IMG/VR virus record: IMGVR_UViG_3300029702_000014 | Location: 1-42,877 of that record | DNA length: 42,877 bases | Source of the DNA: a virus | Reading direction: 5' to 3' (one strand) | In this document: positions 1 through 42,877 of the stretch, in pieces | Layout of the letters: the number at the start of each line of letters is the position of its first letter | Numbering within the stretch: the first letter of the stretch is position 1 | Made by a program: the position numbers and the translations under genes | Notes under the pieces: generated by a model | What the model was told of the DNA's origin: nothing | What the model saw: only the letters and a program-made list of their open reading frames with translations | The model's database searches: none

Positions 1-99
1 GGTACACTTCTTACATTTTGAAATTTTTTTCACTTGAAACAGACGCATATCAGACTTTCTGCCACAAACAGGGCACAATGCGGTACAAAAGAGGTCATT
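1..99. repeat. 99-nt terminal overlap identical to 42779..42877 (circular closure or short terminal redundancy)
   Basis: Direct comparison of the two window ends shows the same 99-mer, GGTACACTTCTTACATTTTG...AAAAGAGGTCATT. A minus-strand ORF reads through the junction in frame. Confidence 0.95.
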
Positions 100-387
100 C
101 CCTTTGACAGACGGATTTTTATAAACGTCAATAATTTTCCATCCATTGATGACCTGGCCGATGTACTGCTCCTTTCTTTTTTTCAAAAATTCCTGACTGC
201 GCTGCCCTGCCATGCGGCGATTTGCACAAGCCTGACAGCTTGTGCTTTTTCCGTTTTTAAGGGACTGCCTATATACATCTCTCACGGTGCCGCATTCGCA
301 GCGGCATTTTACATAGCCGCTCTTTTCGGATGTACCTATCACAATCCAGCTCCCAAAAGTTTGACCCGTCAAATCTTTTGCTACCAT
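1..387 (-). CDS. AP2-domain DNA-binding protein with two zinc-ribbon-like Cys motifs, N-terminal part. ATG is at 387; the ORF continues across the circular junction into 42446..42778 (239 aa total).
   Basis: My translation of the minus strand from ATG 387 gives MVAKDLTGQTFGSWIVIGTSEKSGYVKCRCECGT...SCQACANRR...CPVCGRK. This joins in frame to the track ORF 42446..42856 ((387-78) is divisible by 3). Confidence 0.8.
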   Translation of the reverse strand, partial: MVAKDLTGQTFGSWIVIGTSEKSGYVKCRCECGTVRDVYRQSLKNGKSTSCQACANRRMAGQRSQEFLKKRKEQYIGQVINGWKIIDVYKNPSVKGNDLFCTALCPVCGRKSDMRLFQVKKISKCKKCT

Positions 388-400
388 ACCGGAATCCCCA

Positions 401-718
401 TCAAATCAGCCCATAGTGCTCTGCCAACAAAAAGCGGAGATACACAGGGCACGCACGCTTCTCGCTGCACCAGTCCTGCACAGTGCGAAGCGGGATGCCC
501 ACCTGCTTTGCAAAACCGGTCTGCGACAGGCCAGTACAGGCCACCATCTCTCGCACGTTCATGCGGGAAACATCCCAGAGATGGGACAAGCGGACGGTCT
601 CGGCGTCCAGATCAAGGTGCCCTTCAAAATCGTCCGAGATGCTGAGGGTGACGTTACCGAGAAAAACTTCTTTCGGCTGCTTGGCAGCCATGCCAAAAAG
701 TTCTGCATTGCTGTACAT
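401..718 (-). CDS. Small helix-turn-helix protein (XRE/MqsA-like HTH in the C-terminal half), candidate autoregulator of the leftward operon
   Basis: RBS AAGGAAG lies 6 nt before ATG 718. The C-terminus NVREMVACTGLSQTGFAKQVGIPLRTVQDWCSEKRACPVYLRFLL reads as an HTH. Confidence 0.7.
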   Translation of the reverse strand: MYSNAELFGMAAKQPKEVFLGNVTLSISDDFEGHLDLDAETVRLSHLWDVSRMNVREMVACTGLSQTGFAKQVGIPLRTVQDWCSEKRACPVYLRFLLAEHYGLI

Positions 719-784
719 GGTTGACTTCCTTTCTTTCAGATGGTAATATATTTGCGCACCTCCATGGTGCGTCTTTCACAAAAT

Positions 785-826
785 CCCCTGTCAGATGTTG
801 CGAGCATCCGGCAGGGGATTTTTTTA
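785..826. terminator. Bidirectional intrinsic-terminator-like hairpin between two leftward genes
   Basis: A 13-bp stem with one mismatch (CCCCTGTCAGATG / CATCCGGCAGGGG) and a 7-nt loop. It is flanked by AAAAT on the left and ATTTTTTT on the right. The T tract is weaker on the minus strand. Confidence 0.55.
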
Positions 827-827
827 T

Positions 828-1154
828 TTACAGGTTGATCCAGTCCTCGTACTCCTTGAGTGTCTCAACATACTGTGGGTAGAGGCGGCGGATGATGACG
901 TCCTTCTCCATGTCATCCAGATCGCCCTGCATAAGAGCTTCGGACTGCTCTTTAGTCAGCTCCATATCTGCGGTGATTGTCCACTCGGCGTCATCCTTGC
1001 TATGCACAAGGGCTCCGTCTGCATCAATGTGAGCGTAGATCGTCCAGACGATTTCGCCGTCCTCGCAATCCATGGTCTTGTATTCGTCAGGCTCCACCTC
1101 GGTGCCGTTCTCCATGACCTTTGCGGCGAACTCTTCAGCGTTAAGGATCTTCAT
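828..1154 (-). CDS. Extremely acidic 108-aa protein of unknown function, first gene of the leftward operon
   Basis: RBS GGAGGT lies 8 nt before ATG 1154. By my count there are 29 Asp/Glu against 9 Lys/Arg. Confidence 0.8.
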   Translation of the reverse strand: MKILNAEEFAAKVMENGTEVEPDEYKTMDCEDGEIVWTIYAHIDADGALVHSKDDAEWTITADMELTKEQSEALMQGDLDDMEKDVIIRRLYPQYVETLKEYEDWINL

Positions 1155-1202
1155 ATTTTTTTACCTCCATGTTGTTGTGTGCTTGTGTCTTTCACTGTCT
1201 TT

Positions 1203-1231
1203 AGTGTACACGCGTTGCGTGCAATTGTCAA
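1203..1231 (-). promoter_or_regulatory. Sigma-70-type promoter for the leftward operon
   Basis: The minus strand reads TTGACA, a 17-nt spacer, then TACACT. The spacer is occupied by operator copy 1210..1224. Confidence 0.6.
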
Positions 1232-1266
1232 GACTTTTTTGAAAAATTTATACGCGTTGCGTGCAA
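1210..1266. promoter_or_regulatory. Two identical 15-bp operator-like repeats, ACGCGTTGCGTGCAA, at 1210..1224 and 1252..1266
   Basis: Exact direct repeat spaced 42 bp apart. Each copy holds the palindrome ACGCGT and the dyad TTGC-NN-GCAA. Confidence 0.65.
1225..1253 (+). promoter_or_regulatory. Candidate divergent rightward promoter sharing the -35 region with the leftward one
   Basis: TTGTCA, a 17-nt spacer, then TTATAC (or TATACG with an 18-nt spacer). The second operator copy overlaps the -10/+1 region. Confidence 0.35.
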
Positions 1267-1273
1267 ATACTTG

Positions 1274-1312
1274 AGCGCTCATACAGCCCTGTGCTGTGTG
1301 GGCGCTTTTTTA
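1274..1312 (+). terminator. Strong intrinsic terminator about 20 nt downstream of the candidate rightward promoter and upstream of the cargo cluster
   Basis: 13-14 bp stem between 1274-1286 and 1294-1306 (2-3 G-U pairs), 7-nt loop CCCTGTG, followed by TTTTTTATTT. Confidence 0.6.
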
Positions 1313-1388
1313 TTTGTCCTTCGTTGCGCGTTCCTTGTCTCTCCCGGCGGTTTAAAAAAGTACACTGGGCGCAAAGGGAGGGTGCACC

Positions 1389-1766
1389 ATGTGGCACAGA
1401 TTTAATCCAAACCCGCGCGGGAGCAGCGTCGGGGACTGCGTAGTGCGGGCGGTAGCTGCGGCCACCGGTCAGAGCTGGGAGCAGGCATATATTGCGCTGG
1501 CGCTCACCGGCTACGCCCTCGGCGATATGCCCAGCGCCAACCGCACATGGGGCGCATACCTCCAAAAACGCGGGTTCAAGCGCCGCATGGTGGAAGCAGA
1601 CTGCACCACCTGTTATACCGTGGCAGATTTTGCCCGGGAGTACCCGCGTGGCGTGTACGTGCTTGGCTGCTCCGGCCACGTTCTGACCGTGATCGACGGT
1701 GCGTGGTGGGACAGTTGGGACAGCGGCGCAGAATGCCCGATCTACTACTGGTATAAGGAGGAGTAA
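1389..1766 (+). CDS. Hypothetical 125-aa protein, tentatively a papain-fold Cys-His-Asp peptidase/amidase-like protein
   Basis: RBS AGGGAGGG lies 6 nt upstream. Cys sits in GDCVVRA, His in SGHVLTV and Asp in DSWDS, in papain-like order. This is motif reasoning only. Confidence 0.5.
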   Translation: MWHRFNPNPRGSSVGDCVVRAVAAATGQSWEQAYIALALTGYALGDMPSANRTWGAYLQKRGFKRRMVEADCTTCYTVADFAREYPRGVYVLGCSGHVLTVIDGAWWDSWDSGAECPIYYWYKEE

Positions 1767-1769
1767 ACG

Positions 1770-2219
1770 ATGCCTTACAATCCGTATGCGTATCAGATGC
1801 CGACATACTACGGCCAGCCAATGCCAGACAACCTCACTCAACTCAGGCAGGGAACAGGCTATCAGTCACCCATGATGCAGCAGCCGACAGCCCAGACAGC
1901 ACAAGCTGCGCCCTCCATCATCTGGGTGCAGGGAGAAGAGGGCGCAAAAGCCTATATGGTCGCCGCAGGCAACAGCGTGTTGCTGATGGACAGCGAAAAC
2001 AGCGCTTTTTACATCAAGAGCACCGACGCCAGCGGGATGCCGCTGCCTCTCCGCGTCTTTGACTACAAGGAACGCACCACGGCGACAAAAATGCCCCATC
2101 AGACGGCGCAGCAGCCCGGCGGGGAGTTTGTCACCCGAGCAGAGTTTGACGCTCTGGCAGCCCGCTGTGCGGCGCTCGAGAAGCAAGAGCCTGCAAAACC
2201 TGAAACGGAGGTCAAATAA
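1770..2219 (+). CDS. Hypothetical protein with a Pro/Tyr/Gln-rich N-terminus
   Basis: RBS AAGGAGGAG lies 6 nt upstream. The gene is 3 nt downstream of the previous stop. No recognisable catalytic motif. Confidence 0.7.
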   Translation: MPYNPYAYQMPTYYGQPMPDNLTQLRQGTGYQSPMMQQPTAQTAQAAPSIIWVQGEEGAKAYMVAAGNSVLLMDSENSAFYIKSTDASGMPLPLRVFDYKERTTATKMPHQTAQQPGGEFVTRAEFDALAARCAALEKQEPAKPETEVK

Positions 2220-2221
2220 GT

Positions 2222-2446
2222 ATGGCAAACTCTCTTTTTAACGCACTGGGCGGCGGTATGCCCGCCATGCCAAACCCTATGGGTCAGTTCGGGCAGATGA
2301 TGCAGCAGTTCCAGCAGTTCCGTGCAAACTTTCAAGGCGACCCGAAAGCAGAGGTGCAAAAGCTGCTGCAATCCGGCAAAATGTCACAAAACCAGCTGAA
2401 CCAGCTGCAGGCGATGGCGCAGCAGTTTCAGCAGTTTCTCCATTAA
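2222..2446 (+). CDS. Gln-rich 74-aa hypothetical protein
   Basis: RBS GGAGGT lies 9 nt upstream, tightly packed after the previous gene. QQFQQF motifs occur at both ends. Confidence 0.65.
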   Translation: MANSLFNALGGGMPAMPNPMGQFGQMMQQFQQFRANFQGDPKAEVQKLLQSGKMSQNQLNQLQAMAQQFQQFLH

Positions 2447-2509
2447 GTCGTAACCGTGGCCACGGTTCAAGCATAAAAATCATTCAAAACACACGAAAGG
2501 AGTACAAAA

Positions 2510-3286
2510 ATGTCTCTTTCTTCCGATTCTGCGGTTCTGACCATGCCCGTTCAGCCCGCAAACACCAACGGCAGCAACGGCTTTGGCTTTGGCAATGATG
2601 GCGCATGGTGGATCATCATCTTGTTCCTGTTTGCCTTCTGCGGCGGCTGGGGCGGCAACTGGGGCGGCAATGGCAACACCGGTGCCAGCGTCGTTGACGG
2701 CTACGTTCTGACCTCCGATTTTGCCAACATCGAGCGCAAGATGGATGGTATCAACAACGGCATGTGTGATGGCTTCTACCAGCAGGCGCAGCTTGTCAAC
2801 GGCGTGCAGCAGACCGTGAGCAACGGCTTTATGTCCGCAGAGATCAGCCGCGCAAACCAGCAGGCGGCGTTCATGCAGCAGCTGTTTGCCATGCAGATGC
2901 AGCAGCAGGAGTGCTGCTGCGAGAACCGCTCTGCCATTCAGGGCGTCAACTACAATTTGGCCACCCAGTCCTGCGAGACCCGGAACACGGTGCAGAACAC
3001 CACCCGGGACATCATCGACAACCAGAACCAGAACGCCCGCGCCATCCTTGACGCCCTGACCGCACAGCGCATCGAGGCAAAGGACGCAAAGATCGCTGAG
3101 CAGGGTCAGCAGCTGTTCGCAGCACAGCTTGCGGCATCTCAGGCAGCCCAGAACGAAACGCTCAAGGCCTACATGAGCGGTCAGCTGGCCTACTACAATC
3201 CGCGCCCCGTGCCCGCATTCCCGGTTCCTGCACCTTACCAGTACGGTAACTGCGGCACCGGTTGCGGCTGCGGCAGCTGCGCATAA
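2510..3286 (+). CDS. Membrane-anchored Gln/Asn/Cys-rich protein (one TM segment, Gly/Trp-rich flanks, ECCCE motif, CGTGCGCGSC tail)
   Basis: RBS AAGGAG lies 7 nt upstream. TM segment is AWWIIILFLFAFCGGWGG. A terminator follows at 3358..3385. Confidence 0.75.
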   Translation: MSLSSDSAVLTMPVQPANTNGSNGFGFGNDGAWWIIILFLFAFCGGWGGNWGGNGNTGASVVDGYVLTSDFANIERKMDGINNGMCDGFYQQAQLVNGVQQTVSNGFMSAEISRANQQAAFMQQLFAMQMQQQECCCENRSAIQGVNYNLATQSCETRNTVQNTTRDIIDNQNQNARAILDALTAQRIEAKDAKIAEQGQQLFAAQLAASQAAQNETLKAYMSGQLAYYNPRPVPAFPVPAPYQYGNCGTGCGCGSCA

Positions 3287-3357
3287 CCGAATCACGGCAA
3301 CTGACTGCAAATTGTATGTAGTCTGTTCAGCCCCTGAGCTGATTTTGCAAACCAGAG

Positions 3358-3385
3358 CGCCGGGGCAAAAGTCCCGGCGTTTTTC
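3358..3385 (+). terminator. Intrinsic terminator after the first cargo sub-operon
   Basis: Stem CGCCGGG / CCCGGCG (7 bp), loop GCAAAAGT, then TTTTT. Confidence 0.6.
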
Positions 3386-3404
3386 TATGAAAGGAGCCGA
3401 TAAA

Positions 3405-3827
3405 ATGGCCGAATTTTCTAATTCTAACATCGTCATCGTGGCGTCGGGTGAAAATCTTCCCCTGACAGAGACCGCGGTGAAAGCGCCTGCCTGCATCATG
3501 CACCGTGAGGGCAGCGGCCTTGTGACCATGCGGGGTCTGACCAATCAGTGCAAAGCACGCTTCAAGGTAAGTTTTGGCGGCAATATCGCCATTCCCACCG
3601 GCGGCACAGTTGGGCCCGTTTCCGTGGCGTTGGCTGTCGGCGGTGAGCCGCTGACCAGTGCGACTGCCATTGTCACCCCGGCGGCAGTCGAAAATTATTT
3701 CAATGTTTTCGTGTCCGCGTTCATCGAAGTGCCGCGCGGCTGCTGCGTGACCGTGGCGCTCAAAAATACCAGTACGCAGGCAGTCAGCATTGCAAACAGC
3801 AGTCTGATCGTTGAGCGGGTAGCATAA
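3405..3827 (+). CDS. Stand-alone BclA-C-terminal / C1q-TNF-like jelly-roll domain protein (140 aa, no collagen stalk)
   Basis: RBS AAAGGAG lies 8 nt before ATG 3405. Beta-strand-rich sequence ending NSSLIVERVA resembles the BclA C-terminus ...SASIIIEKVA as I recall it. Confidence 0.55.
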   Translation: MAEFSNSNIVIVASGENLPLTETAVKAPACIMHREGSGLVTMRGLTNQCKARFKVSFGGNIAIPTGGTVGPVSVALAVGGEPLTSATAIVTPAAVENYFNVFVSAFIEVPRGCCVTVALKNTSTQAVSIANSSLIVERVA

Positions 3828-3843
3828 GAAAGGAGATAAAGTC

Positions 3844-4245
3844 ATGCTGGATAAACTGAATCATCTGAAAGACGAAATGTGCGACGAGCTCATGGAACTG
3901 ACCGACAAAAAGAACCGCTCCCCGGGTGATGTTGAGATGATCGGCGAGATCGTGGACATCATTCTGGACATTCACCGCATCGAGGACTACTGCGAGGGCG
4001 GCGAGTACAGCCGTGCGGGCGAGTGGGAAGCTGACATGCGCGGGACTTTCGGCCGCGATGCCGGAAACGGTTACACCCGGGGCAACAGCTATGCCAACCG
4101 AGGCCGTCACTATGTGCGCGGGCACTACTCCCGCACGGATGGCCGTGAGCGCATGATCTCTGACATCGAGGACATGATGCAGGAAGCCACCGGCGCAGAG
4201 CGTGACGCCTACAAGCGTGCAGCTGACATCTTGCGCAACGCATAA
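3844..4245 (+). CDS. Hypothetical protein with helical ends and a central Gly/Arg/Tyr-rich segment
   Basis: RBS AAGGAGA lies 7 nt upstream. 133 aa. Confidence 0.7.
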   Translation: MLDKLNHLKDEMCDELMELTDKKNRSPGDVEMIGEIVDIILDIHRIEDYCEGGEYSRAGEWEADMRGTFGRDAGNGYTRGNSYANRGRHYVRGHYSRTDGRERMISDIEDMMQEATGAERDAYKRAADILRNA

Positions 4246-4263
4246 GGGAGGAGGGCGGCAGGC

Positions 4264-4593
4264 ATGGACATTGACGAGATCAATGAGCACATCCGAAAGC
4301 TCAAGTGCGAGGAAACCAGCTGGCAGAGCGTCAACAAGCTTGCCGCCCTCTGCACCGTGCGGGACGAACTGGAAGAAGCGCACGCACCTGAAACGCAGAC
4401 CCAGGCATTGCCGCCCGCGACTTATGCGGCGGCGTACTCCACGGCAGCGGAACCGCTAAGCGACTTTGTGGCGGCTGCCAGCTCTGTTCCTTTTGGCGGT
4501 CTGATGCAGGTACTTGACGAGCACATGAAGGCAATAAAGCTGGTGTACCCGAAAGAGTATGAGCTCGTAATGCGGAAGATAAGCGACTTGTAA
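4264..4593 (+). CDS. Hypothetical protein, last cargo gene before attP
   Basis: RBS GGGAGGAGGG lies 8 nt upstream. 109 aa. Confidence 0.65.
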   Translation: MDIDEINEHIRKLKCEETSWQSVNKLAALCTVRDELEEAHAPETQTQALPPATYAAAYSTAAEPLSDFVAAASSVPFGGLMQVLDEHMKAIKLVYPKEYELVMRKISDL

Positions 4594-4664
4594 AAAGGCA
4601 TAGAATGTGCTATTTTTACATAAGCTTCAGCGTTTGGACACGGGATGCATAGTCCAACAGAAAG

Positions 4665-4673
4665 CTAACAAAT
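4665..4673. repeat. CTAACAAAT, candidate arm-type integrase binding site on the P arm
   Basis: The same 8-9-mer recurs twice on the other side of the core (4847..4855 and 4859..4867). Confidence 0.4.
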
Positions 4674-4705
4674 TAATAATTATTCACGTTAAAACGCTAA
4701 ATAAA

Positions 4706-4755
4706 TTTGATTTGTAATCAGTGGGTTGCAGGTTCAACTCCTGTCACCAGCTCCA
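4706..4755 (+). other. attP core: 3' half of a tRNA-Thr(UGU)-like gene (anticodon arm through CCA)
   Basis: Anticodon loop TTTGTAA, variable loop GGGTT, T arm GCAGG-TTCAACT-CCTGT, acceptor 3' strand CACCAGC, then T and CCA. No 5' half is present. It lies next to the integrase. Confidence 0.7.
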
Positions 4756-4762
4756 AAAATAA

Positions 4763-4801
4763 ACGCACGAACGATAAAAAAGAATCGTCCGTGCGTTTTT
4801 C
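4763..4801 (+). terminator. Intrinsic terminator directly after the tRNA fragment; would terminate the reconstituted tRNA gene after integration
   Basis: 13-bp stem ACGCACGAACGAT / ATCGTCCGTGCGT with one mismatch, followed by TTTTT. Confidence 0.65.
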
Positions 4802-4807
4802 CTTTTG

Positions 4808-4825
4808 CTTGAAATGCCTTGAAAT
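4808..4825. repeat. Tandem CTTGAAAT x2 at 10-bp spacing in the P' arm
   Basis: Read directly. Possible accessory-factor (Xis or IHF-like) site. Confidence 0.3.
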
Positions 4826-4846
4826 CTCCTAAATGAACGTGATAGC

Positions 4847-4867
4847 CTAACAAACAATCTAACAAAT
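4847..4867. repeat. Two CTAACAAA(C/T) copies on the P' arm
   Basis: Copies at 4847..4855 and 4859..4867, matching 4665..4673. Confidence 0.4.
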
Positions 4868-6000
4868 CAGTACTTCATCTTCTGCATTTCCTGCAACAAA
4901 TAGGCCGGGTCGTTGTGGGACACGTACTTGTTGGCCGTGGTGGAGAAATTTTTGTGCCCAAGAATGGCCTGCACGGCGGTCTTTTCCAGGCCGCACTCCA
5001 CCATCTTACTGCTGGCCGTGTGGCGCAGCGTATGCGGATGCACCCCCTCTATGTGGCACTCCTGCATCAAGGCCCGAAACTTTGTAGCCACGTTGCGCTT
5101 GTCCAGCTTTGTGCCGGCCTTGGATGGAATCAGCCACTCACAGCCGCTATCAAGCATCCAAAAGGCAATGATCTTGTAAATGGGCTCAAGGATGGGGATG
5201 ATACGGTTCTTGCCTGCTTCTGTCTTTTCACCGCCCTGCATGTACCGCTCTTTCAGGTGCACATCCTCGCAGCGCATGGAAAGCAGCTCGTCGATGCGCA
5301 TGCCGGTATAAAGCAGCACCATTGCGATTTGCGCCGTCTGCCCAAATTTCGGGTCATTCTGTCGGATGCTGATCTGCTCGATCTCTTGTGCGGTCAGTGT
5401 GCGCTCTGCTTTTCCTGTAGCCGCCGGGAGCTGCAGCAGCATGGCGTAATTTTTGTTTATGATGTCCTGCGCCATTGCCCACTCGCATATCTGACTGAAA
5501 AGCGTGCGTTGCTTTTCGCAGGAGCTGCGGGAGAGACCCTTTTCAACCATCTGGTCAATCACTTGTTGATAATCTGCCGCTTTCAAGTCCCGCAATTGTC
5601 GGTCGTATAGCGGCGCAGCCTTTGCATAGGCCAGCTCGTACCCCTTTTGCATGTCCGTGCTGAGCTTGTCAAATTTGGGCTGCGATTTCCATTGGACATA
5701 GGCATCCGCAAAGGTGCACTTCAGACGCGCTGCTGGCGTGTTCTGAGCGTTGTAAGCGTCCAACGCTTGTACGGCTTCGCCTGCTGTTTCAAACGTCCCA
5801 AGAACGTCCCTTTGGGCTGTAAGCGCCACATACGGTCTTGCCCGCGCTCCACTCAGTTTATACACGCTGCCGCTGCCCTTGGGACGGCGGCGCTTTTTTC
5901 TTTGCTGCGGGGCGGCTTCCGGCTGCTTCTTCCCGCACCACGGACAAAAAGAAGCACCATCCGGGATCTCTTTCCGGCAGCATGGTCTCACGCATTTCAT
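4867..6000 (-). CDS. int: Tyrosine recombinase (phage integrase) with an N-terminal zinc-ribbon-like CxxC...CxxC
   Basis: RBS AAGGAG lies 6 nt upstream. C-terminal catalytic signature HTLRHT...ILGHKNFSTTANKYVSH. N-terminus CCRKEIPDGASFCPWCG. Adjacent to attP. Confidence 0.9.
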   Translation of the reverse strand: MKCVRPCCRKEIPDGASFCPWCGKKQPEAAPQQRKKRRRPKGSGSVYKLSGARARPYVALTAQRDVLGTFETAGEAVQALDAYNAQNTPAARLKCTFADAYVQWKSQPKFDKLSTDMQKGYELAYAKAAPLYDRQLRDLKAADYQQVIDQMVEKGLSRSSCEKQRTLFSQICEWAMAQDIINKNYAMLLQLPAATGKAERTLTAQEIEQISIRQNDPKFGQTAQIAMVLLYTGMRIDELLSMRCEDVHLKERYMQGGEKTEAGKNRIIPILEPIYKIIAFWMLDSGCEWLIPSKAGTKLDKRNVATKFRALMQECHIEGVHPHTLRHTASSKMVECGLEKTAVQAILGHKNFSTTANKYVSHNDPAYLLQEMQKMKY

Positions 6001-6003
6001 GGC

Positions 6004-6591
6004 TTACTCCTTTTTCTGCCCGATGTATCCGAAGGCACCATTTTCAGCAGCGGCCTTTCCGGCCTTGTAGTTGATCTTCAGGTCGTCAATGGGAGGTTGC
6101 GGATCGTCCGGGCATGGGTCAAGGCCCGCGATCTGCGCATAGGTATACTGGTCTATGATGGTTCCGCACACGCTGACCCGGTTATTGAGCGGGCAGTGCA
6201 GGTTTGCAGCTATCTCCGATATGACAGCAGGCGGGCTGCTGCCGTGACTGCCTTTCAGTATGAAGAGGAGTAACCTTTTCGTCAGCGACGGCAGATTTAC
6301 CACGAGACGGCGCAACTCCGCGTTTAGCTCCTCGTCGGCCTTGCCGTCATCCGGCACTTTGTACAGATCCGGGTGGAGCATCTCCATGAACATCGTGATG
6401 GGTGACACCCCGCACGCAGTGCACCAGTCCATGATCTCGTCACTGTCCGGGCTGGTGCAGCCTTTTTCCCAGCTCTGCACGGTGCGCTCTCCTTTTTCGA
6501 TGCGCCTTGCGATCTCCGCTTGGCTCAGGCCAGCAGACACCCGTGCTTTTGCAAGTGCTTTCCCGATTTGGCTCGCCGTAAAATAACTCAT
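6004..6591 (-). CDS. XRE-family HTH regulator with an uncharacterised about 120-aa C-terminal domain, co-transcribed with int
   Basis: RBS GGGGGTGA precedes ATG 6591. HTH reads LAKARVSAGLSQAEIARRIEKGERTVQSWEKG. The stop is 3 nt before the int start. Confidence 0.75.
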   Translation of the reverse strand: MSYFTASQIGKALAKARVSAGLSQAEIARRIEKGERTVQSWEKGCTSPDSDEIMDWCTACGVSPITMFMEMLHPDLYKVPDDGKADEELNAELRRLVVNLPSLTKRLLLFILKGSHGSSPPAVISEIAANLHCPLNNRVSVCGTIIDQYTYAQIAGLDPCPDDPQPPIDDLKINYKAGKAAAENGAFGYIGQKKE

Positions 6592-6617
6592 ACTTTCACC
6601 CCCATAAAACCAGTGTG

Positions 6618-6656
6618 TTTTTAACAAAAAATGGCGCAGAAAAAGTCTGCGCCATT
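6618..6656 (-). terminator. Minus-strand intrinsic terminator or attenuator just upstream of the XRE-int operon
   Basis: Perfect 11-bp stem AATGGCGCAGA / TCTGCGCCATT, loop AAAAG. On the minus strand it is followed by TTTTTTGTT. Confidence 0.5.
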
Positions 6657-6694
6657 CGACAAATTTTATCCGTATTTTGTTTTCCAACGGCGCA

Positions 6695-6703
6695 TGGTAA
6701 AAT
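6695..6703 (+). promoter_or_regulatory. Extended -10 element TGGTAAAAT
   Basis: TG-n-TAAAAT lies about 45 nt upstream of the ATG at 6750. Confidence 0.3.
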
Positions 6704-6749
6704 CTGGATTATAAATCGTAGATGTGCACAAAAGAAAGGAGAAAACAAA

Positions 6750-6860
6750 ATGGATTTTGAGCAAAGAAACGGCAAAGAAACTGAAATGACCATCATCGAC
6801 GGAATGCCCGCCAGCATCCTGACCGGCACCGACCACACCCCTGCACCCTGGGAGGAATGA
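6750..6860 (+). CDS. 36-aa hypothetical peptide
   Basis: RBS AAAGGAGA lies 8 nt before the ATG. Followed 3 nt later by the next gene. Confidence 0.4.
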   Translation: MDFEQRNGKETEMTIIDGMPASILTGTDHTPAPWEE

Positions 6861-6863
6861 GTT

Positions 6864-7076
6864 ATGAAAAATCTGTCACACTTTCGCACCCATGCCCGTG
6901 CCCTGCTGGCCTGCTATTTGGATATGACCCCGGAGCAGCAGCGCCTTGCTCGCGCTTACATTCAAGATAAGGCCCTGCCGGAGGTGCAAGCCCTGCGTAA
7001 CGCCGCCGGTGAGCCCGGCGGGGCGCTGGCGGCTGACTTGTTGCAAAATTTGCAGCAGCCTTGCAACCGCGAATAA
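6864..7076 (+). CDS. 70-aa hypothetical protein
   Basis: RBS GGGAGGAA lies 6 nt upstream. Confidence 0.55.
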   Translation: MKNLSHFRTHARALLACYLDMTPEQQRLARAYIQDKALPEVQALRNAAGEPGGALAADLLQNLQQPCNRE

Positions 7077-7118
7077 GCTGAAATGTCAGCGTAAATCCAC
7101 ATTTTTCAGCGTATTTTT
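7077..7118 (+). terminator. Intrinsic terminator after 6864..7076
   Basis: Stem GCTGAAATGT / ACATTTTTCAGC (10 bp with a 2-nt bulge), then GTATTTTT. Confidence 0.45.
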
Positions 7119-7190
7119 CCGCTGAAAGAAGGGAACGAATGGGGATCGACGACAACAACCTGCGGTTTTATAATATGGTCGTGAACAGGT

Positions 7191-7910
7191 TTACAGGCCA
7201 AGCAGCTGAGATTTCTTTGTGTTGTACTCCGCTTCCGTGATGGCCCCCATATCCAGTAGCTGCTTAAACTTCAAAAGCTCATCGGCGGCGCTGGATGCCG
7301 CCGGAGTGGCAGCCTGTGGCTTCTCCCGGCTGACTTTGCAGTTCTTGAGAAAATCGGTCATACCTCCGGGATAAACCGTTGTCGGCAGACTGGTTTCTCC
7401 AATAGGGATCGTAAAACGGATGGAAACGTTTTCTTTGCTGCGGCTGCCTTTGCGGGCCTCTGTTTTGGCGGTAGCAGCGCCCACGATAGCACCCACAGGA
7501 CCGGCAACGGCTGCACCGATCACGGCCCGGCCAATGCCGCCTTTGGTCTCTGTCACCGTCAAATCGTCTGGCGCGTCAGATTCGTAACCGGCGACTTCAT
7601 CAAAGCTGTAGATCATGCGAGGGCCTTTATCACCGCCGCGATGCCCAAAGCAAAACAGTCGGTTTGCCTTGTCGATGGACACAAAAAGCGCATCTCCATC
7701 ATAGATGGAATCGGTCTCCTTGAACGCTTTGCGGCGGCCTTCCAACGTAGCCCAGTAATCAGCAAGGGCGGCTGTCGGTTGCTTTGCTGCTCGGATGCCC
7801 AATTTTGAAAAGAAAAAGTTGCTGCAGCTGGCGCAAATCAAGCCGTCCGCGCTTTTCTCACGGTTCAGAAGGCCCAGCTTTCCGCCGCAGACAGGACAGG
7901 CATTTGCCAT
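7191..7910 (-). CDS. Zinc-ribbon / glycine-zipper / SHOCT-domain protein, a lysogeny-side accessory gene
   Basis: RBS GAGGTGG lies 5 nt before ATG 7910. N-terminus CPVCGGKLG...CASC. Central GGIGRAVIGAAVAGPVGAIVGAATA. C-terminus ELLKFKQLLDMGAITEAEYNTKKSQLL is SHOCT-like. Confidence 0.75.
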   Translation of the reverse strand: MANACPVCGGKLGLLNREKSADGLICASCSNFFFSKLGIRAAKQPTAALADYWATLEGRRKAFKETDSIYDGDALFVSIDKANRLFCFGHRGGDKGPRMIYSFDEVAGYESDAPDDLTVTETKGGIGRAVIGAAVAGPVGAIVGAATAKTEARKGSRSKENVSIRFTIPIGETSLPTTVYPGGMTDFLKNCKVSREKPQAATPAASSAADELLKFKQLLDMGAITEAEYNTKKSQLLGL

Positions 7911-7921
7911 AATAACCACCT

Positions 7922-7953
7922 CATAAACAAAAATAGGCAGCCAACCAGCTGCC
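7922..7953 (-). terminator. Minus-strand terminator or attenuator-like hairpin immediately upstream of the SHOCT gene RBS
   Basis: Stem GGCAGC / GCTGCC, 6-nt loop. On the minus strand it is followed by TATTTTTGTTT. Confidence 0.35.
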
Positions 7954-8041
7954 GAAAAGCTAAATTATCAAGGAAAATGCCAAAGGGGGAAAATAAAGTG
8001 CAAGAAAATAGCACAAAATTGATGAAAGAAACCACAGAATG

Positions 8042-8050
8042 TGTTATACT
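8042..8050 (+). promoter_or_regulatory. Extended -10 element TGTTATACT
   Basis: TG-n-TATACT lies about 70 nt upstream of ATG 8119. Confidence 0.3.
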
Positions 8051-8118
8051 TGAGAAAATCAAGATTGCACTTTCCCTTGGTATCGACGTGGATAAACTCT
8101 TAAAGGAGGCAACGCAAA

Positions 8119-8496
8119 ATGTCGAATAATGTGCTTCTTTTCATCATCGCCGTGTTTGTTATCGCAATGTTTGCGATTCTCGCTTACGAGTTCCTTCATC
8201 TCAATGACTTTGCACTTTTTCGGTCTAATCCCAAACAGGAGCCGGAGCAAAAGTGCGCAGGCATCCCTTTAGAGTACCTTAAAACAGAAGTTACTTATAA
8301 AGGCGTTACCCTTGCAGACCTTATGGAGCTGTGCCCTGATACGCATTTCCATATCAAAGACGGTCTTGGCGGATACCTTTCCATTACACTAGGCAGCAAA
8401 GAAGCAAGAGCACCGCGCAAATACAGATCTGTATACGTTACCAGCCTCGACCCTTGCTCCTATGAGCTGGAAGTTTCAGACTCTTCGCTCCTTTGA
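8119..8496 (+). CDS. N-terminally membrane-anchored hypothetical protein
   Basis: RBS AAGGAGG lies 9 nt upstream. TM segment is VLLFIIAVFVIAMFAILAY. The local region is lower in GC. Confidence 0.7.
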   Translation: MSNNVLLFIIAVFVIAMFAILAYEFLHLNDFALFRSNPKQEPEQKCAGIPLEYLKTEVTYKGVTLADLMELCPDTHFHIKDGLGGYLSITLGSKEARAPRKYRSVYVTSLDPCSYELEVSDSSLL

Positions 8497-8852
8497 GTCA
8501 CCAAAAGCGTCAATAACGTACTCACAACAGCAGAGATCACCGCAATGGCAGCGCTTTGAAAGAACTGCCTGCGGCTGATTCTCTGCTTTCTTTGTTGGTC
8601 AACAAAATAAGTTTTTCCTTTATCCGTCAGCCTAACAACAGCGGGATTGTTTTCTCCTATGCGAACGCTTGGTTCAATACCTTCTACTTTTACATATCCA
8701 TCAGCACGAAGAATCGACAAAACCGAGTCAACATTTTCTTCTCCTACGACCCGATTTAAGTACGCCTTTCCTAAATAACCATTACGATTTTTACTTTCAT
8801 AATAATCATAAATGGCTTTGATGGCCTTTTCTTCCTGTTTTAGATTAGCCAT
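8460..8852 (-). CDS. Hypothetical protein with a winged-helix-like N-terminal part and a C-terminal TM segment
   Basis: ATG at 8852 (alternative 8864) overlaps the end of the repressor gene. C-terminal TM is AAIAVISAVVSTLLTLLV. Its 3' end overlaps the convergent gene 8119..8496 by 37 nt. Confidence 0.6.
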   Translation of the reverse strand: MANLKQEEKAIKAIYDYYESKNRNGYLGKAYLNRVVGEENVDSVLSILRADGYVKVEGIEPSVRIGENNPAVVRLTDKGKTYFVDQQRKQRISRRQFFQSAAIAVISAVVSTLLTLLVTQRSEESETSSS

Positions 8853-9207
8853 TCCCGTCACCATCCGGCATATTCAAAACGGCATCAATCGTAGTGTTCA
8901 GCATATCCCAAAATGCCGCCTGCTGTTCAGGCGAAAGCTTTTTCATCTTATTAAGAGTGGCCTGCGCCTTTGCATCCAGCCCATCACCCTCCGGGGTGCT
9001 GGGCTTTTCTTTTTGCTCGCTTTCGCCTGTGAGCTCCTCAGACGGAACATTAAAAAATGTGGCAATTTTTTCAATCGTCGCTTTTCTTGGCACTGATCCA
9101 TTGCTCCATCTGGTAACGACAGAGCGCTGAAAGCCCATTTCTTCCGCAACGGCTGACGGAGATTTCCCAATCTTGTTACAAAGGCGCACAAAGTTCAAGT
9201 AAAACAA
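8845..9207 (-). CDS. XRE-family repressor, CI-like by position
   Basis: RBS GGAGGTG lies 5 nt before the TTG at 9207. HTH reads LCNKIGKSPSAVAEEMGFQRSVVTRWSNG. Divergent from the operator-bearing rightward promoter. Confidence 0.7.
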   Translation of the reverse strand: MFYLNFVRLCNKIGKSPSAVAEEMGFQRSVVTRWSNGSVPRKATIEKIATFFNVPSEELTGESEQKEKPSTPEGDGLDAKAQATLNKMKKLSPEQQAAFWDMLNTTIDAVLNMPDGDGNG

Positions 9208-9244
9208 AATGACACCTCCGTTTTTGTGCAAACATACAAAAGTG

Positions 9245-9321
9245 AACAAACGCAACAAAATGCCTTGACTGTTGCGTTTGTTTGCGCTATACTGTGCTTG
9301 TTGGATGTAAACAAACGCAAC
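9245..9321. promoter_or_regulatory. Three copies of the 13-mer AACAAACGCAACA: O1 9245..9257 direct, O2 9270..9282 inverted, O3 9310..9322 direct
   Basis: Exact 13-mers read directly. O2 fills the spacer of the rightward promoter. Confidence 0.7.
9265..9293 (+). promoter_or_regulatory. Near-consensus sigma-70 promoter (early rightward)
   Basis: TTGACT, a 17-nt spacer, then TATACT. Confidence 0.7.
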
Positions 9322-9442
9322 ACAAGAGACACCCAAAACAATAGGCGTTTGCTTGTTAGCTATTAAGTACTTCGCGCCTACATAATAGCACGTTTTGTGA
9401 ACATTTGCAACAAGCATTTTTGACACGGTGACAAGAAAAAGC

Positions 9443-9474
9443 CCGCCTGCGGTTGTTTCGCAGACGGACTTTTC
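9443..9474. terminator. Terminator-like hairpin inside the 340-nt leader between the rightward promoter and the Cro-like gene
   Basis: Stem CCCGCCTGCG / CGCAGACGG (8 bp with one mismatch), loop GTTGTTT. Flanked by AAGAAAAAG on the left and CTTTTC on the right. Confidence 0.4.
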
Positions 9475-9642
9475 ACCGATTTGTAACCAGAACGCACTTG
9501 CTCGTGTCTGGAACTGGCTGGCTCAAAAGTTTGGTCATCGAAATCACCTGCCTTTTGAATCAGTTTAACTAGGAGCCTTGAACAGTATAGCAAATCGGTG
9601 CGCCGTTGTCAATTTATTAACCAAAAACAGGGAGGTGGAAGA

Positions 9643-9846
9643 GTGCCTGAACCGTGGACCGGAAGACTGATTGGCCGAATGCACAACAACGAAGTCACGC
9701 TGGACCAGCTTGCAGAACGTCTGGGATGGACGAAGAGCTATTGCTCGATGATCCTGAACAGCAAGCGCAAGCCGCGCGGCATCCGTGAAAAGATGGAAAC
9801 TGCCGTCAGCGAGATCATCAAGGAAAAGGAGGACAAAACGGCATGA
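9643..9846 (+). CDS. Small HTH protein, Cro-like or excisionase-like by position
   Basis: RBS GGGAGGTGG lies 4-7 nt before GTG 9643. Sequence includes EVTLDQLAERLGWTKSYCSMILNSKRKP. Confidence 0.6.
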   Translation: MPEPWTGRLIGRMHNNEVTLDQLAERLGWTKSYCSMILNSKRKPRGIREKMETAVSEIIKEKEDKTA

Positions 9847-10646
9847 GCGAATTAAACAATCTCATCCCCATTAGCTACGATAACCCGGAGCGCCCCACTG
9901 TGAGCGGCCGGGAGCTGCACGAGTTTCTTGGTGTCAAATCCAGATATAATGACTGGTTTAACAACATGACTGCCTACGGATTTGCCGAAAATGTCGATTA
10001 TGTGTCGCTTACTAAAAATTTAGTAAACGGTGGACGCAGCACCGACCACCAGCTGACCATCCCAATGGCCAAAGAGCTGTGCATGATCCAGCGCAACGAG
10101 CGTGGCAAGCAGGCCCGGCAGTATTTCTTGGCCGTGGAGGCGCAGTGGAACAGCCCGGAAGCGGTCATGCGCCGTGCGGTGCTCATTGCAGACCGCAAAG
10201 TGAAAGAGCTGCAAAGCGTGAACCGCAGCCTGCTGGCCGAGAACAGCGACCTGAAGCCGGATGCAGAGTATGCCCGGGCGGTGTGCGTGGGCAAGAACTG
10301 CCGCACCACTACCAGCATTGCCAAGGATTACGGCCTGAGCGCCGAGAAACTCAACAGCATCCTTCACGGCCTGAAGATCCAGTACAAGACCAGCGACGGC
10401 CAGTGGGTGCTATACGCAAAGTATAGCGGAAAAGGTTACACCAAAAACCGCAAATCCACGCCGTTCCAGCACAAGAGCACCGGCGAGTGGGACACCAAGA
10501 ACACCACCGTATGGACGGAAGCGGGCCAGCGGTTTATCTATGAGCAACTCAAGGCCGTGGGAATGCTGCCCAGCGTGGAGCGCAGGCAGAGCGTGGAGCA
10601 GATGGAGCTTGCCGCCCGGCAGCACAACCAGGACGGGGTGGCGTAA
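9843..10646 (+). CDS. Phage antirepressor (AntA-like N-terminal domain plus KilA-C-like C-terminal domain)
   Basis: RBS AAGGAGGA. N-terminus SGRELHEFLGVKSRYNDWF. The central/C-terminal TTSIAKDYGLSAEKLNSILHGLKIQYK is typical of the family. Confidence 0.75.
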   Translation: MSELNNLIPISYDNPERPTVSGRELHEFLGVKSRYNDWFNNMTAYGFAENVDYVSLTKNLVNGGRSTDHQLTIPMAKELCMIQRNERGKQARQYFLAVEAQWNSPEAVMRRAVLIADRKVKELQSVNRSLLAENSDLKPDAEYARAVCVGKNCRTTTSIAKDYGLSAEKLNSILHGLKIQYKTSDGQWVLYAKYSGKGYTKNRKSTPFQHKSTGEWDTKNTTVWTEAGQRFIYEQLKAVGMLPSVERRQSVEQMELAARQHNQDGVA

Positions 10647-10686
10647 CATGACACTGAACCGCATGAACGGTAAAGGAGGAGCAAGC

Positions 10687-10929
10687 ATGAAAAAAGCTAT
10701 TTTTGGCGTAGCGTCCGTATTGGCAAGCGCTTTGCTGATGGCCGGATGCAATAAGCAGGTTATTGATCTGACCTATGAATACAGCTGGGCGCAGCTGAAA
10801 ATGCCCGACGGAACGATTGTCGAGGGCAAGCTGAATAGTTGGGATGATTACGAGGGTGACCAGCTGCAAGTGAAGATTGACGGTGTGACCTATCTGGTTC
10901 ATTCGTCCAACATTGTTATGCGTCATTGA
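10687..10929 (+). CDS. Small lipoprotein
   Basis: RBS AAGGAGGA lies 6 nt upstream. Signal peptide plus lipobox: MKKAIFGVASVLASALLMAGC. Confidence 0.75.
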   Translation: MKKAIFGVASVLASALLMAGCNKQVIDLTYEYSWAQLKMPDGTIVEGKLNSWDDYEGDQLQVKIDGVTYLVHSSNIVMRH

Positions 10930-10945
10930 TGCAAGGAGGATCTTT

Positions 10946-11263
10946 ATGAAAACCACGATGCGCGACAAGGTTTGCCAGCTGATTGGTAAGTATCAGTTCT
11001 TGGAAGAGGACTTCCTCGACAAGGCGTTTTTGAAAGCCTCGATGGGCGGTGGCCCTGCCGGCTTTTACAGTAAGTTGGCAGAATCTGCTCAGGCGGATAT
11101 GTGCGGCCGGTTTCTGGCCGACCTGAAGAAGCTGCTGGAAGAGGACGAAGATGCAGCAGCCCAGGAAGACCCCCGCAAGACTGCCCCGGCAGGCAAGTGG
11201 TGCGCGGACTCAGCGGCACAGGCAGCTGAGAGAGTCGCAAAGGAGGCGCGGAACAATGGGTGA
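10946..11263 (+). CDS. Hypothetical protein
   Basis: RBS AAGGAGGA lies 5 nt upstream. 105 aa. Confidence 0.65.
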   Translation: MKTTMRDKVCQLIGKYQFLEEDFLDKAFLKASMGGGPAGFYSKLAESAQADMCGRFLADLKKLLEEDEDAAAQEDPRKTAPAGKWCADSAAQAAERVAKEARNNG

Positions 11264-11441
11264 AGTACTATCGATCATCATCGCGTTTGCCGTCCTTCTG
11301 GGCATCTCGTGGGGCGTTACCTGTGCCGCCGTGTGGGCCATCTGCGCATTGATGCACTGGACGTTCACCTGGGCCGCCGGAACGGCGGCGTGGATTGCGC
11401 TGCTTCTGATAGGCAGCTTTTGCAGCAGCTCTAAAAAGTAA
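11256..11441 (+). CDS. 61-aa two-TM membrane protein
   Basis: RBS AAGGAGG lies 9 nt upstream. Hydrophobic throughout. Overlaps the previous gene by 8 nt. Confidence 0.6.
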   Translation: MGEVLSIIIAFAVLLGISWGVTCAAVWAICALMHWTFTWAAGTAAWIALLLIGSFCSSSKK

Positions 11442-11498
11442 GGTGCACAATGGAAGAAGAATGGGCACTGTAACGAGATACAGGGAGGAACATAACGC

Positions 11499-12203
11499 AT
11501 GAGTAAGAAGATCATCGCATATAAGGCCATGGACAAAAACATGATGTGCCGTGGCAAGCAGTATGAGGTGGGCAAGACCTACCATGAGGACAAGGCTGAC
11601 TGCTGCCACGCTGGTATGCACGCCTGCGAGAACCCTCTGGATGTGCTGCACTACTACCCACTGAAGGATAGCCCGCACTTTTTTGAGGTCGAGTGCGGCG
11701 GGAACGCGGATAAAAGCGGAGAGGACAGTAAACTGGCCTGCACTGAGCTGACGGTGAAAGGCGAGGTAAATTTTGCAGGGCTGGTAAAAGCTGCGGTGAA
11801 TGCCGTTTTTAATCGAGTGAAGGGCAAAGAACCTTTTTCCAGCGGCTATTACAGCACGGCGGGTTCCAGCGGCTATTACAGCACGGCGGGTTCCAGCGGC
11901 TATTACAGCACGGCGGGTTCCAGCGGCGATTACAGCACGGCGGGTTCCAGCGGCAATTCCAGCACGGCGGCAGCCACTGGGGCTTATTGCAGGGCAAAAG
12001 CAGACGGAAAAGATAGCATTGCCGTTGTAAACGGTGCTTGCGGTAAGGCGTGCGGCGCACTGGGCTGCTATCTGGTGCTGACCGAGTATGATGATGACGG
12101 CAATATGCTTCTGGCCAAAATGGCAAAGGTTGACGGAGCCGTTATCAAAGAAAACACCTGGTACACGCTCAAAAACGGGGAATTTGTGGAGTGGAAGCCA
12201 TGA
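11499..12203 (+). CDS. DUF7666-like phage protein with a repetitive SSGYYSTAG middle region
   Basis: RBS GGGAGGAA. N-terminus IIAYKAMDKNMMCRGKQYEVGKTYHED...CHAGMHACENPLDVLHYY. C-terminus DGAVIKENTWYTLKNGEFVEW. The family name is from memory. Confidence 0.65.
   Translation: MSKKIIAYKAMDKNMMCRGKQYEVGKTYHEDKADCCHAGMHACENPLDVLHYYPLKDSPHFFEVECGGNADKSGEDSKLACTELTVKGEVNFAGLVKAAVNAVFNRVKGKEPFSSGYYSTAGSSGYYSTAGSSGYYSTAGSSGDYSTAGSSGNSSTAAATGAYCRAKADGKDSIAVVNGACGKACGALGCYLVLTEYDDDGNMLLAKMAKVDGAVIKENTWYTLKNGEFVEWKP
11838..11972 (+). repeat. 27-bp in-frame tandem repeat: 3 perfect copies plus 2 diverged copies
   Basis: TCCAGCGGCTATTACAGCACGGCGGGT occurs at 11838, 11865 and 11892. Variant copies occur at 11919 and 11946. 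Confidence 0.9.
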
Positions 12204-12317
12204 AGAAGCACTACAACAAGCGTTGGCTTGAACAGCGCTGGGATGCAAGGCAGCCGGAACGGTTGGAGCACATCCGGCTGAAACGGCAGCTGAGAGGAAA
12301 AAAGGAGGGGTGCGACA

Positions 12318-12554
12318 GTGAAGCCGAGCATGGGAATCGCAGAGTGCGTCCAGATTCTTCGAGACAATAACATCTCAAAGACCGAAAAGGTCTTGGGAGC
12401 GCAGATTCAGGCTGGAATTTTCCCGGAGTGGTCAAAGCCGTCCGTAGGAACAAAAGAGCTTTGCCCTGACATCTCCCGCGCCAGGTTTATGGAGTGGGTG
12501 AAGGATTTTTACAAGCTCGAAAAAGTTTATACAAAGGAGGATCCGAAAGAATGA
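12318..12554 (+). CDS. Hypothetical protein
   Basis: RBS AAGGAGGGG lies 7-9 nt before GTG 12318. Confidence 0.55.
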   Translation: MKPSMGIAECVQILRDNNISKTEKVLGAQIQAGIFPEWSKPSVGTKELCPDISRARFMEWVKDFYKLEKVYTKEDPKE

Positions 12555-12835
12555 AACTCAAATCTACTACTTACTACTGGTTGGCTGTCGTTTTTGGCGG
12601 CGTTGGAATGGGCGCGGCTATGGGCGCAGAGGGCACCGCGCAGACCACTGGATACATCTCCGGCACGCTGTTTGCGGTGTCGCTGGTGCTGATTTTGGCC
12701 GCTGTTCTGCTGGCTCGTCTGGGCTTTGCCGCAGAGGACAGGGAGAGAGCCGCAAAGCGACGCAAGTACGGCAAGATTAACCGCACCCACGCCCGCAACC
12801 AGGAATACCCGGAGAATCAGGAGCGTGGGGCATGA
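12551..12835 (+). CDS. Two-TM membrane protein
   Basis: RBS AAGGAGGA. The ATGA start overlaps the previous stop. Confidence 0.65.
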   Translation: MKLKSTTYYWLAVVFGGVGMGAAMGAEGTAQTTGYISGTLFAVSLVLILAAVLLARLGFAAEDRERAAKRRKYGKINRTHARNQEYPENQERGA

Positions 12836-13041
12836 TGACGGCCAAAGAGTACGTTGAGGGCAAAGTCAAATCCTACACGCGGCTTGCCGAACGCTGCAGG
12901 CGAGAAGCCGAAGCCTCAGACGACATTGTTGTCCGGGCCGAATACTCCGCACGGGCAAACGTCTGGGAGATGTGCGCCGAAGAAATGGACAACGTGCGGG
13001 AGATGTTGCAAGAAGAATCCGGGGAGATCACGTATGCCTGA
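12832..13041 (+). CDS. Hypothetical protein
   Basis: ATGA overlap with the previous gene. 69 aa. Confidence 0.6.
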   Translation: MMTAKEYVEGKVKSYTRLAERCRREAEASDDIVVRAEYSARANVWEMCAEEMDNVREMLQEESGEITYA

Positions 13042-13324
13042 CACTGTCCACCATGTCATGTGGTACACCGTGTATGATGCCAAGACCGGAGACCTGATCG
13101 CCAGCGGCACGTCTGAGATGTGTGCCAGGCGGCTGGGTTACAAAAGCGCAAACAGCTTTGCATCTGCGAGCAGCCACAGTCGCAGCGGCAGGCATCCGGC
13201 TCGCAAGTACATTTTTGAGAAAGAGTGCATCCGACGTGATGAGGTGGACAGTCTGCCGCCGATACGCCGCAAAAAAAGAAGAGCCTGCCCGTGCGCCAAC
13301 ACGGACAAGCCCAAAGGGCGATGA
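13034..13324 (+). CDS. Hypothetical basic protein
   Basis: ATG 13034 overlaps the previous gene by 8 nt. 96 aa. Confidence 0.5.
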   Translation: MPDTVHHVMWYTVYDAKTGDLIASGTSEMCARRLGYKSANSFASASSHSRSGRHPARKYIFEKECIRRDEVDSLPPIRRKKRRACPCANTDKPKGR

Positions 13325-13374
13325 GTCTCGCCGCCCATCACCACAAAAATAACATAAAACAGGAGGTTTTACAA

Positions 13375-13548
13375 GTGGCACTTTTGAGAATTTACGATGT
13401 GGAGCAAGAGCCGCCAGCGCTTGTTTCGCAGCAGCAATTTCCGGTTACTTCGGATGCAATTGCGATTGCCGATGAACTGGCAAAGAGAAAGCCCGAACGG
13501 CTGTACAGGGTGTTTGACGCCGATATGAACGTTGTGTATGCGAGGTGA
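13375..13548 (+). CDS. 57-aa hypothetical protein
   Basis: RBS AGGAGG lies 8 nt before GTG 13375. Confidence 0.5.
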   Translation: MALLRIYDVEQEPPALVSQQQFPVTSDAIAIADELAKRKPERLYRVFDADMNVVYAR

Positions 13549-13554
13549 ATATTT

Positions 13555-14484
13555 ATGCAAGAAGAATTGACCGTCCGGGTGGAGCATCCGGAACTGCCCG
13601 CGATCCGGTGGAACGAGACCGAGGTGCAGCAGAATCTGACCGAGATGCTGGCCGCCTACACCGGCCGCGTCTACACCCCGGAGACCATCAAGGATGCCAA
13701 GGCCGACCGCGCCGCAGTGAACAAGCTGGACAAGCAGCTCAGTGATGCCGCCCGCAGCGCAAAGGCATTTTACATGAAGCCGCTGGAAGAGTTCTTGCAG
13801 AGCGCCAAGCAGATGCAGGGCCAGTGTAAGGCCGTCTCCGGTGCCATTGACCAGCAGGTCAAGGCGGTGGAAGAAGCCGAACGGCAGGACAAGGCCGACG
13901 CCCTGCGGACTGTCTATGCGGACTGCATCGGCGAGCTGCGGGAGATGATCCCATTTGACCGCCTGCTTGTTCCCCAGTGGCTCAACAAGACCTATGATCT
14001 GGCAAAGGCCAGCCGGGAGTTGCGCAAGAGCGTGGAGACCCGGCGGGAGGAGCTGCGGCTCATCCGGGAGACCTGCGGCGAGGATGCCGAAGCTTGCATC
14101 ACGGAGTATCTGCGTGAGCTGAACCTGAACGCTGCCCTTGTGGAGCACAGCCGCCGCCAGAATGCCCGGGACGCACAGCGCCGCGCAGAAGCCGAGAGAA
14201 TGGCCGCAGAGAGTGCGCAGGCGGCTGCACCGGTCATTATCCCTCCGACCGATGAAGAACGTCAGATCGCCGCAGAATCGGTTCAAATGGCACAGGCCAA
14301 TGCAGTCATCACGCCGGATGGCAGGTTGGATTTCAGCATGCTTCAGAAATTCGCAGAGCCTGCCCAGCCGGAAGCTCCTGCCCGCAAGCAGTATCGTTTC
14401 TGGGTAGAGTTCACCCGCGAGGATATCGCATGGTTCAAGCAGGGAGCCGCAGAGCGCGGTTTCCGCTATGGTTCTATCAAATAA
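13555..14484 (+). CDS. DUF1351-like protein, a typical RecT companion in Firmicute phages
   Basis: RBS GAGGTGA. Motifs YTGRVYTPETIKDAKADRAAVNKLDKQL. Lies immediately upstream of recT. Confidence 0.6.
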   Translation: MQEELTVRVEHPELPAIRWNETEVQQNLTEMLAAYTGRVYTPETIKDAKADRAAVNKLDKQLSDAARSAKAFYMKPLEEFLQSAKQMQGQCKAVSGAIDQQVKAVEEAERQDKADALRTVYADCIGELREMIPFDRLLVPQWLNKTYDLAKASRELRKSVETRREELRLIRETCGEDAEACITEYLRELNLNAALVEHSRRQNARDAQRRAEAERMAAESAQAAAPVIIPPTDEERQIAAESVQMAQANAVITPDGRLDFSMLQKFAEPAQPEAPARKQYRFWVEFTREDIAWFKQGAAERGFRYGSIK

Positions 14485-14502
14485 TCTTGGAGGTATTTAC
14501 TT

Positions 14503-15357
14503 ATGGCACTTACTCGTTCCGGCGCACCCGCGCCTACTTCGTCCGTTTCAAACGCACAGTCTCTGGCAAACCGTTCCGTCCAGAACGCCAACCGTGCAGG
14601 CAGCACTGCTATGCAGGCCGCATCCCCGTCCGTTCCGGTGGAGATCACGGCTGCCGATGGCCAGCACTTCACCGTGAGTTTTGGCGACGTGCGCAACTTC
14701 ATCTGCCCCAAGGCCACCGATTCTGAATGCAAAATCTTTCTGGAGACATGCAAGCAGTACAAGCTGAACCCATTTACCAAAGAGGCTTACCTGATCCACT
14801 ACGACAACAAGAACGATGACACCGCCAGCACCATCGTGCTGGGCAAGAACTGCTACATGCAGATGGCCGAGCGCAACCCCAACTTTGACGGCTTTGAAGC
14901 TGGCGTGATCGTCCTGACCGCAGATGGCCAGCTGCTGAACCGTGAGGGTTCCATTGTCTATGATGGAGACGGCGGCGAGACCCTTCTCGGCGGCTGGGCG
15001 AAGGTCTACCGTAAGGACCGTACCCGCGCCAGCTACGAGGAAGTCAAGCTCAGCGAATACGACACCGGAAAGTCTCTTTGGAATGGCAAAAAGGCTACCA
15101 TGATCCGCAAGGTGGCGCTGGTGCACGCTTTGCGTGAGGCGTTCCCGTCTACCTTCGGCGCTCTGTACGATGAATGCGAGGTGCGTGTGGATGCCGAAAG
15201 CACCGCCCGCGAGGTGTCGCCTGAAGAGCTGCCGGTGCTGGATCCTTACGAAGGCTCCCACCGCCACCGCAAGACGGCAGGCACCCTGATCCCTGCCCCG
15301 GATGCACCCTCTGTAGAGGAAAACGCCGATGACCCGTTTGATGGTGATGATGCATGA
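14503..15357 (+). CDS. recT: RecT/Bet-family single-strand annealing recombinase
   Basis: RBS GGAGGT. Motifs ECKIFLETCKQYKLNPFTKEAYLIHY and MIRKVALVHALREAFP. Confidence 0.85.
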   Translation: MALTRSGAPAPTSSVSNAQSLANRSVQNANRAGSTAMQAASPSVPVEITAADGQHFTVSFGDVRNFICPKATDSECKIFLETCKQYKLNPFTKEAYLIHYDNKNDDTASTIVLGKNCYMQMAERNPNFDGFEAGVIVLTADGQLLNREGSIVYDGDGGETLLGGWAKVYRKDRTRASYEEVKLSEYDTGKSLWNGKKATMIRKVALVHALREAFPSTFGALYDECEVRVDAESTAREVSPEELPVLDPYEGSHRHRKTAGTLIPAPDAPSVEENADDPFDGDDA

Positions 15358-15872
15358 TCGTCCAGACCAAGAACGGCGTCATGCTGCACGGCGAGATCGC
15401 CAAAGACCCGGTGCTCCGGGATGCCGGGCAGAAGCGGGTGCTGAAGTTTGACCTGAAAGCCAGCCGCACACAGGATGAATCCGGCAAATGGCAGAGCTTC
15501 TTTGTGGGCGTGAACCTCTGGCACGGCATCGACCAGTGGGATGGGATGCTGCAGAAAGGCGATCAGGTCACAGTTTTTGCGCAAAAGCTGAAAGAGCGGG
15601 AGTATAACGGCAAGGTCTATTACGACGTGGACGCGGATGATGTTCAGCCCGGTGGGCTGGTGACATTCCGCTGGCTGCAGCAGATGATCGACCTGATGGC
15701 ACAGCCCGGCCCGCCGCTGGAACCTGCAGAACCGGCAGGCCTGCAGGGCGCGCAGATGTACCCCTGTGAAACGCTTGCGGATTACGCACCGCACAGCACT
15801 GTCGCGCCTGAACCGGCTCCATCTACCGAGTATGACCCCATCAACGAAGACGCAGAAGATCTTCCCTTCTGA
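15354..15872 (+). CDS. ssb: Single-stranded DNA-binding protein
   Basis: OB-fold-like N-terminal pattern (HGEIAKDPVLR...FFVGVNLWHG...KGDQVTV) and an acidic tail ending EDAEDLPF. Confidence 0.8.
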   Translation: MIVQTKNGVMLHGEIAKDPVLRDAGQKRVLKFDLKASRTQDESGKWQSFFVGVNLWHGIDQWDGMLQKGDQVTVFAQKLKEREYNGKVYYDVDADDVQPGGLVTFRWLQQMIDLMAQPGPPLEPAEPAGLQGAQMYPCETLADYAPHSTVAPEPAPSTEYDPINEDAEDLPF

Positions 15873-15923
15873 TTTCGCAAGCTGTGCTATCCGGCTATAC
15901 GGGCGTGCAAAGGAGGTGAGCAA

Positions 15924-16721
15924 GTGGCAAAAGAAGAAAAAAAGTCGTTTGTCGTGTATCTGGATTGGTTTGACGCGCTGGAAGAGTACACGGATGCCGA
16001 AGTCGGACAGCTGATGCGAGCTTTGGCGAAACACGTCCGCACTGGTGAGAATCCAACGTTTTCCGACCGTGGAATGCGTGGGAACTTCCGTTTCATGTGC
16101 AATGGAGTGGATTCTGCTACGGAAAAGTACGAGAACGTCAAGCAAAAGCGCCGTGAAGCCGGAAAAGCCCGTGCAGCTCAAATGCAAGCAAACTCAGCAC
16201 ATGCTAGCACATGCTACCAAGTGCAAGCAAGTGGTAGCTATAATGATACTGTTACTGGAACTGTTACTGATACTGTTACTGATACTGTTACTGGAACTGT
16301 TACTGATACTGTTACTGGAACTGGAACTGTTATATCCCCTAACGGGGATATATATAATAGCGCCGCCCACGCCGCCGTTGACGTAGAACTTTCCAAGATC
16401 GTCCAGCATTATCAGCAGGCCGTCGGGGACTTCCCACGCTCTGCACTGGACAAGCTGCAGAAGTGGAGGCAGGAGTACAGCACAGAGATGATCCTGCTGG
16501 CGATTGACAAGGCTACAGAAGCCGGAAAACGCTCGTGGAACTACATCAACGGCATATTGTCCGGCTGGAAACGGGACGGCCTGCGCACACCGGGAGACGT
16601 GGAAGCCAACGAACAAAGCAGACAAGCCAGACCGAGGGGCAAGCAGCCAACCGAAACCGTAGACGACCAGCTTGCCCGGGTGCTGGCGAAGATGGACAGA
16701 GAAAGAGGGTTTGAGACATGA
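15924..16721 (+). CDS. Replisome organiser / DnaD-like replication initiation protein
   Basis: RBS AAGGAGGTG lies 5 nt before GTG. C-terminal DnaD-like motif KRSWNYINGILSGWKRDGLRT. Internal iterons are listed separately. Confidence 0.7.
   Translation: MAKEEKKSFVVYLDWFDALEEYTDAEVGQLMRALAKHVRTGENPTFSDRGMRGNFRFMCNGVDSATEKYENVKQKRREAGKARAAQMQANSAHASTCYQVQASGSYNDTVTGTVTDTVTDTVTGTVTDTVTGTGTVISPNGDIYNSAAHAAVDVELSKIVQHYQQAVGDFPRSALDKLQKWRQEYSTEMILLAIDKATEAGKRSWNYINGILSGWKRDGLRTPGDVEANEQSRQARPRGKQPTETVDDQLARVLAKMDRERGFET
16248..16352 (+). repeat. Six 12-bp iterons ACTGTTACTG(GA/AT) plus one partial copy, then a perfect 9-bp-stem hairpin and an AT-rich tract; candidate replication origin
   Basis: Copies start at 16248, 16260, 16272, 16284, 16296 and 16308. 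Hairpin TATATCCCC-TAAC-GGGGATATA is at 16331..16352, followed by TATAATAG. Confidence 0.6.
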
Positions 16722-17287
16722 CGCGGGAAGACGTGGCAAAGCTGATCCGCATGAATTTTGTACTGTACAAGCTGGGTTCCAAGCCGCTGACCGATGAGGA
16801 GATGCAGACCACCATCGATGTGTGGGCGTACCAGTTTGGCGACTATGACGGCGATACTGTCAAGCGGGCTTTTCTGGCGGCGAACCGGGTATGCGTTTAT
16901 CCGGTCACGGTGGCAGACATCTTCAAGCAACTTTCCCAGTGTCTTGACCCGTCCGCTGAATGGGAAGCTCTGGCTGTAGCGGCACGCAAGGCACAGACTT
17001 TTTTGAGCTGGCGCAAGTTCCCGATGGTGATCGGCATTGACGAAAAGGGCGGGCTGCTGCGTAGTGACGGACAGAAAGAACTGCAAGCCCTGTATGACCA
17101 ACTCCCCCCGGCGGCAAAATCCTATGCCGGAAGCGTGGGAGGGCTGGCAGAGCTGGCTGAAATTCCAGACCTTACATACCGCCGGGCCGAATTTTTGAAG
17201 CAGGCGCAGGCAGATATCACCACCGCCCCCCGTGAAGCTGCAAGGCTGCGAGTGAGCGAGCTGACAAGGAAGGAGATTGAAAAATGA
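16718..17287 (+). CDS. Putative helicase loader (G39P-like N-terminal domain)
   Basis: ATGA overlap with the organiser gene. N-terminus MQTTIDVWAYQFGDYDGDTVKRAFLAANRVCVYPVTVADI resembles the loader family. Confidence 0.5.
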   Translation: MTREDVAKLIRMNFVLYKLGSKPLTDEEMQTTIDVWAYQFGDYDGDTVKRAFLAANRVCVYPVTVADIFKQLSQCLDPSAEWEALAVAARKAQTFLSWRKFPMVIGIDEKGGLLRSDGQKELQALYDQLPPAAKSYAGSVGGLAELAEIPDLTYRRAEFLKQAQADITTAPREAARLRVSELTRKEIEK

Positions 17288-17619
17288 GCGAATATATCGA
17301 CCGCGAAAAAGCCATCGCAAAAATCAAAGCAGCATATTGCTGTGGCTGCGAAAATTACAACGGCGTAAGATGCCGCGCGTGTCAGATTATGGACGCGATG
17401 GATGTGCTGGAAGATGAACCGGCAGTGCCTGTGATTGACGCGGAATCTATGAAAAAGTACCTGACCGACTGGAAAGACGGGCTGGACGGGAGCGGAAATT
17501 GGGGGTACTCGTACGCAATCAGGGCAGAGCAAACGGTTCAGGTGCTGGATACCACACTGAACCACATTGGTTACATGCTCAAGGAGAACAGCGGGGTGCA
17601 GACCGATGGTAAAACTTGA
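17284..17619 (+). CDS. Hypothetical Cys-containing protein
   Basis: RBS AAGGAGA. 111 aa. Confidence 0.6.
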   Translation: MSEYIDREKAIAKIKAAYCCGCENYNGVRCRACQIMDAMDVLEDEPAVPVIDAESMKKYLTDWKDGLDGSGNWGYSYAIRAEQTVQVLDTTLNHIGYMLKENSGVQTDGKT

Positions 17620-17818
17620 GCCCTGCAAAGACTGCCCCGACCGACACCCGATCTGTCACGACAGCTGCCCACGGTACGCCGAGTACAAGCGTCAGCTGAA
17701 AGCGCAGCGCATCTACACCAACGGGAACCACGAGGCGGAGCGGATCAGCCGCAACGATTTCGACAAAGAAGGATGGATGGGAGGAAAACACCCGCCCAGA
17801 AAAAGGAGAAAAGCATGA
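17606..17818 (+). CDS. 70-aa Cys-rich protein
   Basis: Starts at internal ATG 17606. Sequence CKDCPDRHPICHDSCPRY. Confidence 0.45.
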   Translation: MVKLEPCKDCPDRHPICHDSCPRYAEYKRQLKAQRIYTNGNHEAERISRNDFDKEGWMGGKHPPRKRRKA

Positions 17819-18975
17819 AAACCGTACAGGATATTATGGCTGAAAATGGCTCATTGGCAAACATTGAGCGTTTTCAGACGATGCAGAAGTGGGAATACAA
17901 GCGCAAGGTAGAGCACGCGCAGGAAATGGCCGAGGCATTTTACTACTGGGCAAAAGAGCACGAAAAGGGCGTGCACCTATCCGTGGGCGGTCTGGATTCC
18001 ATCACGCTGCATTACTTCTTGGAGAGCATCGGGCTGCCCGTCACCTGTGTGTCCTGCTCATTGCTGGAGGGAAAGGGCGTGCAGCAGGTACACAAGCGGA
18101 TTGCTGCAGAAATGGAAGAAGAATACAAGGGATGGATGGGCGATGGAGAAAAGCCGTCTTTCGTGTTCCTGAAGCCGCTGAAAAGTAAGGTTCAGGTCTT
18201 ACAGGAATTTGGCTGGCCTGTGATCAGCAAGGAAAAGGCAGGCAAGATCATGTTGCTGCAAAACCCGACAGAGCAAAACGCAACCGTTCGACATGCGATC
18301 ATTACCGGGGAAACCGGCGAATACGGCGGCTGGCAGAAAAACAGCCGGATGAAACTTCCGCAGAAATGGCTTGAGCTGTTCGGCGGTGCCGATGCAGAGG
18401 GCGCGGCGCTTGGGTATCAGGCGGCCCCGTTCAAAGTATCTGACCGCTGCTGCTACTACCTCAAGGAAAAGCCCTGCAACGACTGGGCACGTGAACACGA
18501 CAGTGTTCCCTACATGGGCCTTATGGCCAGCGAAGGCGGGCGGCGCGAAAAGAGCCTGAAGATGCACGGCTGCAACTACTTCGGAAAGACGACCACCCGC
18601 AGCGCACCTTTTGCCATTTTTGACCGACAAGACGTTTTGCAGCTTGCACTTGACCTAGATGTGCCCATTCCCGCCGAATATGGCGAGATCGCGAAGGATA
18701 GAGACGGCAAATTGTACACCACAAAGGCGCAGCGCACCGGCTGCACCATGTGCGGCTTTGGAATCCACATCGAGGGCAGGCCGCATCGGTTTGACGTTCT
18801 GCGGGAGACAAACCCCAAAGAATGGGAGTTCTGGATGAAGCACGTCTGCCGGGACGAAAACGGCAACTGGTACGGCTGGGGCCGTGTGCTGGACTACATC
18901 GGCATCGGCTGGGAAGATGTGCCGGAACAGGCCGTGCAGATGCACATTGACGATCTGATAGGAGGGAACTTGTGA
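17815..18975 (+). CDS. PAPS-reductase-family (PP-loop ATPase, DndC/IbrA-like) protein
   Basis: RBS AAGGAGA, ATGA overlap with the previous gene. PP-loop SVGGLDS. C-terminal Cys cluster CTMCGFG. Confidence 0.75.
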   Translation: MKTVQDIMAENGSLANIERFQTMQKWEYKRKVEHAQEMAEAFYYWAKEHEKGVHLSVGGLDSITLHYFLESIGLPVTCVSCSLLEGKGVQQVHKRIAAEMEEEYKGWMGDGEKPSFVFLKPLKSKVQVLQEFGWPVISKEKAGKIMLLQNPTEQNATVRHAIITGETGEYGGWQKNSRMKLPQKWLELFGGADAEGAALGYQAAPFKVSDRCCYYLKEKPCNDWAREHDSVPYMGLMASEGGRREKSLKMHGCNYFGKTTTRSAPFAIFDRQDVLQLALDLDVPIPAEYGEIAKDRDGKLYTTKAQRTGCTMCGFGIHIEGRPHRFDVLRETNPKEWEFWMKHVCRDENGNWYGWGRVLDYIGIGWEDVPEQAVQMHIDDLIGGNL

Positions 18976-19349
18976 AATTAACCCTCTACGGCGACCCACG
19001 CACAAAGAAAAACTCTGCCCGGATCCTCCGCACACGCGCTGGTACCCCATTTATGGCTCCTAGCAAGGCTTACGTGGATTATGAGACGGACTGCCTGCGG
19101 CAAATCAAAAGGCCGTACAGCCCTATCTCTTCCCGTGTGAACGTGCGGTGCGTGTACTACATGAAGACCGCCCGCCGGGTCGATCTGGCGAACCTTATCG
19201 AGGCGACCACGGACATTCTGGTGAAAGCCCGGGTTCTGGAGGACGACAACAGCAAGATCGTTGCCGCTCACGATGGCAGCCGGGTGGAGATTGATCGGAG
19301 GAACCCGAGGGTGGAAATTAAGATTGAAGAAATGGAGGAAGATACATGA
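18972..19349 (+). CDS. rusA: RusA-family Holliday junction resolvase
   Basis: RBS AGGAGGGA before GTG. Motif RVDLANLIEATTDILVKARVLEDDN. Confidence 0.8.
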   Translation: MKLTLYGDPRTKKNSARILRTRAGTPFMAPSKAYVDYETDCLRQIKRPYSPISSRVNVRCVYYMKTARRVDLANLIEATTDILVKARVLEDDNSKIVAAHDGSRVEIDRRNPRVEIKIEEMEEDT

Positions 19350-19801
19350 CCCGCACATGGATACCTGACACCGACGCCCAGAAGCCGGACAAAACCGATT
19401 TCCGCACCGTTAAGGCGTGGCTGAACCGCTACCGCGAAGCAGAGAAAAGATACTACTTTCTGTCTGACCGTCTGGCCGAAGCACAGGAGGCCACCCGGCA
19501 CATCACCCAGAGCCTCAGCGAGGCCCCAGGCGGCAGCAAAGATGGCCAGAGCCTTGCCCGGGCGGTGGAACGCGAGGAGGAAGCGGAGCGCCGCGCCTAT
19601 GAGCAAAGAGCGGTCTGCGACAGGCTGTTTCTTGAGATTAGAAACGCGCTCGCCCAGATCCAGAACGAGAAAGCATACACGGTGCTGTACAAATACTATC
19701 TCGATTGCCTCACGTGGGACAGGGTCGCAAAAGACATGAATTATTCTCTGCGTATGGTCTATGTCTTGCGGCGCAAAGCAATGGAGGAGCTGAGCCTTTA
19801 A
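19346..19801 (+). CDS. Sigma-70 region-4-like late transcription regulator (ArpU/RinA/DUF1492-like)
   Basis: C-terminus AYTVLYKYYLDCLTWDRVAKDMNYSLRMVYVLRRKAMEEL. Last gene before the packaging region. Confidence 0.55.
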   Translation: MTRTWIPDTDAQKPDKTDFRTVKAWLNRYREAEKRYYFLSDRLAEAQEATRHITQSLSEAPGGSKDGQSLARAVEREEEAERRAYEQRAVCDRLFLEIRNALAQIQNEKAYTVLYKYYLDCLTWDRVAKDMNYSLRMVYVLRRKAMEELSL

Positions 19802-19985
19802 AAACATTGCACTGTCATTACATTGCGGTTTCACTATCGCATGGTGTAAAATTGTATCATCGGAAAAGCCAAAAGGCAAACCGATGCACGCAGCCTCCGA
19901 AACGTGTTCCTTCTTAGCATTTTCCTCCTTTTCTGTTTGCAGGTACCGGGCTTTGCTCTCTTCACGTTTCGCGGGCTGCTTCTAT

Positions 19986-20056
19986 GCGATACACTGAAAC
20001 AAAGGCAGCCTGCCGCTCATGAGAGACAGGAGGCGGTTCGATTCCGCCGTATCGCA
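19986..20056 (+). ncRNA. tRNA-shaped element 1: perfect acceptor stem and T arm, but no canonical D or anticodon arm
   Basis: Acceptor GCGATAC / GTATCGC. T arm GGCGG-TTCGATT-CCGCC. The middle is a CCTG/CAGG stem closing 14 nt that contain the palindrome CTCATGAG. Confidence 0.45.
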
Positions 20057-20174
20057 CCGTATGGCGCATGGACTAGACAACCCGCAAGGCCGCACGTGCA
20101 ACCTCCCGTGCCAAGAAAAGGCCTTAGAATCCTTGCCAAGGTGTAGCTTTCCTGACAGGATGTGCGCCAACCAA

Positions 20175-20205
20175 CAGCCCCGGCGGCGAACCGGAGCTGT
20201 TTTTA
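20175..20205 (+). terminator. Intrinsic terminator inside the non-coding island
   Basis: Stem CAGCCCCGG / CCGGAGCTG (one mismatch), loop CGGCGAA, then TTTTTA. Confidence 0.6.
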
Positions 20206-20208
20206 TAT

Positions 20209-20277
20209 GCCGCCTGAGCGCAGTTTGGAGCGCGGCGCGTGTGTGTAGACACGGCTGGTTCGATTCCAAGGGCGGCT
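20209..20277 (+). ncRNA. tRNA-shaped element 2: acceptor stem and D arm are good, T stem is weak, and a 6-nt loop replaces the anticodon loop
   Basis: Acceptor GCCGCCT / GGGCGGC. D arm GCGC-AGTTTGGA-GCGC. Hairpin CGTGT-GTGTAG-ACACG. Carries the same GGTTCGATTCC box as element 1. Confidence 0.4.
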
Positions 20278-20281
20278 TTTT

Positions 20282-20357
20282 ACTCTGGTAGCTCAATTGG
20301 CAGAGCGATGGTCTCCAAAACCGTAGGTTGCAGGTTCAAGGCCTGCCCAGAGCGCCA
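20282..20357 (+). tRNA. trnW: tRNA-Trp (anticodon CCA), CCA encoded
   Basis: Manual cloverleaf: D arm GCTC-AATTGGCA-GAGC, anticodon arm ATGGT-CTCCAAA-ACCGT, T arm GCAGG-TTCAAGG-CCTGC. The acceptor stem has an A1:C72 mismatch. Confidence 0.85.
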
Positions 20358-20495
20358 TGCAATGTACAGTCGGGGGACGGCTGTGCAAAGCATAGCGGGG
20401 CATCTGGCCGCGAAAGTTCCAGATGCAGCAGCACCCACCGTTTGACGCATGTCCAACGAACTGAATGCACGGGCGCTGCTTATTTTGATATTTTG

Positions 20496-20526
20496 ACCGT
20501 TCGGATTTCCGGGCGGTTTTTCTTTT
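20496..20526 (+). terminator. Intrinsic terminator closing the tRNA/ncRNA island
   Basis: Stem ACCGTTCGG / CCGGGCGGT (two G-U pairs), loop ATTT, then TTTTTCTTTT. Confidence 0.65.
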
Positions 20527-20544
20527 GCACGGGAGGAGAATAAC

Positions 20545-21759
20545 ATGATTCAGAAAGAGCTGCTGAAATTACCGGTCGAAGATCTTGTTCCGTATGAGAA
20601 CAACCCGCGCGTCATTTCCCAGGAAGCTGTGAACGCCTGCGCGGAAAGTATGCGGCAGTGTACCGCTCTTGACCCCATTGAGGTGGACGAGAACAACGTC
20701 ATCCTCAGCGGACACACCCGCCGTCTTGCTCTGATGCAGCTCCATGTGGACATGGCCGACGTGGTGCGATACACCGGCCTTACCGAAGAACAGAAGCAGA
20801 AATACCGTATCCTCGCAAACAAGACCGGTGAAATGTCTGGGTGGGATTTCGGAAAACTTGAACAGGAACTGGCAGAAGTGGACTTTGGCGACTTTGACTT
20901 TGATTTCGACCTTCCAGACAGTGGAGCCAATGAAACGCAGGTTGCTGAGGATGAAGCACCAGAAGTTGACGAAGCCGCGCCGCCAAAGGCGAAGCTGGGG
21001 GATATCTGGAAATGCGGCAGGCATCGCGTTATGTGCGGGGACAGTACTAATGAAGAAAGCGTCAAAACCCTTATAGGGGGGGCGCAGGCCGATATGTTGC
21101 TTACAGATCCACCGTATAACGTGAACTATGGAGCAGTGCGAGATGTAAGCGAGGCAGTAAAAAGGCACAAAAGAACGGATGGCCTGCTCATACAGAATGA
21201 CAACATGGGAGATGAGGAATTTAGAGAGTTCTTAACCAGTGCTTTCAGAAACGCCAACGCTGTAATGAGACCTGGCGCTGTTTTCTATATTTGGCACGCA
21301 GATGGAGAAGGGTACAACTTCCGAGGTGCATGTAGAGACGTTGGATGGACTGTAAGGCAATGTTTGATTTGGAACAAAAACACGTTATGCATGGGGAGGC
21401 AGGATTACCAGTGGAAGCATGAGCCTTGCCTGTATGGATGGAAAGATGGCGCAGGACATCTATGGACAAGCGACAGAAAACAGACAACCGTTCTTGATTT
21501 TGACAGACCGGTTAAGAGTGAGCTGCACCCAACGATGAAACCTGTTGCGCTTTTTGACTATCAAATCAAAAACAACACAGAAAGCGGGAATATTGTCCTT
21601 GACCTGTTTGGGGGAAGCGGGACAACGTTGATCGCCTGCGAGCAGAACGGAAGAACAGCTTATCTCATGGAGTATGATCCGAAGTACGTTGATGTCATTG
21701 TGAAGCGATGGGAAGACCTCACGGGAGAAAAGGCCGTTCTTGTAAAAGAGGTGAGCTAA
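20545..21759 (+). CDS. ParB-like nuclease domain fused to a beta-class DNA methyltransferase (probably N6-adenine; N4-cytosine not excluded)
   Basis: RBS GGGAGGAG. N-terminus PYENNPRVIS...LSGHTRRLA. Methyltransferase motif IV TDPPY precedes motif I FGGSGTT. Confidence 0.85.
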   Translation: MIQKELLKLPVEDLVPYENNPRVISQEAVNACAESMRQCTALDPIEVDENNVILSGHTRRLALMQLHVDMADVVRYTGLTEEQKQKYRILANKTGEMSGWDFGKLEQELAEVDFGDFDFDFDLPDSGANETQVAEDEAPEVDEAAPPKAKLGDIWKCGRHRVMCGDSTNEESVKTLIGGAQADMLLTDPPYNVNYGAVRDVSEAVKRHKRTDGLLIQNDNMGDEEFREFLTSAFRNANAVMRPGAVFYIWHADGEGYNFRGACRDVGWTVRQCLIWNKNTLCMGRQDYQWKHEPCLYGWKDGAGHLWTSDRKQTTVLDFDRPVKSELHPTMKPVALFDYQIKNNTESGNIVLDLFGGSGTTLIACEQNGRTAYLMEYDPKYVDVIVKRWEDLTGEKAVLVKEVS

Positions 21760-21760
21760 G

Positions 21761-22300
21761 ATTGGCCGAAAAGGTAAATTCGAGCAGTGGTTAGAACCGG
21801 AAGGGCTAACGCTGCTTCGCGGTTGGGCAATGGATGGCCTGAAAGACAAGCAGATTGCCGGGAATATGGGAATTTCAGTATCCACTCTCTGCGAATGGAA
21901 AAACAAATTTTCCGAATTATCGGAAGCTTTAAAAAAAGGCCGAGAAGTTGCGGACTACATTGTGGAGAATGAGCTGTTCGAAAGCTGCAAGACCCGCACC
22001 GTAACCGTAAAAAAGCCCATCAAACTGAAAAAGGTCATGGTGGATGGAAAAAAGCGGCTTGAAGAAGAACGCATCGAGTATGCAGAGGAACAGGTCGTCG
22101 TTCCAGCCAACGTGACGGCTCAGATATTCTGGTTGAAAAACCGGCGGCCTGAAAAGTGGGCAGGTGTGCCGGAAGAAACGAGGGCAGAGGAGCATGACGA
22201 CGATGGCCTGCTTGAGGCCCTGAATGCTGCCGCAGACATCAGCCCGCCGGATGACGTGGAGATGCTGCCGGAGGAAGAAGACGACCATGTGGAAAAGTAA
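21761..22300 (+). CDS. terS: Terminase small subunit. The start is probably ATT 21761; the first ATG is at 21830.
   Basis: The frame is open from 21755. RBS AGAGGTG lies 7 nt before ATT. The upstream in-frame residues GRKGKFEQWLEPEGLTLLRGWA continue the HTH DGLKDKQIAGNMGISVSTLCEWKNKF. Confidence 0.65.
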   Translation: MGRKGKFEQWLEPEGLTLLRGWAMDGLKDKQIAGNMGISVSTLCEWKNKFSELSEALKKGREVADYIVENELFESCKTRTVTVKKPIKLKKVMVDGKKRLEEERIEYAEEQVVVPANVTAQIFWLKNRRPEKWAGVPEETRAEEHDDDGLLEALNAAADISPPDDVEMLPEEEDDHVEK

Positions 22301-23534
22301 CGGTTTTCGCTGGAAAGCCCTCAGCCAGCGGCAAAAGCAGGTCTTGAGCTGGTGGACACCGCAGAGCGCATACAGCGGCTACAACGGCATCATTGCCGAT
22401 GGAGCTATCCGATCGGGCAAGACCTTTGCCATGAGCTTTTCTTTTGTACAGTGGGCTATGACCTGCTACAGCGGCCAGCAGTTTGCCATGTGCGGCAAGA
22501 CCATTGCCAGCTTCCGGCGCAACGTGCTGGGGACGCTCAAGCAGCAGCTTGCAGCCCGTGGTTACAACGTCAAGGAGCACCGGGCGGAAAACTGCATGAC
22601 CGTCAGCAAGGGCAGCAAAGTTAACGAGTTTTACTTTTTCGGCGGCAAGGATGAGAGCAGCCAAGACCTGATCCAGGGCATCACCCTTGCCGGGGCATTC
22701 TTCGACGAGGTGGCCCTGATGCCGCAAAGCTTCGTCAATCAGGCCACAGCCCGATGCTCTGTCACCGGGTCAAAGTTCTGGTTCAACTGCAACCCGGGCA
22801 GCCCGCAGCACTGGTTTTATCTCGAGTGGGTGCGGAAATGCCGTTCCCGCAAGATGATGTATCTCCATTTCACGATGGACGACAACCTGTCGCTTTCCGA
22901 GGACATCAAGGCCAGATACCGCAGCCAGTACAGCGGCGTTTTCTATCAGCGCTACATTCTGGGCCTGTGGACGGTGGCTGAGGGCCTTGTATATGACATG
23001 TTCGACCGCAAAAAGCACGTCGTTGACGAGTTGCCGGAGCTTTCGCCAAAGAGCGCCTATGTGGCGTGCGACTTTGGAACCCAGAACGCAACGACCTTTT
23101 TGCTGTTCCAAAAGCAGGCAGATGCAGACTGCTGGATCGTCACCCGGGAGTACTACTACAGCGGCCGCGAACAGAAGCGGCAAAAGACCGTGGGCGAGTA
23201 TGTTGCAGACCTCAAGGCATGGCTGAATGGTCTCAAGCCGGAGAGGATCATTGTGGACCCGTCGGCCCTGCCGCTGATCACAGAGTTGCGAAAGAACGGC
23301 TTTACCCAGACGCCCGCAAACAATGATGTCCTGAGCGGCATTCTGGACGTACAGACCATGCTGCAGACCGGGCGGCTGAAAATATACAAGGACTGCAAGC
23401 ACACGCTGGAAGAGTTTGGCGTGTACGCTTGGGACCCAGACAAAGACGACACCGTGCTGAAGGTCAACGACCACTGCATGGACGCTATTCGATATTTTGT
23501 GCGCACGAAGCGCCTTGTAAAACTGAGGAATTGA
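22287..23534 (+). CDS. terL: Terminase large subunit (PBSX-like)
   Basis: Walker A DGAIRSGKT. 415 aa. Positioned between terS and the portal gene. Confidence 0.9.
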   Translation: MWKSNGFRWKALSQRQKQVLSWWTPQSAYSGYNGIIADGAIRSGKTFAMSFSFVQWAMTCYSGQQFAMCGKTIASFRRNVLGTLKQQLAARGYNVKEHRAENCMTVSKGSKVNEFYFFGGKDESSQDLIQGITLAGAFFDEVALMPQSFVNQATARCSVTGSKFWFNCNPGSPQHWFYLEWVRKCRSRKMMYLHFTMDDNLSLSEDIKARYRSQYSGVFYQRYILGLWTVAEGLVYDMFDRKKHVVDELPELSPKSAYVACDFGTQNATTFLLFQKQADADCWIVTREYYYSGREQKRQKTVGEYVADLKAWLNGLKPERIIVDPSALPLITELRKNGFTQTPANNDVLSGILDVQTMLQTGRLKIYKDCKHTLEEFGVYAWDPDKDDTVLKVNDHCMDAIRYFVRTKRLVKLRN

Positions 23535-23536
23535 TT

Positions 23537-24928
23537 TTGAGCACTGTATACACATTCCAGACTTTTCAGCAGGCGCAAGCCGCCGGGGAACAGCCTGATT
23601 TCATCCGGCGGTTCGTGCAGCAGCACTGCACTTCCGGCCCCTACAAGATGGCGCTGGATGCCGACCTGTACGACGCACAGAAAAACCCGGGGGCTGAACG
23701 CTTTGCGCAGGCTTACGCTTTGATGCTGAAGCGCCTATCCAAAAACACCAAGCAGGACACCCCACACCCCGATATGGTCAAGAGCAATCTTTTCCGGCGG
23801 CTCAACAAGCAGCGGGCAACCTACTCCCTCGGCAACGGCGTGGTCTTTGCAAACGATGGCGTGGACAAGGATAGGTTGGGGCAGAACTTTGACGAGCAGA
23901 TCCAGAAGGCCGGATATTTCGCCCTGATCCACGGTGAGAGCTTCGGATTCTGGAACAACGACCATCTGGTGGTTTTCAAGCTGACCGAGTTCGCGCCCCT
24001 GTACGATGAAAAGACAGGCCTTTTGCAGGCGGGCGTGCGCTTCTGGCGGCTGAACCCGGACACGGATATGCACTATATCCTGTACGAGCTGGACGGCTTC
24101 ACTGAGTACACGGAAAGCAAAATCGGAAGCACGATGCAGGAGACCGTGCCGAAGCAGGCATACAAGAGCGTGACCGTCACCACACCCGGCGGCGGGCTGG
24201 AAAGCGTAGAAGGAGAAAACTACAGCGCACTTCCCATTGTGCCGCTGTGGGGCTCAGACCTGCATCAGAGCACACTTGTTGGGCTGAAAGCCTACATTGA
24301 CAACACCGATCTTGTGATGTCCGGCTTCTGCAATGACTTGCAGGACTTTTCGCAGATCTACTGGCTGTGCGAGAACTTCAACGGCATGACCGATGACGAG
24401 CTGCAGGAGTTCCTTGTCAAGCTGAATCTGTACCACATTGCAGGCGCAGACACCAGCGAGGGCGGCAAGATCACCCCCTACACCACCGAGATTCCCGTGA
24501 CGGCCCGGCAGGCTCTGTTGGAGCTGCTCCACACACGGGTGTATGAGGACTTCGGCGGTCTGGATGTGCATTGCGTCAGCGCGGACAGCACCAACGACCA
24601 TCTGGATGCAGCCTATGAACCGCTGAACCAGAACGCGGACGACTTTGAGGCTCAGGTCAAGCCGTTCATCCGGCAGATCTGCGCACTGGCTGGCTTTGAA
24701 AACGCTATGCCGGCATTCAACCGCAGCAAGATCACCAACACAGCCGAACAGGTCGCAACGGTAATCTCTGAGGCACCCATCATCGGGCAGGACATGGCCA
24801 TTGACCTGCTGCCCAACCTGACCCCGGAACAAAAGGAGCAGGCCAAGGCCGCGCTGATGGCTGAGAGCGCAACACGGGAGGCCGTGGACGAGGACGAGGA
24901 CGAGGAGGGCGGCGGTGATGAAACGTGA
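23537..24928 (+). CDS. Portal protein (SPP1 gp6-like by size and position)
   Basis: TTG start lies 7 nt after GAGGA. 463 aa. Acidic C-terminus. Directly follows terL. Confidence 0.8.
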   Translation: MSTVYTFQTFQQAQAAGEQPDFIRRFVQQHCTSGPYKMALDADLYDAQKNPGAERFAQAYALMLKRLSKNTKQDTPHPDMVKSNLFRRLNKQRATYSLGNGVVFANDGVDKDRLGQNFDEQIQKAGYFALIHGESFGFWNNDHLVVFKLTEFAPLYDEKTGLLQAGVRFWRLNPDTDMHYILYELDGFTEYTESKIGSTMQETVPKQAYKSVTVTTPGGGLESVEGENYSALPIVPLWGSDLHQSTLVGLKAYIDNTDLVMSGFCNDLQDFSQIYWLCENFNGMTDDELQEFLVKLNLYHIAGADTSEGGKITPYTTEIPVTARQALLELLHTRVYEDFGGLDVHCVSADSTNDHLDAAYEPLNQNADDFEAQVKPFIRQICALAGFENAMPAFNRSKITNTAEQVATVISEAPIIGQDMAIDLLPNLTPEQKEQAKAALMAESATREAVDEDEDEEGGGDET

Positions 24929-25950
24929 TTTCTGACCGTGACCGCATCTCTACCCGCCAACTGAACCGCCTGCGCCGCCGCATTTTGCGGGTGTACGGCA
25001 CTGCCCGCCGGGAGATGACCGAGCAGCTCACCGAGTTTCTGGCCAAGTACAAAGCGCTGGACGAGCGCAAGCGGGCGCAGCTGGACGCAGGCGAGATCAC
25101 CGAGGATGATTACCGCATTTGGTTGCAAAATCAGGTCTTTCAGTCCGATTTGATGCGCCAGAAGCTGGACGGCATGACCCAGACCTGCACCACAGCCCAA
25201 GAGACGGCCTACAAGCTAGCCCGGGATGAGCAATACAACATCTTTTCCTTTGGCGCAAACTGGACTTTCTACGAGCTGGAACAGGCCGCAGGCGTGACGT
25301 TCGGGCTGACCCTGTACAACACCGAAGCGGTCAAACTCCTGCTGAAAGAGAATCCCCGCATGGTGCCCAACAAGCGCATCAAGAGCGAGAGCAACCGCAC
25401 CTATGACGCCCGGGTGTTCAACCGCTACGTCATGCAGGGCATCATTCAGGGCAAGAGCGTCCACGACATCGCCGTGCAGGCCGTAAACGGGATGGCTGAT
25501 ACAGAGATCCACTGGGCCATGAGCAACGCCATCACAGCCCTTACCAGCGCCCAGAACGCCGGGGCTTTGCAGCAGATGCGCAACGCTCAAGCTTTGGGCA
25601 TCGAGGTCAAAAAGCGGTGGAACTCCGCCCACGACTACCGCACCCGTGAAATGCACCGCCTGCTAGACCAGCAGACGGCAGAGCTTGACGAGCCGTTCAA
25701 GGTCATGGGCTATGAGATTCAGCGCCCCGGCGACCCCAACGCCGCCCCGGAGATGGTCTACCACTGCCGATGTGTGCTGTCCTCTGCTCTGGGCAAGTAT
25801 CCCCGGCAGAACGCACGGCAACGGGACAATGTGACCAAAGAGACCACCCCCGTCATGGATTACACCGAGTGGTATAAATCCAAGGGCGGAAAAGAGAAAG
25901 AACAGATGTGGTGGGCAGAAGAGCGAAAGAGAAAGAAGGAAAAGCAATGA
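24925..25950 (+). CDS. Minor head protein, Mu F / SPP1 gp7-like
   Basis: Motifs RTREMHRLLDQQ...PGDPNAAPEMVYHCRC. Follows the portal gene. Confidence 0.8.
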   Translation: MISDRDRISTRQLNRLRRRILRVYGTARREMTEQLTEFLAKYKALDERKRAQLDAGEITEDDYRIWLQNQVFQSDLMRQKLDGMTQTCTTAQETAYKLARDEQYNIFSFGANWTFYELEQAAGVTFGLTLYNTEAVKLLLKENPRMVPNKRIKSESNRTYDARVFNRYVMQGIIQGKSVHDIAVQAVNGMADTEIHWAMSNAITALTSAQNAGALQQMRNAQALGIEVKKRWNSAHDYRTREMHRLLDQQTAELDEPFKVMGYEIQRPGDPNAAPEMVYHCRCVLSSALGKYPRQNARQRDNVTKETTPVMDYTEWYKSKGGKEKEQMWWAEERKRKKEKQ

Positions 25951-26204
25951 GTACAGCCAATTTTTCAAAACGCGAAGAATATGACCCTCTGAAGCAGGCT
26001 AGGGATTCCATCACAGCTGCCATGAATGCTTCAAAAGTTTCAAAAATACTCGGCATTCCGCTGCCAAAACCACTTGCGTGGCGCCATGTTGATGCTAGCG
26101 ATGCGCTTCAACCCGGCTGGTATGAGTGTCCTATATGTGGGTACAGGACACCTTGGCTGTTGGAAGCCTGCACCCTTTGCGATACACTGCTAGAATCAGA
26201 ATAA
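25947..26204 (+). CDS. 85-aa protein with a C-terminal zinc ribbon
   Basis: ATGA overlap with the previous gene. Sequence CPICGYRTPWLLEACTLC. Confidence 0.55.
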   Translation: MSTANFSKREEYDPLKQARDSITAAMNASKVSKILGIPLPKPLAWRHVDASDALQPGWYECPICGYRTPWLLEACTLCDTLLESE

Positions 26205-26235
26205 AAGTAAAGCTTGGATGGATGAACCGTGATAA

Positions 26236-26688
26236 ATGAAATTTGAATACAACATCAAATTCACCGACAACACCCCGCAGCTGCATGAAGCGCTGGACTC
26301 ATGGGCAGAGCGGGTGCTGACCCTCTGGGGCATGACGGTGCAGGACTACGCCCAGCTGCTTGTGCCTACTGGCACGGCAGACAGCACGGGCATTGAGGGC
26401 TACGTGGGCGGCGCGCTCAAGCAGAGCCTGACCTACGCCCTCGACCTCGCCAAAAAGACCGTGACCATCGGCAGCAACCTGTTTTACAGCGTCTATGTGG
26501 AGCTGGGCACGGGCATCTTTGCCGAGAAAGGCAACGGACGCAAAACGCCGTGGGTCTGGAAAGACTTCAACGGCAAGTGGCACTTTACCCGGGGCATGGC
26601 CCCTCGCCCATTCCTCCGCCCGGCGGTGGAGAATCACATTGACGAGCTGCGAGAGATTGCAGTGGAAGAAGGAAACCGGGAAAACTAA
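26236..26688 (+). CDS. HK97 gp10-like head-tail component, located ahead of the scaffold and capsid genes
   Basis: Motifs GGALKQSL...YSVYVELGTG...RPFLRPA are typical of the gp10 family. Confidence 0.6.
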   Translation: MKFEYNIKFTDNTPQLHEALDSWAERVLTLWGMTVQDYAQLLVPTGTADSTGIEGYVGGALKQSLTYALDLAKKTVTIGSNLFYSVYVELGTGIFAEKGNGRKTPWVWKDFNGKWHFTRGMAPRPFLRPAVENHIDELREIAVEEGNREN

Positions 26689-26695
26689 ATACTCA

Positions 26696-26726
26696 GCGGT
26701 TGGCGCACAGCGTCAGCCGCTTTTTA
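26696..26726 (+). terminator. Intrinsic terminator
   Basis: 10-bp stem GCGGTTGGCG / CGTCAGCCGC (two G-U pairs), loop CACAG, then TTTTTA. Confidence 0.6.
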
Positions 26727-26727
26727 T

Positions 26728-26804
26728 GCCGTTTTAGCTCAGTCTGGCAGAGCACCGGACTTTTAATCCGGGGGCCGTGGGTTCAAGACCCACAAGCGGC
26801 ACCA
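26728..26804 (+). tRNA. trnK: tRNA-Lys (anticodon TTT), CCA encoded
   Basis: Manual cloverleaf: acceptor GCCGTTT / AAGCGGC, D arm GCTC...GAGC, anticodon arm CCGGA-CTTTTAA-TCCGG, T arm GTGGG-TTCAAGA-CCCAC. Confidence 0.9.
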
Positions 26805-26879
26805 CACCGGCAGCACGTCCGGCAAATAAACCTTATTGCCAAGCATGGCAGCCCGAGCAAGGGCAGAAAGGACTATCAC

Positions 26880-27470
26880 ATGGCACTCAAAAGAGCTGAC
26901 ATCCGCACGATTCTGGAGAATCCCGAAACCTCCAACGATGACAAGGCCAAGGCCATTCTGGACGCCCTGCACAAGGAGACAGACGAACTCAAAGACCAGC
27001 TGGATGCAGAAAAAACAGCCCGCACACAGGCCGAGAAAGACCGGGATGCAGCCAACGGCGGCAAGGAAGCCGCAGAAAAGGCGCTGACCGAATACAAGGC
27101 CCAGCAGACAGCAGCGGCCAGCAAGGCGGCCAAGACCGCTGCATTTAAGCAGCTGCTCAAGCAGGCGGGCGTGCTGGAAAAGTACATCGACGACATTGCC
27201 GACGACTCCAAGAAGGGCGACGAATTTGCCGCCGGTCTGGAACTGGACGCCGACGGCAAGGTGAAAGACGCCGAAAAGCAGCTTTCCAGCATCAAAACCA
27301 CATGGGGCGGCAAAATCGCCACCACCAAAACCACCGGCGCAAAGGTGGACAATCCGCCCACCAGTTACGCCGGGACTTCTCCCGAGGATTTCAAAAAGAT
27401 GAGCCTTGATGACCGCATCAAGCTCAAGAACAGCAACCCCGAGCTGTACCAGCAACTCCGGGCAAAGTAA
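26880..27470 (+). CDS. Scaffolding protein
   Basis: 196 aa, highly charged, Ala/Lys/Glu-rich and helical. Immediately upstream of the capsid gene. Confidence 0.7.
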   Translation: MALKRADIRTILENPETSNDDKAKAILDALHKETDELKDQLDAEKTARTQAEKDRDAANGGKEAAEKALTEYKAQQTAAASKAAKTAAFKQLLKQAGVLEKYIDDIADDSKKGDEFAAGLELDADGKVKDAEKQLSSIKTTWGGKIATTKTTGAKVDNPPTSYAGTSPEDFKKMSLDDRIKLKNSNPELYQQLRAK

Positions 27471-27487
27471 GAAAGTGAGGCTATTAT

Positions 27488-28513
27488 ATGGCACAGACTG
27501 GCACTTTTGGCGGCTTCGACTTTGACGTTGAGGTGTTCGGCGACTACATGGCCGAGCAGAACACCATCGACACCAGCATCGAGGCTTCCGGCATCATCAA
27601 GGACGACCCCTCTATCATGGGCCTGATCGGCGAAAAAGGCAACGTTGCAACCCTCCCGTTCTATACCGAGCTGGACGCCACGGCGGATAAGCCCCTGAAC
27701 AACGACGGCAAGACCAACAACACCCCCACTGAGGTCACTGGCAACAAGCAGACCACCATGCTCATCCAGCGCATGAAGGCATGGAAAGCTCAGGACTTCA
27801 CCAAAGAGCTGACTGGCGCAGTCCCGATGCAGCACATCGCAAATCAGGTCACACACTACTATCAGCAGGTCTGGCAGAATGTGCTTATGACCATCACGGA
27901 CGCTGTGCTGTCTACCACCGATCTCAAGAAGCACATCTACGACATCACCAAGGTGGACGATGGCAAAGTTACGCCGGAATCCCTGATCTATGCGCAGGAG
28001 GCCGCTTTCGGCGACCACGCAATGAGCGGGGGCCTGCTCATCATGCATTCCACTGTCTTTGCAAAGTATCAGGCAGCAAATCTCGTCGAGTTTGAAAAGT
28101 ACACCACTCCGGGCGCTCTGTCTCAGGCTTCTCCGCTGGCACGCATCGGTGGGATGGTCGTGATCGTAAACAACGCCTTCACCTCCACATCCATCACCGA
28201 TGCTTCCATCAACGGCGGCAAGGCCACGACTGCATACAAGACCTATGTTCTGGGTGAAGGCTCTTTTGTGGGCTGCCGTAAGACCAACTACGAGAAGCCC
28301 TACTACACCGACTACGACCCCGAGAGCAAGGCCGGTATTCAGAAGCTGTACACCAAAGAAGGCCGTGTCATTCACCCCAACGGCATGAGCTTCAAGGTGG
28401 ACAACGTTGCCGAAGCTTCCCCCAACGACACCGAGCTGAGTGCAAAGGCCAACTGGGAACGCCGCATGAAGCTGGAGAACATCCGCATCGGCCAGATGCT
28501 TTCTCTGGGCTAA
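27488..28513 (+). CDS. Major capsid protein
   Basis: RBS AAGTGAGG. 341 aa. Position after the scaffold gene. No motif-level family assignment made. Confidence 0.8.
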   Translation: MAQTGTFGGFDFDVEVFGDYMAEQNTIDTSIEASGIIKDDPSIMGLIGEKGNVATLPFYTELDATADKPLNNDGKTNNTPTEVTGNKQTTMLIQRMKAWKAQDFTKELTGAVPMQHIANQVTHYYQQVWQNVLMTITDAVLSTTDLKKHIYDITKVDDGKVTPESLIYAQEAAFGDHAMSGGLLIMHSTVFAKYQAANLVEFEKYTTPGALSQASPLARIGGMVVIVNNAFTSTSITDASINGGKATTAYKTYVLGEGSFVGCRKTNYEKPYYTDYDPESKAGIQKLYTKEGRVIHPNGMSFKVDNVAEASPNDTELSAKANWERRMKLENIRIGQMLSLG

Positions 28514-28533
28514 AAATTCGGAGGTGACTTTGC

Positions 28534-28944
28534 ATGACCGTCCCAGAGCTGTGCGTTTACACGCACAATTTTTTTGACCGGGCAGACGACCCCATTGCCG
28601 GGGAGTTTGCCTTTGAGCCGGACACCGTGCCCGCCGGGGTAGTGCCGGGGCAGTATTTCCTTGTGTGCGGATCCATCTTCAATGACGGCGTGCACAAGGC
28701 CGGGGACGGCGATCTGACTGCCGAGACCTTCAACGGCACGGTGCAGCCCATGCGTGTGCCGCCTGACTTCGTGGCACTTGCTGAAAAAATCGACGCATAC
28801 GACAAGGCGCTCCCGTCCGGCGGCGTGTATGTGTCCCAGTCCTTTGCCGGGTGGTCTGGCACGATGGCCACAGGCACGGACGGGCTGCCCGCAGACGGCA
28901 AGAACCGCTATAAATCCGAAATCAATCAGTGGAGGAAGATGTGA
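28534..28944 (+). CDS. Head-tail connector candidate (hypothetical)
   Basis: RBS GGAGGTGA. Call is by position only. Confidence 0.5.
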   Translation: MTVPELCVYTHNFFDRADDPIAGEFAFEPDTVPAGVVPGQYFLVCGSIFNDGVHKAGDGDLTAETFNGTVQPMRVPPDFVALAEKIDAYDKALPSGGVYVSQSFAGWSGTMATGTDGLPADGKNRYKSEINQWRKM

Positions 28945-28945
28945 C

Positions 28946-29314
28946 ATGGTCAATCCGTTCGCTGCATCCACCGTGATGCAGGGCTTTACCAAAAAATACC
29001 GCTTTCAGACCCGCAGCTATGAGCCTGACGGCGTGGGCGGCTTTGTGTCCGGCTGGCAGGACGGCCCCGAGTTTGAGGCCGTGGAGCGCCACGACACCAC
29101 CGTGGAAGCACAGGTGGCAGAGCAGGCTGACACAGCATCCACCTATACCCTGCTGGTCAACACCGGTGTGCCGCTGGCTTTCCCAGACTACATCAAGCGG
29201 GTGAGCGACGGGCAGACCTTTCAGGTGACGAGCGCAGCCGATGAGGGCAGCGCTCCGGAAGAATCCGGCATGGGCCTGCGGGCCGTGAAGTGCAAAAAGG
29301 CGGTGCTGCCGTAA
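28946..29314 (+). CDS. Putative head closure / head-tail joining protein
   Basis: RBS GGAGGAAG lies 8 nt upstream. Call is by size and position. Confidence 0.5.
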   Translation: MVNPFAASTVMQGFTKKYRFQTRSYEPDGVGGFVSGWQDGPEFEAVERHDTTVEAQVAEQADTASTYTLLVNTGVPLAFPDYIKRVSDGQTFQVTSAADEGSAPEESGMGLRAVKCKKAVLP

Positions 29315-29691
29315 TGGGACCGTTTGAGAGTATCAACCGGGCGCTGAACGCCTTTTTTAATAGCTTCGGAATCCCCGGCTATCTGGAAGATAATATCCCT
29401 CCCGGCGCAGAACTGCCGTATCTGACCTATCAGCCGACAATTCCCGGCGGGTGGAACGAAACGGCATCCTTCCACGCCCGACTGTGGTACCCCAGCAAGG
29501 GCGGCAGAACCCCCATTCTGCAAACAGAAGATACGATCAGCGCGGCCCTCGAGGACAGCATAACGCTTTCCTGCGAGGGCGGCGCTATTCTTTTGCAAAA
29601 AGGCACCCCATGGGCACAGCCCCTCGACAACCCGCCTGAAGGGTATCTGTGCGAATATCTCAATTTTGAAATCACGCAATTTTGCGAGTAA
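29314..29691 (+). CDS. Putative tail completion/terminator protein (DUF3168-like)
   Basis: The ATG overlaps the previous TAA. N-terminal pattern INRALNAFFNSFGIPGYLEDNIPPGAELPYLTY. Confidence 0.5.
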   Translation: MGPFESINRALNAFFNSFGIPGYLEDNIPPGAELPYLTYQPTIPGGWNETASFHARLWYPSKGGRTPILQTEDTISAALEDSITLSCEGGAILLQKGTPWAQPLDNPPEGYLCEYLNFEITQFCE

Positions 29692-29699
29692 GGAGCAAT

Positions 29700-30275
29700 A
29701 TGGCAAGAAAATTTTCCAAAATTTCGCAGAAAGCGTTCGAATCCATGCAGTTCAACGCAGGCATCGTGGTCAACAAGTTTGATGTAACCGGCGAGACCGA
29801 AGTTCAGGACGCAGACATTATCACTGCCACGACCGGCGGCATCACCGCGACCTGCAAGGCGAACTTCACCGATCTTGGCGAAGACGTGGACAACGCCCAG
29901 AAGAACACCGCAGAGCTGATGCAGATCGAGAGCTACGACTGCACACTGGCTTTTACGGCCCTGAATGCCACAACGGACGTTATCAAGCTGGCGATGGGCG
30001 CTGCGGATGTGAGTGACAAGAAGGTCACGCCCCGCATGACGCTGGATCCCACCGCCAGCACCGGCGACTTCAAGGACATCTGGTGGGTTGGAGACACGCT
30101 GGATGGCGGTATGGTTGCAGTCCGGCTGATGAATGCACTGTCCACCGGCGGTTTGACCCTGAAGACGACCGACAAGGGCAAGGGCAACATTGCAGTCACC
30201 CTGACCGGCTGCCCCCGTCTGGGCAGCGACGTGGTGCCCATGGAGTGGTATTACAGCCCCAAGGCCGCAGCATAA
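29700..30275 (+). CDS. Major tail protein
   Basis: RBS AAGGAG. 191 aa. Directly upstream of the chaperone pair. Confidence 0.7.
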   Translation: MARKFSKISQKAFESMQFNAGIVVNKFDVTGETEVQDADIITATTGGITATCKANFTDLGEDVDNAQKNTAELMQIESYDCTLAFTALNATTDVIKLAMGAADVSDKKVTPRMTLDPTASTGDFKDIWWVGDTLDGGMVAVRLMNALSTGGLTLKTTDKGKGNIAVTLTGCPRLGSDVVPMEWYYSPKAAA

Positions 30276-30287
30276 GGAGGACATCGT

Positions 30288-30692
30288 ATGAAATTTTTGA
30301 CAGAGCTGCCCGATGAAGAGTTTCTCCGCCACTGCTGGCAGATCGCCGATGTGGCGGAGGAGGTCTTGGAAAAATCCAAGATCATGGAGCTACGCAAGGT
30401 TCTGCCGGTCCTGACCGGCGAGGAAACGCCGGAGGAGCTGGAACAGAAGAAGAAGGAGCAGGCAAAAAAGAACATCCAGGCTATGGCAAAAAGTTTGCTG
30501 TTCGACAATGCCGCTGCCACCGCAAAGCTGCTTCCGCTGCTCTATGAGCCGGACGTGGATGAAAACGGGGTGGTTGAAAATATCGGCCCGTTCAAGAAGA
30601 TGCGCGCGGTGAAAGAGCTGCTGAACAACGATGATGTGATGGATTTTTTGCTCTGGTGTCTGCCGTTGGTGCTGGCGGGTACAGACGCCTGA
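30288..30692 (+). CDS. Tail assembly chaperone (G-like)
   Basis: RBS AAGGAGGA. Positioned before the tape measure gene. Contains a slippery site near its end. Confidence 0.75.
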   Translation: MKFLTELPDEEFLRHCWQIADVAEEVLEKSKIMELRKVLPVLTGEETPEELEQKKKEQAKKNIQAMAKSLLFDNAAATAKLLPLLYEPDVDENGVVENIGPFKKMRAVKELLNNDDVMDFLLWCLPLVLAGTDA

Positions 30693-30958
30693 TTTCTTCC
30701 ATCAGCCCGGACGCGCTACGGCTGTTTGGCAGGCCGTACATTTTGCAGCACTGCCTGAACACTTTGCGGCAAGAGCGCATCACGCTTAGCTATCAGGCGT
30801 ACATGACGGACGCTCTGGCACACCTTATAGGCGCAGAAGAGCGGTGGTACGACATGGTGGCCGGGCTTGTGGAAAACCGCCCACAGCCGCCGCAGCCGTC
30901 CGCTGATGAAGTGATAGCACGCATTAAAAATGGCTTGAACGGGGGTGATGGAACCTGA
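30288..30958 (+). CDS. Tail assembly chaperone GT-like fusion, made by a -1 shift at 30644..30650
   Basis: The downstream ORF (track 30656..30958) is in the -1 frame and has no RBS of its own. Confidence 0.6.
30644..30650 (+). promoter_or_regulatory. -1 programmed frameshift heptamer T_TTT_TTG
   Basis: Zero-frame codons are GAT TTT TTG. The -1 frame is open from 30634 to the stop at 30956..30958. Confidence 0.65.
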
Positions 30959-30969
30959 AACTTTTTGAA

Positions 30970-33738
30970 TTGAGCGCCACCCTCGGGCTGGACGACAGCG
31001 CCTACCGGCAGGGCGTGGAAGAGGCAAAGTCGCAGACTAAGGACGCCGTCTCCACCATGATGAAGGATTATAATCGGCTGTACAGCGAGGTCATTCACCT
31101 TACGGCAGCCTACCAGAAATCACGGAAAGAGACCGGGGAAACCTCCGAAAAAACTAAGGAATTTGCCCAGAAGCTGAAAGAAGCTCAGGCCCAACTCAAT
31201 ACCACGGCACAGGGGCTAAGGACTGCGGAAGGGTACATGAACAGCTTTGGGGATGCCGCATCGGGGTCCAGCAAGTCTCTGGCCAGCGCCATTACGCAAG
31301 GCACGGTCATGGCGGGCTTTTTCTCAAAGCTCCACTCTGCCGCTCTTGCCGCTGCGAAAAGTCTCATCCAGAGCGGCATCGAGTACAACGCCCAAATCGA
31401 GAGCTACACTGTTGGGTTTACCAATATGCTTGGCAGCGCAGAAGCTGCACAACAGGCAATTGACCAGATTCAGCAGGATGCAGCACGCACGCCGTTCAGC
31501 GTGGAAGCTCTTACACAGGCAAATCAGTTGCTGATCGGCGCAGGTGAAAACGCCACCTACGCTGAAAAAACGATCATGGCGTTGGGCAATGCCGTATCGG
31601 CTACAGGCGGAAGCAATGCGGAGCTGTCCCGTATGGCAGCCAACTTACAGCAGATTGCCAATGTCGGCAAAGCCTCCGCAATCGACATCAAGCAGTTTGC
31701 TTATGCAGGCATCAATATTTACGGTCTGCTGGCCGACTACACAGGCAAGTCCACCGCCGAAGTGCAGAAAATGACTATCAGTTATGATCTTTTGACCCAG
31801 GCTTTGCAGGCCGCTTCCGAAGAGGGTGGGCGTTATTACGGCAGCATGGACACCCAAAGCCAGACCATGAACGGTCGAGTGTCCACACTGAAAGACAACG
31901 TTAAACAGCTGGCAGGCCTTATGACAGGTGATTTGTCCAGCGGCGTCGGCGTTGTAATCGGCAATCTAAACGACATGCTCGTCGCAGCACAGGAAGCCTA
32001 CAAAACCGACGGCTGGATTGGTCTTGCAGGCGCAATTACCGGGTTGAGCGGCCCAATTTCGTCCGTCAAATCCTGGTTTGAGGGCTTTGCTTCCAGTGCC
32101 TCCACCTGGCTGGACAAGCTGAGCTATAAGCTCAATCGCTTTCTGGGAAAAGCCGCCACAGCAGACTTCGATACTTACGAAGAGTACGCGGATGCAAATA
32201 ACCGGCAGAGCAACCGTAACAGGTTGCGGCAAAACGCACTAAAAGGTATCGGAATCAGTAACAAGAGCTGGTCGGAACGTCAGGCGGAACTTGCTGCGGC
32301 GGCGGGAAACGGCGGCAGCAGCATTACCACAGGCCCATCCAGTGCATCCGGCAAAAAGAAGTCATCCGGTTCTAAGTCCACCACCGAAACGGTCATTTCG
32401 TCCATCTCCAGCACGGCCACGACCACCGCACAGAATGCGCTTGGCACCGTGACCACCAGCATCCAGACCCTTACAGAGAAGGTCAAGGACAGCTCCGGAA
32501 AGATCAAAGACCGCATCACCGAGACCACCACCACGACCGGCAAGGAGATGGTGAACGGTGTTGCCACGACCTTTAAGCAGGTCGAGACCAAAGTCAACGG
32601 CACGGTCACAAAGGTCACAAAGACCTATGACGACATGTCAAAAACGCTGCTGGGCACCTTTACCAACGTCTCGGAAACCACCTTTGACGGAATCACCACA
32701 AAGGTGCAGCAGGCGGTGGAAAAGTACGCGGACGGCAGCGAGCATATCAAGAAGACTGTCACAGAGACCGGCCAGCGCATCGGCGAGAACGGCGCGGAGA
32801 CCTACGAGAAGATCATCACCTACATCGACGGCGTTCAAGATAAGGTGAACGAGACCTCTACTCTTATCGACAAGAGCGTAAAGGGCACCCAGAGCCGCAT
32901 TGACCAGCAGCTGAGCGAGGCTTCCGGCCAGCTGGATAAGGGCATTTTTGGGCTGGTAAAAAGCGCCTTTAGTGATGCCAAAAACGGTGACTGGGGCGGT
33001 CTAGCTCTGGATTTTGTCAATTTGATCTGGGGCGAAGTATCGCAGGATCAGCGTGACGTGATCTCTAAGTGGCTTGTGGACGCGCTGACCGCGGTCAATG
33101 AGGGCTATTCGGGCGGTGGAATCAGCAAGGCGCTGGGGTCTATCCAGAGCATCTTCACAAACGGCATTACTGCCGGAGTGGATGGCGCCACTACGTCTGT
33201 AAAGGCGTTCTCTGAGATCGTGCAGGGCCTTGCAAGCTCCGGCGGCGTGGGCGGAGCGCTAGGCGGCATCGTCCAGAGCTTTTCCGGCATGGCAGGCGGC
33301 ATCACCTCTGCACTGGGCGGCATCGTGTCCTTTGTGACAGCGAACCCCGTCCTTGCCCTGATCCTAGGCGTGGGTGCTGCGGGCGCAGTCGCTGGCGGCA
33401 TCGGCCTTGCTATGTGGATGAACAAAAAGAACGACCAGCAGCCCGTCAGCCACTATCAGAGCCCCTTTGACAAGACCGGCGTGTACGACAGCCTGAGCGA
33501 GTTCTCCACCCGCTCTGCCATGCAGTACCGCGTTACCGGCCAGCAGTCCATTGTTGACCGGCAGACCAGCATTCTGGAACGCATCGAGGGGATGCTGGAC
33601 GAGCATCTGCCAGACATCGGCAAGGGTCAGGTAGTCATGGATTCCGGAGAGCTTGTGGGTGTTTTGTCTCCGCGCATGGCAAATAATGTAGATCTGCACA
33701 TCGGTGTTGCAGTGACCCGGAAAGCGAGGGGCGTATAA
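30970..33738 (+). CDS. Tape measure protein. The start may be CTG 30955.
   Basis: 922 aa, long helical region, C-terminal hydrophobic Gly/Ala-rich segments. RBS GGGGGTGA lies 6 nt before CTG 30955, which would give an MKLFEL-type N-terminus. Confidence 0.85.
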   Translation: MSATLGLDDSAYRQGVEEAKSQTKDAVSTMMKDYNRLYSEVIHLTAAYQKSRKETGETSEKTKEFAQKLKEAQAQLNTTAQGLRTAEGYMNSFGDAASGSSKSLASAITQGTVMAGFFSKLHSAALAAAKSLIQSGIEYNAQIESYTVGFTNMLGSAEAAQQAIDQIQQDAARTPFSVEALTQANQLLIGAGENATYAEKTIMALGNAVSATGGSNAELSRMAANLQQIANVGKASAIDIKQFAYAGINIYGLLADYTGKSTAEVQKMTISYDLLTQALQAASEEGGRYYGSMDTQSQTMNGRVSTLKDNVKQLAGLMTGDLSSGVGVVIGNLNDMLVAAQEAYKTDGWIGLAGAITGLSGPISSVKSWFEGFASSASTWLDKLSYKLNRFLGKAATADFDTYEEYADANNRQSNRNRLRQNALKGIGISNKSWSERQAELAAAAGNGGSSITTGPSSASGKKKSSGSKSTTETVISSISSTATTTAQNALGTVTTSIQTLTEKVKDSSGKIKDRITETTTTTGKEMVNGVATTFKQVETKVNGTVTKVTKTYDDMSKTLLGTFTNVSETTFDGITTKVQQAVEKYADGSEHIKKTVTETGQRIGENGAETYEKIITYIDGVQDKVNETSTLIDKSVKGTQSRIDQQLSEASGQLDKGIFGLVKSAFSDAKNGDWGGLALDFVNLIWGEVSQDQRDVISKWLVDALTAVNEGYSGGGISKALGSIQSIFTNGITAGVDGATTSVKAFSEIVQGLASSGGVGGALGGIVQSFSGMAGGITSALGGIVSFVTANPVLALILGVGAAGAVAGGIGLAMWMNKKNDQQPVSHYQSPFDKTGVYDSLSEFSTRSAMQYRVTGQQSIVDRQTSILERIEGMLDEHLPDIGKGQVVMDSGELVGVLSPRMANNVDLHIGVAVTRKARGV

Positions 33739-34478
33739 TGGCAAAGCTGCAAGGCGCAAAAATCGGCGATTACCACACCCTCACAGACTGGGGTCTGTAT
33801 CTCAAAGTTGGCAGCCCGAAGATCAGCGATGCAGAGGTAGACGAGCATCTGGTGCAGGTGCCCGGCTCTGATACGCTGCTCAACCTGACGGATGCACTGG
33901 ATGGCCGCCCGCACTACAAAAAGCGTACCATCACCATGGAGCTGCTGTGCAGGGCACCAAAAAAGACCTGGTCGAATCTTTACAGTCAGATCGCAAACGC
34001 CATCCATGGCAAATGGCTACAGTGCAAATTCGACGATGACCCGTCTTTCTATTGGGAGGGGCTGTGGAGCGTGTCTATGACACGCAACAGGTTTTCCAGT
34101 GCATTCACCATCACGGGCACCTGTGATCCATTCAAGCGCAGCGTGTACGACGGCTCTGATGACTGGCTGTGGGATGACCTTGTATTTGATACGGCAATTA
34201 TCCGCAATTATACGGATATCCAGCTCAAAGCCAACGAGGACATCACCGTAACCGTCACCGGTGCACCAAGAGCGGCCGGCATCTACTTCAAGCGCAGCGA
34301 GACCGCCGCCGACATTGCGGTGTCTCTCAATGGCCTTGAGGTTGGCATCCTTGCAAAGTCTACAGAGTGGCAGTACATTGAGGGCTTGCATATGCCGGAT
34401 GGCGTTGTAGGTACTCTCATCTTTGCGGCGTCTGCGGATTGCAGCATCAGCATCCGATATCTAGGGGGCAGCTTATGA
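33738..34478 (+). CDS. Distal tail protein (Dit)
   Basis: 246 aa directly after the tape measure gene. N-terminus GAKIGDYHTLTDWGLYL is typical. Confidence 0.7.
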   Translation: MAKLQGAKIGDYHTLTDWGLYLKVGSPKISDAEVDEHLVQVPGSDTLLNLTDALDGRPHYKKRTITMELLCRAPKKTWSNLYSQIANAIHGKWLQCKFDDDPSFYWEGLWSVSMTRNRFSSAFTITGTCDPFKRSVYDGSDDWLWDDLVFDTAIIRNYTDIQLKANEDITVTVTGAPRAAGIYFKRSETAADIAVSLNGLEVGILAKSTEWQYIEGLHMPDGVVGTLIFAASADCSISIRYLGGSL

Positions 34479-36148
34479 GCTATAAAGTTTATGCAGGCGT
34501 CCAGACCGGCGTTGACGTGTGGGAGACAAAGACTTGCATTTACGACCCAACAGACTACACGGACACAAAAAAGCTCATCAGTCCAACTCTGACACGGGAG
34601 GTGGGCAAGGCCGGTAGCTTGGAATTCACCCTGCCGCTTGGCAATGTGGCTCACTCAGCTTTGCAAAAAATGCGCACGACTGTGTCCGTAGAACAAGACG
34701 GTGTGCGCATCTGGGAGGGCAGGCCCATGAGCCATGAGCAGGATTTTATGCTGCGTCAAAAAGTCTTTTGCGAGGGAGAGCTGGCCTACCTCAACGACAG
34801 TTCCGTTGCGCCATATACAGCCAAAGACGTGACAATCAAGCAATTTCTTTCGTTCCTGCTGGAAAATCATACCGGCATGGTGGACGCATACAAGGCGTTT
34901 ACCTGTGGAAATGTTGGCTTTCCGAGCACCAACGTGGTGGTTCCAGAACTGCATAACTGCGTGATGAAACTAGACTACATGGCAGGTACTCCGGACAGTG
35001 ACGGCGATTATAGGTATGAATATGGACTTTATACCTCATCCGGCGTTCAACTTGTGAGCCAATATGAAGCTGGCTTCTCGGATGACGACACGGCCCCGGA
35101 TCCATCTGCGTACAGATGGACGCTGAACGTAAAGCATGAAGCCTCTTCCATTGACGGATACATTTGGCGCACTGGAGAAGGCCTTTTTTCCGTGAGCGTA
35201 AACGCGGCTTTATCCTTGGATGGGGACGGCCAGACGCACGAAGCCACGCAAAGAACGGTTACGCCGGATATCACATGCGCTACGCACTCAAAATCCTTTC
35301 CGCCTGAGACGGAATACAATCTCAAAGACACGGTCTCGAAAAAATGGAAAATTGAAAAGCAGGGAGACGGTTATGCCGTCCTGTTCAACGGTGCAGCCCT
35401 GCCGGATTCTTCCGTGGTCCGTTACGATTCTGCGCCACGGTACACCTTTGGCGACGGACAAAATTTTGGCGTTACATGGGATGTCATCCAAAATGAGCTT
35501 GTGGAAGTGTACGGCGGGTATCTGATCGTCCGGCACGAAAACGGGGCCAGGTATCTGGACTACGTCCGGGAAGTGCAGGAGAAAAACGGGCAGCCCATCG
35601 CATTCGGCACAAACCTGCTTGACCTGAACAGCTACGTCAAAGCAGAGGATATCGTTACCCGTGTGATTGCAGTGGGCAAAAAAAAGTCCGGATGGTTTTT
35701 GTGGAGGCACGAAAGTACGATCACTGCCACCGCAAACGACACCGCGGCCCAAAAGCTCTTTGGCATCATCACAAGGATCATCGTGATCGACGGCACCGCC
35801 AGCACAACACAGTCGCTTCTGGATGCCGCCAACGCGGAGCTGTCCAAAAACTTGCGTTATCTCGACGGAATCACGGTAAAGGCTGTGGACCTCAAGGATG
35901 CCGGTGTGGATATCGCCCGCCTTGGCTTTGGCAAGATGACACACATCTACTCCAACCCGCACGGGGTGAACACCTGGCTTTTGTGCTCTAAGATTGTGGA
36001 GCCTTTGGACGCGCCGGACAAAAAAGAATTCACGCTGGGCATTGATTTCTCCAGCGTCAGCGACTTGCAGGCCCTGAGCGCACGAAAAGCCAGTGACGCC
36101 TATGACCTGAGCCGCTCGCTGAAGGGCTATGCATCCGCAAAGGGGTGA
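34475..36148 (+). CDS. Tail-associated / baseplate hub protein (Tal, prophage-tail family)
   Basis: ATGA overlap with the previous gene. 557 aa. Position after Dit. Confidence 0.7.
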   Translation: MSYKVYAGVQTGVDVWETKTCIYDPTDYTDTKKLISPTLTREVGKAGSLEFTLPLGNVAHSALQKMRTTVSVEQDGVRIWEGRPMSHEQDFMLRQKVFCEGELAYLNDSSVAPYTAKDVTIKQFLSFLLENHTGMVDAYKAFTCGNVGFPSTNVVVPELHNCVMKLDYMAGTPDSDGDYRYEYGLYTSSGVQLVSQYEAGFSDDDTAPDPSAYRWTLNVKHEASSIDGYIWRTGEGLFSVSVNAALSLDGDGQTHEATQRTVTPDITCATHSKSFPPETEYNLKDTVSKKWKIEKQGDGYAVLFNGAALPDSSVVRYDSAPRYTFGDGQNFGVTWDVIQNELVEVYGGYLIVRHENGARYLDYVREVQEKNGQPIAFGTNLLDLNSYVKAEDIVTRVIAVGKKKSGWFLWRHESTITATANDTAAQKLFGIITRIIVIDGTASTTQSLLDAANAELSKNLRYLDGITVKAVDLKDAGVDIARLGFGKMTHIYSNPHGVNTWLLCSKIVEPLDAPDKKEFTLGIDFSSVSDLQALSARKASDAYDLSRSLKGYASAKG

Positions 36149-36152
36149 TAAA

Positions 36153-36842
36153 TTGGATAAGACATTTGACGAAGCAATTTCCGAAGTCCGCAATGCAGAG
36201 CGCGGCGTGGAAGTACGGGAAGCCCTTGCACAGGGCTTTGAGTATGTGAAGCAGTATGGCGAGGCTGTTATCGCGCGGCAGGAAGAAGCCGTTCAGAGTG
36301 CGGAAACAGCTACAAACGCGGCGGCAACTGCCACAGCACAGGCCGCCGCAGCAGCCCAGACAGTCAAAGACGCCACTGCAAACGCCATAAGCGCAGCGCA
36401 AGAGCAGGCAGGTATTTCGACATCGAAAGCCGAGGAATCTGCTTCCAGTGCCGCAGGAGCAGCGGCCAGTCAAACTGCTGCCGCATCTAGTGCATCTGCC
36501 GCAAAGGCCAGCGAGGAAGCAGCTGCAAAGAGTGCCGCCGACGCAAAGGTTATCGTGTCCACTGACACGACCCTGACCGTATCGGGTGCACCGGCTGACG
36601 CAAAGGCGACCGGCGACGCCCTGGCTCAGAGGTATCGCAAGGACGAGGCCGACGCCAAGTTCGGCACGCCTGCCACGGCTGACCAGCTAGGCCCCGTAAA
36701 AGTTGGCGCTGGCCTCGGCGTGACAAGCGACGGCACCCTGAGCGTGACCAGCGTCAACGGCTTTACGGTCAAGGCGCAGACCACCGACCCCGGCGTGGGC
36801 AGCGCTCTCGACACAGGCACTGTCCTGCTGGTGTACGCATAA
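36153..36842 (+). CDS. Ala-rich coiled-coil fibre-like protein
   Basis: RBS AAGGGGTGA lies 4 nt before TTG. Contains TLTVSGAPADAKATGDAL. Confidence 0.6.
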   Translation: MDKTFDEAISEVRNAERGVEVREALAQGFEYVKQYGEAVIARQEEAVQSAETATNAAATATAQAAAAAQTVKDATANAISAAQEQAGISTSKAEESASSAAGAAASQTAAASSASAAKASEEAAAKSAADAKVIVSTDTTLTVSGAPADAKATGDALAQRYRKDEADAKFGTPATADQLGPVKVGAGLGVTSDGTLSVTSVNGFTVKAQTTDPGVGSALDTGTVLLVYA

Positions 36843-36854
36843 GGAGGTGGGCGC

Positions 36855-37664
36855 ATGAGCATCTATCTCGGCGCCGGGAGCACGGCACACAAAATGTCTA
36901 AACTCTATGTGGGCGTGGGCGGTCAGGCCCGGCAGGTGCAAAAGGTGTACGTCGGCATAAATGGTCAAGCCCGGCTCGTCTATCAAAGCGGCAGCCCCAT
37001 AGGCAGTCTGGCCGTGGGCAGCATCATTAAAATCAAAGTTAACGGTACATCCACGGACTTCATTGCTGTTCATCAAGGCAACCCGAGCGCAAGCGTTTAC
37101 GACAACTCGTGCAATGGAACGTGGCTGCTGATGAAAGACAGCTACAACTATATGAAGTGGAACGCAGTCTACGAAAACGACTACGCGAGTTCAGATATCA
37201 ACTCTTGGCTGAACGGCACGTTCTATAACCTTATCGACGCGGATATTCGCGCCGTGATCAAACAGGTAAAGATTCCGTATCACGGTAGTCCACTTTACGC
37301 CGGCACACTTCACACCGGCGCAAACGGTCTGAACACGAAGGTGTTCCTGCTGTCCGGCATCGAGGTTGGTTGGACGAACAGAACCAACGAATATTTCCCC
37401 AATGATGGCGCTAAACTGTCCTATTTTCTCGCTGGCACCGGAACAAATGAGAATAAAAAGCGCGTTGCCTATCGGAACGGCAGTGCTCAAGACTGGTATC
37501 TGCGTTCCCCACGCATCATAAACACGAGCGCGAACAATGTCTGGAAAGTCGCGGACAATGGCTCCTACGACTACGACAGTTGCGTCAACTCGAACGATAT
37601 TCGCCCCGCTTTGATCATGCCGTCCACCACGCTGGTGGACGAGAATGGTAGCGTGATGGTATAA
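36855..37664 (+). CDS. DUF6273-like tail-associated protein, candidate receptor-binding protein
   Basis: RBS AAGGAGGTGG. Motifs KVFLLSGIEVG...WYLRSP...IRPALIM. Confidence 0.6.
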   Translation: MSIYLGAGSTAHKMSKLYVGVGGQARQVQKVYVGINGQARLVYQSGSPIGSLAVGSIIKIKVNGTSTDFIAVHQGNPSASVYDNSCNGTWLLMKDSYNYMKWNAVYENDYASSDINSWLNGTFYNLIDADIRAVIKQVKIPYHGSPLYAGTLHTGANGLNTKVFLLSGIEVGWTNRTNEYFPNDGAKLSYFLAGTGTNENKKRVAYRNGSAQDWYLRSPRIINTSANNVWKVADNGSYDYDSCVNSNDIRPALIMPSTTLVDENGSVMV

Positions 37665-37675
37665 GGAGGTACTGT

Positions 37676-38014
37676 ATGGACAACAAAATCGAGCCCGGTT
37701 ACGCCGCTTCGGTGGCAAAAGCCGATTACACCGCCATTGCGCAGGCCGTGAGCGAGCACAACGATGCCGCGGCAACCGGCGAGCACTACTGGGGCATCGC
37801 CCTGGCAGACGGCACCTACATGGTGTACGAGGCGGGCACGGTACCACCCCCGCCGACCGCCGAAGAGCTGGCCCAGCGTGAAAAGGAAAAGCAGGAAGCC
37901 CAGCAGCGGAAGGAAGCGCTGGACAAGCTGCCTCAGACGTTGGAAGCGCAGAAAAAAGAAAATGAGATGCTTCGGCAGTGCTTGCTGGAAATGAGCGAGA
38001 CTGTCTATGCATAA
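37676..38014 (+). CDS. Hypothetical protein
   Basis: RBS AAGGAGGT. 112 aa. Confidence 0.6.
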   Translation: MDNKIEPGYAASVAKADYTAIAQAVSEHNDAAATGEHYWGIALADGTYMVYEAGTVPPPPTAEELAQREKEKQEAQQRKEALDKLPQTLEAQKKENEMLRQCLLEMSETVYA

Positions 38015-38192
38015 AATCACACAAAGAATCGAAAGGATGGTATTTATGATGGCAATGCTGTGGACACAGGAGATTATGTCTGCTGAGACTGTCGAGGAGG
38101 CAAAGGCGCTGTATAAGCGCTGCCCGCGCCTGCTGAAGGAGAAGGTCAAGGCACTGCTCATCAAGAGCGGCTTTGAGGAAATCACGCAGTAA
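38007..38192 (+). CDS. Small hypothetical protein (alternative start at 38046)
   Basis: Weak RBS at 38007. AAAGGATGG lies 5 nt before ATG 38046. Confidence 0.4.
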   Translation: MHKITQRIERMVFMMAMLWTQEIMSAETVEEAKALYKRCPRLLKEKVKALLIKSGFEEITQ

Positions 38193-38202
38193 GGAGGACG
38201 CT

Positions 38203-38877
38203 ATGGCTGAAATCATGGATGTGTCCCGGCATCAGGGCGCAATCAACTGGGACAAGGTCAAGGCAAGCGGCAAGGTGGACGGCGTGATGATTCGCGCCAT
38301 GGGCAACAGCGCAGAGGGCAGACCCAGTGCGCCCTACACTGACCCGCAGTTTGCCCGCAACTACGCAGAATGCAAGCGGCTGGGCATCCCCTGCGGCGTG
38401 TACGGCTACTTCAAAGCAGTCAGCCTGGAGCAGGCTGACAAGGAGCTTGCCTACTTCAAGAAGCTGCTCACCGGCCGGAGCTTTGAGCTGCCGGTGGCCG
38501 TGGACATCGAGGACGATGTGCAGCAGCCGTTGGGCAAGGCCGCGCTGACCGACCTGACAGCTTACATGCTGAGCACAGTGGAAAGCTGGGGCGTGTACGC
38601 TCTTCTGTACACCGGCCTGTGGTTTGGCAACGCCTTCCTGTACATGGGCGGCGCGGCGCTGAAGTCCTACGACGTGTGGCTGGCTGCCTACCGCACAAAG
38701 AAGCCTGCTCCCAGCTGGCCTTTTGGCATGTGGCAGTACACTAGCACGGCGCATATCCCGGGCGTTGTGGATGCAATTCCGGGCAAAGCCACCAACGTGG
38801 ACATGTCCCACGCATACAAGGACTATGCGGGTATCATCAGCAAGAAGGGTCTGACCCGTCTCCGGGAGGGCAAATGA
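38203..38877 (+). CDS. Endolysin, glycoside hydrolase family 25 muramidase
   Basis: RBS AAGGAGGA. N-terminal signature DVSRHQGAINWDKVKASGKVDGVMIRA. Confidence 0.85.
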   Translation: MAEIMDVSRHQGAINWDKVKASGKVDGVMIRAMGNSAEGRPSAPYTDPQFARNYAECKRLGIPCGVYGYFKAVSLEQADKELAYFKKLLTGRSFELPVAVDIEDDVQQPLGKAALTDLTAYMLSTVESWGVYALLYTGLWFGNAFLYMGGAALKSYDVWLAAYRTKKPAPSWPFGMWQYTSTAHIPGVVDAIPGKATNVDMSHAYKDYAGIISKKGLTRLREGK

Positions 38878-39263
38878 CCGAAAAAGAAGCTCTCCTGTGG
38901 GTGCTTGGCATCTTGGGCAGCCTGTGCGCTGCGGCCATCACCATCGACAAGGTGCTGGACATCATCCACAAGTACGTCAAAAAGGCACAGGCCCCCGACG
39001 ATGCGCAGAACAAACGCATTGACGCCATTGAAAAGCGACTGGCTGCGGTAGAAACCGTTTCCACACAGCACGCCGCGGCCCTTAGACGCGACATGACGCG
39101 ATTTGACGGCCTCGATGAAGAAATGCGTCTCGTACTCGTTGGCGTACAAAATCTTTTGGATTCGCAGCTGTCCGGCAACAACCGCGAAGGTATGCAAAAA
39201 AGCAAATCCGATATCAACAACTACCTGCTGAAAGGAGTAACAAGTCATGGAAGCAATGCTTAA
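38874..39263 (+). CDS. N-terminally membrane-anchored coiled-coil protein in the lysis cassette
   Basis: ATGA overlap with the endolysin gene. TM segment ALLWVLGILGSLCAAAITI. Confidence 0.6.
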   Translation: MTEKEALLWVLGILGSLCAAAITIDKVLDIIHKYVKKAQAPDDAQNKRIDAIEKRLAAVETVSTQHAAALRRDMTRFDGLDEEMRLVLVGVQNLLDSQLSGNNREGMQKSKSDINNYLLKGVTSHGSNA

Positions 39264-39582
39264 CTTTATCCCCACCCCTGTCGCCCTGGTTCTGATGGCC
39301 CTGGGCTTTGTGTCTCTGGCCGTTGGTGCCATTCGGCTGGGCTATAAGCAGTACGTCAAGCAGTGGGCACTGGAGCTCGTGACCCTGGCAGAAAACAGCA
39401 TCATGGGCAGCGGTCAGGGTGCCAAGAAAAAGGCCCAGGTCTTTGCGGCCCTCCGCTCCGCTCTGCCTGACTGGCTGAAGCCTTTCATCACCGATGAAGT
39501 GCTGGACAGCGTAATCGAAAAGGCCGTCAGCATGATGAAAAAGGCACTGGCAGAAAAGAAGCCTACCATCAACAAGGAGTAA
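39247..39582 (+). CDS. Holin, LL-H-like
   Basis: RBS AAGGAG. An N-terminal TM segment followed by an amphipathic helical domain ending IEKAVSMMKKA. Confidence 0.6.
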   Translation: MEAMLNFIPTPVALVLMALGFVSLAVGAIRLGYKQYVKQWALELVTLAENSIMGSGQGAKKKAQVFAALRSALPDWLKPFITDEVLDSVIEKAVSMMKKALAEKKPTINKE

Positions 39583-39585
39583 AGC

Positions 39586-41484
39586 ATGATTGAGCAAAGC
39601 GTATCTCTCGCATCCAATGGCGTCGTCAAAGTGCCCGGCTATGAGCAGATGGTGCGCTTTGGCTACACCAAGAACCGGGGCGTGTACCGCCTTACCGTCA
39701 CTGCCACCGGCGAGTGGGAAGGGCTGACCATCCGGGCGTTCTGGCACGTCCCGGACGGCAAAGACCCGGAATCCTCGCTGGTGGTGGACGGCTCTGTGGA
39801 CGTGCCCGCCAGCGTGACCGCACAGCCCGGCAATGGTTGCATCACCTTTGAGGGAAGCAACGGCACCAAGACCGTGACCAGCAAAGATCTGCGGTATCGT
39901 GTCAGCGCCAACAGCGGCACAGAGGACGGCGCAGAGCCAGAACCGGGTACCCCTGCATGGCAGCAGCTGGTGGATGCTGTCCACACCGATGCCACCACCG
40001 CAGAGCAGGCCAAGACCGATGCACAGACCGCCGCCCGTGAAGCCGCCGCCAGTGCGGACAATGCAGACCAGAGCGCTCAGGAAGCCGCTGACAGTTTGCA
40101 AGAGCTGAAGGACGGCATTGCAAACGGCGACTTCAAAGGCGAACAAGGCCCTCAAGGCCCCATCGGCCCTGTTGGCCCGCAGGGCGAACAAGGCCCTCAA
40201 GGCCCCACAGGTGCTACCGGAGCCACTGGTCCGCAGGGTGAAACTGGTCCCCGTGGTGAGCAAGGGCCGCAAGGCATTCAGGGTGAGCGTGGTCCACAGG
40301 GCGAACAGGGCCTGAAAGGCGACACCGGCGACGTTGGGCCACAGGGGCCTAAAGGTGACATTGGCCCGGCAGGTGCAGACGGCAAAGATGCCCCGCAAAT
40401 TGATGACACCACCGTGACCGACTCTGCCCCGTGGAGCAGCAAGCACATCATTGATATGCTCTGTCCGCCGCTGGAAGAAAGCGGCAACCCCGTTGTGTGC
40501 TACCCGGTGGCGGGCTATCCGCTGGGGGTGACTGCCAGCTGGGAGCCGACGCAGGAAGGAAGTGGTGACCCATCACCTGACAATGTTCGCCCGATTAAGG
40601 GCAGGGACAGCGTGACGGTCGAGCGGTGCGGGGAAAACCTATGGAGTTTTGGGAATGTTAGTTTCATGCGATACAAAGAGATATCAACAAACTATCCTGC
40701 TGGTAAATATGTGCTTTCTTGCGAAGTAGAAACCGAATCAACATCCGATACTGTCCAAGTTGGCCGGTTTGTTGATGGTAATTGGAAATACTCACAAGAA
40801 CGGAAAAACAAACGAATTATAATTTTGATTAGCGCAAGTGTTGGAATTTCTGCTTTTCGGTTTTATTCTGGTTCGTCTCCGGCGGATCATAGCAATACAA
40901 CATACAAAAATATCCAGCTGGAATTAGGGAACGGCGCCACCACCTACGCCCCATACACCGGCCAAACCGCCATCCTCACACTGCCCCGCACCATCTACGG
41001 AGGCACGGTGGATGCAGTGACTGGAGAAAGCGGCGAAAACGCCAAAATCATTGTAGTCGATGGAGATGATATTAAATTTGTGTCAACTTCACAGAACAAG
41101 TATTGGAACTTACCAATGAGAAGCGACTCTGGGGCTTCTGGTATTTTGGAATCAAGCCATTTTAGGAGTGGAACATTCTCTCTTAATAAAAACTACGAAT
41201 TCATATTTACCCAGCCGACGATACTGACGGGTTTATTTTCGTCCGTTGATGAACTTAACGCTTACTGCGCCGCCCAGTACGCAGCAGGAACCCCTGTGCA
41301 AATCGCTTACAAGCTGGCCAGCCCCGTCCCCATCACGGCCACTGGCGCACAGCCCATCTCTTCTCTGAGCGGCGCAAACACCGTCCTGACCGATGCAGAC
41401 AGCGTGACGGTGACCGGCAGAGCAGACCCCATCAAACGCATTACGGACCTCGAGGACGCAGTAGCGTCCATGACAACGAACTAA
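39586..41484 (+). CDS. Collagen-repeat tail fibre / receptor-binding protein encoded downstream of the lysis genes
   Basis: RBS AAGGAG. 632 aa with 28 uninterrupted G-X-Y triplets. The C-terminal region is compositionally mosaic. Confidence 0.8.
   Translation: MIEQSVSLASNGVVKVPGYEQMVRFGYTKNRGVYRLTVTATGEWEGLTIRAFWHVPDGKDPESSLVVDGSVDVPASVTAQPGNGCITFEGSNGTKTVTSKDLRYRVSANSGTEDGAEPEPGTPAWQQLVDAVHTDATTAEQAKTDAQTAAREAAASADNADQSAQEAADSLQELKDGIANGDFKGEQGPQGPIGPVGPQGEQGPQGPTGATGATGPQGETGPRGEQGPQGIQGERGPQGEQGLKGDTGDVGPQGPKGDIGPAGADGKDAPQIDDTTVTDSAPWSSKHIIDMLCPPLEESGNPVVCYPVAGYPLGVTASWEPTQEGSGDPSPDNVRPIKGRDSVTVERCGENLWSFGNVSFMRYKEISTNYPAGKYVLSCEVETESTSDTVQVGRFVDGNWKYSQERKNKRIIILISASVGISAFRFYSGSSPADHSNTTYKNIQLELGNGATTYAPYTGQTAILTLPRTIYGGTVDAVTGESGENAKIIVVDGDDIKFVSTSQNKYWNLPMRSDSGASGILESSHFRSGTFSLNKNYEFIFTQPTILTGLFSSVDELNAYCAAQYAAGTPVQIAYKLASPVPITATGAQPISSLSGANTVLTDADSVTVTGRADPIKRITDLEDAVASMTTN
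40138..40389 (+). repeat. Collagen-like (G-X-Y) x 28 coding repeat
   Basis: Counted in the translation, from GEQ GPQ GPI ... to GAD GKD. Confidence 0.95.
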
Positions 41485-41497
41485 AGGAGGACTGACT

Positions 41498-41722
41498 ATG
41501 GCAATTAAATCCAAAGCCAGGCACGACCTAACGTTACGCTCCATTAAGCGGGAAATCGCTGCAGGACGCGATGTTGCGTTCTGGCTGGATAAAGCATACG
41601 TGCACTACGACAACGGACTGCTGACCGCAGATGACATCACAGAGGTGGAGACGCTGGCGCAGGCGTACTACGATGCACTGGATGCTGAGGATGCGGCGGA
41701 CGCCGAGGAAATCACACTGTAA
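41498..41722 (+). CDS. 74-aa acidic hypothetical protein
   Basis: RBS AAGGAGGA lies 6 nt upstream. Confidence 0.65.
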   Translation: MAIKSKARHDLTLRSIKREIAAGRDVAFWLDKAYVHYDNGLLTADDITEVETLAQAYYDALDAEDAADAEEITL

Positions 41723-41732
41723 GGAGGATATC

Positions 41733-41951
41733 ATGGCAAGCACTACATACCGCCATCTCGGTGACGTCACTGGGATGTTCGCCGCACAAGAGCAATTTCG
41801 GCACGTCACGAAAATGGTGACAAAATGTCACCGGTTTGCCGTGCTTGGCAATATGGTACGCAACGCCGGGCAGCTGCCGCAGCCTTTTTGGCTCGGTGCT
41901 GCCTGTGGCGGCGGCTCGTGTAGTGCTGCCCGCTGCGCTGCAAGGACTTGA
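41733..41951 (+). CDS. 5' part of a probably frameshifted regulator gene (frame A)
   Basis: A strong RBS, AAGGAGGA, lies 4 nt before ATG 41733. After the T5 run at 41885..41889 this frame becomes low-complexity (GAACGGGSCSAARCAART). Confidence 0.5.
   Translation: MASTTYRHLGDVTGMFAAQEQFRHVTKMVTKCHRFAVLGNMVRNAGQLPQPFWLGAACGGGSCSAARCAART
41761..41831. repeat. Five GTCAC/GTGAC pentamers, including the perfect palindrome GTGACGTCAC
   Basis: Pentamers at 41761-65, 41766-70, 41805-09, 41817-21 and 41827-31. Confidence 0.6.
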
Positions 41952-42129
41952 CCGGCAGCAGATGACAGCAGCCATCAAAAGCGCACCGCTTGGGAGGGTA
42001 GACCGTAAGATAGCCTTACTGCGGTACGTTGAGCGGCTCCCGCTGCCGGACATTGCAGCACAGACACATTACAGCCGGACGGCGATAAGCTACCGGCTGA
42101 AAGGCATTGAAAAAATGCTGAATGCGTGA
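41836..42129 (+). CDS. 3' part (frame B, +1 relative to frame A) encoding a sigma-70 region-4-like HTH
   Basis: VDRKIALLRYVERLPLPDIAAQTHYSRTAISYRLKGIEKML. There is no RBS before the TTG at 41836, and frame B is closed upstream at 41818. Confidence 0.55.
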   Translation: MPCLAIWYATPGSCRSLFGSVLPVAAARVVLPAALQGLDRQQMTAAIKSAPLGRVDRKIALLRYVERLPLPDIAAQTHYSRTAISYRLKGIEKMLNA

Positions 42130-42187
42130 TATAATATTTGTACCGTCCGAAGTAGCGTACACACACTTCGGAGAAATGTGTACAGAG

Positions 42188-42227
42188 AGCCAGCGGAAGA
42201 ACGTTTACCCGCTGGCTTTTCTTTTTG
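42188..42227 (+). terminator. Intrinsic terminator ending the long rightward late operon
   Basis: Perfect 9-bp stem AGCCAGCGG / CCGCTGGCT, 12-nt loop, then TTTCTTTTT. Confidence 0.7.
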
Positions 42228-42236
42228 CACGAATTG

Positions 42237-42245
42237 TGGTATAAT
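42237..42245 (+). promoter_or_regulatory. Extended -10 promoter TGGTATAAT
   Basis: TG-n-TATAAT read directly. There is no good -35 at 17 nt. Confidence 0.4.
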
Positions 42246-42251
42246 AATCTC

Positions 42252-42452
42252 AACAAATCCTCCCGGCCTCTCGGAGAAGCGCATTAGGGTGGATATTTGC
42301 CAGCTAGCCCAGTGCTTTATCTGGGAATGAAAAAAGCGGTTGCCAGATAGGTGCCGGCCAGTCTCCCGCCCGCCTAATTGCAGTGCGTACCATGTGAGAG
42401 ACGCATAAAACCCCCGGTGTTCCGTTTGGAGCATCGGGGGTCTTTCTATTTT
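42252..42452 (+). ncRNA. Candidate ~200-nt non-coding transcript between the extended -10 promoter and the bidirectional terminator
   Basis: The only RBS-less + strand ORF here is 7 codons long. Internal hairpin CCCAG-TGCTTTAT-CTGGG. TTGCCAG(C/A)TAG occurs twice. Confidence 0.3.
42410..42452. terminator. Bidirectional intrinsic terminator; ends the leftward AP2 operon and the candidate ncRNA
   Basis: Stem ACCCCCG / CGGGGGT, flanked by ATAAAA on the left and CTTTCTATTTTTT on the right. Confidence 0.6.
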
Positions 42453-42877
42453 TTCTCTTTTTTGATTTCTTCGAGACGTCTTGCAAGCTCTTCTTCCCAT
42501 CCCTCATGTTCTTTTAGAAATGGGGCGTATATCAGCTCTTCAGCTGCTTTGCGGGCCGCAACGGCTTCCTCGATTGTATCATGGGTTCCAAGATATGTCT
42601 TGTGTCCTTTAAAGCAAATTACAGCGCGGTAACGATTTTTGTCTTTGAAAACGCCACTGTGCCCTGTGGTCGAGTTTTGATTAACCTTCCCGCTAAGACG
42701 CGACTTTACAGATACAAGGCTTGATCCATCCACATCCGCTTCACGATGAATCGTATCAGAGGCGAGCTTGACGTTATTGGTACACTTCTTACATTTTGAA
42801 ATTTTTTTCACTTGAAACAGACGCATATCAGACTTTCTGCCACAAACAGGGCACAATGCGGTACAAAAGAGGTCATT
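42446..42877 (-). CDS. AP2-domain DNA-binding protein, C-terminal part. Its 5' end continues at 387..1 through the circular junction; the last 99 nt here duplicate 1..99.
   Basis: AP2-like segment HSGVFKDKNRYRAVICFKGHKTYLGTHDTIEEAVAARKAAEE. In frame with the ORF that starts at 387. Confidence 0.8.
   Translation of the reverse strand, partial: NDLFCTALCPVCGRKSDMRLFQVKKISKCKKCTNNVKLASDTIHREADVDGSSLVSVKSRLSGKVNQNSTTGHSGVFKDKNRYRAVICFKGHKTYLGTHDTIEEAVAARKAAEELIYAPFLKEHEGWEEELARRLEEIKKEKK
42779..42877. repeat. Right copy of the 99-nt terminal overlap
   Basis: Identical to 1..99. Confidence 0.95.

Follow-up and report, generated by a model that had tools for sequence, protein, structure and literature searches.

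A putative acr-aca-type operon, autoregulated and built of cargo and regulator, in a temperate phage of Faecalibacterium

Does a short leftward operon that opens with a very acidic small protein and continues with a helix-turn-helix (HTH) protein represent an anti-defence locus of the kind formed by anti-CRISPR (acr) genes and their aca regulators? We addressed this question in a temperate Faecalibacterium phage with a circular genome of 42,778 bp, analysed as a single stretch of 42,877 nucleotides (hereafter the window). Identity between the two ends of the window (1-99 and 42779-42877) shows that the contig is circular, the third gene of the operon wrapping around the window ends. The operon occupies the accessory part of the prophage, flanked on one side by the lysis/tail end and on the other by the integrase side, and the nearest GenBank relative of this region, MT839879.1, carries a different cargo gene. 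The operon features described in a first-pass annotation were all found at, or within a few bases of, where it had placed them (Table 1). Its reading of the architecture as acr-aca-like gained support from a conserved promoter with an operator in its spacer, operators that co-vary with the recognition helix, cargo genes of at least five unrelated kinds and co-occurrence with AcrIC5. We hold with moderate confidence that the locus belongs to the acr-aca type, a cargo gene and its regulator forming an operon under autoregulation.

Table 1. Coordinates of the operon and its flanking elements within the window.
Feature	Coordinates	Strand	Description
Third gene, 5' part	1..387	-	Two Cys-rich zinc-ribbon-like modules
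Regulator gene	401..718	-	105 aa; N-terminal three-helix domain of unknown type and C-terminal Xre-type HTH
Intergenic hairpin	780..822	-	GC-rich hairpin then UUUUGUG, between cargo and regulator genes
Cargo gene (A108)	828..1154	-	108 aa; net charge -20; predicted alpha1-beta3-alpha2 fold
5' leader	1155..1196	-	CA-rich; motif GTGAAAGAC; ribosome-binding site GGAGGT at 1168..1163; kept in relatives whatever the cargo
Promoter	1203..1231	-	Sigma-70-type; TTGACA / 17-nt spacer / TACACT
O-proximal operator	1207..1224	-	Dyad CACGCAACGCGTG filling the spacer between the -35 and -10 hexamers
O-distal operator	1249..1266	-	18-nt repeat; core 1251-1263, CACGCAACGCGTA on the operon strand
Upstream hairpin	1273..1307	+	Hairpin with T-run just upstream of the distal operator; kept in part of the relatives
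Hairpin at operon end	42410..42441	.	Strong hairpin
Third gene, 3' part	42446..42778	-	Across the circular junction; AP2-like C-terminal domain

The promoter had been called near-consensus, a description borne out by matches at 10 of the 12 consensus positions. Likewise confirmed were two identical 15-bp dyad-containing repeats, ACGCGTTGCGTGCAA being present exactly twice in the window (1210-1224 and 1252-1266) and one copy lying inside the promoter spacer. With one mismatch the repeat lengthens to 18 nt (1207-1224 and 1249-1266, 42 bp from start to start), and its functional core is the 13-bp dyad CACGCAACGCGTG at 1209-1221, of which a copy matching at 12 of 13 positions is centred 42 bp upstream, at 1251-1263. 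By our own estimate, approximately 0.9 exact 15-mer pairs are expected by chance in 43 kb, so the pair is not rare; its significance derives instead from the fact that it lies in a promoter and is conserved in relatives. An inverted-repeat operator within the operon promoter is characteristic of the acr-aca type. Transcription probably starts near the 5' end of the leader, at approximately 1196, and the ribosome-binding site of the first gene stands 8 nt 5' of its ATG.

The composition reported for the protein encoded by this first gene, hereafter A108, was recovered exactly (29 D/E and 9 K/R residues, pI 4.06), and A108 reaches a charge density of 0.185 per residue, whereas no other protein in a crude gene set of the phage exceeds 0.108. 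The A108 family is tiny and was seen in metagenomes only, with zero tblastn matches in 50,697 phage records. Searches of Pfam, PHROGs, NCBIfam and PADLOC returned nothing above noise, and a profile search against PDB sequences gave no match. The predicted fold is confident and matches nothing known, the best Foldseek hit in the PDB having E = 0.39. The proposed kinship with anti-restriction and anti-CRISPR proteins did not hold at the level of homology: neither an Ocr nor an ArdA family or fold was found in Pfam or by Foldseek against the PDB, and A108 showed no relation to AcrIC5 or to any solved structure. Its best Foldseek match in BFVD was a 179-aa 'AcrIC5-like domain-containing protein' (A0A8S5UX80), weakly aligned (E = 0.012, TM 0.38, 65 columns) and absent from the phage collection by tblastn. 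None of 23 A108 family members matched PF22147 (AcrIC5), and the identification of the C-terminal helices of A108 as an AcrIC5 domain was rejected when hhalign against 14 AcrIC5 homologues returned a probability of 0.9%.

The HTH gene was present downstream of the cargo as described, and an AF2 model of its product (pLDDT 92.8) contained a five-helix Xre, or lambda-repressor-like, domain at the C-terminus. This domain (residues ~52-101) superposed on 3bs3, 3omt, 7vjn, 4yba and others with an rmsd of 1.5-2.8 A, and its Foldseek neighbours (probability 0.96-1.0, rmsd 1.5-2.5 A) comprised Xre repressors including Aca1, C-proteins and HigA/HipB. At the sequence level, matches to Pfam HTH_3 (E = 0.019) and to the Pfam Xre-like antitoxin HTH (E = 0.072) were below threshold and weak, respectively, and an HTH profile found nothing below E = 0.25 in the PDB, Aca1, Aca2 and Aca10 chains included. 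Membership of a named Aca family (Aca1-Aca14) was rejected, since there was no Pfam match above threshold (Aca2 corresponds to DUF1870) and no significant PDB match; the likeness to Aca1 is one of fold only and equals that seen for many Xre proteins. Judged by sequence, the regulator thus appears to be a generic Xre-fold protein outside the named Aca families, and we infer that it acts as an Aca-like autorepressor of its own operon.

The third gene, said to encode an AP2/zinc-ribbon DNA-binding protein, does follow the regulator, starting at 387, running off the left end of the window and resuming at 42778..42446 to give 239 aa in total. Its Cys-rich N-terminal modules are zinc-ribbon-like and match part of PHROG 374, whereas the AP2 assignment fell below threshold (PF00847, residues 168-210, 16.8 bits versus a cut-off of 33.3, E = 0.0086), with a weak PDB match to the AP2 factor WRI1. 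An attenuating hairpin between the first two genes had been placed at 785-826; the hairpin exists, with arms at 780-797 and 805-822 (RNA fold -25.4 kcal/mol, z = -4.6), and compensatory base changes preserve it in relatives. It is predicted to act as a leaky intrinsic terminator or attenuator. The hairpin upstream of the distal operator is likely to insulate the operon from the divergent rightward genes, and that at the operon end is a predicted convergent bidirectional terminator, common to the operon and a plus-strand non-coding stretch (42143-42452). Rfam detected two tRNAs only and no match for the leader, the hairpin or the non-coding stretch at 42.1-42.45 kb. As PADLOC matched none of the operon genes or neighbouring rightward genes, the interpretation of the operon as a defence system was rejected.

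Strong support for the regulatory interpretation came from approximately 85 related loci. Whatever the cargo, their promoters conformed to TTGAC[AT]-17-TATAAT and always bore a 13-bp dyad in the spacer; a second copy upstream was usual, spaced at 42 bp in 67 of the 69 loci with two sites. Three operator classes were distinguished, each with its own variant of HTH helix 3: O1 (CACGCAAYGCGTG) with QDWC.EKR in 28 loci, O2 (CGCTCAWTGAGCG) with QGWC..(E/T)R in 51 and O3 (CACYCAWTGGGYG) with QNWC in four. Operator class and recognition-helix variant were paired in all 83 loci scored, with none discordant, although these loci are phylogenetically close and amount to far fewer than 83 independent events. 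The operator lies upstream and the HTH gene downstream of the cargo gene, and each main cargo family occurred with at least two classes.

The cargo itself was variable. Directly upstream of the HTH gene we found A108 (37 loci), B70 (28), C139 (16), E115 (1) or D57, so that, as in acr-aca systems, a single family of regulators accompanies small cargo genes of at least five unrelated families. B70 and D57 are strongly acidic like A108, C139 moderately so, and the net charge of E115 is zero. When unrelated and mostly acidic cargo genes replace one another rapidly behind a single regulator, the locus bears the signature of an arms race. In one locus (L138), a D57-HTH unit is followed by an A108 homologue that is preceded by a further copy of this promoter with its operators and leader, which suggests that the HTH of that unit may regulate the separate A108 cassette in trans. 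Homologues of A108 without an HTH of the window type occurred in this second cassette of L138 and in two further loci (L001 and L157), and large low-GC phages carry one within long arrays of small unannotated ORFs.

An association with a known inhibitor was found in another phage lineage (L001-L005), in which an operon opens with an A108 homologue (49% identical) and also encodes an HTH_3/HTH_19 protein of 65 aa and an AcrIC5 homologue (PF22147, 54 bits versus a cut-off of 27; PDB 7YHR, E = 6e-7). This guilt by association comes from that one lineage. As in the window, the A108 homologue comes first, a palindrome occupies the 17-nt spacer of the promoter (TTGCAA-17-TATACT, dyad GGCCAAAATTGGCC) and the HTH gene lies inside the operon, but the HTH protein and operator are unrelated to those of the window. 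The DZR zinc-ribbon protein of the same operon recurs in another locus (L175, 41% identity), adjoining a distant homologue of the window HTH. AcrIC5 (PF22147, PDB 7YHR, PMC7913775) resembles A108 in being small and very acidic, though the two are not homologous. Regulatory conservation, cargo swapping and the presence of a homologue in an operon with AcrIC5 together make an anti-defence function likely, and A108 is a good candidate inhibitor of bacterial immunity because it is the first, swappable gene of an operon built like an anti-CRISPR locus. Its target would most likely be a nucleic-acid-handling effector of host immunity, which A108 could plausibly inhibit by mimicking the charge of DNA.

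Among the characterized systems closest to the operon are acr-aca loci, exemplified by acrIF1-aca1 in Pseudomonas phage JBD30 and acrIF8-aca2 in Pectobacterium phage ZF40 (PMC6765145, PMC9410906, PMC8633003, PMC13551039). Shared features are a strong promoter that overlaps or contains inverted repeats, a small cargo gene followed by a gene for a small dimeric HTH protein, and one regulator family serving many unrelated cargo genes. The logic of Aca regulation and the control of neighbouring operons by Aca proteins have both been published (PMC13551039), and the L138 arrangement may be a case of a regulator acting on an adjacent operon with the same operator. Unlike the published loci, the window encodes an HTH protein with no sequence match to Aca proteins in Pfam or the PDB and with an extra conserved N-terminal three-helix domain, has a terminator-like hairpin between cargo and regulator and adds a third, zinc-ribbon/AP2-like gene; its host is a gut Firmicute, and its cargo families are candidates, none being a validated Acr.

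The regulator also recalls the C proteins of restriction-modification systems (C.AhdI, C.Esp1396I and C.Kpn2I), small dimers of Xre fold that recognize paired dyads (C-boxes) in the promoter of their own gene, time the expression of downstream genes and are among the structural neighbours of the window HTH domain. Unlike the window regulator, C proteins are encoded upstream of the endonuclease gene that they control and act as both activator and repressor; the operon of the window, by contrast, has a small acidic protein as cargo and a promoter that is near consensus from the outset. In the acr loci of temperate Listeria phages controlled by AcrIIA1, an HTH autorepressor binds a palindrome in the acr promoter; these too belong to Firmicute temperate siphophages and adjoin the prophage lysis end. 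The bifunctional AcrIIA1 combines the roles of Acr and repressor in one protein of unrelated sequence, whereas regulator and cargo are separate proteins in the window. With the DNA mimics Ocr, ArdA, AcrIIA4, AcrIF2 and AcrIC9, A108 shares very high negative charge density, small size, phage origin and probable early expression, but it matches none of them in sequence or fold; AcrIIA4 has the same order of secondary structure elements (alpha-beta3-alpha2) as that predicted for A108.

This anatomy suggests how repression, attenuation and timing of expression would be linked. Upon phage entry no regulator would be present and the near-consensus promoter (1231..1203) would fire, yielding the very acidic 108-aa product of the first gene in a burst. 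Most transcripts would end at the leaky terminator hairpin, and read-through would supply smaller amounts of the 105-aa HTH and 239-aa zinc-ribbon/AP2-like proteins. HTH dimers would then bind the 13-bp dyad in the promoter spacer, probably in cooperation with binding at the second copy, which lies four helical turns upstream. RNA polymerase would be occluded and expression of the operon would fall to a low steady level, also in the prophage.

The same regulation could serve a cargo that is a moron or host-takeover factor not aimed at immunity, for example an inhibitor of host RNA polymerase, DNA repair or cell division, or an anti-repressor or superinfection-exclusion factor expressed from the end of the prophage. 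Small acidic phage proteins also inhibit non-immune targets, and this explanation would suit the accessory position of the operon, the occurrence of a homologue in small-ORF arrays of large low-GC phages, and the fact that neither the cargo nor the neighbours at 1389-4593 have any known function. We regard it as unlikely, if a serious contender, given that a true AcrIC5 homologue is encoded in the same operon as an A108 homologue, that unrelated and mostly acidic genes are swapped rapidly behind one regulator, and that a burst followed by shut-off is the control that anti-defence genes need (PMC13551039).

Two further explanations appear far less credible. Structural likeness of the HTH domain to the HigA2 and HipB antitoxins, the weak Pfam antitoxin match and a two-gene module with a palindromic operator in its promoter would be compatible with a type II toxin-antitoxin system in reverse order, in which the first gene is a toxin and the Xre HTH protein both antitoxin and autorepressor (compare higBA, mqsRA and hipBA-like systems). 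Against this, the cargo has a charge of -20 and no toxin fold or family in Pfam, PHROGs, NCBIfam, PADLOC or the PDB; at least five unrelated cargo families substitute for one another; and coupling is not obligate, as A108 homologues occur without the window-type HTH. The terminator-like hairpin between the genes would moreover cause the 'toxin' to exceed the 'antitoxin', and we rejected a toxin-antitoxin system as very improbable. It is similarly hard to credit that the repeats and the HTH protein are not an operator-repressor pair at all, the dyads serving another factor or recombination and the HTH protein regulating elsewhere or activating. The intragenic dyad at 15124-15136 speaks for such a separation, but operator and recognition-helix classes co-vary perfectly across cargo swaps, the dyad fills an optimal 17-nt spacer between near-consensus hexamers in a promoter that needs no activator, and half-sites of 6 bp suit a dimeric Xre HTH well.

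Building on the preferred acr-aca-type interpretation, we tentatively propose a bolder scenario, which we consider possible if short of probable. Each of A108, B70, C139 and D57 would be a new inhibitor, without structural precedent, of Faecalibacterium immunity (not necessarily of CRISPR-Cas), and all four would be carried as ORF-sized cassettes that recombine precisely between the conserved leader and terminator. The HTH protein would found a new Aca family whose three specificity classes had diverged in the manner of phage immunity types, which would keep co-resident phages from cross-repressing one another's anti-defence genes.

Faecalibacterium is among the most abundant bacteria of the human gut, and to our knowledge almost nothing is known of how its phages overcome host defences; our literature search on Faecalibacterium phage anti-CRISPRs found nothing specific. 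The operon family contributes at least four new candidate inhibitors without a known fold, and if any of the cargo proteins inhibits a Cas effector (for example that of type I-C, the target of the co-occurring AcrIC5), new tools may follow. The three matched operator and repressor specificities lend themselves to studies of how HTH specificity evolves and to orthogonal genetic switches. Ultimately, the combination of regulator and operator provides a searchable signature that marks candidate anti-defence genes in the phages of gut Firmicutes.

All of the elements that the first-pass annotation had listed for the leftward operon were found in the window, among them the promoter, a 15-mer in exactly two copies, an acidic first gene and a second gene encoding a helix-turn-helix (HTH) protein, the putative autorepressor. 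The 15-mer lengthens to 18 nt with one mismatch, the copies being spaced 42 bp, and its core is a 13-bp dyad filling the promoter spacer. A near-perfect dyad copy (CACGCAAAGCGTG) inside a coding region at 15124-15136 may be due to chance, with 3.4 matches expected at up to 2 mismatches. The 108-aa product of the first gene is far more acidic than all others in a crude gene set of the phage. The hairpin between the first two genes is present, its extent shifted slightly from the 785-826 originally proposed, and UUUUGUG comes next on the operon strand. For the third gene, annotated as an AP2/zinc-ribbon protein, the Cys-rich N-terminal modules match part of PHROG 374, and the AP2 match is sub-threshold.

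Coordinates of the operon and of other features of the phage genome
Feature	Position	Strand	Details
Promoter TTGACA-17-TACACT	1231..1203	minus	10/12 consensus positions matched
15-mer ACGCGTTGCGTGCAA	1210 and 1252
Dyad CACGCAACGCGTG	1209-1221		13 bp
Second dyad copy	1251-1263		12/13 match
Acidic gene	828-1154	minus	108 aa; 29 acidic, 9 basic residues; pI 4.06
Intergenic hairpin	780-822		arms 780-797 and 805-822; -25.4 kcal/mol; z = -4.6
HTH gene	401-718	minus	105 aa; weak HTH_3 matches
Third gene	start 387, across circular junction, end 42446	minus	239 aa
Operon-closing hairpin	42410-42441		strong
Integrase	4867-6000	minus
tRNA-Trp (CCA)	20282-20357	+	phage-encoded; within structural gene block
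tRNA-Lys (UUU)	26728-26804	+	within structural gene block; overlaps mechanically listed ORF 26700-27470
Seven rightward genes	1389-4593	+	divergent from operon
Promoter and non-coding stretch	42107-42452	+	non-coding part ~310 nt; z = -3.9
Promoter-like TTGACT-17-TGnTAATAT	721-749	+	antisense to HTH ribosome-binding site

Bases 1-99 are identical to 42779-42877, a 99-bp terminal direct overlap that shows the window to be a circular assembly (42,778 bp), so that any feature close to an end has to be followed over the junction. The genome, that of a temperate Faecalibacterium phage without a close named relative, encodes an integrase and a long block of rightward structural genes. Its endolysin region has 78% identity to Faecalibacterium phage FP_Lugh, and regulator homologues are present in Faecalibacterium genome bins and in one protein named from F. 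prausnitzii. The seven rightward genes lie at the prophage end, adjoining a tRNA-like attachment region and the integrase. They match PHROGs 3754, 21718, 22984, 16490, 20016 and 28802 (function unknown), with no defence-system match, and the product of 2510-3286 has a Gly/Trp-rich hydrophobic segment.

Loci encoding relatives of the HTH protein (80 viral and 5 genomic) were compared, the upstream gene and promoter being inspected in each. Promoter design was constant (TTGAC[AT], a 17-nt spacer with a 13-bp dyad, TATAAT), with an upstream second dyad at 42 bp in 67 of 69 two-site loci. Three dyad classes each paired with a single recognition-helix variant: CACGCAAYGCGTG with ..RTVQDWC.EKR.. (28 loci), CGCTCAWTGAGCG with ..RT.QGWC..(E/T)R.. 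(51 loci) and CACYCAWTGGGYG with ..RT.QNWC.. (4 loci). None of the 83 loci scored departed from this pairing; being closely related, they represent far fewer independent events. The operator lies 5' and the HTH gene 3' of the cargo gene, and every main cargo family was seen with at least two operator/helix classes. Such a match, kept through cargo replacement, is nevertheless the expectation for a cognate repressor-operator pair. Since the hexamers are near consensus and the dyad occupies a spacer of the optimal 17 nt, repression by occlusion is indicated rather than activation. Together, anatomy and comparative evidence make autoregulation highly probable. That the dyads are not operators of the HTH protein is very improbable, being at odds with the operator/helix co-variation.

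The gene immediately 5' of the HTH gene belonged to unrelated families across loci: the 108-aa family of the window (A108; net charge -20, 37 loci), a 70-aa family (-13, 28 loci), a 139-aa family (about -10, 16 loci), a 57-aa family (-10, locus L138) and a 115-aa family (0, 1 locus). No known function was found for any of the five. Replacement was exact, the leader to the ribosome-binding site and the post-stop terminator hairpin being conserved, and hairpin pairing was preserved in relatives by compensatory changes. Locus L138 comprises two tandem units, the first being promoter, 57-aa cargo, hairpin, HTH gene and terminator. The second has a further copy of that promoter, with its two operators and the leader, and drives an A108 homologue alone, which would place the acidic gene under this operator even outside the regulator's own operon. 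This arrangement is consistent with the recently reported frequent control of neighbouring anti-defence operons by Aca proteins (PMC13551039). In the window, the leader motif GTGAAAGAC...CATGGAGGT 5' of the acidic gene (1160-1195, minus strand) is partly repeated at 750-779, just past the cargo terminator, and may be a relic of an earlier tandem cargo cassette or a flanking sequence at which cassettes are exchanged by recombination.

The A108 family is very small and wholly metagenomic: a set of 5.8 billion proteins held 23 clusters (90% identity), and one of 1.84 billion held 28 representatives. The gene is real, since its alignment has conserved positions and in-frame indels. In a confident AlphaFold2 model (pLDDT 91.5), the chain opens with a helix, continues through three strands and a short helix, and closes with a long C-terminal helix. 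Foldseek gave no match to the PDB (best E 0.39), and the best viral-model match was weak (a 179-aa 'AcrIC5-like domain-containing protein', E = 0.012). The C-terminal helices were considered as an AcrIC5 domain and rejected: when profiles were compared, the probability of a match to 14 AcrIC5 homologues was only 0.9%, so A108 is not a detectable AcrIC5 member. Membership of Ocr, ArdA or another described family was likewise undetectable. The HTH family is far larger (598 clusters). Its model (pLDDT 92.8, seven helices) superposes over the last ~50 residues on Xre-type repressors at 1.5-2.8 Å, with structural matches to a Bacteroides DNA-binding protein, the HipB and HigA2 antitoxins, Aca1 of phage JBD30 and restriction-modification controller proteins; the N-terminal three-helix part had no match. 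No sequence-level relation to solved Aca proteins was found, and the regulator is a generic Xre-fold protein that Pfam and PDB searches placed in no named Aca family.

A 95-aa A108 homologue (49% identity) adjoins terminase genes in an unrelated phage lineage, L001-L005. Its operon, in which it comes first, encodes in order acidic proteins of 95, 102 and 198 aa, a 240-aa protein, an HTH protein (HTH_3/HTH_19, 65 aa), a 51-aa protein and a double-zinc-ribbon protein, behind a promoter (TTGCAA-17-TATACT) whose spacer likewise bears a dyad, GGCCAAAATTGGCC. Sequence matches to PF22147 (54.4 bits, cut-off 27) and PDB 7YHR (E = 6e-7) identify the 51-aa protein as a true homologue of AcrIC5, a validated and broadly distributed type I-C CRISPR-Cas inhibitor (PMC7913775). 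Two Microviridae genomes from gut samples, MG945373.1 and KT264799.1, also encode AcrIC5-like ORFs, which share 42-50% identity with the protein of L001. In L175 (MT835558.1, 1626-2821), a distant regulator homologue (38%) lies behind an acidic 81-aa ORF and, directly 5' of the homologue, a double-zinc-ribbon protein with 41% identity (E = 7e-46) to the one after AcrIC5 in L001, a second gene in common that connects the two types of operon. A third setting of the A108 homologue is a long array of small ORFs, function unknown, in large low-GC phages.

On phage entry, the strong promoter would be active and yield a burst of acidic protein, with the hairpin passing only part of the transcripts on to the HTH and third genes. 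As HTH dimers accumulate, they would occupy the spacer dyad and, with probable cooperativity, the upstream copy on the same helix face, reducing the operon to a low level, lysogen included. The acidic protein would most likely inhibit a nucleic-acid-binding host immune effector; architecture and association render this anti-defence role moderately likely. A non-immune accessory or host-takeover function of the cargo is appreciably less probable. A toxin-first toxin-antitoxin module is highly unlikely, as the cargo is extremely acidic without a toxin fold, is replaceable by unrelated proteins, has a terminator between it and the 'antitoxin', and is found elsewhere without the HTH gene.

Two possible RNA loci lie within the operon or at its end. 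A near-consensus promoter (11/12; TTGAAA-17-TGnTATAAT) starts the non-coding stretch, which contains a terminator-like hairpin (~42190-42225), a second extended -10 (~42237-42245) and, at its end, the operon-closing hairpin. It had no Rfam match and may be the source of one or two small RNAs of the phage, convergent with the operon end. The promoter-like site at 721-749, whose -10 is retained in relatives despite differing surroundings, faces the intergenic hairpin, after which seven T residues come on the + strand (780-830), and could give a ~70-nt cis-antisense RNA across the regulator-gene leader.

With its conserved operator promoter, co-variation and swapped cargo, the locus works like acr-aca operons (PMC6765145, PMC9410906, PMC13551039), as had been proposed from its architecture, and fits no named Acr or Aca family. 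In contrast to classic examples, its regulator has an extra N-terminal domain, a terminator separates cargo and regulator, a third, zinc-ribbon/AP2-like gene follows the HTH gene in 75 of 84 loci, and three operator and repressor specificity classes co-exist. The locus, which would not surprise a specialist, is a useful lead for finding anti-defence genes in gut Firmicute phages.

Follow-up and report, generated by a model that had tools for sequence, protein, structure and literature searches.

The stretch analysed here (the window) comprises 42,877 nucleotides, positions 1 to 42,877 of IMG/VR virus record IMGVR_UViG_3300029702_000014. A check of its open reading frames recovered the seven plus-strand genes that a preliminary description had placed at 1389-4593, called g1 to g7 here. 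An AGGAG-type Shine-Dalgarno site lies 6-10 nt upstream of the ATG in all seven, as expected from the strong ribosome binding sites claimed for them. The cassette and the features around it are as follows.

1207-1224 and 1249-1266: 18-nt direct repeats TAyACGCGTTGCGTGCAA in a divergent promoter region
1273-1313, plus strand: terminator-like hairpin with a 15-bp stem and a T-run, 83 nt upstream of the g1 ATG
1389-1766, plus strand: g1, 125 aa, predicted minimal papain-like enzyme (Cys17, His97, Asp108)
1770-2219, plus strand: g2, 149 aa, Pro/Tyr/Gln-rich N-terminus, phrog_21718
2222-2446, plus strand: g3, 74 aa, phrog_22984
2510-3286, plus strand: g4, 258 aa, phrog_16490, the hallmark protein of the cassette
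3358-3385, plus strand: intra-operon hairpin and T-run, 25 nt upstream of the g5 ATG
3405-3827, plus strand: g5, 140 aa, predicted stand-alone BclA-C/ExsF/TNF-like jelly-roll
3844-4245, plus strand: g6, 133 aa, low-complexity centre between conserved ends
4264-4593, plus strand: g7, 109 aa, Ala/Glu/Leu-rich, called helical in the preliminary description
4706-4756: attP core, a tRNA 3' fragment, the attR junction at the right end in lysogens
4761-4798: bidirectional hairpin separating the attP core from the integrase gene end
38203-38877: GH25 endolysin gene, separate from the cassette
39247-39582: Phage_holin_6_1 holin gene, separate from the cassette
41836-42129, plus strand: small sigma-70 region-4-type HTH protein, candidate cassette regulator

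Residue counts and inspection of the translations agreed with the compositions given earlier for g2, g3, g4 and g6. The g2 protein has a small, beta-rich, conserved core (IWVQGE...YIKS.D.SGMP) with a C-terminal helix after it. Gln makes up 23% of g3, which conserves an N-terminal MxNPLFxALGGG and an FQGDP turn and appears to be helical. The g4 protein contains 11% Gln, 10 Cys, an invariant CCC motif, a hydrophobic segment (GAWWIIILFLFAFCGGW) with Gly/Asn flanks, and a C-terminal tail that is Pro-rich and then Cys-rich; its Gln-rich region reads as helical, as does the conserved N-terminal region of g6 with the HKLTDTIKNIDKI motif. The centre of g6 is Arg/Gly/Tyr/Ser-rich, of low complexity and with YSR repeats, and its C-terminal segment is conserved. 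The least conserved member is g7, whose homologues in relatives were detected by HMM only. Inspection of the N-termini found no signal-peptide-like sequence in any of the seven products, and g4 alone has a hydrophobic segment. Six of the seven genes matched PHROG families of unknown function, and Pfam, PHROG and NCBIfam scans agreed with the earlier statement that g1-g7 lack recognisable replication, packaging or lysis homology. A lysis cassette was rejected, with no lysis-family match among the seven and an endolysin and a holin elsewhere in this phage.

The pN/pS ratio was 0.06-0.13 in every cassette gene (49-78 relatives per gene), indicating strong purifying selection on all seven, and all seven were intact in 64 of 74 close IMG/VR relatives. 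The low pN/pS, the intactness in relatives and the PHROG matches establish that these are genuine genes and not chance ORFs. The g1-g7 order was kept at 30-70% amino acid identity in ∼30 of 36 diverged GTDB loci, and was also found in Dulem virus 33, Dulem virus 35 and Butyrivibrio virus Ceridwen. At 90% identity, g4 and g5 form at least 7,897 and at least 8,000 clusters, respectively, and g4 is present on more than 590 IMG/VR contigs. Conservation beyond this genome, on which the preliminary description had made its reading depend, is very wide: the cassette is strongly conserved and mobile, and occurs in thousands of gut Clostridia phages. No published description of it was found. Its constant core is g2-g3-g4; g5-g6-g7 are usually present and g1 usually comes first. 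The g1 gene is missing from three loci (L104, L108 and L137), and in L108 and L137 another small beta-rich protein replaces g5. Components are swapped in this way more typically in modules for host interaction or conflict than in a fixed structural machine. Foreign origin of the cassette is not supported by base composition, as its GC3 of 0.65-0.78 equals the level of the phage backbone and structural genes.

The putative catalytic residues of g1 (Cys17, His97 and Asp108) are invariant in 26 diverged homologues and at least 90% conserved in 66 representatives at 50% identity. In the g1 model (pLDDT 97) the Cys lies at the N-terminus of a helix (17-26) and the His and Asp on adjacent strands (98-102 and 105-108). 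The Foldseek top list consisted almost entirely of papain-like enzymes, but with E >= 0.24 and TM <= 0.48; the best structural match, a weak one, was the deubiquitinase Josephin-2, and the highest TM (0.46-0.48) was to a C39 double-glycine peptidase domain (LahT150, 6mpz). Sequence searches of Pfam, NCBIfam and the PDB gave no match for g1, even when 66 family members were scanned. Of the papain fold proposed earlier, the canonical invariant Cys-His-Asp layout was upheld and a significant Foldseek match was not obtained; the model is that of a predicted enzyme with a papain-like catalytic layout. The arrangement of Cys-helix, His and Asp is shared with minimal clan CA-type enzymes (C39, Josephin, staphopain): in g1 the His stands at a strand start 80 residues past the Cys, with the Asp on the next strand. 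Unlike C39 peptidases, g1 has no fused ABC transporter. Like C39 substrates, most g3 members have a double glycine at the end of a short, conserved N-terminal leader, but the GG is not invariant; this, and the lack of a transporter in the cassette, led us to reject a C39 bacteriocin-processing peptidase. Homologues of g1 stand alone among the early genes of Bacillus phage Kirov and Tsamsa-like phages, Geobacillus phage GBK2 and Lak megaphages. Since g1 is dispensable and is also found alone in unrelated phages, its link to g2-g7 may be loose. The GBK2 homologue adjoins RecE/RecT.

The AF2 model of g5 (pLDDT 92.2, pTM 0.83) was compared with the PDB by Foldseek. BclA and ExsF structures came first (TM 0.70-0.76, E 1e-6 to 1e-5), namely F-BclA-CTD 9h38, BclA 1wck/3tyj, ExsF 9h3d/7r1m and BxpB 8d02, with TNF ligands next. 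AlphaFold and Foldseek thus agree on the BclA-C/C1q-like fold assigned earlier, and g5 is modelled as a compact all-beta domain in the ∼130-150-residue range of BclA-C/C1q/TNF-like jelly-rolls. Residues H33, R34, C113, C114 and R138 are invariant. No Pfam BclA_C, other Pfam or NCBIfam match was seen for g5 at E <= 1, and a profile of 24 homologues had no match among PDB sequences. Like ExsF/BxpB, g5 is a stand-alone domain of ∼140 aa that has no signal peptide. It differs from BclA and ExsF, which form trimers in the Bacillus exosporium, in that sequence identity is just 10-14% and in that it is encoded in phages of non-sporulating hosts; unlike BclA, it has no fused collagen stalk. Collagen-like proteins are anchored by ExsF, which binds Pro-rich peptides at their N-termini (PMC12357932). 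Pro-rich segments are present in g2 and g4. A scan against Pfam showed that the window encodes a 632-aa collagen-repeat protein. Among the 17 other loci with ∼10 kb of sequence 5' of the cassette, only 6 have a collagen-like ORF there. None of the seven cassette proteins had an exosporium-leader NCBIfam match.

In an integrated relative (L007), collinearity with the window ends at 4756-4757, where host DNA takes over, in agreement with the attP core described earlier, and Rfam detected a partial tRNA at 4688-4744. The cassette had been described as the last phage block before attR, and this is its position in integrated prophages (L007, L118/L120 and L109): in L118/L120 it is followed by tRNA-Pro and host genes, and in L109 by tRNA-Ser and a LepA-like gene. 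The attR position is not fixed, however, as Dulem virus 35, L114-L117 and L106 carry the cassette in the head-gene module, with a gene for a MuF-like minor capsid protein on one side and the scaffold and major capsid genes on the other. In most loci it lies 3' of the lysis genes, and its orientation is always that of the structural and lysis genes. The full cassette, with terminators on both sides, is present in Ceridwen, a plaque-forming lytic Butyrivibrio isolate that is integrase-less and has all genes on the same strand (PMC7372960). At the 4761-4798 hairpin the cassette transcript can be terminated in the circular or replicating phage only, not in the prophage.

As described earlier, two sub-operons are separated by the hairpin and T-run at 3358-3385 (stem-loop CGCCGGG-N8-CCCGGCG at 3358-3379, then TTTTT on the plus strand). 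An equivalent GCGGCGGGG...CCCCGCCGC hairpin with a T-run was found 3' of g4 in ∼14 diverged relatives. Because the spacing to the g5 ATG is too short for a promoter, the g4-g5 hairpin most likely acts as an attenuator, setting the dosage of g1-g4 versus g5-g7. Upstream of g1, the hairpin itself occupies 1273-1307 and the block shared with relatives starts directly after the hairpin, at 1313. Leader hairpins with T-runs were present in ∼20 of 31 loci, some just 36-43 nt from the ATG, and the conserved 75 nt 5' of g1 showed no sigma-70 promoter. The 18-nt repeats lie beside or overlap a strong promoter that reads leftward (TTGACA-17-TACACT, 1231->1203) and drives a variable minus-strand gene at 828-1154, and segment 800-1312 is not conserved with relatives. 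The repeats and the 15-bp-stem terminator reported earlier are real; operator control of the cassette is doubtful, because the repeats lie at the leftward promoter in this non-conserved segment. In many relatives the gene immediately 5' of g1 encodes a homologue of the 41836-42129 HTH protein, and at least 10 loci have a Sigma70_r4 mini-protein ahead of the cassette. Three minus-strand genes (42446-42856, 401-718 and 828-1154) are inserted between the HTH gene and g1 in the window. This insertion spans the circular junction.

In these respects the cassette behaves more like a late phage module than like a lysogen-only add-on. The analysis establishes the genes with their conservation, synteny and selection, two of the folds, the hairpins kept in relatives and where the cassette sits in the genomes; when it is expressed, that its products assemble, what each of them does and what the phage gains are inferred. 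We tentatively favour a mobile, separately regulated late-gene cassette whose products would form a g4-centred multi-protein assembly in productive infection. The carriers are siphophages of gut and rumen Clostridia, with the cassette at the end of, or inside, the late gene block. It is most likely expressed during productive infection, and would be driven from a dedicated control region (the small sigma-region-4 HTH gene, then the terminator-like leader hairpin). If the products interact physically, which we purely conjecture, they would assemble in the cytoplasm, having no signal peptides, into a multi-protein complex. Its hub may be g4, with the hydrophobic segment as membrane or self-association anchor, a Gln-rich helical rod and a Pro/Cys tail; g2 and g3 would be Gln-rich partners from the same sub-operon, g5 a BclA-C/ExsF-like trimer, and g6 and g7 low-complexity adaptors at lower dosage beyond the attenuator hairpin. 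The putative enzyme g1 could trim, deamidate or cross-link a partner or a host target, and the assembly may be destined for the virion, the membrane or the lysate.

The classic moron, spore-surface and defence readings of the preliminary description are only partly supported, because of the backbone-like composition, the absence of defence families and the likely non-sporulating host. A scan of g1-g7 against PADLOC-DB gave no match at E <= 0.1 save one spurious 12-bit match of g3, so that a known defence system was not borne out. Faecalibacterium is the probable host; the endolysin gene shares 78% nucleotide identity with its counterpart in Faecalibacterium phage FP_Lugh. Faecalibacterium and Butyrivibrio are non-sporulating, which removes the spore-surface version for the window phage. 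Morons and conversion cassettes at the lysin-attR junction include toxin and virulence genes in prophages of streptococci and staphylococci. Temperate carriers of the present cassette share this lysis-attR niche, the flanking terminators and the lack of virion or replication homology, whereas the cassette consists of seven genes in fixed order over deep divergence, under strong purifying selection, with backbone-like composition, and also occurs in an integrase-less lytic phage and in head modules. Of the lysogenic-conversion moron, the prophage-end position and the flanking terminator-like hairpins stood (junctions of L007, L118 and L109), and restriction to lysogens did not, as Ceridwen has no integrase; a sporadic, compositionally atypical, temperate-only element was rejected on the ∼30 ordered loci, the GC3, Ceridwen and the head modules.

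A lysogenic-conversion or superinfection-exclusion module, with its own prophage promoter and a g4-anchored complex that alters the envelope or blocks phage, is in our estimate somewhat unlikely. It would account for the last-block position in real lysogens, the terminators that separate the cassette from the late operon, the small dedicated HTH regulators (sometimes with an anti-sigma-like small membrane protein), the component-swapped variant cassettes of sister phages at the same site, and the membrane-type segment in g4 alone; an autonomously expressed moron also fits the upstream terminators, the dedicated regulator and the prophage-edge position. The intact cassette in lytic Ceridwen and the head-gene-module location in three lineages argue against it, as do the backbone base composition, the lack of a PADLOC match, a gene order kept over deep divergence, unlike typical sporadic morons, and the absence of an export signal from six of the seven products.

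We regard as unlikely a virion-associated role, in which g5 trimers, perhaps with Gln-rich or low-complexity partners, would serve as head or tail decoration, as fibre anchors, or as packaged proteins that are ejected, the g4 hydrophobic segment inserting in the target membrane and g1 acting as a co-injected enzyme. The recurrence between the MuF-like minor capsid and scaffold/major capsid genes, the late-gene context and the lack of signal peptides are consistent with it, and jelly-rolls of the TNF/C1q type often occur in viral fibres and knobs (the phi812 central spike knob, collagen-tailed BFVD proteins). Also in its favour, ExsF anchors collagen-like proteins (PMC12357932) and the window phage encodes the 632-aa collagen-repeat protein, but just 6 of the 17 long-enough loci, plus the window, have a collagen-like gene at <=10 kb upstream. 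Moreover, the cassette moves among phages with unrelated structural modules, and flanking terminators and an own regulator are unusual for structural genes.

A further reading appears distinctly improbable: a hitherto unrecognised proteinaceous structure built by the phage, such as a coat or matrix enclosing virions or a lattice tethered to the membrane, assembled in the cytoplasm of the infected cell from exosporium-like blocks under its own mini-sigma regulator and leader attenuator. The blocks would comprise a trimer with the ExsF/BclA fold, self-associating proteins that are Cys-rich and Gln/Tyr/Pro-rich, and a papain-like enzyme for maturation or cross-linking. If true, phages of human-gut Clostridia would commonly carry a new class of morphogenetic or accessory system.

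Counter-defence or host takeover, with g1 as an isopeptidase/deamidase-type effector and the other genes as unrelated accessory fellow travellers, is very improbable: g1 homologues do occur on their own in the early regions of virulent or unrelated phages and the top structural hit, a weak one, is a deubiquitinase, but the g1 Foldseek matches are not significant, and g2-g7 occur only together, in fixed order and with overlapping or abutting stop and start codons, which argues for one functional unit.

All seven plus-strand open reading frames of the cassette were found where the preliminary description had placed them, each preceded by an AGGAG-type ribosome-binding site, and the amino-acid compositions given there for g1–g7 were borne out by the sequences.

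1389-1766, plus strand, g1
1770-2219, plus strand, g2
2222-2446, plus strand, g3
2510-3286, plus strand, g4
3405-3827, plus strand, g5
3844-4245, plus strand, g6
4264-4593, plus strand, g7
4706-4756, attP core

In an integrated relative (locus L007), collinearity with the window stops at 4756-4757, where host DNA takes over, in agreement with the proposed attP core; the g7 gene of other lysogens is followed immediately by a tRNA gene and, beyond it, host genes. The pN/pS ratio was 0.06-0.13 for each of the seven genes (49-78 close relatives), and all seven were intact in 64 of 74 relatives. Judged from these sequence comparisons, g1–g7 are genuine genes under strong purifying selection. Six of the seven proteins had PHROG matches, every family being of unknown function. 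None of the seven had a meaningful match in Pfam, NCBIfam or PADLOC; a wider Pfam scan, of 26 proteins of the g6 family and 66 of the g1 family, was also negative, and profile searches of the g1–g6 alignments against PDB sequences returned nothing below E 0.09. No description of the cassette was found in the literature on these PHROG families, on BclA/C1q and prophages, or on Faecalibacterium prophages; it is without description in any paper found, Pfam family or defence catalogue.

The first 99 nt of the window are an exact repeat of the last (1-99 = 42779-42877), which indicates a circularly closed phage genome of ∼42,778 bp in which the end genes are neighbours. The genome is that of a complete temperate siphovirus, which also encodes a GH25 endolysin, a holin and a collagen-repeat protein.

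4867-6000, minus strand, tyrosine integrase, adjoined by a repressor-like HTH gene
20282-20357, tRNA Trp-CCA
26728-26804, tRNA Lys-TTT, within the structural region
39586-41484, collagen-repeat (GXY) protein of 632 aa, beyond the holin gene, in the stretch that separates the lysis genes from the cassette
41836-42129, homologue of a sigma-70 region-4 mini-protein, parted from g1 by the next three genes
42446-42856, minus strand, inserted gene, AP2/HNH-like
401-718, minus strand, inserted gene
828-1154, minus strand, inserted gene

The segment of three minus-strand genes varies from one close relative to the next; of this segment and the cassette, it is the segment that looks more like a true moron. 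Its gene 42446-42856 has a GC3 of only 0.40 (foreign), whereas GC and GC3 of the cassette are not deviant, and a recent foreign import of the cassette was rejected. The endolysin is 78% identical at the nucleotide level to that of Faecalibacterium phage FP_Lugh, so the host is probably Faecalibacterium, a non-sporulating keystone commensal of the gut. Another carrier infects Butyrivibrio, which is also non-sporulating, and the spore-surface role suggested earlier was abandoned for the window phage on these grounds.

Conservation of the cassette goes well beyond what the window alone could show. The order g1-g2-g3-g4-g5-g6-(g7) recurred in ∼30 of 36 GTDB loci retrieved through g4 at 31-67% identity (Oscillospiraceae, Lachnospiraceae and others); loci without the full order were mostly broken by contig ends. 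The g4 gene is present on >590 IMG/VR contigs, and at 90% identity there are at least 7,897 g4 clusters and at least 8,000 g5 clusters. Dulem virus 33 carries the seven genes in the same order between lysin and integrase. All seven were also found by HMM search in Butyrivibrio virus Ceridwen, where strong terminators flank the cassette on both sides; this phage is a plaque-forming, integrase-less isolate with all genes on one strand (PMC7372960). In three further lineages (Eubacterium sp. 14-2 with relatives L114-117, Dulem virus 35, and locus L106) the cassette is set among the head genes, with the MuF-like minor capsid gene on one side and the scaffold and major capsid genes on the other. 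It was always co-oriented with the late genes, and g2–g7 were found solely in cassette-bearing phages. A seven-gene block so widespread and so strongly selected, outside Pfam, NCBIfam and PADLOC and held together across phages of Oscillospiraceae, Lachnospiraceae and Butyrivibrio, ranks as one of the larger coherent units of functional dark matter in gut phages. Both the phage lineage and the cassette abound in human gut metagenomes, with Faecalibacterium among the likely hosts, and the cultured carrier Ceridwen makes the function of the cassette open to direct testing.

Homing-endonuclease genes have been inserted several times between cassette genes. In five loci HNH/zinc-ribbon homing-endonuclease-like inserts occupy the g3/g4 or g4/g5 gap; the L001 insert is annotated as an endonuclease and the other four were assigned by eye from sequence motifs. 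Some variant cassettes are without g1, some have a different small beta-rich protein replacing g5, and one has a DUF7841 protein in place of g6/g7.

L001, 8560-9111, insert
L083, 10816-11655, insert
L094, 11118-11780, insert
L099, 4017-4685, insert
L111, 1757-2614, insert
L137, 14519-17655, variant cassette of a 59-kb sister phage (IMGVR_UViG_3300045988_029156)

The sister phage shares lysin, holin, collagen and sigma-like genes with the window and carries its variant at the same site: g2', g3', g4', a 123-aa Cys-rich, beta-rich protein and the 212-aa Arg/Glu/Tyr-rich DUF7841 protein, with no g1. A ParA-like gene downstream on the minus strand suggests a plasmid-type prophage.

We examined the control signals around the cassette. 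A hairpin with a T-run at 3358-3385 separates g1–g4 from g5–g7, as expected from the proposed division into two sub-operons. Only 25 nt part it from the g5 start, too little room for a promoter, and it is more probably an internal attenuator than the boundary of an operon. In ∼14 diverged relatives g4 is likewise followed by a near-identical GCGGCGGGG/CCCCGCCGC hairpin. Of 31 loci, ∼20 also have a terminator-like hairpin ahead of g1, in some of them at a distance of just 36-43 nt from the start codon; this implies a leader attenuator and not a simple upstream terminator. Immediately upstream of the cassette, at least 10 diverged loci have a small sigma-70 region-4 HTH gene, in some loci paired with a small single-pass membrane protein whose C-terminal motif is QWSQFDTVVVD...NYVQGDN.GGI.NG.

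L105, 7724-8343, membrane protein and sigma-70 region-4 pair
L107, 287-876, same pair
L112, 191-697, same pair
L115, 8273-8901, same pair

The pair, located upstream of g1 or, in L115, between g1 and g2, resembles an anti-sigma/sigma-like system dedicated to the cassette. Operator control of the cassette, as first proposed, is doubtful: the 18-nt repeats (1207, 1249) overlap the strong leftward promoter (1231 to 1203) of the variable gene 828-1154 and lie in a segment that relatives do not share; conservation begins at 1313. No sigma-70 promoter was found in the conserved 75 nt before g1 (1313-1388), which implies that transcription either starts at a phage-specific promoter or passes through the 1273-1307 hairpin. 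Mini-sigma gene, leader hairpin and internal attenuator together make a recurring control layout.

We class the block as a phage accessory cassette. The reading that we rank first, though tentatively, is a mobile, separately regulated late-gene set. Its products, all without signal peptides, would come together around g4 in productively infected cells; g5 would serve as a trimeric hub or cap, and g1 would be the enzyme that processes or cross-links. The position beside attP speaks for lysogenic conversion or superinfection exclusion, which we consider rather unlikely; evidence against a moron acting in lysogens only comes from the lytic integrase-less carrier, the recurrent placement among late and head genes, the co-orientation with late genes and the backbone-like composition. 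A role as virion decoration or ejection proteins would suit the three head-module lineages; we regard it as unlikely. A spanin-like g4 (anchor, helical rod, Pro/Cys tail) was rejected, the hosts being monoderm and no homology having been found.

The AlphaFold model of g5, from an alignment of 140 homologues, had a pLDDT of 92. Its best Foldseek matches in the PDB were the F-BclA and BclA C-terminal domains and ExsF/BxpB (TM 0.70-0.76, E ∼1e-6), followed by TNF ligands; the nearest BFVD entries were 130-145 aa long, stand-alone, and came from uncultured gut phages. The BclA-C/C1q assignment thus holds for the fold but not for sequence-family membership, for which Pfam and NCBIfam were negative. 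The cassette supplies phage-borne, stand-alone BclA-C/ExsF-fold proteins in non-sporulating hosts. A phage-built structure of a new category, made from exosporium-like parts, would accord with this fold; we think it improbable. Anchoring of the phage collagen fibre by g5 was dropped, as co-occurrence with the collagen gene is not obligate.

In the g1 model (pLDDT 97) the invariant residues Cys17, His97 and Asp108 lie at a helix N-terminus, at a strand start and on the next strand, respectively. The Foldseek list was nearly all papain-like (Josephin-2, staphopain, AvrPphB, Tae4, C39 double-glycine protease), with no significant match (E ≥ 0.24, TM ≤ 0.48). The suggested papain fold is therefore upheld by triad and layout but not by a significant match, and by its predicted structure g1 is a new minimal papain-like family, with ∼1,632 representatives at 50% identity. 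A C39-type cleavage of g3 by g1 at double glycines was attractive in view of size, triad spacing and best TM; it was rejected because the GG varies, the cassette has no exporter and some cassettes lack g1. Bacillus Tsamsa/Kirov-like phages and Geobacillus phage GBK2 have g1 homologues standing alone in their early regions.

L125, 26471-26860, g1 homologue of Geobacillus phage GBK2, beside RecE/RecT among small early genes
L126, g1 homologue gp050 of Bacillus phage Kirov, near a Ser/Thr kinase and MazG among small early genes

A counter-defence role centred on g1 might fit this early-gene company; we rate it as very improbable. The g1 family is shared between gut phages and Bacillus phages, and has more distant, less similar stand-alone relatives in Lak megaphages and Pseudomonas phages. 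In some records the stand-alone homologues are labelled 'putative peptidase'.

Follow-up and report, generated by a model that had tools for sequence, protein, structure and literature searches.

A conserved non-coding island of tRNA-shaped elements and a cloverleaf-like RNA between the late-activator and terminase genes of related phages

Introduction

Non-decoding tRNA shapes embedded in longer transcripts are found in the mascRNA of MALAT1 and MEN-beta, the t-elements of plant mitochondria, mitochondrial 'tRNA punctuation' and the tRNA-miRNA transcripts of MHV68. In such processing elements, cleavage sets the ends of the neighbouring functional RNAs. The phage island described here resembles mascRNA and the t-elements in that its tRNA-shaped units keep only the acceptor, T-arm and elbow features for RNase P and 3′-end enzymes. 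Unlike those elements, which are eukaryotic, organellar or herpesviral, it would belong to the leader of a phage late operon and its cleavage is a prediction; moreover its units mostly encode an NCCA-like tail, line up with a genuine tRNA and always come before one particular RNA domain.

Among phages, the stable RNAs of the T4 tRNA cluster (species 1 and 2, or RNA C and D) and the C4 RNA of P1 and P7 are matured by the host RNase P, and to our knowledge the function of the T4 species is still not known. The predicted products of the island would likewise be small stable non-tRNA phage RNAs that are tRNA-shaped or co-transcribed with a tRNA. They differ in host clade and in the fixed position of the island at a regulator-terminase junction, and no homology to them is expected.

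The tRNA-like domain of tmRNA is matched by one unit of the island, element ii with its variants, in its acceptor and T arm, in a D region reduced to a short GG loop and in a helix that stands for the anticodon arm. Unlike tmRNA, the island has no G3:U70 pair (G:C in both elements ii and iii), no tag frame and no pseudoknot ring, and its downstream domain comes after the 3′ acceptor strand, whereas that of tmRNA interrupts the tRNA-like domain. The tmRNA mode of ARAGORN was negative at normal thresholds, and in relatives no frame escapes disruption by indels. Folds of the permuted tmRNA, HDV-like and hammerhead types were rejected by inspection along with tmRNA itself, as neither the order of their helices nor their conserved cores match. 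For Y RNA and YrlA there was no Rfam match at E values up to 10 and no rsr (Ro) gene among the neighbours of the island.

Two further groups of RNAs invite comparison. In put, EAR and pR'-6S-tR', as here, a promoter-proximal structured or short leader is followed by intrinsic terminators before a long operon; the present leader shows no Rfam homology to them and is much longer and modular, with tRNA-like units and a tRNA. GOLLD and ROOL share with it the character of conserved, ornate non-coding RNAs of Firmicutes phages and prophages, often beside tRNA genes, but the core RNA of the island has no Rfam match, measures 109-165 nt and has a different architecture. LtrB/DUF1492 proteins, one of which is encoded next to the island, have been shown by experiment to be late activators that act just downstream of their own gene (PMC3753634).

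Results

Position and spread of the island

The window, that is the whole 42,877-nucleotide stretch of viral DNA analysed here, contains a gap of 743 nt (19802-20544) that gene calling and profile searches place between an LtrB/DUF1492 late-activator gene (PF07374, 2.9e-6; phrog_36, 1.2e-20) and the terminase genes. Its neighbours are LtrB, a ParB-methylase and terS/terL, the ParB-methylase gene being the first late gene (ATG at 20545). As in an LtrB-controlled late operon, the ltr gene lies directly upstream of the terS promoter region and repeats occur past its stop codon. An earlier sequence-only reading of this gap, hereafter the preliminary description, had reported that it lacks a credible ORF, and this holds: we found no conserved ORF, and the one candidate in the spacer (90 aa, 20019-20291) was rejected because it is disrupted by frame-breaking indels in group-2 relatives. 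All the features listed in that description are present where it placed them; they are given with our additions in Table 1.

Table 1. Features of the island in the window
Feature	Coordinates	Strand	Evidence
Island modules, 5′ to 3′: two tRNA look-alikes, cloverleaf-like RNA, one real tRNA, two terminators		+	
Probable LtrB-dependent late promoter	19802-19857	+	-10-like box and repeats
H1, 5′-proximal hairpin (CATCGG..CCGATG, inner hairpin GCC-AAAA-GGC)	19858-19886	+	shape kept in relatives
P0, 17-bp long-range helix (19890-19906 with 19963-19979)	19890-19979	+	covariation
UUCUAU linker, U at -1 directly before G+1 of element ii	19980-19985	+	kept in variants
Element ii, tRNA-shaped unit 'X'	19986-20059 including tail (19986-20056 in the preliminary description)	+	acceptor, T arm, covariation
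Core RNA, four-way-junction 'cloverleaf'	20061-20169	+	covariance model R1, covariation
T1, intrinsic terminator (CAGCcCCGG-loop-CCGGaGCTG + U5)	20175-20204	+	terminator scan
Element iii, second tRNA-shaped unit	20209-20277	+	acceptor GCCGCCT/GGGCGGC, good D arm
tRNA-Trp(CCA), genuine; A1.C72 mismatch, G73, encoded CCA	20282-20357	+	ARAGORN; Rfam tRNA 58.9 bits
8-bp hairpin (GCATCTGG..CCAGATGC)	20400-20426	+	89% conserved
T2, second intrinsic terminator	20495-20526	+	terminator scan

At least 352 related IMG/VR viral contigs carry the island RNA, and the module order is fixed across more than 350 of them, the minimal architecture being promoter-H1-P0-X-core-T1-T2-terS. Among the matches listed, an LtrB-like ORF was found upstream in 309 of 311 loci and a terminase homologue downstream in 169 of 187. 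When loci were collected through the regulator alone, with the RNA left out of the selection, all 80 had the island, whole or partial (partial only in L194 and L236). The terminase types differ among the relatives while the island block is kept throughout. A pattern search of genome contigs with AACCTCCCGTGCCN{10,24}GAATCC returned 46 matches, all of which we attribute to chance since blastn gave no homology.

Promoter region, H1 and P0

Direct repeats (ACATTGC..) lie just past the ltrB stop codon and are followed by a conserved -10-like box, TAAAAT, at 19847-19852. In all variant classes a -10-like hexamer lies 7-9 nt 5′ of H1, with upstream repeats that are specific to the regulator type. 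Transcription would start at about 19858. It is the sole conserved -10-like box, and a promoter scan of the window found no promoter-like site between T1 and T2. The preliminary description had pictured at least two terminated transcription units; its two terminators stand, but the island is more likely one late-promoter leader that is crossed by both.

H1, P0 and the conserved -10-like box were absent from that description and are added here. H1 was recognised by inspection, as its two sequence types do not fall into register in the alignment: relatives carry AAGCGG..CCGCTT around CCGC..GCGG, which is the same shape in another sequence. The stretch 19802-19985 has a folding z of -4.5. P0 closes a pyrimidine-rich loop of 56 nt containing UCCUCCUUUUCU, and its pairing is maintained in 95.8% of cells, as against 88.9% in shuffles and 37-45% in slid controls; 9 of its 16 pairs show changes on both sides, which none of 500 shuffles reached, and its U:G pair 68:161 is invariant. 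The linker that follows ends in ..GCTGCTTCTAT, and every variant class has this sequence immediately 5′ of its tRNA-shaped unit.

The tRNA-shaped elements and the tRNA-Trp

Elements ii and iii keep the acceptor stem, the T arm and the D-loop GG and lack an anticodon loop. In both, a 7-bp acceptor is stacked on a T arm with a loop of the GTTCRANYC type, the T stem of element iii having 3 of 5 pairs, as reported earlier. Element ii has the acceptor GCGATAC/GTATCGC and a perfect T arm (GGCGG-TTCGATT-CCGCC), followed by discriminator A and CCG. Both arms are as first described, whereas the supposed absence of a D stem has to be corrected, since RNAalifold found a 3-bp D-like stem (CUG/CAG) with a GG-containing loop, AAACAAAGG. 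Its anticodon arm is substituted by an irregular 22-nt hairpin, drawn either as a 4-bp stem closing 14 nt or as an irregular stem with a 4-nt loop, and its variable region is 1 nt long. Element iii also conforms to its description: a 5-bp stem with a 6-nt loop occupies the anticodon position, and a U run (U-UUUU) takes the place of CCA before the tRNA-Trp begins. The box GGTTCGATTCC has exactly two copies in the 42.9 kb, both within the island and on the + strand (0.01 expected).

Neither element has the canonical 5-bp anticodon stem with a 7-nt loop (U33, purine 37). Their best match in the Rfam clan, tRNA-Sec, scored 21.1 and 17.0 bits against a gathering threshold of 47 (the threshold of the tRNA family RF00005 is 29 bits). 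In its default, intron and -ps modes ARAGORN called the tRNA-Trp alone; elements ii and iii emerged only at -ps70, amid obvious noise. The view that the two elements are tRNA-shaped yet non-decoding is supported, and neither program scores them as ordinary tRNAs. The only true tRNA within the island is the canonical tRNA-Trp, the 1:72 mismatch of which, noticed previously, is also flagged as non-canonical in the Rfam tRNA alignment.

The same slot looks different from one relative to the next. It is occupied by a true tRNA in some of them (tRNA-Thr in L264, at 66.9 bits, and tRNA-Asn in L283), by intermediates at 49, 47, 40 and 34 bits in others, and by sub-threshold units like ii and iii in others again. 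The Rfam tRNA scores of homologous units thus grade continuously from 67 bits into the sub-threshold range, from which we argue that the units descend from tRNA genes. Across the relatives there are 31 combinations of acceptor and T stem, nearly all fully paired, and the structure standing for the anticodon arm is free to change in both sequence and length (loops of 3-10 nt at the anticodon position), whereas acceptor stem, T arm and D-loop GG are retained. Many ii-type variants share the acceptor start G1-C2-G3-A4 and the A73-CC tail. The tail is nearly always NCCA or NCCG (ACCG in 138 contexts, ACCA in 25, other forms in the rest) and, together with the ..CUAU|G that precedes the unit in all variant classes, supplies the determinants of RNase P. 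The only features that the units conserve are those read by tRNA end-processing enzymes, namely the minihelix, the elbow GG, U at -1 and the NCCA tail, and the decoding parts are dispensable, as in a processing element.

In every case examined a tRNA-shaped unit precedes the core by 4-52 nt, with the exception of the deletion variant L202. In other phages, a homologue of element iii with ACCA is the sole unit before the core in L168, L236, L290 and L312, and tandem X-core units exist, in which an element iii homologue lies before the second core (L054, L055, L096 and L116).

Conservation

Element ii is conserved at 98.6%, the core at 96.6% and element iii at 96.0%, compared with 81.8% for the tRNA-Trp and 24-50% for the flanking coding ends. 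The island is thus 96-99% conserved beside flanking proteins with about 37% identity, the regulators having a median amino-acid identity of 37%. The figure for element ii is partly inflated since the relatives were found via an exact 30-mer, and recent recombinational spread may contribute to it.

The cloverleaf core

The spacer between element ii and T1 had been proposed to be a structured RNA ending at a terminator, and covariation and the constant presence of T1 after the core agree with this. Its complementary segments GGCGCA/TGCGCC and AAGGCC/GGCCTT do form helices, in which relatives show compensatory changes: the first belongs to P1 (20062-20069 with 20162-20169) and the second is P2a (20086-91 with 20120-25), which is extended in the P2 arm by P2b (GCACG/CGTGC) with the loop AACCUCC. 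The junction is completed by P1a (GG..CC) and P3 (AUCC..GGAU). Over 91 distinct sequences, 92.8% of the cells are paired (slid controls, 28-53%), and 26 of the 41 pairs covary through compensatory changes on both sides. Because invariant G:U pairs occur in the core and in P0, we take the + strand RNA to be the folded species. Covariance model R1 has a single match in the window, the core itself (42.9 bits, E ~2e-6).

Rfam returned no match for the core, either in the window (with the gathering cutoff and with E values up to 10) or in 12 variant loci at gathering, and gave tRNA alone for all these sequences; no paper on such an RNA was found in the literature searched. By comparison with Rfam and with that literature, the island appears to represent an abundant RNA family of human-gut phages that has so far gone uncatalogued; a separate catalogue of viral structured RNAs lists 10,006 candidates (PMC10690425).

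The most conserved exposed motif of the core is ACCUCC in the P2 arm, which is anti-Shine-Dalgarno-like. From its exposure and conservation we infer a role in base-pairing in trans or in protein binding. A perfect 10-nt complementarity links 20102-20111 in the window with 20527-20536, the ribosome-binding site of the ParB-methylase gene, but this match is not conserved in relatives, and no conserved trans target of the loop was found. Pairing of the loop with the ribosome-binding site of the first late gene was rejected as a general rule, the terS sites of relatives with the same loop being non-complementary; a rank test of such pairing gave a mean relative rank of 0.30, a value confounded by the G+C-rich flanks of T2 and by spurious ORFs. 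Other complementarities of 9-12 nt in the window, such as 20161-20172 with 26698-26709, are at chance level.

Terminators and the 3′ part

The 8-bp hairpin and the two terminators noted earlier are all present. T1 and T2 each combine a G+C-rich hairpin with a U tract and are predicted from sequence to be intrinsic terminators. Among the matches listed, all 265 unique contexts have a hairpin with at least four U after it 3′ of the core (median ΔG -13 kcal/mol), and the terminator lies about 30 nt past the core in every variant. The T1 stem covaries, and its loop is inverted in L012, L037 and L112. The stem at 20400-20426 shows compensatory changes in relatives (e.g. TGTCTGG../..CCGGACA). T2 lies some 20 nt 5′ of the ribosome-binding site for the first late gene, and precedes terS in relatives that have no methylase.

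Discussion

Four roles had been offered for the tRNA-like modules in the preliminary description, and the one that fits the comparative data best is that of processing handles, the slot being interchangeable with real tRNAs. We hypothesize that the modules are recognised by RNase P and the tRNA-processing enzymes and that a late-promoter precursor is thereby cut into stable RNAs, an explanation that we favour tentatively, as having not quite an even chance of being right. The island would be the 5′ leader, of about 690 nt, of the late operon in a temperate siphovirus, and would act as a polycistronic non-coding RNA precursor transcribed from the LtrB-activated promoter with its start at H1. 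Elements ii and iii would have lost decoding and retained, for the host enzymes, the minihelix, the elbow between D-loop GG and T loop, U-1/G+1 and the NCCA-like tail. RNase P is predicted to cut between U19985 and G19986, and also before element iii and before the tRNA-Trp, while the sequence 3′ of the units would be trimmed by host 3′-end enzymes. Three products could result: an H1-P0 RNA of about 128 nt; the tRNA-like unit with the core, ending at T1, of about 220 nt (about 145 nt after their separation); and element iii with the mature tRNA-Trp. T1 and T2 would each terminate a fraction of the transcripts, with late mRNA arising by read-through, and under such partial termination the small RNAs should be in excess over late mRNA. 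The core would be the functional payload, a stable RNA expressed late.

Some observations sit less well with such processing. In Firmicutes, precursors that encode CCA are poor substrates of RNase Z, which puts the separation of the unit from the core in doubt. The sequence of element ii is more strongly conserved than a mere handle would require. A late operon of such length with two terminators in front of it would also be costly, which hints at a dedicated read-through mechanism.

The leader RNA (H1 and P0, perhaps together with the tRNA-like unit and the core) may instead act in cis on RNA polymerase or on terminator folding and so bring about read-through of T1 and T2 into the operon of about 20 kb, by processive antitermination as in HK022 put and Bacillus EAR or by the logic of lambda pR'-6S-tR', with the short RNAs as by-products. 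We consider this possible but unlikely. Its attraction lies in the two conserved terminators that a transcript from the only plausible late promoter has to pass before the first late gene, in conserved structures that start at the putative +1 like put elements, and in the strict tie to LtrB-type regulators, seen in 309 of 311 loci among the matches listed. The location of the island and its downstream terminators are those of an antitermination RNA, but no similarity to EAR or to any other family was found in Rfam, and antitermination has no need of interchangeable tRNA units. A constant terminator about 30 nt past the core moreover has the look of an independent small-RNA gene. LtrB as a Q-like antiterminator was rejected, the PDB profile search giving a weak likeness to sigma region 4 (SigF, E = 0.08) and no Q-like match. 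By inspection of the window type, neither strand of P1 is complementary to T1 (CAGCCCCGG../..CCGGAGCTG) as would be expected in T-box or riboswitch attenuators, and no alternative antiterminator pairing between the 3′ strand of the core and T1 is visible, so that a riboswitch-like design is unlikely; in some long variants the T1 stem resembles P1.

Elements ii and iii could also be tRNA mimics, released with a CCA end and without an anticodon, that sponge a host factor reading the acceptor end or elbow (a CCA-end-modifying abortive-infection toxin, a tRNA-modifying enzyme, an aminoacyl-tRNA synthetase or EF-Tu), or could carry an amino acid for non-ribosomal use. We think this improbable. It would account for elements that are more conserved than a real tRNA, for the retained NCCA/NCCG tail and for the recurrence of G1-C2-G3-A4 and A73-CC in many ii-type variants. 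An ordinary tRNA-Thr or tRNA-Asn can fill the slot, however, and what is required is therefore a tRNA shape and not a particular decoy; in addition, element iii of the window ends in a U run without CCA, and no partner protein gene is linked to the island. The idea of decoys against anticodon nucleases, raised at the outset, is weak because neither element contains an anticodon-loop mimic.

About as doubtful is the possibility that the core is an anti-Shine-Dalgarno decoy, mimicking the 3′ end of 16S rRNA. The long arm would show (A)CCUCC(UUA) and, produced in bulk late in infection and delivered and stabilised by the tRNA-like 5′ module, would bind Shine-Dalgarno sequences, or else a factor recognising the anti-Shine-Dalgarno, and translation would be reprogrammed. 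We know of no precedent for an anti-Shine-Dalgarno decoy packaged with a tRNA. In a second version the leader would be an antitermination device made of RNA only, coupling initiation by LtrB to read-through of T1 and T2.

That the island is a site acting as DNA (pac/cos, a recombination hotspot or an origin) which happens to resemble RNA structure, or a neutral cassette that spread recently, seems very unlikely to us. The position directly upstream of terS is a frequent one for pac, and a near-invariant main-group sequence beside highly mosaic flanks fits recombinational spread, but compensatory changes keep the pairing, the invariant G:U pairs would become A.C if the opposite strand or the DNA were the folded form, the tRNA-type T loops share their strand with the real tRNA, and the block is kept though terminase types differ. 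Functionless tRNA pseudogenes or att remnants of host tRNAs are scarcely credible: the score continuum does argue for descent from tRNAs, but the elements are better conserved than the functional tRNA-Trp, their stems covary, the module order is fixed and both halves of the cloverleaf are present, so that decayed genes and captured 3′ halves, the other roles first proposed, can be set aside, the integrase (4867-6000) being also about 14 kb away.

The island offers a clear case in a bacterial virus of tRNA genes recycled into non-decoding structural modules, with a graded series in one genomic slot from true tRNA to minimal acceptor/T-arm units. If the processing explanation is true, 'tRNA-like punctuation' would extend to phage late transcripts and a new late-expressed small RNA would be added to them; if the leader is instead a cis-acting switch, an RNA component would join the late control by LtrB, so far regarded as protein-only. 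Islands of this kind escape both tRNA finders and Rfam, which is a pitfall for annotation. As for the host, the endolysin gene has 78% nucleotide identity to that of Faecalibacterium phage FP_Lugh and, on the sole basis of this similarity, the host is probably Faecalibacterium.

Genomic setting and conservation of the island

The genes around the non-coding island and its modules are listed in the table. DUF1492 proteins constitute the LtrB family, whose members activate late transcription; in experiments they turned on a terS-led late operon, acting at a promoter immediately 3′ of the gene that encodes them (PMC3753634). An LtrB-like ORF lies upstream of the island in 309 of 311 loci, and terS/terL homologues were found downstream in 169 of 187. 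Between the second terminator (T2) and terS, the ParB-methylase gene is inserted in only 22 of the 187 related loci with sufficient downstream sequence, and is thus optional. The host is probably Faecalibacterium, since the endolysin gene has 78% nucleotide identity with its counterpart in Faecalibacterium phage FP_Lugh.

Features of the island and its surroundings
Feature	Position	Remarks
Integrase gene	4867-6000	about 14 kb from the island
RusA gene	18972-19349	neighbour of the island
DUF1492/phrog_36 regulator gene	19346-19801	neighbour of the island
Hairpin H1	19858-19886	
Long-range helix P0	19890-19906 with 19963-19979	loop 19907-19962
Element ii	19986-20056	tRNA-shaped unit
Core	20061-20169	RNA domain
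P1	20062-69 with 20162-69	8 bp
P1a		short GG(G)..(C)CC hairpin
P2 arm		long; P2a (AAGGCC/GGCCTT) and P2b (GCACG/CGTGC) in the window; P2c added in long variants
P3		AUCC..GGAU plus distal stem, loop often beginning UUY
T1	20182-20201	terminator-like site, then T run (terminator scan)
Element iii	20209-20277	tRNA-shaped unit
tRNA-Trp(CCA)	20282-20357	
T2	20495-20518	terminator-like site, then T run (terminator scan)
ParB-domain N6/N4 DNA methylase gene	20545-21759	neighbour of the island
terS, terL, SPP1-type portal genes		beyond the methylase gene
tRNA-Lys(UUU)	26728-26804	
Second core, example	L054:3988-4129	minus strand of a related locus

When a 30-mer from element ii was used as an IMG/VR query, at least 120 matches were obtained. 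Column identity to the window over 86 distinct relatives was 98.6% for element ii (the only figure raised by the 30-mer ascertainment), 96.6% for the core, 95.9% for the first terminator (T1), 96.0% for element iii and 81.8% for tRNA-Trp; it was 50% for the regulator end and 24% for the methylase start. The regulator proteins of relatives have a median identity of 37% to that of the window. In an RNA-independent sample of 80 loci retrieved through the regulator protein, the island was whole or partial in all 80 (partial in L194 and L236). Divergent versions were sought with a pattern placed in conserved sequence immediately 5′ of element ii, which excluded the main group by design, and with a second pattern spanning the core; combined, they gave at least 352 loci with one or more cores, including many divergent versions.

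tRNA-shaped units

All of the island features reported in the preliminary description were found by sequence inspection, ARAGORN, Rfam and a terminator scan. ARAGORN called two tRNAs in the window, tRNA-Trp and tRNA-Lys, supported by Rfam at 58.9 and 70 bits; the reported 1:72 mismatch of tRNA-Trp was also flagged as non-canonical in the Rfam scan. The tRNA-Lys gene, a second genuine tRNA, lies within the structural-gene cluster, apart from the island. Elements ii and iii, which had been described as tRNA-shaped and non-decoding, are indeed not ordinary tRNAs: in a permissive Rfam scan of 19700-20650 (tRNA clan) they scored 21.1 bits (19985-20056) and 17.0 bits (20207-20278), both below the gathering score of 47. 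Run with intron and pseudogene detection, ARAGORN called neither, tRNA-Trp being its sole island call, and both appeared only at a 70% threshold, alongside reverse-strand false positives. In the 42.9 kb there are just two copies of the T-loop box GGTTCGATTCC, where 0.01 are expected; these lie at 20035 and 20257 on the plus strand.

A T-loop unit was present between P0 and the core in 275 of 275 loci examined, in 31 distinct acceptor/T-stem combinations that are nearly all fully paired (acceptors such as GCGATAC/GTATCGC, GCGAGGT/ACCTCGC and GCAGGAT/ATCTTGC; T stems such as GGCGG/CCGCC, CGTGG/CCACG and TGTGG/CCACA). Its D region is down to about 9 nt in some, with GG retained, and hairpins of no fixed sequence or loop size stand in for the anticodon arm. 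A U precedes the unit, and the tail past the acceptor strand is ACCG (138), ACCA (25) or another NCCA/NCCG. In some phages the slot of this unit (unit X) is filled by a genuine tRNA (Thr(UGU) in L264, 66.9 bits; Asn(GUU) in L283), and in others intermediates scoring 49, 47, 40 and 34 bits, which argues for descent of the units from tRNA genes.

Element iii is a unit of this kind too. Units of its type stand immediately 5′ of the core, with ACCA, in L168, L236, L290 and L312, and 5′ of a second, tandem core in L054, L055, L096 and L116; in the window a U run and then tRNA-Trp come after it. The tandem X-core-terminator pairs consist of a short-type core, then a iii-type unit and a long-type core.

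Some relatives carry a "tRNA" of 136-150 nt scoring 42-50 bits to RF00005 (L167:1366-1501; L363:2978-3115; L241:3770-3919; L255:889-1025, minus strand; L345:8811-8959, minus strand), with 65-78 nt inserted 3′ of the anticodon stem; its anticodon loop, CAUUUAA, is unusual in having A, not U, at position 33. This unit itself precedes the core in L372 and L381. Another tRNA-like unit in the slot before the core (L269:4383-4456, minus strand; 49 bits) was given an 8-nt anticodon loop, "attg" and no amino acid assignment by ARAGORN.

A covarying four-way junction

The spacer, which had been proposed to be structured, proved to be a distinct RNA domain: when 14 variant classes were compared by hand, a four-way junction emerged, whose pairs covary. 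T1 comes after it in 265 of 265 unique contexts. The permissive scan gave zero Rfam matches in the spacer, and the core matched none of 4227 Rfam families. R1, a covariance model of the junction, has one match in the window, at 20061-20169 (42.9 bits, E about 2e-6), and was used to align 95 cores, 91 distinct sequences of which provided pairing statistics. Core cells were 92.8% paired versus 81.3% in column shuffles; 26 of 41 pairs changed on both sides (equalled by 0 of 500 shuffles), and in P2a and P2b each of the 12 pairs has compensatory changes. All of these counts are biased towards the structure by the fitting of the alignment to R1. With the partner slid by 1-3 columns pairing fell to 28-53%, and we argue from these controls and from the diversity of pair types that the covariation is real despite the model-fitted alignment.

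CCUCC lies inside the P2 arm in 64 of 91 sequences and in the P3 loop in none of the 91; apical loops of long variants, for example UGACCUCCUUA or AUUCCCUCCUUA, resemble the 16S rRNA 3′ end. In the window the core loop (CCUCCCGUGC, 20102-20111) is perfectly complementary over 10 nt to the ParB-methylase ribosome-binding site (GCACGGGAGG, 20527-20536). This match is probably a coincidence, or else confined to phages with the methylase gene, since it is not kept in relatives with terS as first late gene.

Leader and module order

The order common to the variants runs from a -10-like box through H1 and P0, ending in ..GCUGCUUCUAU, to unit X (tail NCCA or NCCG), in some variants a small hairpin, the core and T1, then further tRNA-like units or tRNAs, T2 and the first late gene. 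The segment 19802-19985 folds far more strongly than shuffles (z = -4.5). P0 was 95.8% paired in 27 diverse sequences (37-45% in slid controls), with double changes in 9 of 16 pairs, and H1 occurs as two sequence types that share one shape. Invariant U:G pairs in P0 and P1 identify plus-strand RNA as the folded species. A -10-like hexamer (TAAAAT, TATCAT, TAATAT and others) lies 7-9 nt 5′ of H1 in every variant, with regulator-type-specific repeats upstream, from which we infer a late transcription start at H1. In the window and in relatives alike, T2 lies about 20 nt 5′ of the first late gene's ribosome-binding site.

The T1 loop (20184-20190) is exactly reverse-complemented in L012, L037 and L112 (CGGAGAA versus TTCTCCG) with the stem retained, which suggests hairpin inversion by recombination. 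The P0 loop is pyrimidine-rich in all variants, often with CCUCCUUUU, and its 3′ part (UGCUCUCUUCAC) bears a faint likeness to a boxA element.

Possible function of the island

We consider the pattern of constraint on the tRNA-like units decisive. They keep the features by which RNase P and the tRNA 3′-end enzymes recognise a substrate, namely an acceptor/T-arm minihelix, an elbow, a U at -1, a G at +1 and an RCCA-like tail; features needed for translation are lost, and the X slot accepts any tRNA shape, real tRNA included. Thus we favour, tentatively and at a little less than even confidence, a model in which the units are processing handles. The core RNA ending at T1 would then be the functional product, and T1 and T2 would determine the proportions in which small RNAs, tRNA and late mRNA are made.

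This model leaves unexplained why two terminators stand between the sole plausible promoter and an operon of about 20 kb. We hold the main rival, a leader acting in cis to permit read-through of both, to be unlikely. That released units act as decoys is possible and not required, and we give it a smaller chance still. Covariation, G:U pairs and conservation all speak against reading the island as a DNA-level site or the units as pseudogenes.

In function, the nearest analogues are tRNA-like processing elements (mascRNA, t-elements, viral tRNA-miRNA units) and the stable RNAs that T4 co-transcribes with tRNAs. Element ii is also alike in layout to the tRNA-like domain of tmRNA, and as a tmRNA it fails the defining tests of that family. 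No paper connecting Faecalibacterium phages to tRNA-like RNAs was found in the literature searched, and tRNA-like candidates are referred to in general terms in a catalogue of 10,006 candidate structured RNAs of viruses (PMC10690425). We rate the island as putative tRNA-derived processing modules plus a candidate phage small-RNA family, new as judged against Rfam and that literature.

Two natural deletions were observed among the relatives: in L194 (3013-3400) P0 runs straight into element iii and tRNA-Trp, without element ii, core and T1, and in L202 (around 3100) the missing parts are the 3′ arm of P0 and element ii's 5′ half. Both could serve as ready-made natural mutants.
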